A stretch of DNA of 64,000 nucleotides from positions 372,001 through 436,000 of the forward strand of contig NC_086373.1 of the NCBI RefSeq assembly GCF_036588685.1. Reading direction: 5' to 3'. Positions within the stretch are counted from its first letter, which is position 1. Every line of letters begins with the position of its first letter. A program made the translations under genes and the position numbers. This DNA comes from Mytilus trossulus (lineage: Eukaryota). The notes beneath the pieces are model-generated. The model worked only from the letters and a program-made list of their open reading frames with translations. It was not told where the DNA came from and searched no databases. This document shows, in pieces, positions 1 through 64,000 of the stretch.

Positions 1-1190
1 CCACTCTTGTTTACCGACTCGTCCCACTTTTAAAAAAGTGTAAAATCAAATTAAACAATCAATCTGACAACTTACTTATTAACGAAAAGGGTTTTAACCC
101 CACTGAATAAAGGTCTACCATCTCGCCCCACTTATAAACATATCTTGCTTCCTTTAATTATGTTAACTTACTGATAGTTGGTATCCAGTAGTCCTGGTAT
201 GGTGGTATGTGTGGTTGGTTGATATGCTTAAGGTCTTGAGTTCGACTCCCAGCATATACACTGGACTTTTTTTACGACAGTCGTGAGGTTCTACGATTTT
301 TTTTTATTAAAATGGTTTATATTGGTATCCACGACAATGTGTTTATCGCACGACAGTCCAACGACTGTGGTAAGACATTCTCGCGACAGCAAGAAAATCG
401 AGGAGCAAAAAAGGTGCATGTCCAATTTTCTTCCCACGACACACGACAGCGCCACGGTGCTCAAAATATCGTGCGACTGTCGTACTACGGTCAAAGATAA
501 CCTGCGATTTGACCAAATTTCATGTCGTGGCGCTGCATAGATGTGTCGTTGTTTTGTAGTGACCAGGGCTTTAGGTTCACCATAACAAACGAACAAATAT
601 GGCTGTATTTACATGCCAAAAAATACTCCGAGTACAGACTTACCTGTGATGCATGTTACCCACTAGATATAATAAAGTTAAATGCATTTTGTTTTGTCAG
701 AAAGAGAAAATCTCTCTTGGATTTTGATGGGCATTTTTTTCATTCATGCATAAGGTGTTGTGGTACAACTATGAGATGCTTCCTCTGGTAAAAAGCCGGT
801 TTGTATTGTTTTGATTGTCCTTAATTGACATGGACACCAGGTATCTTCACAACTACAGGTGAGTTAAAGAGTTTGTCAGAGTCAGTGAGTGGACAGTATC
901 AAAGTAATTCAGGTGTTTGTTTATTTTCACACCTTCTGCAGAAAGGAATAAAAATGCCCATCAAAAGCTAAGAAAGATCTTTCTTAAACACAAAATGCAT
1001 CTAACTTATATGTATCTGGTTAATGCTAGACATTAAAACTTTCCAAACAGCACAGGTAAGTCTGTATACAGAGTAGTTTTTGAGGTGAAAATACGGCCAT
1101 ATTTGTCCATTTGTTAGAATGAACCTTAATCTTTTCCGGAAGATAATGTATTTTTTACGGTGTGTTTAATAGGTTTGTTACACTGTAATA

Positions 1191-2291
1191 TCTATAATAC
1201 TAAAATTACGAGGTCCAATTTGTCAGCCGTCATCACGTAAAAACGACGAATCAAAGAATTCAACTTTATATATAACTAATATAGTACAAAGGTGTAGATT
1301 AAAAATTACACCACTCCAGGCCCTATTGTTTTCCACGTAATTAATATTGCCAATAATTAAGAAGTTCCGGGTCGAGTCCGATACCGATACCAATAGTATA
1401 TTAATCTGTTACCTATTACCTTATCTGTACGTACCGCATTTGACAGGCGCACCACCAAACGGTGTATTCAGGATATGCTATAGACACGGGTCATAATCAC
1501 AGGGTTGACACTACTAAATTGTTACCTATTGTAGTATTTTAATCAGTAAGACTTTATAAGATAACAAAACGAATACTAAAAATAAGGCGTATAGGTATAG
1601 TTTTCAAATTGTTAGCGGGCATGACGTAAAACAGCGAATCAAAGAAGTCAACTTTATTTATAACTAATATAGGACAATGATGTTGATTAAAAAAATACTC
1701 CATCCCAGGACCTATTGTTTTCCAAATAATTAATATTACCAATAATTGATAAGTTCCAGTTAGACGGGTTCAAACAGAGAGATTTGAAAGCAGAGAAAAC
1801 TGTGATAACTATCTTATAATCGGCATGACTTTATCAGATGACAATACAAATACAAAAATAAGTCTTGCGCATAGTTATATACTTTAATAATTGCATTAGA
1901 TGTATGTTTCATTATAATACTTTATTTTGATTGGCTAACTGCACAGCACGTGTTAGTCCGTAAGCAATTGGATCACTCAATAAAACTTTTCATTCATGAT
2001 AGCACGTGGTCCAACAATAAAGTGCACAGGTAAATGAAATACAAAATTTATAAAATTCGTGGTTTCATGGTCATAGCTAAAAAATGTAATTATAAGTATT
2101 GAATGCTTCTTTTTGTAACTTTATAGGGTTGTAAAAGCATTGACCGTGCGCACATTTTTAGTATGAAGCGCTTCCGCCCTTCATACAAAATGTACTTCGG
2201 TCAACGCTTTTACACCCCAATAAATTTACAAAAAGAAGCTTTCAATTCTTAAATTCAGTCACGGACCCGCGATATCACGGGTGTGTTCTAG
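1191..2291 (+). mobile_element. Non-autonomous Helitron-like element
   Basis: Inserted between A(1190) and T(2292). Begins TC, ends CTAG, with a subterminal GC-rich hairpin CCCGCGATATCACGGG. Contains an internal direct repeat (~1195-1370 vs ~1572-1760). Confidence 0.75.
2093..2251. mobile_element. Foldback/palindromic MITE-like segment nested in the Helitron
   Basis: Left arm taagtattgaatgcttctttttgtaactttatagggttgtaaaagcattgaccg is nearly the reverse complement of the right arm. Inner arms acatttt..gtatgaag / cttcatacaaaatgt also pair. Confidence 0.75.
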
Positions 2292-3857
2292 TTATATAAA
2301 TAAATGCAGATAATAATATGAAACTCAGAAGTGTTATATATTGTCGTTCAATTAAGATTGATAGTAACAAAATTGTTGAATATGAATTATATGAACCTCT
2401 GAAGCCTTACATTATAACGCAACCGTTTATTAGTTCCTTATCCTAACTAAATGTTTTTGTGGTGTACACAATGTATATTACAAAAAAGGGGTGTTTTTAA
2501 AAACACCGAAATAACGTAACAATCCTGCAATATCTGTTTACATAATGAGATAGGTATTTTGTATTCTAAAACTGGTATTTCTCACATATTTGTTAGATAT
2601 GTTGGAAATAAAGACAAATGTTTAGTTCATATATGCACCCCCTCTATTTTAATTCATTAAATAAAGATACAGCTCTGAAGAATATGCAATAACCGAAAAT
2701 TTATAATTAAACTAACAATGAATTCAGCACATTTTTCTAACAAGTAAAGACAAATGAAAACATATATGATTTGAAAACGTGGTCAATTAAGTAGGATCTT
2801 GTGGTTTCGTAGACATAAATGATAATTCCACATTTTTTATTTATATTTTTCTTTTTTTTCATATTCTACATGTATATTTTTGTAATGCTAATGGATCTGA
2901 TGTATAAACCCAGTGGCAGATCCGGGGAAGAGTTCTGTGTTAAGATCCGTTTGTACCTGGAACATGTGGTTGGAAAGCCCGTTTAAATTACCTGCATGTT
3001 CTATATATATTTGTTTTTGCAGTGTCGAAAAGGATGATAGACAGTATTTTTATCAAGAAGAGATGGATATTGTTCCCGAATAGATTACTAAACATCAGTG
3101 TAATAAACGACTAATGAGCCTCGTCTAGTGCAAGCAATTGAGATGCCCTACCTGTAACGCTTACAGCAAAACCCCATTTTAATAAAAGCACGTTTAAATG
3201 ATGTATGGAAGTTCTGGCTGCTAACATCTGACAGTCAGATGTCTTGGAATTATTTTAAAGTATCATATGCTGATCTGAGATTCCAATTTGAACCATAGAA
3301 AGCAATATACATGTATAAAGATATGTAGAAGAAATAATCTTTATGAATAAAATTATTCCACAATATGAACTGTTTTTATCTGACTCACTTGAAAAAATAT
3401 AACTCAGATCACCCCTGTTAGAACAAAGGAGCTGGGATGTAATCTCACTGCAAACATTTTAAAAAATGTTGACAAGTTGACTTAAAGTGGTTTATATCAA
3501 GTATCTCCAAATGCACGTGCTACATTTCAACGTATGGCGAAAAGAGTTAAATGGTCGAGGAACAGTAAATATGTCATCTTAAAATATTGAGTACAGTATT
3601 GGAAAGTTGAAATCAACACTAGAGGATGACTAAGGAATAAAAAATACTATACCTATCCTCAGTAGCATGAGTTCGAATCCCGGCCAGCAAATTTACAGAT
3701 CTAATATTGTTGGGCTGTTATTTAGACGAATTATATGAATTATCTATATTGAATATATATTTCTTAACATCTGCGACATGCTTAGTCTGATCTATATGAA
3801 GACGGGGAATATTTAACTGTTTATGTTATTATCTACAACAGAACATAGAAAGAGGAG

Positions 3858-4225
3858 AAATAAAGGCAACAGTAGTATACCGCTGTTCAAAACTCATAAA
3901 TCCATGGACAAAAAAACAAAATCGGGGTAACAAACCAAAACCGAGCGAAACGCATTAAATATAAGAGGAGAACAACGACACAACACCGAAACGCAACACA
4001 CACAGAAACTGACCAATCATCAGACAAAACACCACAAGAATAACAAATATAACATGAAAACCATATACATGAATTTGGGATAGACAAGTACCGTGCCACG
4101 TCTTATCTCAATATCTCAAAAATAAGAGAAAACACAAACGACTCAACGTTAAAATGCAACACACAGAGAAACGAACAATAATATAACTATGACCATCTTC
4201 CTGACTTGGTACAGGACACTTTTAA
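3858..4225. repeat. Dispersed repeat (family also at ~12450-12595 in opposite orientation, ~25610-25745, ~52680-52850)
   Basis: Shared motif taaagg(c)aacagtagtataccgctgttc(a/g)aaactc in several copies. Confidence 0.6.
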
Positions 4226-5049
4226 AGGGGAATAAAAGTGGTGGGAATAAAAGTGGTGAGAACACCTTTTTGTGCATTTGAAGCAAAACCTTATAAAATG
4301 AATTTTTAAGTGAATTGTGTCATGTCACTAGCTGTATACGTACGATTATGATATGAGAGGAAGTTCTTATGACTATTAAATTTGAAGAAAAAAACATGTT
4401 GTGAAGAATGTTCGTACCTCTGCTTTCAAAAGACTGTATAAATCGGTAGTCTTTAAACAATTACAATGTTTGCATTAAGATCCTTAAAAATTTCGAACAT
4501 ATGGTGATAAACGTCAACAGAATAAAATGAAATGCAACCTTTTCTTGTTTTTTTAGATATGCAGTAATCTTTTTTTAATTCATGCAATCACTCAAAACAT
4601 ATTTGAAATTGTATATATCCAATATAAAAAAAACATTGAAAACCAATTCGATTGTTAACCATTTTTAAAATTGTCACATCGTAAAACGATTGAATAGCAA
4701 TGGAGTTGTTTAATGTATCACTAAAACGAATTTTCTTCATTAAATTTGTTCGATTTTGTAATAGAAAACACATATCAGCAGAACAGGGATGAACAACAAC
4801 AGAATTAATCTATGATAATAATAATAAAAAGTAGAATCACAAAAATACTGAACTTAGAGGACAATTAATTCGAAAAGTCCATAATCACATGGCAAAATCA
4901 AATAACAAAACGCATCAAAAACGAATGGGCAAGAACTGTCATATTCCTGACTTGGTACAGGCATTTTCAAATGTCGAATTAATTCATTTTACTGTAACCA
5001 ATCGTGAACTGCATGTTTCAACAGCCCAAAAAATCCGCACTTATTTGGT

Positions 5050-5291
5050 GACATGACTTATCATTGATATGGTCATGACTATAACTTTTTATTAAACTTT
5101 GAATTCTTCGAAATACTGAGGATTTTTCTAGTTCAGAAAACATTCCATTAGCTGTATAACAAAAAAAAAATGTGTTTTTAAACGAATGCTCCCCAACCTC
5201 TTTTTTTCTTCTTCGAGCGACACTGGTGAGTCTTTTGGAGACAAAACAAGCGTCTGGCGTACACAATTGTAAGCCTGGAATGTTTGATGAG

Positions 5292-5297
<6 letters not shown>
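5050..5297 (+). mobile_element. Degenerate retrozyme-family copy with mutated hammerhead (~5215-5262)
   Basis: cactggtgagtcttttggagacaaaacaagcgtctggcgt: core CTGATGA is changed to CTGGTGA and GAAA is lost. Confidence 0.55.

Positions 5298-5325
<28 letters not shown>
5298..5325. repeat. (TA)n microsatellite
   Basis: Direct observation. Confidence 0.9.
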
Positions 5326-5328
<3 letters not shown>

Positions 5329-5474
5329 TACATTAAAGCAAACATAAATATAACGCAAGCAAGTAAATAAATTTACCGACAATTTCAATATTAAACATGA
5401 CATTAAATAACACAAACTATCGCACATTAGTTTTCATTCGCTTTTTAAGATTATATTTTTGTTAATACGCAGAA

Positions 5475-6717
5475 TTAACCACATTCACTTATCTAACTGC
5501 TAAATATGTGTATGTAATGTCACTTCAATGATCACCAAACTGTCTATGGTCAGCCCTAACCCGACCAATATTTGTTCGATTGTATTGTATTGCAGGATGC
5601 GGGCATGTACTTCTATCAGTGGTTCGTCCGTATATTGCGCTTACTATTTTAATCTTGGAAATATACGATAGGAAAACAAAAGATAAGTGTATCCATCCTT
5701 GACACAAATCAATGCACCATTGGTGGATCCAGGGGTGGGGGTGGGGTCAGGGGGTTGGACCCCCATTTTTTTTACCGCTCAATGCATTTAAATGGGGACA
5801 TAAAGTTGGAACCCCCTCTGTCCTGGGTTAGGAACCCCCCTTTTAAAATGGCTGAATCCGCCCCTATGCAAGCACCACAAAAACACGTACAAAAAAGTAA
5901 TAGATGCTGTGCGTCTAAATAAATTTTTAGTACGCAAACTGACCTAACATTAAGAGAATGACGTGGCACACATGAAATTATTTCAAGAATAAAAATTCCA
6001 CAGCTTACAGAATGAACATATAATGTATGATAATTCATTATCACAAACAATAACATCTTCTTCACATAAGAATGTTTCCTTAGTATATGGATTCCCCACA
6101 GCAGAGACTGAAATACAAAATTACACATATTAATTATATTATATTATTTGTGGTGAATCAACTTCTAAGACAGTATTTTTTTTAAAAACGAAATGGAATA
6201 ATGTTATAACTATTTTTTAATTTTATAATTTTTGACGTGGCTGGGTATTGATACATTAAGTTATTGTCTTATTGTATATAGATATAGGAAGATGTGGTGT
6301 GAGTGCCAATGAGACAACTCTATATATATAGTCATGTTCTTGTTCTATTGTCTATCATTTCAACTTGTTTGTTTTGTACATAGAGTATGTGTTGACATAG
6401 TTGGTTGTTTTATGGAGATTATTGAGGTATTATCCCAGGTTTAATCCTCCATTTTCTACTTATGAAAATGCTTGTACCAAGTCAGGAATATGAACGTTGT
6501 TTCTCATTCGTTTAATTTATTATTAATTTATAATTGTCATACTTTGAAGCGAATTTCTGCTTTTCATCAAAACACTCTATACAGAGGTAACTTTGTGTAT
6601 AGATTTGTTTTATTTAGTAAGAAATATAAAAAGTAATATGTCTTTACAGTTTATAAACGTACCATATACGATTAGCATTCCTATGATCAAAAGTCTATAA
6701 ATGGTTTTAATGTCCAT
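5475..6717 (-). pseudogene. SUEL/rhamnose-binding lectin pseudogene, paralogue of 18381-19345
   Basis: Signal-peptide exon 6717-6663 (MDIKTIYRLLIIGMLIVY, 55 nt, GT donor, same phase as the intact copy). Exon 2 keeps SKIKIVSAIYGRTTDRSTCPHPAI and VRADHRQFGD, but has an internal deletion, GDPC changed to GDH* (TGA), a further TAA, and a MITE insertion at 5718-5868. The 3' flank aligns with ~18230-18380. Confidence 0.85.
5718..5868. mobile_element. GC-rich MITE (GGATCC-type terminal inverted repeats) inserted in lectin pseudogene exon 2
   Basis: Termini cattggtggatcca ... tgaatccgcccctatg; G-run/C-run interior; imperfect flanking duplication caatgcac/caagcac. A related end occurs at ~2911. Confidence 0.65.
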
Positions 6718-6749
6718 CGTCATTTACTGTCTACAATACATAATATGAA

Positions 6750-6958
6750 CATTTTGTTTATATAGATTAGACCGTTGGTTTTCCCGTTTGAATGGTTTTA
6801 CACTAGTAATTTTGGGGCCCTTTATAGCTTGTTGTTCGGTGTGAGCCAAGGCTCCGTGTTGAAGGCCGTACTTTAACCTATAATGGTTTAATTTTTAAAT
6901 TGTTATTTGGATGGAGAGTTGTCTCATTGGCACTCACACCACATCTTCCTATATCTAT
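6750..6958 (-). repeat. ~200-bp short interspersed element (near-identical copy in opposite orientation at ~36291-36494; fragments at ~6280-6330, ~29870-29940, ~63530-63640)
   Basis: Reverse complement matches tataggaagatgtggtgtgagtgccaatgagacaactctccatcc...ctatataaacaaaa. Confidence 0.75.
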
Positions 6959-7059
6959 TAGAAATATCATATGTTATGTATCTCGGAATGCTTTTTTATT
7001 GATCTTGTATAGGAAGCATACGCATGTTTCAATTGTTCTTCTCGTATATTTTAAGAAAG

Positions 7060-7745
7060 GACGATACTAAACCACTAACGAGAGGGATTGTGCCTGATAT
7101 TCACATATGATGAAGACATAATCTTTTAATCAGTTTAATTGAGGTTCGGAGCTGACATATCAGTTAACTGTTAGTAGACTGTTGTTTTTTTATGTATTAT
7201 TGTCATTTTATTTATTTTCTTTTGTTGCATCTTCTGACATCGGACTCGGACTTCTATTGAACTGAATTTAAATGTGCGTACTGTTATGCATTTACTTTTC
7301 TACATTGGCTAGAGGTATAGAGGAAGTGTTGAGATCTCATGAACATGTTTAACCCCGTCTTAATTTTGCACCTGTCCAAAGTCAGGAGCCCCTGGCCTTT
7401 GTTAGTGTTGTATGATTTTTAATTTTAGTTTTTTGTGTATAATTCGGAGTTAAGTATGACGTCCATTACCACTGTACTAGTATACATATTTTTAAGGGAC
7501 CAGCTGAAGGACTAGTTAGTCTTGTATTATTTTAATTTTAGTTTCTTGTGTACAATTTGGGAATTAGTATGGCGTTCATTATCACTGAACTAGTATATAT
7601 TTGTTTAGAGGCCAGCTGAAGGACGCCTCAGTGTGCGGGAATTTCTCGTTACATTGAAGACCCATTGGTTGCCTTCGGCTGTTGTCTGCTCTATGGTCAG
7701 GTTGTTGTCGCTTTGACACATTCCACATTTCTTTTCTCAATTTTA
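7060..7745 (+). repeat. High-copy dispersed repeat, probable 3' non-coding tail of a Penelope-like element (copies ~16305-16900 +, ~32830-33570 +, ~35050-35530 +, ~16160-16300 -, ~16910-17110 -, ~24360-24710 -, ~27064-27340 -, ~59275-59890 -)
   Basis: Shared blocks such as gatactaaacccctaacgggaaggattgtgcctgatattc and cagctgaaggacgcc..gtgcgggaatttctcg. At ~35050 it directly follows a PLE RT fragment. Confidence 0.7.
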
Positions 7746-10700
7746 TAATAATTTGCAACACATACATTACATCTTGGTGGTTGATTCATTGACGTACAGT
7801 CGCAAATAAATCATGCATATTTAGAGCATACGTCGAATACTAAAATCTTCCGTATCAAAGACTTTGTCTTCCGCAACCAAGCCGTATGCTGACTATAATT
7901 ATTCAATTATCGTTATTACAGCTAACAAGTTATGTAGACTATTTAAAACAACAATATAAAGCAAAGAAATATTCGTTTGAACAATATGTGAATAAACTCA
8001 TCATAGATACCAGTATTTAAGATTTTATATCTACAATAGACTCATCAGTGACGCGCGAATATAAAAATATTTAAAAGGCCAAATGAAGTACGAAGTTAAA
8101 AAGCATTGAGGACCAAACATTCTAAAAAGTTTTGCCAAATACAGCTAAGGTAATCTATTCCTGAGGTAGAAAAGCCTTAGTATTTCAAAAATTTAAAGTT
8201 TTGTTGAACACCTTGCAATTACCCTGTTCCATTGGTACATGCATTTCATATTGCATTACACAGTGTGACCTCTTACACATTCGGACGTAGGGCAGATTGT
8301 CGTCTGCAAGGTCAAATGTTGGAAAATGTTGGAGTCGTCTGCAACTGTCAAATGTTCTACCTGGATAGAAGATTTCGAAATTTTTACCTTTTTGGTCAAA
8401 CGAATATTTCTTTTCTTTATATTGTTGTTAATTAATTATACAGAATCGGAAGCATATAGGTTGATAAGTAATTTGTCTTGCAGACCATGAATGATTCGTA
8501 TCTGCATGAATTTTACATCTCTTCAGGCTATTTTAAAATTCATAAAATAATAATTCAAATCGAACGTTAACTTGCTTATAGTAGTGTTATTGCTTATTCC
8601 ATGGACCTTTTTAACATTTAGAGTTTCTTAAATCATGTTGGTAAATTTAAATGCCATAAAATCATCATTTTTTTTCACATTTAGCTCACGTAATAAAACA
8701 TGCGCGAACGTTTACATTCGGTATAACACGTCTTTCTAGATGAAGGATTTATCTTGTTTGGTGTGTCTTTAAAGGAGAAAGTGTAAGATCACACGAATAC
8801 GGAGTCAGTGAGGTCAATAGTTATCAAAGGTGCCAGGATTATAATCAAATGATTCACTTGCAATTGCTACTAAAAGAGGATTATCATTTCACTATTGCAA
8901 CTTTGGGCGTATGACATTTGCGCCGATTTTGAAAATTTTCATTCTTCCATTTCCGCCGATTTTGTTTGCCCCTAAGTAGATTTACAGGCTAGTTAATACT
9001 TGTACATGTACTGTACTATACCATTGGTAAAATCTGGTTATAAATATTGTTCATTTATGTTTAAGTTAATTTTGATTCATATTGTTCTAGAACTTCGTTG
9101 TAACATGATGGACATATTGCACACTAAAACCAAGCCGAGGAGTCAATTCTTTTATCACCGAGGACCATTCATATCGGAAAGTCAGTGTCCTTAAACATAA
9201 CAACATATCTAACTAATGTACCACAAAATCGTGGTCAGAGTCATCACGGCTTCTATTGCAAAACACAGATCGAGCATAACCATGTGGCATATGTCCGAAA
9301 GACAGAGGCTAAAGAACTACGGGTACGGTCAAGGAAAAAGTCTGGAGGTGTATCTTGTAAGCCTTTTTCCACCTCCCCGTGGTGAGCAGGGGACAACAGT
9401 TATATACATGGTATGATTGACAATTCATTACATTTGTAGAAGTGGCTAATGGAAGAGGTCTATTATGATATTATATGCATCTCGTAGATAAAGCACATTT
9501 AACTTACTAAAACAATGTATATTATAAAGTTGAAGCAAACATTTTCACAAAAGATTAAAGCTCATAACAAATTAAATTAAACTAAGAACAGTTTGATAAA
9601 AGAATAAGAAGAGAAAGAACATTTACCTTTCGTATACTCCAACAAACGTATACAATACAAGATTCACAAATATTATGTATAGGGACCTGGCGGAACTGCG
9701 CTGTCACGTTTTGTTTTCCGGAATGTTTATTTGATAGTTTTGTAAATTCCCAGTGCATATGATGCACCATGAGTTTTAAAATTGATTAACTACAGTAACA
9801 ATGCAAGGTTGATTTTGGGAGTTGCCATCTTTTCCTGTGTCAACATGCTTTTCTTGGAATCGCTATAGGCACACAATTAAATGCTACCTCAACATTCAGT
9901 TACACGTGTCAAGGACGTATAACTAACAAACTAATATACGTCCTTGCATGTGTGTATTTTAGATACGTTGATTTATATTTGAAACAAAATCGTGGGTGTA
10001 CTTCTAATCCGAATAATCCAGTCATGATATTACGATCACACTGATCACTTCCTTGGGGACAATGACCGTAAGGGGGCGCTGTAATTATTTGAGTTAGTGT
10101 AATTCTATTTCTATATACACCAAAAAAAACGATTATATATCGGAGCTTAAAATTCAATACAGTTATCTCCTAAATTGAGACTTTGTAAATTACATTACTG
10201 TAGTATTACCTGTCATAGAAGGAACACATTTTATTGGGCTTTATGTTCCAAGAATTTATTTTATGAAGAAGGAATGAATGTCCTAAACTTTTAGTTCTCG
10301 GCAGTTTTGTAATATACTATTTTGTTCCATTTAGAACAAATATTATACGGAATAAGTATACAGTCACCACATGACTTATTGTATACAATAAAACAAATCT
10401 TTTGTGTCATGTTCACTTTCACATTCATGATTTTTCATTAAAATCAAACTCATGTTGTAAATTATTGAGTGTAAATATTTTAAACAATTGGTGAAAAAAG
10501 AGGGACGAAAGATATCAGAGGGACAGTCAAACTCATAAATCGAAAATAAACTGACAACGCCATGGCTTTAAATGAAAAAGGCAAACAATAGACTAGTACA
10601 TATGACACAACATAGAAAACTAAAGAATAAGCAATACGAAAGTTAATTCAAAAATCGGGTTTATGTTGTACCAGTTTTTTTTTCCACTTCAATATAAATC

Positions 10701-10974
10701 ATAAAACCCTATAAACATGACGAGAAAACAAAATAATTCAAACGATTGTTTTTATAAACTAGCATAATCGCCATGAACATGATCAATTTAAATGTTTAGT
10801 TTTACATGGGTTTCGTATCAAACATACTTTAGTTTGATTTATATTTCCTGGACGTTGATTTTTGATTAGCCTATTTTTTTTTATTTATATTTTTTTTAGA
10901 AACAGGACTAGATAATCTTTAATAAAATCTTATCTCATTTAAAACTTTTTTTTTAAATTTAAACGTGTTGAAAT

Positions 10975-11170
10975 AATATCAAAGGTACAAGGATTATAAT
11001 TAAATACGTCAGACGCGCGTATCGTCTTCATAAGACTCACCAGTAACGCTCAGATCAAAATAGTTATAAAGCCAAACAGTATAAATTTGAAGAGCATTGA
11101 TGACCAAAATTTCCAGAAAGTTGTACCAAATACGGCTAAGGTAATCTATTCCTGGAATAAGAAAATCCCT
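10975..11170 (-). mobile_element. Truncated retrozyme-family copy, mutated hammerhead (~11005-11051)
   Basis: Reverse complement gagcgttaCTGGTGAgtcttatgaagacGATAcgcgcgTCtgacgta. Confidence 0.65.
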
Positions 11171-11181
11171 TGAAAGGTAAT

Positions 11182-12447
11182 GATAAGTTGATTTCAAGGA
11201 TGGTGGAGAAGAAATTAAGATTTTCCAACTCCTACTGGTTTATACTGATAAGTTGATGTCAATGATAGCGGAGAAAAATTAAGATTTTCCAACTCCTACT
11301 GGTTTATACTGATAAGTTGATGTCAATGATAGCGGAGAAAAATTAAGATTTTCCAACTCCTACTTGTTTATACTGATAAGTTGATGTCAATGATAGCGGA
11401 GAAAAATTAAGATTTTCCAACTCCTACTTGTTTATACTGATAAGTTGATGTCAATGATAGCGGAGAAAAATTAAGATTTTCCAACTCCTACTGGTTTATA
11501 CTGATAAGTTGATGTCAATGATAGCGGAGAAAAATTAAGATTTTCCAACTCCTACTTGTTTATACTGATAAGTTGATGTCAATGATAGCGGAGAAAAATT
11601 AAGATTTTCCAACTCCTACTTGTATGTATTGATAAGTTGATTTCAAGGATATCGGAGACGAAATTAAGATTTTCCAACTCCTACTGGTTTATATTGATAA
11701 GTTGATTTGAAGGATAGCGGAGAAGGAATTAAGATTTTCCAACTCCTACTTGTATATATTTATAAGTTGAGGTCAATGATAGCGGAGAAGGAATTAAGAT
11801 TTTCCAACTCCTACTGGTTTATATTGATAAGTTGATTTCAAGGATAGCGGAGACGAAAATAAGATTTTCCAACTCCTACTGGTTTATATTTATAAGAGGA
11901 TTAAATGATAGCGGAGAAGAAATTAAGATTTTCCAATTCCTACTGGTTTATATTGATAAGTTGATGTCAATGATAGCGGAGAAAAATTTAGATTTTCCAA
12001 CTCCTACCTGTATATTTTGATAAGTTGATTTCAAGGATATCGGAGACGAAATTAAGATTTTCCAACTCCTACTGGTTTATGTTGATAAGTTGATTTCAAG
12101 GATAGCGGAGAGGGAATTCAGATTTTCCAACTCTTACTTGTTTATATTTATAAGTTGATGTCAATGATAGCGGAAAAGGAATTCAGATTTTCCAACTCCT
12201 ACTGGTTTATATTGATAGGTGATTTCAAGGATAGCGGAGACGAAATTAAGATTTCCCAACTCCTACTGGTTTACATTGATAAGTTGATTTCAATGATAGC
12301 GGAGAAGAAATTAAGATTTTCCAATTCCTACTGTCAATGATGGCGGAGGAGAAAATACGATTTCAAACTCCTACTGGTTTATATTGATAATATGTCAATG
12401 ATAGCGGAGAAGGAATTAAGATTTTCCAACTCCTACTGGTTTATACT
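11182..12447. repeat. 64-bp minisatellite, ~20 copies
   Basis: Unit gataagttgatgtcaatgatagcggagaaaaattaagattttccaactcctactggtttatact starts at 11247, 11311, 11375 and so on. A partial unit resumes at ~12596-12628 after an inserted repeat. Confidence 0.95.
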
Positions 12448-13239
12448 AAGTCCGTTTCTGTGTGTGGTACATTTTAATGTTGTGTCGTTGTTCCCCTCTT
12501 ATGTTTAATGCGTTTCCCTCACTTTTAGTTTGTAACCCCAATTTGTTTTTGTCCATAAATTTTTTTGAACAGCGGTATACTACTGCTGTCTTTATTTATA
12601 TTGATACGTTGATGTCAAGGATAGCGGATTTGGTGGTATGCGCATGCTCTGACTTGAGAAGACGTATTTTTTTCCTTGAGAAAAATGTAAAGAAAATGGA
12701 TTTATAATTACACTTTAAACGGGGGATTGACTATATAAGGATGAAATTAATATTTTGATAGTGACGATGAACTAATATCTGAAGTTTGATATCCTGATCA
12801 TGATTTGACATATGGAAGGTTGTGTGTGAGCTGTTCTCAACAGAATGTAGGTATTCGTTTAAAAACTGTTAACTGTGTAAAGATAAACAACAACAAACAA
12901 TATAAACATTCCAAGTTTCTGTTTTGCATACCAGCCTTACACTGTTACTCCACCTTTTTGTATTACAAAACTACGACAATCATCTTTAATCACAGACAAA
13001 ATGCAACCCGAAACTCCAGTAAATACAAACAGGCTCCGTCATCACAGCAAGCCTACACCACCAATTCGCAATGTCTTCTCCGAGTTCATCACCCGTTCAT
13101 ATTGACCCTAACGCTATTCATCATGTTTCTTTTACTGCAGGCCTCAGCTCTCTGCAATGCCAGCCAACGACTGAAATTACATCTGCAACTTAACCGCAGC
13201 CAACTACATGCACTTTAGCCCAGCCAGATATACTTCAAA

Positions 13240-13830
13240 TAGCCCTACAATTAAAAGAGATGATGTATAGTGAGATCTAGTACACTATCAAAGCCAGTGC
13301 CACAATAGACCAGTACACATTTTGAAATCGAGAGGCTCAACAAAGAAAACCAATCGCTGCGTGATGACATTGGTTAGAACAATACAGTCGACGGGACCTG
13401 ATTCGTATCAATGGCATTCCTGACGGTGGGATAGACGAAGCTTCCCTTCAAACAATCGAGTTAGTGAAAGAACTTATCAAAATCATCGACGAAGATCTAA
13501 CACACGAAGACATCATTCGATCTCATAGAATTGTTAAACCACGCACAAGGGAAGGCAATGAAGACGGCCGAGTTAACAACAAGTTTCAGCCTCCTAGACA
13601 AATAATTGTCAAGATTAAGGATCATAATGTTAAAAAAAGTATCCTTAGATGCAGAAAATTCCTAAAAGGGAAAATTGAATACAAGTATATTAGAGTGAAT
13701 GATGACCTGACCAAGCCGAGGAATGCCATTGCATACAAAAACAGCTCAGTATTGAACGTCATTTAAGAGACACGTGGACAGTTGATGGGAAAATTTATGT
13801 AAAGGACAATCAAATGCAAGTCCATGTTGT
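13240..13830 (+). mobile_element. Degenerate LINE ORF1 (CR1/L2-type RRM-containing ORF1p)
   Basis: LEQYSRRDLIRINGIP (~13373), IIRSHRI, PRQIIVK, IRVNDDLT and TWTVDGKIYVK, with stops and frameshifts. Confidence 0.7.
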
Positions 13831-14909
13831 CAACACAATGCCAGCTTTCCTACGTTTTGCGTCGAATATACTGCTGTCCTGGTTCCATGGACTTCCCTTA
13901 TAGGCTAGACTACAACAACAAACAAAACAGACGCGAGTACACACCACCACAACTCATAGCATATGCGGAAGCACGAGCGAAGGAATTAGCAAAGAGAGAG
14001 CATCTTCAAATACATCAGATGATAACACGAGTGTTAAAATGTCATGATTTAACTTTGCATAAAACTGCATAATTGACAACATTTTTAGGTACATATTTCT
14101 ACATGTATTTAGACTACTTGACAGTCTTGTTTCGGAATTTCGCAAAAACAGCTGTACACTGACTTAATATAGTGATGTCAAATAGTCTGTAATTGACTTT
14201 TTGCCTTTTTTTAATTTCTTTTGTTTATGTATTTGTTTATTTTACTATAATTACATGCTACACAATTCTTGTACATAATACATCTAATTGTAATTCATCT
14301 TATTACACGTAAATACTTACCTTGATCGCTGATTTGTCACGTGACAAATTTTAACGTGCACAAACCCTTATAGTAAAATCAATTACTCGTGCGTGAACAA
14401 GGTAAAACTACAACGGTTGTTTTACATGATGTTAAATTCCATGGTAGGGAAATTATTATGACCAACTTCAAGCTCCTAAATCAACTTTGAAAAAAAGATA
14501 TTACTTTCAATTTGTACATTTTATCGTATACAAGCAAATTTTAAACAACACGTACACCAAAATGTAAACATGGTACAGTGTAGTGCACTTCTAAAACGTG
14601 TATGCTTACTATATATTGTAAATTGTATGGACAGATCTTGTTAATTCAGCGATCAAAAAATCAAATCAAAACTAAATCGAGATCATTTGACACGGCTGGT
14701 ATTAACAGTTGTACTGAATTACTACGTGTAGATAAAGTTGTATCATTTACCAACCATTTATACATGTGTATACTCATTCCTCCAAACTACTTGTTAAATC
14801 CATGTATACATATGCATACTTTTTCTTTTGCTTCATGCATACAACATGTTGTTATTCAATATTTGTTTTCACAATTTTTTTATATTTTTTACTTACACTT
14901 TTTTTCTCA

Positions 14910-15790
14910 AAACAGATGAAATGCTATGGTTTATGCTGTGCCTTAAGCCTTCAGAGATAAAACATGTAGACTCAAATGTACAAAAAAAACCAAGTGTAAA
15001 TGTTAATCTTAGACTATTTATTATTCTATTTTTACTATTTGTTATTCAAATGCTTATCCTAGGAGGAATAGAGGTAAATCAAGGTCCAAGTGACGATATC
15101 GAATCTTCTCAGTAAGTAAAGCGTTTGATCGAGTCTGGCATAAGGGACTGCTATTTAAACTTCATCAATAGAGTATACCGGGTTCTTTACTAAGGTGGTT
15201 TGACAAATATCTTACAAATAGAGTCCAGCGGGTGGTTATTAACGGTATATGTTCCGAATAGTTACCTGTAAATGCAGGCGTCCCACAAGGGTCCATTCTA
15301 GGCCCTCTCCTTTTTTTGATATTTTAAACGGTATTGTAGAAGACATTCAAGCTCAAATTAAGCTATTCGCAGATGATACTTCATTATATATAATGGTTGA
15401 CGATCCAACAGAAACAGCTACAATTTTAAATGACGACCTAGAAAAGATTTATAATTGGTAAAAAAACAGGCTTGTGAATTTTGATGCCCAAAAAACTAAA
15501 AGTATGTTAACTAAAAAAAAAATATGAATAGACCCTTTCATCCTCCAATATATACCTTAGATATGAATACCAATGAGTCAAAAACAGTACGTAAACACAA
15601 ACATCTAAGTGTCTTTTTTGCTAACAAGGGATCCTTGAACAACCATATTTAATATATAGTTTCAAAATCTTACAAAAGAATAAATATAATGAGAAAAATG
15701 AAAAAATGTTCTTGATACATTTTCACTTAAAAAAGTTTACATATCATGTGTTCGCCCAATTCCTTAATATGCCGATGTCGTTTGGGACAT
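14910..15790 (+). mobile_element. Degenerate CR1/L2-group LINE ORF2: 2A-like N-terminus joined to a reverse transcriptase fragment
   Basis: LILGGIEVNQGP (~15053-15088), then AFDRVWHKGLLFKL, QRVVING, GVPQGSILGP, KLFADDTSLY and YADVVWD; multiple stops and frameshifts. Confidence 0.85.
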
Positions 15791-15826
15791 TGAAACAATA
15801 ATAAAATAAAACGAAATCGAACCTTA

Positions 15827-16100
15827 AATAGTTATCAAAGGTACCAGGTTAATAATTTAGTACGCCAGACGCGCGTTTCGTCTACATTAGACAAATCGGT
15901 GACGCTCAGATCAAAATAGTTATAAAGCAAATCAAGTACAAAGATAAGGAGCATGCATAACCCAACATGATAAGAAATTGTGCCAAATACGGTTAAGGTA
16001 ATCTATTCCTTGGATAAGAAAATCCTTAGTTTTTTTCGAAAAATTAAAAGTTTTGTAACAGGAAGTTTTAAAAAAAATACCATTTAATTGATATTCATGT
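15827..16100 (-). mobile_element. Retrozyme-family copy with mutated hammerhead core (~15861-15907)
   Basis: Reverse complement gagcgtcaCCGATTTgtctaatgtagacGAAAcgcgcgTCtggcgta. Confidence 0.7.
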
Positions 16101-17590
16101 ATACAACGTAGTGTATTTAAGAAAACATCAAAATATGCAGAAACCTTTGTATACAATTGAAAATGGAAATAGGATATGTGTCAAAGAGACAACAACCCGA
16201 TCATAGAGTAGATAACAACCGAAGGCCACCAATGGGTCTTCAATGCAGCGAAAAACTGCCGCACCCGGAGTCATCCCACAGCTGGTCCCTAAACAAATAT
16301 GTATCATATATGTTATGATGGTATGATACTAAACCCCTAACGGGAAGGATTGTGCCTGATATTCATATGATGAAATCATAATCTTTCAATTAGTTTAATT
16401 GAAGTCTGGAGCTGGCATGTCAGTTAACTGCTAGTAGTCTGTTGTTATTTATGTATTATTGTCATTTTGTTTATTTTCTTTGGTTACATCTTCTGACATC
16501 AGACTCGGACTTCTCTTGAATTGAATTTTAAATGTGCGTATTGTTATGCATTTACTTTTCTACATTGGTTAGAGGTATAGGGAAGGGTTGAGATCTCATA
16601 AACATGTTTAACCTCGCCACATTTTTGCGCCTGTCCCAAGTCAGGAGCCTCTGGCCTTTGTTAGTCTTGTATTTTTTATTTTTTATTTTAGTTTCTTGTG
16701 TACAATTTGGAAATTAGTATGGCGTTCATTATCACTGAACTAGTATATATTTGTCTAGGGCCCAGCTGAAGGACGCTTCCGGGTGCGGGAATTTCTCGCT
16801 ACATTGAAGACCTGTTGGTGACCTTCTGCTGTTGTTTTTTTGTTTCTATGGTCAGGTTGTTGTCTCTTTGACACATTCTCCATTTCAATTCTTAATTTTA
16901 TACTTAGCTAGTGATAATGAAAGTCATACAAACTGAACTCCGAGTACTACACAAGAAACTAGAATTAAAAATCAAACAAGACTAACAAATGTCAGAGCCT
17001 CCTGACTTGCGACAAGCGCAAAAATGCGGCGGCGTTAAACATGTTTTTTGAGATCTCAACTCTGTCCCTTTACCTCTAACCAATGTAGAACAACAATTGC
17101 ACAAATAAACGTACAGTAAAGTTTTTGGTGGAGTTCGTGTTGTTTTTTCTTTAGTTTTCTATGTTGTGTCATGTGTACTTTTGTTTGTCTGTTTGTCTTT
17201 TTTATTTTTAGCTGTGGCGTTGTCAGTTTATTTTCTATTTATGAGTTTGACTGTCCCTTCGGTATCTTTCGTTACTCTTTTAATGATGAGTGTGACAAAG
17301 TTTAGTTAAATTTGGCTGAGTAGTTTCAGGAGAAGACATTTTTAAATGATTAAAAAAAATAAATGTCAAAAAGTTGTCAAACATTGAATATGAAGGGCAA
17401 TAACTCCTAGCGGGTTAATCGACCATTTTAGTCATGGTGACTTATTTGTAGATCTTACTTCGCTGAACAAATTTCCTGTTAACAGTTTATCTCTATCTAT
17501 TATTATATTCAAGATAATAACCAAAAATGCAAAATTTCCTTAACCAAATTACGAATTTAGGGGCAGCAACCCAACATTTCATGTCGACAT

Positions 17591-17975
17591 GAAAAATTGG
17601 TACCGTTAATGTTACTACTACTACTGAGTCGATGCATCTACTGGCGGACTGTTAGTCCCCGAGGATATCACCAGTCTAGTAGCCAGTACTTCGGTACTGG
17701 CAAGCAAATACGGACTTGTTTTGTGTTATTAAAATTTGCTGTTACAAAAAGTTCGAAATTATTTTAAATTTAGGAATGTATCTCCTTCATGCAAAGCTCT
17801 GATTCCTTTCACGGATTTAGCTGTACGTTTTTGGACCTTTTGTATTATAGCTCTTCATTTGTTATATAATCTTGGAATTTCAAATATTTAGGCCACGACC
17901 ATCACTGAAGAGACATGTTTTGTCGAAATGCGCATCTGGTGCAGGAAAATTGGTACCGTTAATGTTATTATCATT
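17591..17975 (+). mobile_element. Family-B retrozyme-like element, one ~353-nt unit with terminal redundancy
   Basis: aaattggtaccgttaatgtta is repeated 353 nt apart (ggtacc at 17599 and 17952). Contains an intact hammerhead motif. Confidence 0.75.
17900..17941 (+). ncRNA. Minimal type I hammerhead ribozyme (family B), predicted cleavage after AUC at 17936
   Basis: CATCA-CTGAAGA-GAC ATGTTTT GTC-GAAA-TGCGCA-TC-TGGTG: CUGANGA and GAAA core present, helices I, II and III pairable. Confidence 0.8.
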
Positions 17976-18380
17976 TATATTGTCAAGATTACCATTAACT
18001 TTTACCAAAACTATGAATATTCGAAATACTATGATTGTTACAACAGGAATAGATTATAATAGGTGAATTTGGCAAAACATTAAAATTCTGTTAATGTCTT
18101 CAGTCTTTTCCTTTTTTCCTTTTTTTTTTTATGTTTTTCGAGCATCACCGCGAGTCTTAAGTAGAGGAAAATCACATCGTGCGTACAAAAATTAAGCCTT
18201 ATATCTTTTATGAGTTTTTATTTTATTAATAAACATATAAATCAAACATACATATAACGTACGCAAACATAACGAATTTATTGATTTTTGTAATTTAAAA
18301 CCAGAACATAAATAAAACAAACTATCACACATTTCTTTACATTCGTGTTTTCAAAGCGTTATTTGTCTTAATACACAGAA

Positions 18381-18667
18381 TCAAACACATTTATATTTAA
18401 CTTCTAAATATTTGTAGGTTCCACTGCAGGGATCACCAAACTGTCTATGGTCAGCTTTTACTCGACATATTCTTTTACCATTGCACATTGCTTTTACTTT
18501 ATAGTCAGAAGTCGATGACCTGCAATCCGTTGTATGTATAGCAGGATGAGGGCATATGCTTCTATCAGTGGTCCGTCCATATATTGCACTGGAGACTTTA
18601 ATCTTAGAAGGATATGGACATTTTATGTATGCTAGTTTATCTTCACAAACAATGACATCGGCAGAGA
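18381..18667 (-). CDS. Secreted SUEL-type (D-galactoside/L-rhamnose-binding) lectin, coding exon 2
   Basis: VCED...IKC...KIKVSSAIYGRT...ICP...DC...CNGKRICRVKA...FGDPCSGTYKYLEVKYKC* has the 8-Cys SUEL pattern with YGR, DPC and KYL motifs. Acceptor ttacag at 18668; phase 1 joins exon 1. Confidence 0.92.
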
Positions 18668-18789
18668 CTGTAATATAAAAAAATACATTCATCATATTGC
18701 AATGGCATAATGATTATTAGTGGTATATCTTCGATGCCGTCGTTTACATAAGAAGAAATAAAATCAATCAATATCTAAGAAAAGTTATC

Positions 18790-19195
18790 AAATTAATAAA
18801 AAGACACAGAATGAGGTGTTCCGCGGGGGCAAGCATTTCCTACACCGTATACGGCACCAGTCGTGTTATTTCTTTGTTCAATTCGGTAATGACAGAAGGT
18901 TATTATGACTGAAGGAGAATATCAGATATGATTTTGGACACACTTTTTTCGTTATGGCCAATCATCTCATGATGGCGACCGTAAACGTTCTTGAGGGATA
19001 ATCTTAATTTGATTGATTCGTAGCTCTATCTTAGCAACTTTTGTGAAAGTGTTATTCCTCGTTCAACAAAATCAACGTACGTTAAGCTCGCTCTACAGTG
19101 ACGTATCAGTTGAAACACATATACTACATATACTGGTGCCGCTGGGATGTTGCTACACAGAAATGGAAAGTTGACTATAGGAAAATTTAAATTGA
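18790..19195 (-). mobile_element. Penelope-like element RT C-terminal fragment in the lectin intron
   Basis: NFPIVNFPFLCSNIPAAPVYVVYVFQLIRHCRAS, matching the PLE motif also seen at ~34590 and ~63290. Confidence 0.7.
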
Positions 19196-19290
19196 AAGTC
19201 TTACTTTTAAATTTCATGATTTTGAAGCCCTTTTGTGGATTTCCCTTCATCATGATAAAAACTATATATTCAAATAGTTTGTAAACTTAC

Positions 19291-19345
19291 CATATGCAAT
19301 AATCACTCCTAAGATCAAAAGTCCTTGAAGAGTTATAATGGCCAT
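19291..19345 (-). CDS. SUEL lectin coding exon 1 (signal peptide)
   Basis: ATG at 19345 gives hydrophobic MAIITLQGLLILGVIIAY plus G|gtaagt donor. Spliced product is MAIITLQGLLILGVIIAYVSA-DVIVCED..., about 113 aa. Confidence 0.88.
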
Positions 19346-20388
19346 CGTTATTAACTATCTACAATACAAATCATATATTTTTGAATATACCAAATAAGTT
19401 TCTATTACTTAAATTATCACTTGGGGCTTCTTTTTTTTTTAATTGTATATTGCATTGGTAGAATACGTATGTATCATTATATATAAGTGTGAAACCCTAT
19501 CCTGCAGAACTGTCTGTTTACCAAAGTCTTATACCGGATAAGAACCAAGTAATTTTTTGCATAAAATACAAAATTTTCAAATTATTTAATTAAAACATAC
19601 ACGTTATATACGTTATCAAGCAACTAACAACTTGAGATTGGTGGCATGTCTCTTCACAATTTGCCAAGTTTTAATCTCTCATGAAAGTGATATGTTAACA
19701 TTTTGAACTCAAGCTAGGCAAGTTACAATTTTTACATTAAATGTGAATTTTATACATAATTGGAAACTTCTAACTACCAATGTAATTCCTTTTGAAGCCA
19801 ACGTATGATTTGTATCTGTACGAATTTCACACCTATTAATGCTATTGTAAAAATCATGAGATTAAACATTCAAACCGAACTTTTATTTTCTCATGTTAGT
19901 CTTATTGGTTTTATTGACGTTTTAATATTCAAAATTTCTTAACGCATATTTACTATAGTTCATTTTTTATGTCTAAAAATCTTTAAAAACATATTTCAAA
20001 TTAAAAGTCATTTTATCATCATGTTCAGAATTCGACATGCGTTTTAACAATTTAAAAAAAATGATGATAAAAAAGACAAGTTACCTTGGTTAACTCCAGT
20101 AAATGTATACAATACAAGAATGATACATACTATATATATATAGTGACCTGTCAGAAAAACGATATGACGATTTTGTTTTTTAATGATTGTTTTTTTGTTT
20201 TTTTCCAGGAGGTGTGACCTACAAAGTACCTTGTTTTTATTCAAATGTATTGACAGATGAAACAAGGCGAGGTTACTAGACAAATTGTTTCTAGGAATTG
20301 TAATAGGTTTGTGCTGTAAACAAAATGATTTAAGGAGTCGTTTAGATTTAAAACAGTATCGTTCCACTCTTTTTCATAAACACAGTTA

Positions 20389-20710
20389 TGTCCCCGAGGG
20401 TATCACCAGCCCAGTAGTCAGCACTTCGGTGTTGACATGAATATCAAAAATGTGGTCATTTTTATAAGTTTCCTGTTTACAAAACTTTGAATTTTACGAA
20501 AAACTAAGGATTTTCTTATCCCAGACATAGATTAACTTAGCCGTATTTGGCAGAACTTTTTGGACTTTTGGATCCTAAATGCTCTTCAACTTTGTACGTG
20601 TTTGCCTTTATAAATATTTTGATATGAGCGTCACTGATGAGTCTTATGTAGACGAAACGCGCGTCTGGCGTACTAAATTATTATCCTGGTACCTTTGATA
20701 ACTATTTACA
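20389..20710 (+). mobile_element. Family-A retrozyme-like element (5'-truncated monomer)
   Basis: Colinear with ~58890-59195; carries an intact hammerhead. Confidence 0.8.
20628..20671 (+). ncRNA. Minimal type I hammerhead ribozyme (family A), predicted cleavage after GUC at 20665
   Basis: GCGTCA-CTGATGA-GTC TTATGTA GAC-GAAA-CGCGCG-TC-TGGCGT. Confidence 0.85.
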
Positions 20711-21226
20711 GTTATCTGTCTTTTGATAATGTAGTCGATGAATATTCATCTATGAGGACTTGGTACTTACCGATAACCTTTAAAAGAAAAGAGTTAAAGG
20801 TAAAAAATCTTACAATTTTGCGTACATCACTGGAAAGTTGAATCAATCCTTAAGGTTGACTTGGGGATTCTGGTGAATTGAAATAGTGTCACTGTTGGTC
20901 TCCTTATACGAAACCATGTCAGTTCAGAATGCGGCCTTGAGGTCCTATGTATTGTTGGGAGAAATGATGTGGACACACTTTCTTTACTAATTATAACCAG
21001 ATGTCGACCACAAAATGATAAGCTAGAAATTTTTATTTCTCTGTTTCTTCAATCTAAAGCTTCATTGTATTTCTGAACAATAAACAAGAAAAAAAATATA
21101 TCAATAATAATAGTATGCATGTTTAGTTTATTGCGAAATTATGGACATCTTTCCCTGAATGTATATGATATAATTGTGTTCCTCTTGTTATCCTAAATTA
21201 AAACAAAATATATATTAGTGTGTTCA

Positions 21227-21269
21227 TGTTATATTAACCTTTACTATAATAGTAAAGGTTAATATAACA
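21227..21269. repeat. Perfect palindrome, 21-bp arms with 1-nt spacer
   Basis: tgttatattaacctttactat-a-atagtaaaggttaatataaca. Confidence 0.9.
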
Positions 21270-21747
21270 CGTACACAAGTCTATAATTAATCTTAAGTGA
21301 CCGTTTATTCAGTATATTTACCAATGAATTAAATCAATTCTTCACAACTTTAATTTAAAGTCACTGTTAAATATTTGTAAAATATGGATTGTCCGTTTAA
21401 CCAAAAATACAGTAAAATTTATTTCCTAACAATTTCTTTTTAAGTGTACTTTGTTTCGTTTTTTAAAACAATCTTTGCAGAATTATGTCTCAACATTCTA
21501 ATTTGTAGCGAAAGGTACGATTGATATGGAGGAGACAATTGTACATATCATTATAACATTTAACTTATAATATTCTCTTGGTATTTTTCTAATGAAACAA
21601 CACTCATTCAACATACCAAGTTTATAATGTTGTAAACCAGGGGCACTTTTCATCTACACTAACTCGTCAATAAAGCTAACATTTAAAAGTACGAAGTTCA
21701 ACATTTTTAAGGACTACATTTTTTGCCAATTCAGGTAATGAGTATGG

Positions 21748-21916
21748 GTTTTTTATGCCCCATTTATGGGCATTATGTTTTTTGTTCGTTCGTTCGTCCG
21801 TTCGTCCAATAGTTTTAATGCCAAATTAGAGATTTTGCCCCATTTTCACGGTCATCTAAACATAGAAAATGATAGTGCGGATGGGCCATCCGTGTATTGG
21901 GGACACATTCTTGTTT
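21748..21916. mobile_element. Short HINE/Helentron-like element (related copy ~59975-60200)
   Basis: T-run, hairpin atgccccatttatgggcat, (cgtt/cgtc)n microsatellite, terminus ggacacattcttgttt. Confidence 0.55.
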
Positions 21917-22277
21917 ATTATTGTTTATTATGTTAATTAGCTTATAAAACACAATTTACGTAATCAATCAATGACAACATTTACATTGTATACGTCATAA
22001 CATTGTATTTCGATAGACATAATTAAACGTCATTCTTGTTTTCTGTGAATCAGCGTATTTGTTATTTTTTTCATAAAATTGCATATAATTTCTTAGACTT
22101 TATAATTACTTTTGATATTTTAAGTTTGGTTGACAGGTGAAATTTTTCGGCTCTACCAAAAAACTTCAACATGCAAACAGAGGTGCTGTTATCTCCAATG
22201 TAATAAAATGCTTCCTCCAACTTTTTTTCAAACAGATTCATTGCATGTGAATACAAACAGATGTTTCAAATTTAACA

Positions 22278-22996
22278 GGTAGCACTATACAAAGATATTT
22301 TTTACTCCCAATCACTAACCTTTGAAATGCTGTAACTTTGAATTTATAGAAATTAATAAAAAAAGGTATATATAGATAGATAAAAGATTCATCTTTTAAA
22401 TGAATGCAATATTTTTATTATGCAATCATTATGTCATCAATTATTATGTAATTAACGGCAAAATCAAGGTAAGTTCACTTGCATGAATTTAGCTCTATCA
22501 TCTTTTTAACTATACAGAAAATTTTAACGAAATCGTATTCAACATATCATGGGCTACAAAAGGGTGCCTCAGATTGTCTCTATGGTATTCCAACCTCTCA
22601 TGGATCTCTAATTAGTGTAAACATCCTAACCACATAAAAGAAGATAATGTTTAATTAGGTGTAAAATTTGTTCTATACATTCTATCTGAAATCTGAGACA
22701 CCCTTTTGTAGATAATGGCCATAGGAAGACATATAATAAAATCAATCCTCTAGGGATACCTATGCAGAAGCTAATTTCATTTGAAAGTGGAAATTTGGTG
22801 AAAAATATTTTAGAGACAGTTAACATTATAATTGGTTACATAATTGTTGCATAATACTAACATCACATTATTTTGTAAGAATAATTAGTTAGCTATCCAA
22901 AACTACCACTTTTATAAATTTTCAAGCATTATTAAGAAAGTTACAGCATTTTAAAACTTGGGAGTTGGAGTAATATAATCTTTGTATTGTGCTACC
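22278..22996. mobile_element. MITE with ~30-bp terminal inverted repeats
   Basis: ggtagcactatacaaagatattttttactcc ... ggagtaatataatctttgtattgtgctacc. Confidence 0.7.
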
Positions 22997-23067
22997 ATAA
23001 AACTCTGACTGAAGATTTCGAATGATAAGTCTTACTGTTACGTTATGATATTTTGCTGTAAATGATA

Positions 23068-24007
23068 AAACAAGAGTGCACACGCTGAAATGTCTCGCCT
23101 TCTTTACAAATCATTGATATTATGTTGATATACCTAAATATAAAGCTTTATTACAACTGTCACATAAACTCAACATTAACCAAGAAAACGAGATATTGAT
23201 CAATGAACCATGAAAATGAGGTCAAGGTCAGATGAACCATGCAAGGTAGACATGAACGGCTAACAATTCTTCAATACAACAAATATAGTTGACTTATTGC
23301 TTATAAATTAAGAACAATAAACCAAAACACAAACACTTAACACTTAGCAATGGACCGTGAACATGAGGTCAAGGTCAAATAAAACCTGCGTAATAGACAT
23401 ATAGATCATAAAATATGTCCATACACCAAATATAGTTGACCTAATGCATAAAGTATTAGAAAAATACAAAAACTGACCTATAACCCCTGAATCACGAAAA
23501 AAAGGTCAAGATCAGATGACACCTGCCAGTTGGACATGTACACCTTACAGTGCTTCTATACACCGAATATACTAGACCTATTGCTCATAGTATTTGAGAT
23601 ATGGAGTTGACCACCAAAACTTAACCTTGTTCACTGATCCATGAAATGAGATCGAGGTTGAGTGAAAACTGTCTGACCAGCATGAAGACCTTGCAAGGTA
23701 CGCACATACCAAATATAGTTATCCAATTACTTATAATAAGAGAGAATTTGACATTACAAAAAATCTTAACTTCTTTTCAAGTAGTCACTGAACCACGAAA
23801 ATGAGGTCAAGGACATTGGACATGTGACTGACGGAAAGTTCATAACATGAGGCATCTATATACATGAAGCATCCAGGTTTTCTACCTTTTAAAATATAAA
23901 GTTTTTAAGAAGTTAGCTAACGCCGTCACCGTAGCCGCCGCCGCCGCTGCCGGATCACTATCCCTATGTCGAGCTTTCTGCAACAAAAGATGGAGGCTCG
24001 ACAAAAA
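23068..24007. mobile_element. Bivalve HINE/Helentron-like element with internal ~150-bp tandem repeats
   Basis: Starts aaacaagag; repeated (a)tgaggtcaagg(t)ca...ccaaatatagttga blocks; (gcc)n tract; terminal hairpin gtcgagc...gctcgac followed by an A-run. Confidence 0.65.
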
Positions 24008-24768
24008 ATCATTTTTTTATTGATTTTTTTTAATATTAAACATATTTTATTAACAATCATCTGTAACATCAACCCTCAGTTCATGATGATTAATACAGCA
24101 ATGATCATACTTTTCTATACTTTGATATTTAATTTCATACGAAAATAAAGACAATATGTGGTTCCCTATTAGTTGCATATTTTCAAACGCTGATATGTCT
24201 TTGGTCTCTTCTAACGAAATCTAATATACCGAATTATTCTACATATATATATATAAAAAGTGGTATGATCATGATGATTGACAATTTTCCACAAGATACC
24301 ATGATACACAGAAAATATCAGCTATAGGTCACTATACGACCTTCTACAATGAGGAAATAAAATTGGAAAATGAAATTGGGAATGTGTCAAAGAGACAACA
24401 ACCCGACCCGACCGTAGAGCAGACAACAGCCGAAGGCCACCAATAGGTCTTCCATGTAGCGAGAACTCCCGCACCCGGAGGCGTCTTTCCCCTTAAAAAA
24501 TATATATACTAGTTCAGTGATATTGGACGTCAGTCTAAACTCCGAAATATACACAGGAAACTAAAATTAAAAATCAAACAAGACTAACAAAGGCCAGAGG
24601 CTCCTGATCTGGTGCAAAATTGCTGCGGAGTTAACATGTTTCTGAGATGTCAACCCTCCCCCTATACCTCTAGCCAATGTAGAAATTAACGCATAACAAA
24701 AAGCACATTAAAATTGTTAACGAAAAACAAATATGTAACACAATAACAAACGACAACCACTGAATTAC

Positions 24769-25125
24769 TATTTACACCACTGGATCGATGCCACTGCTCG
24801 TGGACGTTTCGTCTCCGGGTCTAGTAGTCCACACTTCAGTGTTGACATGAATATCAATAATGTGGTCATTTTTATAAATTTCCTATAAATTTCCGGTATA
24901 CAAACTTTGAATTTTTCGAAAAACTAAAGATTGAATTATCCCAGACATAGATTACCTTAGACGTATTTGGCACAACTTTTTGATATTTTGGATCCTCAAT
25001 GCTCTTCAACTTTGTACTTGGCTTTATAAATATTTTTTGGATATAAGCGTCAATGATGAGTCTTATGTAGACGAAACGCGCGGCTGGCGTACTTATTTAT
25101 AGTCCTGGTACCTTTGATAACTATA
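24769..25125 (+). mobile_element. Family-A retrozyme monomer with inactivated hammerhead, inserted in another repeat
   Basis: Full ~355-nt unit with core ATGATGA and GGC at the cleavage triplet. It splits the host motif ccactgaattac|...|agcctcctgacttagg. Confidence 0.75.
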
Positions 25126-26900
25126 TACAGCCTCCTGACTTAGGACAGCCACATACATACAATAAGTGGCGGGGTTAAACATTGTAGCGGGATCCCAACC
25201 CTCCCTTAACCTGAGAAAGTCGTGTTAAAGTACAACATAAGAACGAACTATAAAAATTAGTTAAAAAAGGCTCATCTTATCTGATGGATACATAAAGGAA
25301 TACATCTAACAAAAACACAAAGTGTTTATATGTCCGTTTCCGTTTGGACTTTTCAATTTACAATGTACGTAATCTATATAAATATAAATATAATTAAGAG
25401 ACTTCGTTACATCTTTATTTAAATGAAGGCGACATATTTATTTGATTTTATTGTGATTAGTATTATAACACAATGTTTAATGCTGTAAATAAACATAAAC
25501 CCCAAATTATCACTTTTACCAATTATGTCAGTTAGTTTTGTTCACACATCGTTGTCAATAAAATGAAATATAATGCGAGGGTCGTACAATTTTATGTTTA
25601 TATAGCTTTAAATAAAGGGAACAGTAGTATACCGCTGTTCGAAACTCGTAAATCGATTTAGAAAAAAAAATCCAGGTTACAAACTTAAACTGAGGAAACA
25701 AATATAAGAGGAGAACTACGACCCAAAAAACAGTTAAATCCAATAAAGAAATTCCTGTCACCAGACAGGAAATATGACAGTTGTTGTCCATTCGTTTGAT
25801 GGGTTTGAGCTTTTGATTTTGACATATGATTACGTTTTGAATTTTTATTCAATTTAAATCAGTATGTTTTTCATCATCAGACGGATAAGTATTTTTAATT
25901 GGTCTTTTCTGAATATGTTTGTCAATGATTCACCTGACAAACCAACTGATGATTGTTTTGGCATTTTATTTTAAGAAAAGCCGTAACTTACTTTCCTATC
26001 TAAATATTAGAACAACAACTATCACCCTCCCCCCCAGACAACATAGAATAAGAATAGGAATATTTATTATTCCAATCAAGGGCTCTTGATGGGCAGCATA
26101 ACATGTACACATAAAAAAAAATGCATCATGATTTGTAACAGAAAAACATATTTATATAATAAAATGACATTAAGAAAAGTTCAGACAGATGTTATTATCT
26201 TCATTCTATAAAAATCATATACATCTAATTCCAGGCAGGATCAGAACCATACAATCGGAACGTTATACACACATATCTATGGATTTACTGTCTTTCAAAA
26301 AATATTTTATTCGACAATTTCGATTGCAAATTATGATACAAATCCCACCGACTAATTTTTATTATTTCTTTATCTATTCACATCTATAATCAGTAGCGTA
26401 CAAGTCCGTCGTCCTCTTAAAAGTGTCCTGGACGGATATAAAAGGTCGATATAGCTATAATTAAAATATGTTTGTTGACCAATTGTTTCCGTTTTCTCTT
26501 TGTTTTCAATTAGTCATTCAGGGACGTCATCAAAAGTTCAAAGTAGGATAAAAACTTAATTCACATAGTTATTCATTGTCTTAACTTAATTTGGGAAAAA
26601 TTGATTGACCAGTAAAGGATATATATAAAATCGATGTCAATAAAACAAAACTTGCAGCTATTTTGACCCCCTCCCCCCCCAAAAAAAACTGTTTGAATTA
26701 AGTTTTTTTCATCCTTCATTGATTTGTTGTTATGGCATCCCTATCATTTGAATTTAATTTTGATATTTGACCTCTTTTGTCTTAAAACAACATTTAGATG
26801 TTAAATATATGTAACATTGTTTTTGAAAATATACATTCATAAAACAATCAAATTAGAACCATCGATGTTTGTAAATGACTTAAAGTATTTTACGGCACTT

Positions 26901-27063
26901 NNNNNNNNNNNNNNNNNNNNNNNNNNNNNNNNNNNNNNNNNNNNNNNNNNNNNNNNNNNNNNNNNNNNNNNNNNNNNNNNNNNNNNNNNNNNNNNNNNNN
27001 NNNNNNNNNNNNNNNNNNNNNNNNNNNNNNNNNNNNNNNNNNNNNNNNNNNNNNNNNNNNNNN
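26901..27063. other. Assembly gap (163 N)
   Basis: Run of n. Confidence 1.
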
Positions 27064-27343
27064 GCAGTCCGAGTCCGATGTCAAAATAGACAACAAGCGA
27101 ACTCAGCATAACGACAATAACACAAAAATTAACAAAGGATTACTAGCAGTTACTGCATCATATGAAAATCAAGCACAATCAAGTATCATACCATCATAAA
27201 TATATGAGAAGAACATAACCATTAACATGCCAAGAACTGGATTTAAAATAAATGTTTTTATTTCCGATGCAAAAAATATTGATATAAAAAATATGCCATC
27301 TTTAACGACCTGACAACAGTATCGTAACTATATCCTTTCTTAA

Positions 27344-27882
27344 GGAGTGTCGAGGGTATACACATTTCAGCCAATTTTCAAATTTTATTTTAATATCACA
27401 CTATAGAAGTTGTTACTTTATGAAATGGTACAAAAATGAATCCAAATAAAATCGATTTGATTTGTTTTGATCCCATATGAATTTAAAATGTTATACCATT
27501 GATAAAGCTTAAAAATCTTCCCTTTAAAAATCCTTCTTTTTTTTTTGCATTAAAATTGAAATATCTATTTTTAACTTATCGGTGACCTACATTTTTTATT
27601 ATTTTTTTCAAATAAGCTGTACTTTTAAACTAAACAATTTTAAGCGATTTCTGTTATTTGGTTCTTTCTTTATTTTCGATATTACATTTATTTCTCCTAT
27701 TAGCTCAACAGAGAAGAAAAGTACCTTAACAAAAGTGTATGCTTCTTTCGAAGGCAGAATATGAGCTCAAATTAACGGTGAGCCCATTTACATTTTTCTA
27801 TTAAGTATATGATGAACTTCATTTGTAGAAAAAATAGCGAAATTCTATATTTAAAAATAATAATTAATACCCTCGAACCCCC
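27344..27882. mobile_element. MITE with TTAA target-site duplication (Kolobok-like GG...CC termini)
   Basis: TTAA|ggagtgtcgagggtat ... ataccctcgaaccccc|TTAA. Confidence 0.75.
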
Positions 27883-28704
27883 TTAAGTCTGTTTAAAAGA
27901 TTGGTTAGCTTTTGAGGTGCTTTTATGCTTGTAATATTAGTGGTGTCATATCTTAGAGTAATCACATTGCGTTGGGAAATCGTTAGGTGCTACTATGACG
28001 AAATATAAAATTTTAATCCTGGTATCTAGGATGAGTTTATTTTAATAATGAATATGTTTGTAAGATTGTAAGACAACTTTCAAGTATGCATGCAATAAAT
28101 GCTTATAAATGTAAATTTGCTTTTTCACTTATTTCAAATCTTGATTTATGAAGTATGTAAATTGCTGCTGACGTCGATTTCTGACAGTACAAAACTGCTT
28201 CCCACCTTCATTTATGAAAATGTGTTTGCATGTATAAAACTACATGGCCTTGTGATTAATTATAAAATGCACTAAGGTGATAATAATTATTTGCTAAATA
28301 TGGCCTTCAAAACCACATTAGTGTTACAGTATCATTGATTGTCATTCTAAAGGTCAAACAAATATTTGGGCTTTAAGTCCCAGGCATTTCTTTTATGAAA
28401 AGGGAATAAATGTCATGCTATTTTCGTTCTCAGGAACTTTTGTAATATAGTTCTTTCCGTCCATGTCGAACATATGTTTTTCGGAACAAATATACAGTCA
28501 CACTTTTATTTAAAGATAAAATCAAAAACTGCTAGTCGAATTCATTTGCATCGCAAAATGTTCATAAATAGCGAGTAACGTTATGCGCAATTAGCTGTTA
28601 ACATTCGTATATCTTGAGTTAAGCTTATTCTTTCAAGTTCAATAATTTCCCCGTCATATGTGGTCTTCGTGATTATTCTAAAAGCTAATTATCACAACGG
28701 TCAT

Positions 28705-29043
28705 TTATAGTTCTGTGATTTCCAAAGTTTTCATTGACGTTTTTGAGTCCGAGGAATTCAAACTTTTCTGTCCAACTTCAACAGAATTTTTATCAGAGCT
28801 CTCCTCGGCTTCTATATGAGTATTATGAAAGCTTGACGCACTAAACAGTTGGGCAAAAAATCTTTCTTTGCTCGACATGGGCAAACGTTTACTTATTTGT
28901 CCAACGAGCCTTCTAAGGCTTTCTCTCCGGAATAACAGGTACACCCATGGATCTAATATTTGGTTAAATGATGCTATCCTTAGAGTAACAAGATCCACCA
29001 TTTTATCATGACGTCCAGTAATTTGGGAAATAATGATCCGAAC
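28705..29043 (-). CDS. Prostanoid receptor (EP4-like class A GPCR), coding exon 2: ECL3, TM7 and Ser-rich tail
   Basis: Acceptor tttcattttag|GTT, then [40 protein letters not shown]. The TM7 Arg and DPWxY are prostanoid-receptor signatures. Confidence 0.92.
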
Positions 29044-30692
29044 CTAAAATGAAACAAGGTATATAAACAATATAAGTTAATTGTCAGAAAAATATCAACT
29101 TGTTTGTATGAGGCTGAGAAACTGGGGATGGGCAAGATTCTACCGAGCCCTTCCCCAGTTTTTCGCCGAGTACCAAAAAATGGATGTTTTTCTGACATTG
29201 ACCTAATATTGTTTTATACTGCAACTTAAATAAATAGATTGATAGCTTTCGAAATTGTAACACAGATTACAAACTTATTTTCATCTCTTAATGAACCCTT
29301 GACTGTTGAAAAGTGTTCTATGATGAAATTTACATTGTACAAAACATAGCTGTGATACTATATTAATGAAAATAAACACAACTATTACAGTATAAATACA
29401 ATTCTACTTTGGTTTACCTGTTACCAGAATTCTTTAAGCACTATGAAATTGTGAAAACCTTTGCAAATTGATTTAATTCATTAAAATCTCTTTAAAGATG
29501 ACAGTTAGGCGTATAACTCGGTACACTCACCAGTAGCGCTCAATTTAAAATAGTTGGAATCAAAAACAGAATTAAGAGCATTAAAAAATAAAAATATAAA
29601 CGGTTGTGTTCCAAACAACAAAGACAGTATTTGCCAAGAGGAAGACTCACTTTAGTTTTTGAAACATTCATTAGACACATTAATTTCAATACAAGGCCAT
29701 ACAATACATACCAGACATACCGGATATAACTAACTTATAAGTGTCTGATAAGTAAATATCAATTAATAATGACCAACATGAATTTATCGTTCTGTTTAAA
29801 AAAAAAAAAAAAATGAATTGTTTTACAAATCGTTTTGGGGACTTTTATAAGTTGTCTACAGTTGTTAATTTCTGTGTCATGTTGGTCTCCTGTGGAGAGT
29901 TGTCTCACTGGCCTTCATACCACATATTCTTTTTGATATTATCTACCTGTGACAATAACTAAACGAGAAAAAACATATTTAAAAAAGCATACAGACGACA
30001 ACAAAAAATTAAACAAATATAGTTCTACATTCTGTCGTTAGTTATACTTTAACAGTGGGCTGTATCAAGTTTTCCTTGCATTGCTTATGTCGCCATTTTG
30101 CTAAATTCGTTTTTTATGTGTACTGGTTGATATTTTGGTCCTCGGAAGCATTGGTCATTTGTAATTGGGCTTTAAACAGACTTTTAGTGTGATTACCCTA
30201 AAAAGATCGTACTAGTAACTGTATATATATATATATTGTATTATTGTTTTATTTTATTTTCTATTGTGCTTTATACAGATCTGCTGAATCAGTCCTTTTC
30301 CGACGTGTTTCATTTTGTTCTGATGATATGCTTTCACTATTCCAGATGTATAATGTAATTTGATAGATAAAGTACATGTATTTGGCGAATACATTTTCTA
30401 AACTTTGATTATAACAATTACTGTTGATTTCGATCACTGTTTTAAGAAACGCAGGCATAGCCACAAGCGCAATGACTTCAAAAAGTATAGTCATCTTGTC
30501 GCAAAGGAAAAAAACAGATTTTTTAAAATTACAATCGAGGTTTTGACCGTCTGTAAATCGAATAAACATGGTAATATCTTTTAGAGGTAATAAGTTTTCC
30601 TGTTTTAAACTAAAATAATGTATAATTACCTTAATCGTACAGTTATTGATACACTTTATTTTATGATGATTTAAAAAATGCCTTCAACTTAC

Positions 30693-31514
30693 CACAAATG
30701 GTGACCAGCAAACAGCAAACACTACAAAAATAACAATTAGCAGAATCATAATATACACATCAATATGTCGTTTGGACCGGGCAGTGTTGCTGCCTCTTCT
30801 AACATTGCTTCGTTTTCCAACAATTAACTTTGCTAAAGCCCAAATATTCAGAGTAGCTGTCATGATCACAAGCAGTAATATGGTGATCGAATAAAAGTAA
30901 GCAAATATTGAACAATCAATAAATGAATCGTAAAAATTAGGGAAACACCAAGATCCCGGAAAATGAACGACATTATGACCGATTCCCATTATAGGAAAAC
31001 AGGAAACAAACGCTGAGAAAAGTAGAATTCCTGCTATAACAAATTTGACTAGTCTGTCTTTCGGTATTGTTCTATACTTGATTGGATGAACAATAGCAAC
31101 ATATCTATCAAGCGCCATTGCTGCTATAATCAAACACGTACACATACTACTGAATATCAACATGAACGAGAAGAAATGACATAGTCCTTTCCCGCCAACC
31201 CAGTTCATCTCATTGGTATATACAGCTATTACAATCGGTGATAAAAACAAAATTCCTGTTAGGTCAACGATGGATAATGTGGTTATCATCTTGTAAAACA
31301 CTTTCCATTTATGTATGTGTGCTGATTTCACTAAAATAATCAAAGCGAGTAAGTTCCCAAATACGCCAAGAGACAATCCGATTATGGAAAAGATTGGCTC
31401 GGAGTCAGCTGGTAGAGATTTTGATGTGTTCGTAGCATTATCGTGGTCTCGTAGTTTGTATAGAATATCTAAAAATAAGAACCCTTTCTTAGTCAAATTT
31501 CTAATTCCGGACAT
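30693..31514 (-). CDS. Prostanoid receptor (EP4-like class A GPCR), coding exon 1: TM1-TM6
   Basis: GVFGNLLAL, VDLTG, MALDRYVAIVHP, ECL2 HFPGSWCF and CWSPFV|gtaagt phase-0 donor. Spliced protein is about 386 aa. Confidence 0.93.
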
Positions 31515-32284
31515 TTTAGGTAATTCACAAACGAAGAACAGGCCGTAAATGGTCTACTGTTCGAATTTGCGGTGAATTAATGCATATTAAAAGGCTGATA
31601 TTAACAAATTATGCGTTGCTGTTAATTGTGTGTTACATATCTGTTTATAACATCAAATTGGCATTTATAAATCAGTGACAGAATATCTATATGAATCCCC
31701 CAATTATTGAACTATTAATATCAAACATGATGTTTCACCACAATGACCAATATCATACAGACCATGGATAATACTTCCATGTATAGACTGATGCTGACCC
31801 GGAGATATTCATGTCGGAAATTTATCATAGAATAATAAGTGACCGCGTTTTGAAGTATAGAGGAAAATTGTTATGGACTATTAGTTCTTTGATATATATG
31901 TTAGCGGCAATAATTGAAATTAGGCATCGAATTCTTGACAATAAGCTCACGCCTAGGCATGAAGTCTGATGATGAAGATTATCCAACCTATTGCATTGCC
32001 GAACCTCATTCCAGACAATAATTTGAACTTGGGATTGTTGTTGTAGTTTCCAAAAAAATCTACATTCGGTGAAATATCTTTAAAATATGAAGACAAAACA
32101 TATATTACAAAATTTAATACACATTCATTTCAAAGACCTTCAAATGTTCGTATTCAAAGCAGAACTTACTCTTAGTTCTTTGTGGTATTGCAAAATCAAT
32201 GAGTTTTAAACAAGTAATTGTATCTAATAGAAAAGGGGAAATTGATTTGAAAATAATGAAATGGAAATTCTCCTTCACTAATCG

Positions 32285-32820
32285 AGCCAGTTTTTGGATT
32301 ATAGCTCTTCATCTTTTATATAAGCTTTGGATTTCAAATATTTTGGCCACGAGCATCACTGAAGAGACATGTATTATCGAAATGCGCATCTGGTGCAAGA
32401 AAATTGGTACCGTTAGTTTTATTATAGCTGGTCACAAATATAAAATTGTCAGATCATTATTTAGAGATGGCATAGTACCTTTGATAACTATTAACATCAC
32501 TGTTACTGGGTTGATGCCACTGATGGTGGATGGTTCGTCACAGAGAGTATCATCAGCACAGTAGTCAGCACTTCGGTGTTGCCATGAATATCTATTATAT
32601 GGTCATTTTTATAAATTTCCTGTTTTAAAACGTTGAATTTTTCGAAAAACTCAGAATTTTCTTATCTCAGGAATAGATTACCTTAGCCGTATTTGGCACA
32701 ACTTTTTGGAGTTTTAGGTCCTCAATGCTCTTCAACTTTGTACTTGTTTGGCTTAATAACTATTTTGATATGAGCGTCGGTGATGAGTCTTATGAAGGCG
32801 AAACGAGCGTCTGGCGTATT
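32285..32820 (+). mobile_element. Adjacent family-B fragment (hammerhead ~32353-32396) and family-A retrozyme monomer (mutated hammerhead ~32774-32817)
   Basis: gcatcaCTGAAGAgacatgtattatcGAAAtgcgcaTCtggtgc, then gtacctttgataacta...gcgtcgGTGATGAgtcttatgaaggcGAAAcgagcgTCtggcgt. Confidence 0.7.
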
Positions 32821-33048
32821 ATTATTTGTATTAATATTGATTCACTGGTAAAGTCTTTGCATCGGAAATACATTTATTCTAAAACAGTTATTAGTAGGGT
32901 ACATGTTATATTCTTCTCATATAGTTTGTGGTGGTACGATACTAAACCCGTAACGGAAGGAACCGTTGTGCTTGATTTTCATATGATGAAAACATAATCT
33001 TTCAATCGGTTTAACCAAAGTCTGGAGCTGGCATGTCAGTAACTGTTA

Positions 33049-33120
33049 CACAGACAATTGTCTCAGAAAAAAATACTTATTATGGTATATATGATTTTTT
33101 TTCTGAGACAAGCGCCTGTG
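33049..33120. mobile_element. 72-bp mini-MITE with 8-bp target-site duplication AACTGTTA
   Basis: aactgtta|cacagacaattgtctcagaaaaaaat...atttttttttctgagacaagcgcctgtg|aactgtta. Confidence 0.8.
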
Positions 33121-34289
33121 AACTGTTAGTAGTCCTTTATTAATTTATACGTCATTGTCATTTTGCTCAGTTTCTTATGCTACCTTTTATGACATCGGAC
33201 TCGGACGTCTTTTTTACTGAGTTTTACTGTTCGTATTGGTGTGTGTTTGTTAATTCTACATTGGCTAGAGGTATATAGAAAAGTTGTGATCTCACAAATC
33301 ATGTTTTAATCCGCCGCATTTTTGCGCCTGTTACGAGCCAGGAGCCACTGGCCTTTGTTAGTCTTGCATGTTTTCTTTAAATTTTAGTTCATTCGTATCA
33401 CATCTTCCTATATCTATATAATTGTGTTTTGGAGTTTGGTGTGGCGTCCATTTTTATTGAACCAGTACACATTTTATTTAGGGGCCAGATGAAGCACACC
33501 TCAAGAAGTAGGAGCATTTTCTCGCTGTGTTGAAGACACAATTGTTGTCACCTTTACATTCTCAATATTTTAATTTTAGATTTAAAAATGTTTGTCTCAT
33601 TATCTTTTCATAGGTTTTATCAAATTCCCATCTTGTGCTGGATTATAAGCATTCAACTTTAAGACTACACATTTCTTTAATTTTTTGCAGATTATTGATT
33701 TGAATCAGGGGAAAAAACGTTTGACACCAAAAAGCTATGATCAGGGATATAAGTTTATGTTTTTCTAGAGGAACTGTATGATATTTTTGGGGAAGCACAA
33801 AGAAATAGGCCATCGCGGTCTGCCATTAGTTTAGACCGTATAATAAAACAGTAAAAACAAATATAGAAAATTCAAACTACAAATCTATTTTGTTTGTACA
33901 AATAAATAAACAAAGCAAAGTACTTGTTAGCACTGAAGTTAAAGATAACTTAAAGTACTTGTTAGTTATTACATGTAGCTGGAAATATTTTTCCAGTTGT
34001 AGATCATACATTTGTATTAATTCTGACTTTATGTTATATTATTAATGTTTATTATATCTCTGTACCATGGATTTTGGTTTATGAGAATAAAGATAAATAG
34101 CACTGACTTTTTAAAGATAACTTTGATTTTAATGCGGGAATTTAAAGTTAATATTAGTATGGTTAAGCATTGGAGGCTATAGTTTGAACTGGAGGATAAT
34201 TGAATAATTATCGTACGTGTAGGTTGAAATACAACGATGAACTAAGGAAGATAACTCCAGTTATTGTGGACCTGTAACTGTATTGTTAT

Positions 34290-35045
34290 GACTTACAATA
34301 TATGACTAAAATCAGTAAAGACCCATCGAAACAACATCTGATGCTAATATATAATAATACTTTTAGATATTTTGATGATGTATTGGCTCTCAATAATGAC
34401 GATTTCAATATGTACACGTGCTAATGCGGCGTAAAGCAACCAACAATCAATCAATCAGTATGTACACTAAAGAAAATTTATCCTGTAGAACTAACTTTAA
34501 ATAAAGCTAATACTAACAAATAATCATGTCCATTCCTCGATCCTAATATCATTAACAGGAAACTTAATACCAATATCTAAGATAAAAGTGAGAGATGATT
34601 TTCCATTTCCTATTGTTAATTATTCATTTTTAGATGTGACGTTCCCTTGTCACCATCTAATGGTTTTTATGTATCTCATTTTGTTGGATTTGCTCGTGTA
34701 TGTAACAACGTACCAGAATTTAACGAAAGAATTATATGTATTACTAAATAATTCTTATCGTCGTCAGGGTTTTCGATATCTCAAACTTGTCAAAACATTT
34801 ACCCAATTCTATCATTGGTAAAATGACATCATTCGTAAATATATAACAACATGCAAACTTCTTATACGTTCAGGTATTTCACATCAATTTTTTTATGGTA
34901 ATATTCTTAACAAAGCACAAAAATATCGACTTTAACCACAAAAGCTATAAACAGACTAATCAAGAACGGGTATAGTTTCAATACTGTTGAAGATGACATT
35001 TTACTTTAAAATTGATTCACTCAAAAAGTATTTGCCTCGGAAAAC
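34290..35045 (+). mobile_element. Degenerate Penelope-like element reverse transcriptase fragment
   Basis: NTFRYFDDVLALNN (catalytic motif region), YPVELTLNK, RDDFPFPIVNYSFLD and QGFRYLKLVKTFTQFY; stops and frameshifts. Confidence 0.75.
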
Positions 35046-35189
35046 ATATTCTAAAACCCAGTTGTTGGCATTATACGGGTTGTGTTCTCATATATTTTAT
35101 GATGGTATGATACAAAACCCCAATCAGGAAGAATTGTTCTTGAAATTCATATGATGAAGACATAATCTTTCAATCACTTTATTTGAGGC

Positions 35190-35336
35190 CTGGCCTCGAA
35201 GGCATAAAACTTTGCTCAGTGCTCTGAGCACAAAAATCATGCTCGAAACAAACATGATCACTCAGCAATTTGATTGGTCGATTTTCGAGTCTGAGTACAA
35301 AAATCATGCTAGAAAGTTTTATGACCGTGAGGCCAG
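35190..35336. mobile_element. Small MITE
   Basis: ctggcctcgaaggcataaaactt ... aagttttatgaccgtgaggccag inverted termini, interrupting the host repeat. Confidence 0.65.
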
Positions 35337-35769
35337 GAGTGGAGTCGTCATTTCAGTAACTGCTAGTAGTCCTATGTTAATTGATGTATAGTTGTCATTT
35401 TGCTTAGTTTCTTTTTTGAAACTGAGTTTTACTATGCGTATTGCTATGTGAAGACCCATCGGTGGCATTCAGCTATTGTCTGCTATACATGGTAAGATTA
35501 TTGTCTCTACGACATATTCCCCGTTTCCATATGTCTTTCATGCTTAATATCAGTACTGTGAAAGTTTATTATGTAAATGTATGTATTCTCTGGTTATGGA
35601 AGTTCAAACAGCGTATGTTATTGTTTTGTTACATGCCTACCTTGAATAAAGCTTTTGATTTGAATTGACTTAACCCCCAAAACAATAAAAACAAAGCCAA
35701 ATAAGATAGACAGCAATCAACGACAACAGTCAGTCCACTAAATTACAGGACCTTGATTTAGGACAGGAA

Positions 35770-38700
35770 CACACAAGATGTGGCAGGGTGATAATGTTTT
35801 TTCTCAATCCTCCCAAGCCTTGGAAGCTGGAGTACAAGCACACATAAAATGTGACAGGGTGATAATGTTTGTTCTCAACCCTCCCCAGTCTAGGCATCTG
35901 AGTAACAGCACACACAAGATGTGACAGAGTGATCATGTTTGTTTTCAACCCTCCCCAGCCTAGGAATCTGGAGTAACAGCACACACAAGATGTGACAGGG
36001 TGATAATGTTTGTTCTCAACCCTCCCCAGCTTAGGAATCTGGAGTAACAGCACATACAAGATGTGACAGTGTGATAATGTTTGTTCTCAACCCTCCCCAT
36101 CCTAGGAATCTGGAGTAACAGCACAAACAAGATGTGACAGGGTGATAATGTTTGTTCTCAACCCTCCCCATCCTAGGAATCTGGAGTAACAGCACAAACA
36201 AGATGTGACAGGGTGATAATGTTTGTTTTTAACCCTCCCCAGCCATGGAATCTGAAGTAACAGCACACACAAGATGTGACAGTGTGATAATATATATAGG
36301 AAGATGTGGTGTGAGTGCCAATGAGACAACTCTCCATCCAAATAACAATTTAAAAAGTAAACCATTATAGGTTTAAGTACGGCCTTCAACACGGAGCTTT
36401 GGCTCACACCGAACTACAAGATAAAGGACCCCAACATTACTAGTGTAAAACCATTCAAACAGGAAAACCAACGGTTTAATCTATATAAACAAAATAATGT
36501 TTGTTTTCAACCCTCCCCAGCCTAGGAATCTAGAGTAACAGCACACACATGATGTGACAGGATGATAATGTTTGTTCTCAACCCTCCCCTGCCTAGGAAG
36601 CTGGAGTAACAGCACAAACACGATGTGACAGGATGATAACGTTTGTTCTCAACCCTCCCCAGCCTAGGAAGCTGGAGTAACAGCACAAACACGATGTGAT
36701 AGGATGATAATGTTTGTTCTCAACCCTCCCCAGCCTAGGAATCTGGAGTAACAGTCTATTATATAACAAGTTCAACTAGTCCCCAGCCTAGGAATCTGGA
36801 GTAACAGCACAAACACGATGTGACAGGATCATAATGTTTGTTCTCAACCCTCCCCAGCCTTGGAATCTGGAGTAACAGCACAAACACGATGTGACAGGAT
36901 GATAATGTTTGTTCTCAACCCTCCCCAGCCTAGGAAGCTGGAGTAACAGCACAAACACGATGTGATAGGATGATAATGTTTGTTCTCAACCCTCCCCAGC
37001 CTAGGAATCTGGAGTAACAGTCTATTATATAACAAGTTCAACTAGTCCCCAGCCTAGGAATCTGGAGTAACAGCACAAACACGATGTGACAGGATCATAA
37101 TGTTTGTTCTCAACCCTCCCCAGCCTTGGAATCTGGAGTCACAGCACAAACACGATGTGACAGGATGATAATGTTTGTTCTTAACCCTCCCCAGCCTTGG
37201 AAGCTGGAGTAACAGCACAAACACGATGTGACAGGATCATAATGTTTGTTCTTAACCCTCCCCAGCCTAGGAATCTAGAGTAACAGCACACACATGATGT
37301 GACAGGATGATAATGTTTGTTCTCAACCCTCCCCAGCCTTGGAATCTGGAGTAACAGCACAAACACGATGTGACAGGATGATAATGTTTGTTCTCAACCC
37401 TCCCCAGCCTAGGAAGCTGGAGTAACAGCACAAACACGATGTGACAGGATGATAATGTTTGTTCTTAACCCTCCCCATCCTTGGAAGCTGGAGTAACAGC
37501 ACAAACACGATGTGACAGGATCATAATGTTTGTTCTCAACCCTCCCCAGCCTTGGAAGCTGGAGTAACAGCACAAACACGATGTGACAGGATCATAATGT
37601 TTGTTCTCAACCATCCCCAGCCTTGGAATCTGGAGTAACAGCACAAACACGATGTGACAGGATGAAAATGTTTGTTTTCAACCCTCCCCAGCCTTGGAAG
37701 CTGGAGTAACAGCACAAACACGATGTGACAGGATCATAATGTTTGTTCTCAACCATCCCCAGCCTTGGAATCTGGAGTAACAGCACAAACACGATGTGAC
37801 AGGATGAAAATGTTTGTTTTCAACCCTCCCCAGCCTTGGAATCTAGAGTAACAGCACAAACACGATGTGACAGGATGATAATGTTTGTTTTCAACCCTCC
37901 CCAGCCTTGGAATCTGGAGTAACAGCACAAACACGATGTGACAGGATGATAATGTTTGTTCTTAACCCTCCCCAGCCTTGGAAGCTGGAGTAACAGCACA
38001 CACAAGATGTGACAGGATCATAATGTTTGTTCTTAACCCTCTCCAGCCTTGGAAGCTGGAGTAACAGCACAAACACGATGTGACAGGATGATAATGTTTG
38101 TTCTTAACCCTCCCCAGCCTAGGAAGCTGGAGTAACAGCACAAACACGATGTGACAGGATCATAATGTATGTTCTCAACCCTCCCCAGCCTTGGAAGCTG
38201 GAGTAACAGCACAAACACGATGTGACAGGATGATAATGTTTGTTCTTAACCCTCCCCAGCCTTGGAAGCTGGAGTAACAGCACAAACACGATGTGACAGG
38301 ATGATAATGTTTGTTCTCAACCCTCCCCAGCCTTGGAAGCTGGAGTAACAGCACAAACACGATGTGACAGGATGATAATGTTTGTTCTCAACCCTCCCCA
38401 GCCTTGGAATCTGGAGTAACAGCACAAACACGATGTGACAGGATGATAATGTTTGTTCTCAACCCTCCCCAGCCTTGGAAGCTGGAGTAACAGCACAAAC
38501 ACGATGTGACAGGATGATAATGTTTGTTCTTAACCCTCCCCAGTCTAGGAAGCTGGAGTAACAGCACAAACACGATGTGACAGGATGATAATGTTTGTTC
38601 TTAACCCTCCCCAGCCTTGGAATCTGGAGTAACAGCACAAACACGATGTGACAGGATGAAAATGTTTGTTCTCAACCCTCCCCAGCCTTGGAAGCTGGAG

Positions 38701-41700
38701 AAACAGCACAAACACGATGTGACAGGATGATAATGTTTGTTCTCAACCCTCCCCAGCCTAGGAATCTGGAGTAACAGCACAAACACGATGTGACAGGATG
38801 ATAATGTTTGTTCTCAACCCTCCCCAGCCTTGGAAGCTGGAGTAACAGCACACACAAGATGTGACAGGATGATAATGTTTGTTCTCAACTCTCCCCAGCC
38901 TTGGAAGCTGGAGTAACAGCACAAACACGATGTGACAGGATGATAATATTTGTTTTAAATCCTCCCCAGTCTAGGAATCTGGAGTCACAGCACAAACACG
39001 ATGTGACAGGATGATAATGTTTGTTTTCAACCCTCCCCAGCCTTGGAATCTGGAGTAACAGCACAAACACGATGTGACAGGATCATAATGTTTGTTCTTA
39101 ACCCTCCCCAGCCTTGGAAGCTGGAGTAACAGCACAAACACGATGTGACAGGATCATAATGTTTGTTCTCAACCCTCCCCAGCCTAGGAAGCTGGAGTCA
39201 CAGCACAAACACGGTGTGACAGGATGATAATGTTTGTTCTTAACCCTCCCCAGCCTTGGAATCTGGAGTAACAGCACAAACACGATGTGACAGGATCATA
39301 ATGTTTGTTCTCAACACTCCCCAGCCTAGGAAGCTGGAGTAACAGCACAAACACGATGTGACAGGATCATAATGTTTGTTTTCAACCATCCCCAGCCTTG
39401 GAATCTGGAGTAACAGCACAAACACGATGTGACAGGATGATAATGTTTGTTCTCAACCCTCCCCAGCCTTGGAAGCTGGAGTAACAGCACAAACACGATG
39501 TGACAGGATGATAATGTTTGTTCTCAACCCTCCCCAGCCTTGGAAGCTGGAGTAACAGCACAAACACGATGTGACAGGATGATAATGTTTGTTCTCAACC
39601 CTCCCCAGTCTAGGAAGCTGGAGTAACAGCACAAACACGATGTGAAAGGATGATAATGTTTGTTCTCAACCCTCCCCAGCCTTGGAAGCTGGAGTAACAG
39701 CACAAACACGATGTGAAAGGATGATAATGTTTGTTCTCAACCCTCCCCAGTCTAGGAAGCTGGAGTAACAGCACAAACACGATGTGACAGGATGATAATG
39801 TTTGTTCTTAACCCTCCCCAGCCTTGGAAGCTGGAGTAACGGCACAAACACGATGTGACAGGATGATAATGTTTGTTCTCAACACTCCCCAGCCTTGGAA
39901 TCTGGAGTAACAGCACAAACACGATGTGACAGGATGATAATGTTTGTTCTCAACCCTCCCCAGCCTTGGAAGCTGGAGTAACAGCACAAACACGATGTGA
40001 CAGGATGATAATGTTTGTTCTCAACCCTCCCCAGCCTAGGAAGCTGGAGTAACAGCACACACAAGATGTGACAGGATGATAATGTTTGTTCTCAACTCTC
40101 CCCAGCCTTGGAAGCTGGAGTAACAGCACAAACACGATGTGACAGGATGATAATATTTGTTTTAAATCCTCCCCAGCCTAGGAATCTGGAGTCACAACAC
40201 AAACACGATGTGACAGGATGATAATGTTTGTTTTCAACCCTCCCCAGCCTTGGAATCTGGAGTAACAGCACAAACACGATGTGACAGGATCATAATGTTT
40301 GTTCTTAACCCTCCCCAGCCTTGGAAGCTGGAGTAACAGCACAAACACGATGTGACAGGATCATAATGTTTGTTCTCAACCCTCCCCAGCCTAGGAAGCT
40401 GGAGTCACAGCACAAACACGGTGTGACAGGATGATAATGTTTGTTCTTAACCCTCCCCAGCCTTGGAATCTGGAGTAACAGCACAAACACGATGTGACAG
40501 GATCATAATGTTTGTTCTCAACACTCCCCAGCCTAGGAAGCTGGAGTAACAGCACAAACACGATGTGACAGGATCATAATGTTTGTTTTCAACCATCCCC
40601 AGCCTTGGAATCTGGAGTAACAGCACACACAAGATGTGACAGGGTGATAATGTTTGTTCTCAACCCTCCCCAGCCTAGGAAGCTGGAGTCACAGCACAAA
40701 TACGATGTGACAGGATGATAATGTTTGTTCTTAACCCTCCCCAGCCTTGGAATCTGGAGTAACAGCACAAACACGATGTGACAGGATGATAATGTTTGTT
40801 CTCAACACTCCCCAGCCTAGGAAGCTGGAGTAACAGCACAAACACGATGTGACAGGATCATAATGTTTGTTCTCAATCATCCCCAGCCTTGGAATCTGGA
40901 GTAACAGCACAAACACGATGTGACAGGATCATAATGTTTGTTCTCAACCCTCCCCAGCCTAGGAAGCTGGAGTCACAGCACAAATACGATGTGACAGGAT
41001 GATAATGTTTGTTCTTAACCCTCCCCAGCCTTGGAATCTGGAGTAACAGCACAAACACGATGAGACAGGATGATAATGTTTGTTCTTAACCCTCCCCAGC
41101 CTAGGAATCTGGAGTAACAGCACAAACACGATGTGACAGGATCATAATGTTTGTTCTCAACCCTCCCCAGCCTTGGAAGCTGGAGTAACAGCACAAACAC
41201 GATGTGACAGGATGATAATGTTTGTTCTCAACCCTCCCCAGCCTTGGAAGCTGGAGTAACAGCACAAACACGATGTGACAGGATCATAATGTTTGTTCTC
41301 AACCCTCTCCAGCCTACGAATCTGGAGTAACAGCACAAACACGATGTGACAGGATGATAATGTTTGTTCTTAACCCTCCCCAGCCTAGGAATCTGGAGTA
41401 ACAGCACAAACATGATGTGACAGGATGATAATGTTTGTTCTCAACCCTCCCCAGCCTTGTAAGCTGGAGTAACAGCACAAACACGATGTGACAGGATGAA
41501 AATGTTTGTTCTCAACCCTGCCCAGCCTTGGAAGCTGGAGTAACAGCACAAACACGATGTGACAGGATGATAATGTTTGTTCTCAACCCTCCCCAGCCTT
41601 GGAAGCTGGAGTAACAGCACAAACACGATGTGACAGGATGATAATGTTTGTTTTCAACCCTCCCCAGCCTTGGAATCTGGAGTAACAGCACAAACACGAT

Positions 41701-44700
41701 GTGACAGGATCATAATGTTTGTTCTCAACCCTCCCCAGCCTAGGAAGCTGGAGTCACAGCACAAACACGATGTGACAGGATGATAATGTTTGTTCTTAAC
41801 CCTCCCCAGCCTTGGAATCTGGAGTAACAGCACAAACACGATGTGACAGGATCATAATGTTTGTTCCCAACACTCCCCAGCCTAGGAAGCTGGAGTAACA
41901 GCACAAACACGATGTGACAGGATCATAATGTTTGTTTTCAACCATCCCCAGCCTTGGAATCTGGAGTAACAGCACACACAAGATGTGACAGGGTGATAAT
42001 GTTTGTTCTCAACCCTCCCCAGCCTAGGAAGCTGGAGTCACAGCACAAACACGATGTGATAGGATGATAATGTTTGTTCTTAACCCTCCCCAGCCTTGGA
42101 ATCTGGAGTAACAGCACAAACACGATGTGACAGGATCATAATGTTTGTTCTCAACACTCCCCAGCCTAGGAAGCTGGAGTAACAGCACAAACACGATGTG
42201 ACAGGATCATAATGTTTGTTCTCAACCATCCCCAGCCTTGGAATCTGGAGTAACAGCACAAACACGATGTGACAGGATCATAATGTTTGTTCTCAACCCT
42301 CCCCAGCCTAGGAAGCTGGAGTAACGGCACAAACACGATGTGACAGGATGATAATGTTTGTTTTCAACCCTCCCCAGCCTAGGAATCTGGAGTCACAGCA
42401 CAAACACGATGTGACAGGATGATAATGTTTGTTTTCAACCCTTCCCAGCCTAGGAAACTGGAGTAACAGCACAAACACGATGTGACAGGATCATAATGTT
42501 TGTTCTCAACCCTCCCCAGCCTAGGAAGCTGGAGTCACAGCACAAACACGATGTGACAGGATGATAATGTTTGTTTTCAACCCTTCCCAGCCTAGGAAGC
42601 TGGAGTAACAGCACAAACACGATGTGACAGGATGATAATGTTTGTTCTTAACCCTCCCCAGCCTTGGAAGCTGGAGTAACAGCACAAACACGATGTGACA
42701 GGATCATAATATTTGTTCTCAACCATCCCCAGCCTTGGAATCTGGAGTAACAGCAGAAACACGATGTGACAGGATCATAATGTTTGTTCTCAACACTCCC
42801 CAGCCTTGTAAGCTGGAGTAACAGCACACACACGATGTGACAGGATGATAATGTTTGTTCTCAACCCTCCCCAGCCTTGGAAGCTGGAGTAACAGCACAA
42901 ACACGATGTGACAGGATGATAATGTTTGTTCTTAACCCTCCCCAGCCTTGGAAGCTGGAGTAACAGCACAAACACGATGTGACAGGATCATAATGTTTGT
43001 TCTCAACCATCCCCAGCCTTGGAATCTGGAGTAACAGCACAAACACGATGTGACAGGATCATAATGTTTGTTCTCAACACTCCCCAGCCTTGTAAGCTGG
43101 AGTAACAGCACAAACACGATGTGACAGGATGATAATGTTTGTTCTTAACCCTCCCCAGCCTAGGAATCTAGAGTAACAGCACAAACACGATGTGACAGGA
43201 TGATAATGTTTGTTCTCAACCTTCCCCTGCCTAGGAAGCTGGAGTAACAGCACAAACACGATGTGACAGGATGATAATGTTTGTTCTCAACCCTCCCCTG
43301 CCTAGGAAGCTGGAGTAACAGCACAAACACGCTGTGACAGGATGATAATGTTTGTTCTCAACCCTCCCCAGCCTAGGAATCTGGAGTAACAGCACAAACA
43401 CGATGTGACAGGATGATAATGTTTGTTCTCAACCCTCCCCTGCCTTGGAATCTGGAGTCACAACACAAACACGATGTGACAGGATGATAATGTTTGTTCT
43501 TAACCCTCCCCAGCCTTGGAAGCTGGAGTAACAGCACAAACACGATGTGACAGGATGATAATGTTTGTTCTCAACCTTCCCCTGTCTAGGAAGCTGGAGT
43601 AACAGCACAAACACGATGTGACAGGATGATAATGTTTGTTCTCAACCCTCCCCAGCCTAGGAAGCTGGAGTAACAGCACAAACACGATGTGACAGGATGA
43701 TAATGTTTGTTCTCAACCTTCCCCTGCCTAGGAAGCTGGAGTAACAGCACAAACACGATGTGACAGGATGATAATGTTTGTTCTTAACCCTCCCCAGCCT
43801 TGGAAGCTGGAGTAACAGCACAAACACGATGTGACAGGATGATAATGTTTGTTCTCAACCCTCCCCAGCCTAGGAATCTGGAGTAACAGCACAAACACGA
43901 TGTGACAGGATGATAATGTTTGTTCTCAACACTCCCCAGCCTTGGAATCTAGAGTAACAGCACAAACACGATGTGACAGGATGATAATGTTTGTTCTTAA
44001 CCCTCCCCAGCCTTGGAATCTGGAGTAACAGCACAAACACGATGTGACAGGATGATAATGTTTGTTCTTAACCCTCCCCAGCCTAGGAATCTGGAGTAAC
44101 AGCACAAACACGATGTGACAGGATGATAATGTTTGTTCTTAACCCTCCCCAGCCTAGGAATCTGGAGTAACAGCACAAACACGATGTGACAGGATGATAA
44201 TGTTTGTTCTCAACACTCCCCAGCCTTGGAATCTAGAGTAACAGCACAAACACGATGTGACAGGATGATAATGTTTGTTCTTAACCCTCCCCAGCCTTGG
44301 AATCTGGAGTAACAGCACAAACACGATGTGACAGGATGATAATGTTTGTTCTCAACCCTCCCCAGCCTTGGAATCTGGAGTAACAGCACAAACACGATGT
44401 GACAGGATGATAATGTTTGTTCTCAACCCTCCCCTGCCTAGGAATCTGGAGTAACAGCACAAACACGATGTGACAGGATGATAATGTTTGTTTTCAACCC
44501 TTCCCAGCCTTGGAATCTGGAGTAACAGCACAAACACGATGTGACAGGATCATAATATTTGTTCTCAACCATCCCCAGCCTTGGAATCTGGAGTAACAGC
44601 ACAAACACGATGTGACAGGATCATAATGTTTGTTCTCAACACTCCCCAGCCTTGTAAGCTGGAGTAACAGCACACACACGATGTGACAGGATCATAATGT

Positions 44701-47700
44701 TTGTTCTCAACCCTCTCCAGCCTAGGAATCTGGAGTAACAGCACAAACACGATGTGACAGGATGATAATGTTTGTTCTTAACCCTCCCCAGCCTAGGAAT
44801 CTGGAGTAACAGCACAAACATGATGTGACAGGATGATAATGTTTGTTCTCAACCCTCCCCAGCCTTGTAAGCTGGAGTAACAGCACAAACACGATGTGAC
44901 AGGATGAAAATGTTTGTTCTCAACCCTCCCCAGCCTTGGAAGCTGGAGTAACAGCACAAACACGATGTGACAGGATGATAATGTTTGTTCTCAACCCTCC
45001 CCAGCCTTGGAAGCTGGAGTAACAGCACAAACACGATGTGACAGGATAATAATGTTTGTTTTCAACCCTCCCCAGCCTTGGAATCTGGAGTAACAGCACA
45101 AACACGATGTGACAGGATCATAATGTTTGTTCTCAACCCTCCCCAGCCTAGGAAGCTGGAGTCACAGCACAAACACGATGTGACAGGATGATAATGTTTG
45201 TTCTTAACCCTCCCCAGCCTTGGAATCTGGAGTAACAGCACAAACACGATGTGACAGGATCATAATGTTTGTTCCCAACACTCCCCAGCCTAGGAAGCTG
45301 GAGTAACAGCACAAACACGATGTGACAGGATCATAATGTTTGTTTTCAACCATCCCCAGCCTTGGAATCTGGAGTAACAGCACACACAAGATGTGACAGG
45401 GTGATAATGTTTGTTCTCAACCCTCCCCAGCCTAGGAAGCTGGAGTCACAGCACAAACACGATGTGACAGGATGATAATGTTTGTTTTCAACCCTTCCCA
45501 GCCTAGGAATCTGGAGTAACAGCACAAACACGATGTGACAGGATCATAATGTTTGTTCTCAACACTCCCCAGCCTAGGAAGCTGGAGTAACAGCACAAAC
45601 ACGATGTGACAGGATCATAATGTTTGTTCTCAACCATCCCCAGCCTAGGAAGCTGGAGTCACAGCACAAACACGATGTGACAGGATCATAATGTTTGTTC
45701 TCAACACTCCCCAGCCTTGTAAGCTGGAGTAACAGCACACACACGATGTGACAGGATGATAATGTTTGTTCTTAACCCTCCCCAGCCTTGGAAGCTGGAG
45801 TAACAGCACAAACACGATGTGACAGGATGATAATGTTTGTTCTTAACCCTCCCCAGTCTAGGAATCTGGAGTCACAACACAAACACGATGTGACAGGATG
45901 ATAATGTTTGTTCTCAACCCTCCCCAGCCTTGGAAGCTGGAGTAACAGCACAAACACGATGTGACAGGATGATAATGTTTGTTCTTAACCCTCCCCAGTC
46001 TAGGAATCTGGAGTCACAACACAAACACGATGTGACAGGATGATAATGTTTGTTCTCAACCCTCCCCAGCCTTGGAAGCTGGAGTCACAGCACAAACACG
46101 ATGTGACAGGATCATAATGTTTGTTCTCAACACTCCCCAGCCTTGTAAGCTGGAGTAACAGCACACACACGATGTGACAGGATGATAATGTTTGTTCTTA
46201 ACCCTCCCCAGCCTTGGAAGCTGGAGTAACAGCACAAACACGATGTGACAGGATGATAATGTTTGTTCTTAACCCTCCCCAGTCTAGGAAACTGGAGTCA
46301 CAACACAAACACGATGTGACAGGATGATAATGTTTGTTTTCAACCCTCCCCAGCCTTGTAAGCTGGAGTAACAGCACAAACACGATGTGACAGGATGATA
46401 ATGTTTGTTCTTAACCCTCCCCAGCCTAGGAATCTGGAGTAACAGCACAAACACGATGTGACAGGATGATAATGTTTGTTCTTAACCCTCCCCAGCCTAG
46501 GAATCTGGAGTAACAGCACAAACACGATGTGACAGGATGATAATGTTTGTTCTCAACCCTCCCCAGCCTAGGAAGCTGGAGTAACAGCACAAACACGATG
46601 TGACAGGATGATAATGTTTGTTCTTAACCCTCCCCAGCCTTGGAATCTGGAGTAACAGCACAAACACGATGTGACAGGATGATAATGTTTGTTCTCAACC
46701 CTCCCCTGCCTAGGAAGCTGGAGTAACAGCACAAACACGCTGTGACAGGATGATAATGTTTGTTCTCAACCCTCCCCAGCCTAGGAAGCTGGAGTAACAG
46801 CACAAACACGATGTGACAGGATGATAATGTTTGTTCTCAACCCTCCCCAGCCTAGGAATCTGGAGTAACAGCACAAACACGATGTGACAGGATCATAATG
46901 TTTGTTCTCAACACTCCCCAGCCTTGTAAGCTGGAGTAACAGCACACACACGATGTGACAGGATGATAATGTTTGTTCTTAACCCTCCCCAGCCTAGGAA
47001 TCTGGAGTAACAGCACAAACACGATGTGACAGGATCATAATGTTTGTTCTCAACACTCCCCAGCCTTGTAAGCTGGAGTAACAGCACACACACGATGTGA
47101 CAGGATGATAATGTTTGTTCTTAACCGTCCCCAGCCTTGGAAGCTGGAGTAACAGCACAAACACGATGTGACAGGATCATAATGTTTGTTCTCAACCATC
47201 CCCAGCCTTGGAATCTGGAGTAACAGCACAAACACGATGTGACAGGATCATAATGTTTGTTCTCAACACTCCCCAGCCTTGTAAGCTGGAGTAACAGCAC
47301 AAACACGATGTGACAGGATGATAATGTTTGTTCTTAACCCTCCCCAGCCTAGGAATCTGGAGTCACAACACAAACACGATGTGACAGGATGATAATGTTT
47401 GTTCTTAACCCTCCCCAGCCTTGGAATCTGGAGTAACAGCACAAACACGATGTGACAGGATCATAATGTTTGTTCTTAACCATCCCCAGCCTTGGAATCT
47501 GGAGTAACAGCACAAACACGATGTGACAGGATCATAATGTTTGTTCTCAACCATCCCCAGCCTTGGAATCTGGAGTAACAGCACAAACACGATGTGACAG
47601 GATCATAATGTTTGTTCTTAACCCTCCCCAGCCTTGGAATCTGGAGTAACAGCACAAACACGATGTGACAGGATGATAATGTTTGTTCTTAACCCTCCCC

Positions 47701-50285
47701 AGCCTTGGAATCTGGAGTAACAGCACAAACACGATGTGACAGGATGATAATGTTTGTTCTTAACCCTCCCCAGCCTTGGAATCTGGAGTAACAGCACAAA
47801 CACGATGTGACAGGATCATAATGTTTGTTCTCAACCATCCCCAGCCTTGGAATCTGGAGTAACAGCACAAACACGATGTGACAGGATCATAATGTTTGTT
47901 CTTAACCCTCCCCAGCCTTGGAAGCTGGAGTAACAGCACAAACACGATGTGACAGGATCATAATGTTTGTTCTTAACCCTCCCCAGCCTTGGAAGCTGGA
48001 GTAACAGCACAAACACGATATGACAGGATCATAATGTTTGTTCTCAACACTCCCCAGCCTTGGAAGCTGGAGTAACAGCACAAACACGATGTGACAGGAT
48101 CATAATGTTTGTTCTCAACACTCCCCAGCCTTGGAAGCTGGAGTAACAGCACAAACACGATGTGACAGGATGATAATGTTTGTTTTCAACCCTTCCCAGC
48201 CTTGGAATCTGGAGTAACAGCACAAACACGATGTGACAGGATGATAATGTTTGTTCTTAACCCTCCCCAGCCTAGGAATCTGGAGTAACAGCACAAACAC
48301 GATGTGACAGGATCATAATGTTTGTTCTCAACCCTCCCCAGCCTTGGAAGCTGGAGTAACAGCACAAACACGATGTGACAGGATGATAATGTTTGTTCTT
48401 AACCCTCCCCAGCCTTGGAAGCTGGAGTAACAGCACAAACACGATGTGACAGGATCATAATGTTTGTTCTTAACCCTCCCCAGCCTAGGAATCTGGAGTA
48501 ACAGCACAAACACAATGTGACAGGATGATAATGTTTGTTCTTAACCCTCCCCAGCCTTGTAAGCTGGAGTAACAGCACAAACACGATGTGACAGGATGAA
48601 AATGTTTGTTCTCAACCCTCCCCAGCCTTTGAAGCTTGAGTAACAGCACAAACACGATGTGACAGGATCATAATGTTTGTTCTCAACCCTCCCCAGCCTT
48701 GGAAGCTGGAGTAACAGCACAAACACGATGTGACAGGATGATAATGTTTGTTCTCAACCCTCCCCAGCCTTGGAAGCTGGAGTAACAGCACAAACACGAT
48801 GTGACAGGATGATAATGTTTGTTCTCAACCCTCCCCAGCCTTGGAAGCTGGAGTAACAGCACAAACACGATGTGACAGGATGATAATGTTTGTTCTCAAC
48901 CCTCCCCAGCCTTGGAAGCTGGAGTAACAGCACAAACACGATGTGACAGGATGATAATGTTTGTTCTTAACCCTCCCCAGCCTTGGAAGCTGGAGTAACA
49001 GCACAAACACGATGTGACAGGATGATAATGTTTGTTCTTAACCCTCCCCAGCCTTGGAAGCTGGAGTAACAGCACATACACGATGTGACAGGATGATAAT
49101 GTTTGTTCTCAACCTTCCCCTGCCTAGGAAGCTGGAGTAACAGCACAAACACGATGTGACAGGATCATAATGTTTGTTCTCAACCCTCCCCAGCCTTGGA
49201 AGCTGGAGTAACAGCACAAACACGATGTGACAGGATGATAATGTTTGTTCTTAACCTTCCCCTGCCTAGGAAGCTGGAGTAACAGCACAAACACGATGTG
49301 ACAGGATCATAATGTTTGTTCTCAACCCTCCCCAGCCTTGGAAGCTGGAGTAACAGCACAAACACGATGTGACAGGATGATAATGTTTGTTCTCAACCCT
49401 CCCCAGCCTTGGAAGCTGGAGTAACAGCACATACACGATGTGACAGGATGATAATGTTTGTTCTCAACCTTCCCCTGCCTAGGAAGCTGGAGTAACAGCA
49501 CAAACACGATGTGACAGGATGATAATGTTTGTTCTTAACCCTCCCCAGCCTAGGAATCTGGAGTAACAGCACAAACACGATGTGACAGGATCATAATGTT
49601 TGTTCTCAACCCTCCCCAGCCTTGGAATCTGGAGTAACAGCACACACACGTGCACGATGTGACAGGATGATAATGTTTGTTCTTAACCCTCCCCAGCCTT
49701 GGAAGCTGGAGTAACAGCACAAACACGATGTGACAGGATGATAATGTATGTTCTCAACCCTCCCCAGCCTAGGAATCTGGAGTAACAGCACAAACACGAT
49801 GTGACAGGATGATAATGTTTGTTCTCAACCCTCCCCTGCCTTGGAATCTGGAGTAACAGCACAAACACGATGTGACAGGATGATAATGTTTGTTCTCAAC
49901 CCTCCCCAGCCTTGGAAGCTGGAGTAACAGCACAAACACGATGTGACATGATGATAATGTTTGTTCTTAACCCTCCCCAGCCTAGGAAGCTGGAGTAACA
50001 GCACAAACACGATGTGACAGGATGATAATGTTTGTTCTCAACCCTCCCCAGCCTAGGAAGCTGGAGTAACAGCACAAACACGATGTGACAGGATGATAAT
50101 GTTTGTTCTTAACCCTCCCCAGCCTAGGAAGCTGGAGTAACAGCACAAACATGATGTGACAGGATCATAATGTTTGTTCTTAACCCTCCCCAGCCTTGGA
50201 ATCTGGAGTAACAGCACAAACACGATGTGACAGGATGATAATGTTTGTTCTCAACCCTCCCCAGCCTTGGAAGCTGGAGTAACAG
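35770..50285. repeat. 71-bp satellite array, ~200 units
   Basis: Consensus CCCTCCCCAGCCTTGGAAGCTGGAGTAACAGCACAAACACGATGTGACAGGATGATAATGTTTGTTCTCAA. The ORF track repeats at multiples of 71. Confidence 0.98.
36291..36494 (+). mobile_element. Short interspersed element inserted into the satellite
   Basis: Same sequence as the reverse complement of 6750-6958; interrupts a unit at gtgataa|...|taatgtttg. Confidence 0.8.

Positions 50286-64000: not shown

What the first reader, a model, noticed from the sequence alone, without database searches (positions are those of the whole stretch)
17591..17975. Second retrozyme family whose hammerhead covaries with family A in all three helices
Seen: family A has helix I GCGTCA/TGGCGT, helix II GTC/GAC, and helix III palindrome ACGCGCGT with a GUC triplet. 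Family B (17900 and 32353) has (G)CATCA/TGGTGC, GAC/GTC, and palindrome ATGCGCAT with an AUC triplet; only the variable N of CUGANGA differs in the core. Compensatory changes with a preserved palindrome and similar unit length (353 vs 345) imply selection on catalysis and dimerisation. Inference: the different palindrome ends might favour within-family dimers.
Basis: partly seen in the sequence, partly recalled or inferred. Interest (0 to 1): 0.75.

Follow-up and report, generated by a model that had tools for sequence, protein, structure and literature searches.

The report
Mussel retrozymes with family-specific pairing palindromes
This is a real sister family of a known mussel parasitic RNA repeat (a retrozyme), whose predicted self-cutting hammerhead keeps every base pair while changing its letters; sequencing reads also show a third family with another palindrome, so the three families likely pair and cut best with their own kind, which is untested.

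Summary
Family B is real. It is a 350-353-nt repeat, 72% identical to family A along the whole unit. Family A carries the hammerhead type printed for the Mytilus galloprovincialis retrozyme. Between A and B, four hammerhead pairs change on both sides, one G-U becomes G-C, none breaks, and only N7 changes in the core. Two corrections: the 32353 copy has a helix II mismatch (GAC/ATC), and each window copy holds only one hammerhead. B is high-copy in DNA, transcribed, and occurs as a two-hammerhead tandem (L001). Reads reveal a third family, C, with palindrome ATCCGGAT and an AUA cut site. Its double change falls at positions that close only a 2-nt loop in a monomer, which is the best evidence here for dimer selection. 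Predicted A/A and B/B active dimers are their minimum-energy folds; A/B is 14-16 kcal/mol worse. Cleavage and circularity were not shown. The architecture, dimer model and two mussel ribozyme families are already published, so B may be the published second family (supplement unreadable). New member of a known kind; interest 0.35.

The parts
17593..17970 (+). Family B retrozyme copy: one 353-nt permuted unit plus a 25-nt terminal repeat; one hammerhead
   Evidence: 90.5% identical to L001:835-1208
17593..17617 (+). 5' copy of the terminal direct repeat (element sequence just 3' of the cut site, not a target-site duplication)
   Evidence: 96% identical to 17946-17970; same sequence follows both hammerheads in L001
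17623..17680 (+). Predicted bulged stem-loop, the most conserved part between A and B; B insertions end 5-6 nt before it
   Evidence: z -4.2 in L001, -3.4 in this copy; -2.8 and -0.5 in two A copies, with different folds; 50 of 59 identical A vs B
17682..17701 (+). 8-bp hairpin with UUCG loop; two double changes and one G-U to G-C change between A (20390 copy) and B
17899..17942 (+). Type I hammerhead B: helix I 17899-17904/17937-17942, CUGAAGA 17905-17911, helix II 17912-17915/17921-17924, GAA 17925-17927, palindrome 17928-17935, predicted cut after C17936; private G-to-C change at 17899
17946..17970 (+). 3' terminal repeat and fixed 3' end of B insertions, 33-35 nt past the cut site
   Evidence: 617 contigs of X1 and 529 of X8 leave the element at 17969-17971 into unrelated flanks
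32292..32424 (+). 5'-truncated B copy with the same 3' end; hammerhead 32353-32396 damaged by a helix II C-A mismatch at 32376
   Evidence: active fold +2.5 kcal/mol
58749..59195 (+). Family A reference copy with two hammerheads (58772-58815, 59117-59160), 345 nt apart
20390..20706 (+). Family A copy with an intact hammerhead (20628-20671), used for the A/B comparison

Best explanation
Family B is a high-copy, transcribed sister family of the mussel non-LTR retrozyme, and its hammerhead, kept by compensatory changes, likely cuts the RNA when two copies pair through the 8-nt palindrome. Shown: homology to A, tandem two-hammerhead form, paired family majority, transcription, head-to-tail RNA, fixed 3' insertion end. 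Predicted: the active double hammerhead is the most stable fold for A/A and B/B, while A/B puts one C-A mismatch in each catalytic centre; C's palindrome cannot pair in register with either. Inferred from published work on mussel retrozymes: cutting at two successive hammerheads frees a 350-nt monomer, a host RtcB-type ligase circularises it, and a Penelope-type reverse transcriptase copies the circle or multimer from a fixed point 33-35 nt past the cut site, giving 5'-truncated and slightly-more-than-unit copies. Family specificity is most likely a by-product: each family must keep its own palindrome self-complementary while the letters drift.
For: Whole-unit homology. Four both-sided changes, all pairs standard in intact copies (94.4% of 196 cells paired). 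L001 has two B hammerheads 350 nt apart. 22,270 contigs of X1 lay on the 350-nt unit, 10,653 of them at 95% or better. RNA: 3,504 of 8.7 million and 3,523 of 8.25 million reads laid, A and C reads included; 96 and 50 reads run from the genomic 3' end back into the unit start. Energies: A/A -29.5 and B/B -27.3 kcal/mol, each equal to the cofold minimum; A/B -13.4, which is 9.1 above its minimum; the monomer active fold lies 3.5 (A) and 4.1 (B) above the minimum. Family C: L001:819 G>C and 822 C>G in 247 and 247 reads (X23) and 356 and 353 reads (X24), never alone in a read, also in 62 and 61 DNA contigs of X1. Palindrome duplexes: AA -13.3, BB -10.5, CC -10.9, AB -5.7, BC +0.3, AC +2.7. AUC and AUA are among the best cut triplets (PMC8879150, passages).
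Against: No pile-up of read ends at the cut site in either RNA run. Head-to-tail reads could come from genomic tandems as well as circles. B's strand bias is weak (about 3:1 in X23, about 1.4:1 in X24) against about 6-7:1 for A letters and 10:1 for C letters, so much B RNA may be passive read-through. Four of the five B hammerheads read carry a private change, three of them in a helix or the palindrome. All A/B double changes lie on one branch; the pair-count controls were not significant (415 and 493 of 500 shuffles). A cloned mussel genomic repeat cleaved at about 0.1 per minute, and the abstract ties the need for dimers to vertebrate retrozymes (PMC7229834). Eight of nine Xenopus retrozyme dimers did not cleave in vitro (10.64898/2026.07.22.740005, passage). 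91 and 24 variant rows were hidden.
Confidence: 0.62

Rival explanations
1. B, like A, cuts as a monomer with a 2-bp helix III and a tetraloop; the palindrome is incidental or only assists.
For: The A/B helix III change is a monomer pair. PMC7229834 (abstract, section 14) reports cleavage of a cloned mussel repeat and efficient cleavage in most invertebrate retrozymes. Some tetraloops pair their first and last bases over a 2-nt loop (recalled, no call), which could explain C's double change without a dimer.
Against: The monomer active fold is not the minimum for A or B, and the dimer fold is. All three families keep a perfect 8-nt palindrome; C changed two loop letters together. PMC4209133 states that this helix III impedes monomer cleavage.
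Confidence: 0.22
2. B was selected in the past but is now a dead family; its RNA is read-through of genomic copies inside other transcripts.
For: Weak strand bias, 95 and 97 RNA reads running on from L001:859 into mixed flanks, no cut-site ends; both window copies damaged.
Against: 4,069 contigs of X1 at 99% or better to the L001 unit (short contigs); B-only depth of 431 and 316 past the genomic 3' end against 611 and 475 just before it; sense excess in both runs.
Confidence: 0.1
3. The palindromes diverged under selection to avoid cross-pairing among co-expressed families (a self/non-self code).
For: A, B and C letters occur in the same RNA runs at similar depth, and all cross-pairs are predicted to be poor.
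Against: Pairing in cis between tandem neighbours needs no discrimination; any double change in a palindrome gives incompatibility automatically; only two divergence events were seen.
Confidence: 0.06

Closest known systems
Mytilus galloprovincialis non-LTR retrozyme (PMC7229834: read parts 2 and 4, section 14 and passages; PMC4918200 Additional file 11: read)
   Same: [quoted passage not shown] The printed 375-nt monomer has the A-type hammerhead (ACGCGCGU, GUC) and the same stem-loop region.
   Different: The printed sequence is A-type, with the tail seen in window copies 63848 and 5220. Whether the paper's second family is B or this A sub-type could not be checked: Supplementary Figure S4 was unreadable. 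No B- or C-type sequence and no heterodimer test appeared in the passages read.
Canonical metazoan type I hammerhead and double-hammerhead model (PMC4209133: part 1 and passages; Rfam RF00163)
   Same: Helix I 6 bp, helix II 4 bp, helix III 1-2 bp capped by a palindromic loop; dimer activation in tandem repeats.
   Different: B is below Rfam's gathering score (only the A copy at 59117 passed). AUC and AUA sites instead of GUC; three mutually mismatched palindromes in one lineage.
Dolichopoda pDo500 satellite hammerheads (PMC2837043: passages)
   Same: Compensatory changes in hammerhead stems taken as evidence of constraint; single versus double hammerhead question.
   Different: There the changes were in stems I and II of scattered copies; here they are fixed between families and reach the helix III palindrome.
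Axolotl HHR_Amex1 and HHR_Amex2 retrozymes (10.1101/721605 and PMC7229834: passages)
   Same: Two retrozyme families with different hammerheads in one genome, both more active as dimers.
   Different: Those differ in helix strength; A, B and C keep the same geometry and swap letters.

Membership tests
Type I hammerhead ribozyme (canonical metazoan) | Core CUGANGA, GAAA and NUH cut site | tested here: met
   All 5 of 5 B hammerheads; 4 were found with patterns or by homology that include the core, L001b was not matched by the pattern
Type I hammerhead ribozyme (canonical metazoan) | Helix I 6 bp, II 4 bp, III 1-2 bp with palindromic loop | tested here: met
   Intact in L001a and L002; one private defect each in 17905, 32359 and L001b
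Type I hammerhead ribozyme (canonical metazoan) | Rfam RF00163 gathering score | tested here: not met
   neither window B copy reached it; only 1 of the 9 A hammerheads aligned did, so the threshold is insensitive here
Type I hammerhead ribozyme (canonical metazoan) | Self-cleavage at the NUH site | not testable with these tools
   No read-end pile-up at the site; fragmented libraries and circles would not show one
Metazoan non-LTR retrozyme | Non-coding 150-450-bp low-GC unit with one type I hammerhead per unit | tested here: met
   350-353 nt; no stop-to-stop frame of 110 aa over the 17593 copy; a 90-aa frame crosses L001 and a 148-aa frame crosses 32353, neither with sign of a gene
Metazoan non-LTR retrozyme | Tandem copies with two or more hammerheads | tested here: met
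   L001:736-1208; not met by the two window copies
Metazoan non-LTR retrozyme | Many dispersed genomic copies | tested here: met
   Hundreds of contigs with unrelated flanks at one 3' end
Metazoan non-LTR retrozyme | Expressed as circular RNA | tested here: inconclusive
   Transcribed, sense-biased, head-to-tail reads; genomic tandems give the same reads
Metazoan non-LTR retrozyme | Mobilised by a Penelope-like reverse transcriptase | not tested
   No genome held; fixed 3' ends fit target-primed copying; the Naiad link comes only from earlier scan notes
Published second Mytilus ribozyme family | Sequence matches Supplementary Figure S4 of PMC7229834 | not testable with these tools
   Supplement too large to read

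The most novel reading that the evidence does not exclude
Mussels co-express at least three retrozyme RNA families whose hammerheads carry orthogonal pairing codes (ACGCGCGU, AUGCGCAU, AUCCGGAU). Each cuts only with its own kind, so the palindrome acts as a family identity tag among parasitic circular RNAs. The rare, homogeneous, strongly sense-stranded family C (0.5% of hammerhead depth in one DNA run, 23% and 36% of hammerhead reads in two RNA runs of another species label) is an undescribed, currently active family, possibly amplified at the RNA level.
Probability: 0.25. Interest if true: 0.6.

Novelty: new member of a known kind. Interest (0 to 1): 0.35.

Why it matters
It is still open whether invertebrate retrozyme hammerheads, which lack most loop 1-loop 2 contacts in mussels, cut as monomers or dimers. 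Three natural families with the same geometry and different palindromes give a ready-made swap-and-rescue set for that test. If homodimer specificity holds, they are also natural orthogonal self-cleaving pairs. The element class, the dimer model and the existence of two mussel families are already in print, which limits the surprise.

Tried and rejected
No whole genome is held, so genome-wide alignment and R-scape could not be run. Pattern scans with the helix letters left free found 0 loci in viral contigs, 2 in metagenome contigs (N7 fixed as A) and 0 in prokaryote genomes; family C's full unit was therefore not recovered. A 20-nt family C flank motif is absent from the window at up to 3 mismatches. 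A covariance model of 14 hammerheads found no further intact hammerhead in the window, L001 or L002; only two decayed remnants at 18134 and 7998. A paper search for a 20-nt A hammerhead string gave 0 papers; 'Mytilus' with 'hammerhead ribozyme' gave 5; a heterodimer search listed 15 of 59 papers, none on retrozyme heterodimers by title or abstract start. One paper on dimeric hammerheads was not held. Rejected: B as an independent origin (whole-unit homology); the 25-nt repeat as a target-site duplication (it is element sequence); the L001 1085-to-736 joint as proof of circles (it is only my permutation point); contig depth as copy number. Twenty of the 24 runs listed were candidates by words or labels; I laid 5 (X1, X8, X18, X23, X24) and draw nothing from the rest. 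X1 may be the window's source or species and is not independent support.

Full report
Observation. The window is AT-rich animal DNA with a SUEL lectin exon (18381-18713, minus) and a rhodopsin-family receptor exon (30684-31553, minus). It holds nine A-type and two B-type hammerheads, many damaged. The A hammerhead is of the type printed for the Mytilus galloprovincialis retrozyme (PMC4918200 Additional file 11), so the host is likely a Mytilus-type mussel; I did not determine the species. The B motif at 17899-17942 is as described, except that its outer helix I pair is C-C in this copy. Each window copy has one hammerhead. The 353-nt figure is the spacing of a 25-nt terminal repeat made of element sequence.

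Covariation. An intact B (L001:788-831) differs from an intact A (20628-20671) at 12 of 44 positions. Eight form four double changes (helix I G-C to A-U; helix II U-A to A-U twice; helix III C-G to U-A), one turns G-U into G-C, two lie in loop II and one is N7. Random placement reproduced an intact core with all pairs in 9 of 1,000,000 trials. On 14 copies, 94.4% of 196 cells paired, above all slid controls, but the pair-count controls were not significant and all double changes lie on the single A/B branch. They are independent substitutions, not repeated events.

What B is. B aligns to A over the whole unit (238 of 332 columns), most closely in a predicted stem-loop (50 of 59), and the adjacent UUCG hairpin also covaries. 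A metagenome contig, L001, carries B as a 1.35-mer with two hammerheads 350 nt apart. L001 looks chimeric, but the reads show its unit is close to the family majority: 10,653 of 22,270 laid contigs of X1 are 95% alike or better, and in the hammerhead the only listed variants are in loop II or belong to family C (91 rows hidden). B insertions end at a fixed point 33-35 nt past the cut site, 5-6 nt before the stem-loop: 617 contigs in X1 and 529 in X8. Several A copies in the window end at the matching place. A copy that holds an intact hammerhead plus sequence beyond the cut site needs a circular, multimeric or uncut template (inference).

Expression. Two raw RNA runs of one study (X23, X24; about 6% of each read; a different species label from X1) contain B across its length, with 96 and 50 reads passing from the genomic 3' end back to the unit start. 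There is no pile-up of ends at the cut site. Sense excess is about 3:1 and 1.4:1 for B, lower than for A or C letters, assuming the usual stranded protocol. Genomic tandems exist, so circularity is not shown.

Family C. In both RNA runs about 230 and 320 reads match the B hammerhead only from L001:789 to 830 and continue into other, homogeneous flanks (agreement 0.91-0.97). The same numbers of reads carry 819 G>C and 822 C>G (247 and 247; 356 and 353), and 825 C>A (168; 280, near read ends). No read has one of these changes alone. This gives palindrome ATCCGGAT, an AUA site, and, from the loose ends, an A-U outer pair in helix I. The tool does not phase reads, so the combination is inferred from these counts. 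The letters also occur in 62 and 61 DNA contigs of X1, 0.5% of depth there. Positions 3 and 6 of the palindrome would close a 2-nt loop in a monomer, so their joint change is best read as selection on pairing between two hammerheads. Tetraloops whose end bases pair exist (recalled), so this is strong but not conclusive. C's unit, length and nature were not recovered.

Mechanism. For A/A and B/B the active double hammerhead is the predicted minimum-energy fold (-29.5, -27.3 kcal/mol), whereas monomers prefer inactive folds by 3.5-4.1. A/B carries two C-A mismatches, one per centre, and scores -13.4. C's palindrome has no favourable in-register pairing with A or B. These are nearest-neighbour predictions on isolated motifs, without tertiary contacts, magnesium or proteins. 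The remaining cycle (double cut, RtcB circularisation, Penelope-type copying) is taken from PMC7229834, where ligation was shown in vitro for a mussel monomer and the Penelope step is a proposal. I read specificity as a by-product of drift under a self-complementarity constraint.

Against. A cloned mussel repeat cleaved at about 0.1 per minute and the paper ties dimer dependence to amphibians; intermolecular pairing in that assay is not excluded. Eight of nine predicted Xenopus dimers did not cleave. B may be partly a fossil.

Novelty. The geometry, palindromic loop III and dimer model are in PMC4209133; palindromes with other letters, including an AUC site in Agrilus, are visible in Additional file 11; two mussel ribozyme families are in PMC7229834, whose supplement I could not read and which bears directly on whether B is new. 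I found no heterodimer test or C-type family, which cover only the open library. Earlier scan notes already report two covarying families and the fixed 3' end in this genome; none named ATCCGGAT. Verdict: real, new member of a known kind, interest 0.35, carried mostly by family C and the testable three-way palindrome set.

Noticed in passing
reads laid on L001:789-830 (window 17900-17941): Family C hammerhead (palindrome ATCCGGAT, AUA site) with homogeneous unrelated flanks; 23% and 36% of hammerhead reads in two RNA runs, about 10:1 sense; 0.5% of depth in DNA run X1. Flanks resemble A flanks weakly by eye only.
   Followed up: partly
L001:1-3606: The B tandem (736-1208) and about 700 nt of AT-rich non-coding DNA lie between densely coding stretches that look bacterial by eye (168-aa and 469-aa frames, no Pfam match). 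Most likely a low-coverage chimeric assembly; a real insertion was not tested.
   Followed up: partly
reads laid on L001:860-947: 78 reads of X23 share the stem-loop region and continue into a different homogeneous sequence (agreement 0.88): another element with this stem-loop, possibly family C or an autonomous partner.
   Followed up: no
window 17577-17594: Perfect 18-nt palindrome at the 5' junction of the B copy, where it interrupts another abundant, transcribed repeat (about 17200-17576).
   Followed up: no
window 32292-32817: A truncated B copy is followed 50 nt later by an A copy on the same strand.
   Followed up: no
window 63839-63911 and 5215-5288: A sub-type with a different post-cut tail, like the published 375-nt monomer; the 5215 copy ends in a (TA)n run, the target that PMC8557442 gives for Naiads.
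   Followed up: partly
window 35769-50285: 14.5-kb satellite of 205 copies of a 71-bp unit; also a 64-bp array at 11181-12333 and a 121-bp array at 51172-51495.
   Followed up: no
window 56517-57793: Broken minus-strand frames with an RNase H domain, likely a LINE remnant.
   Followed up: partly
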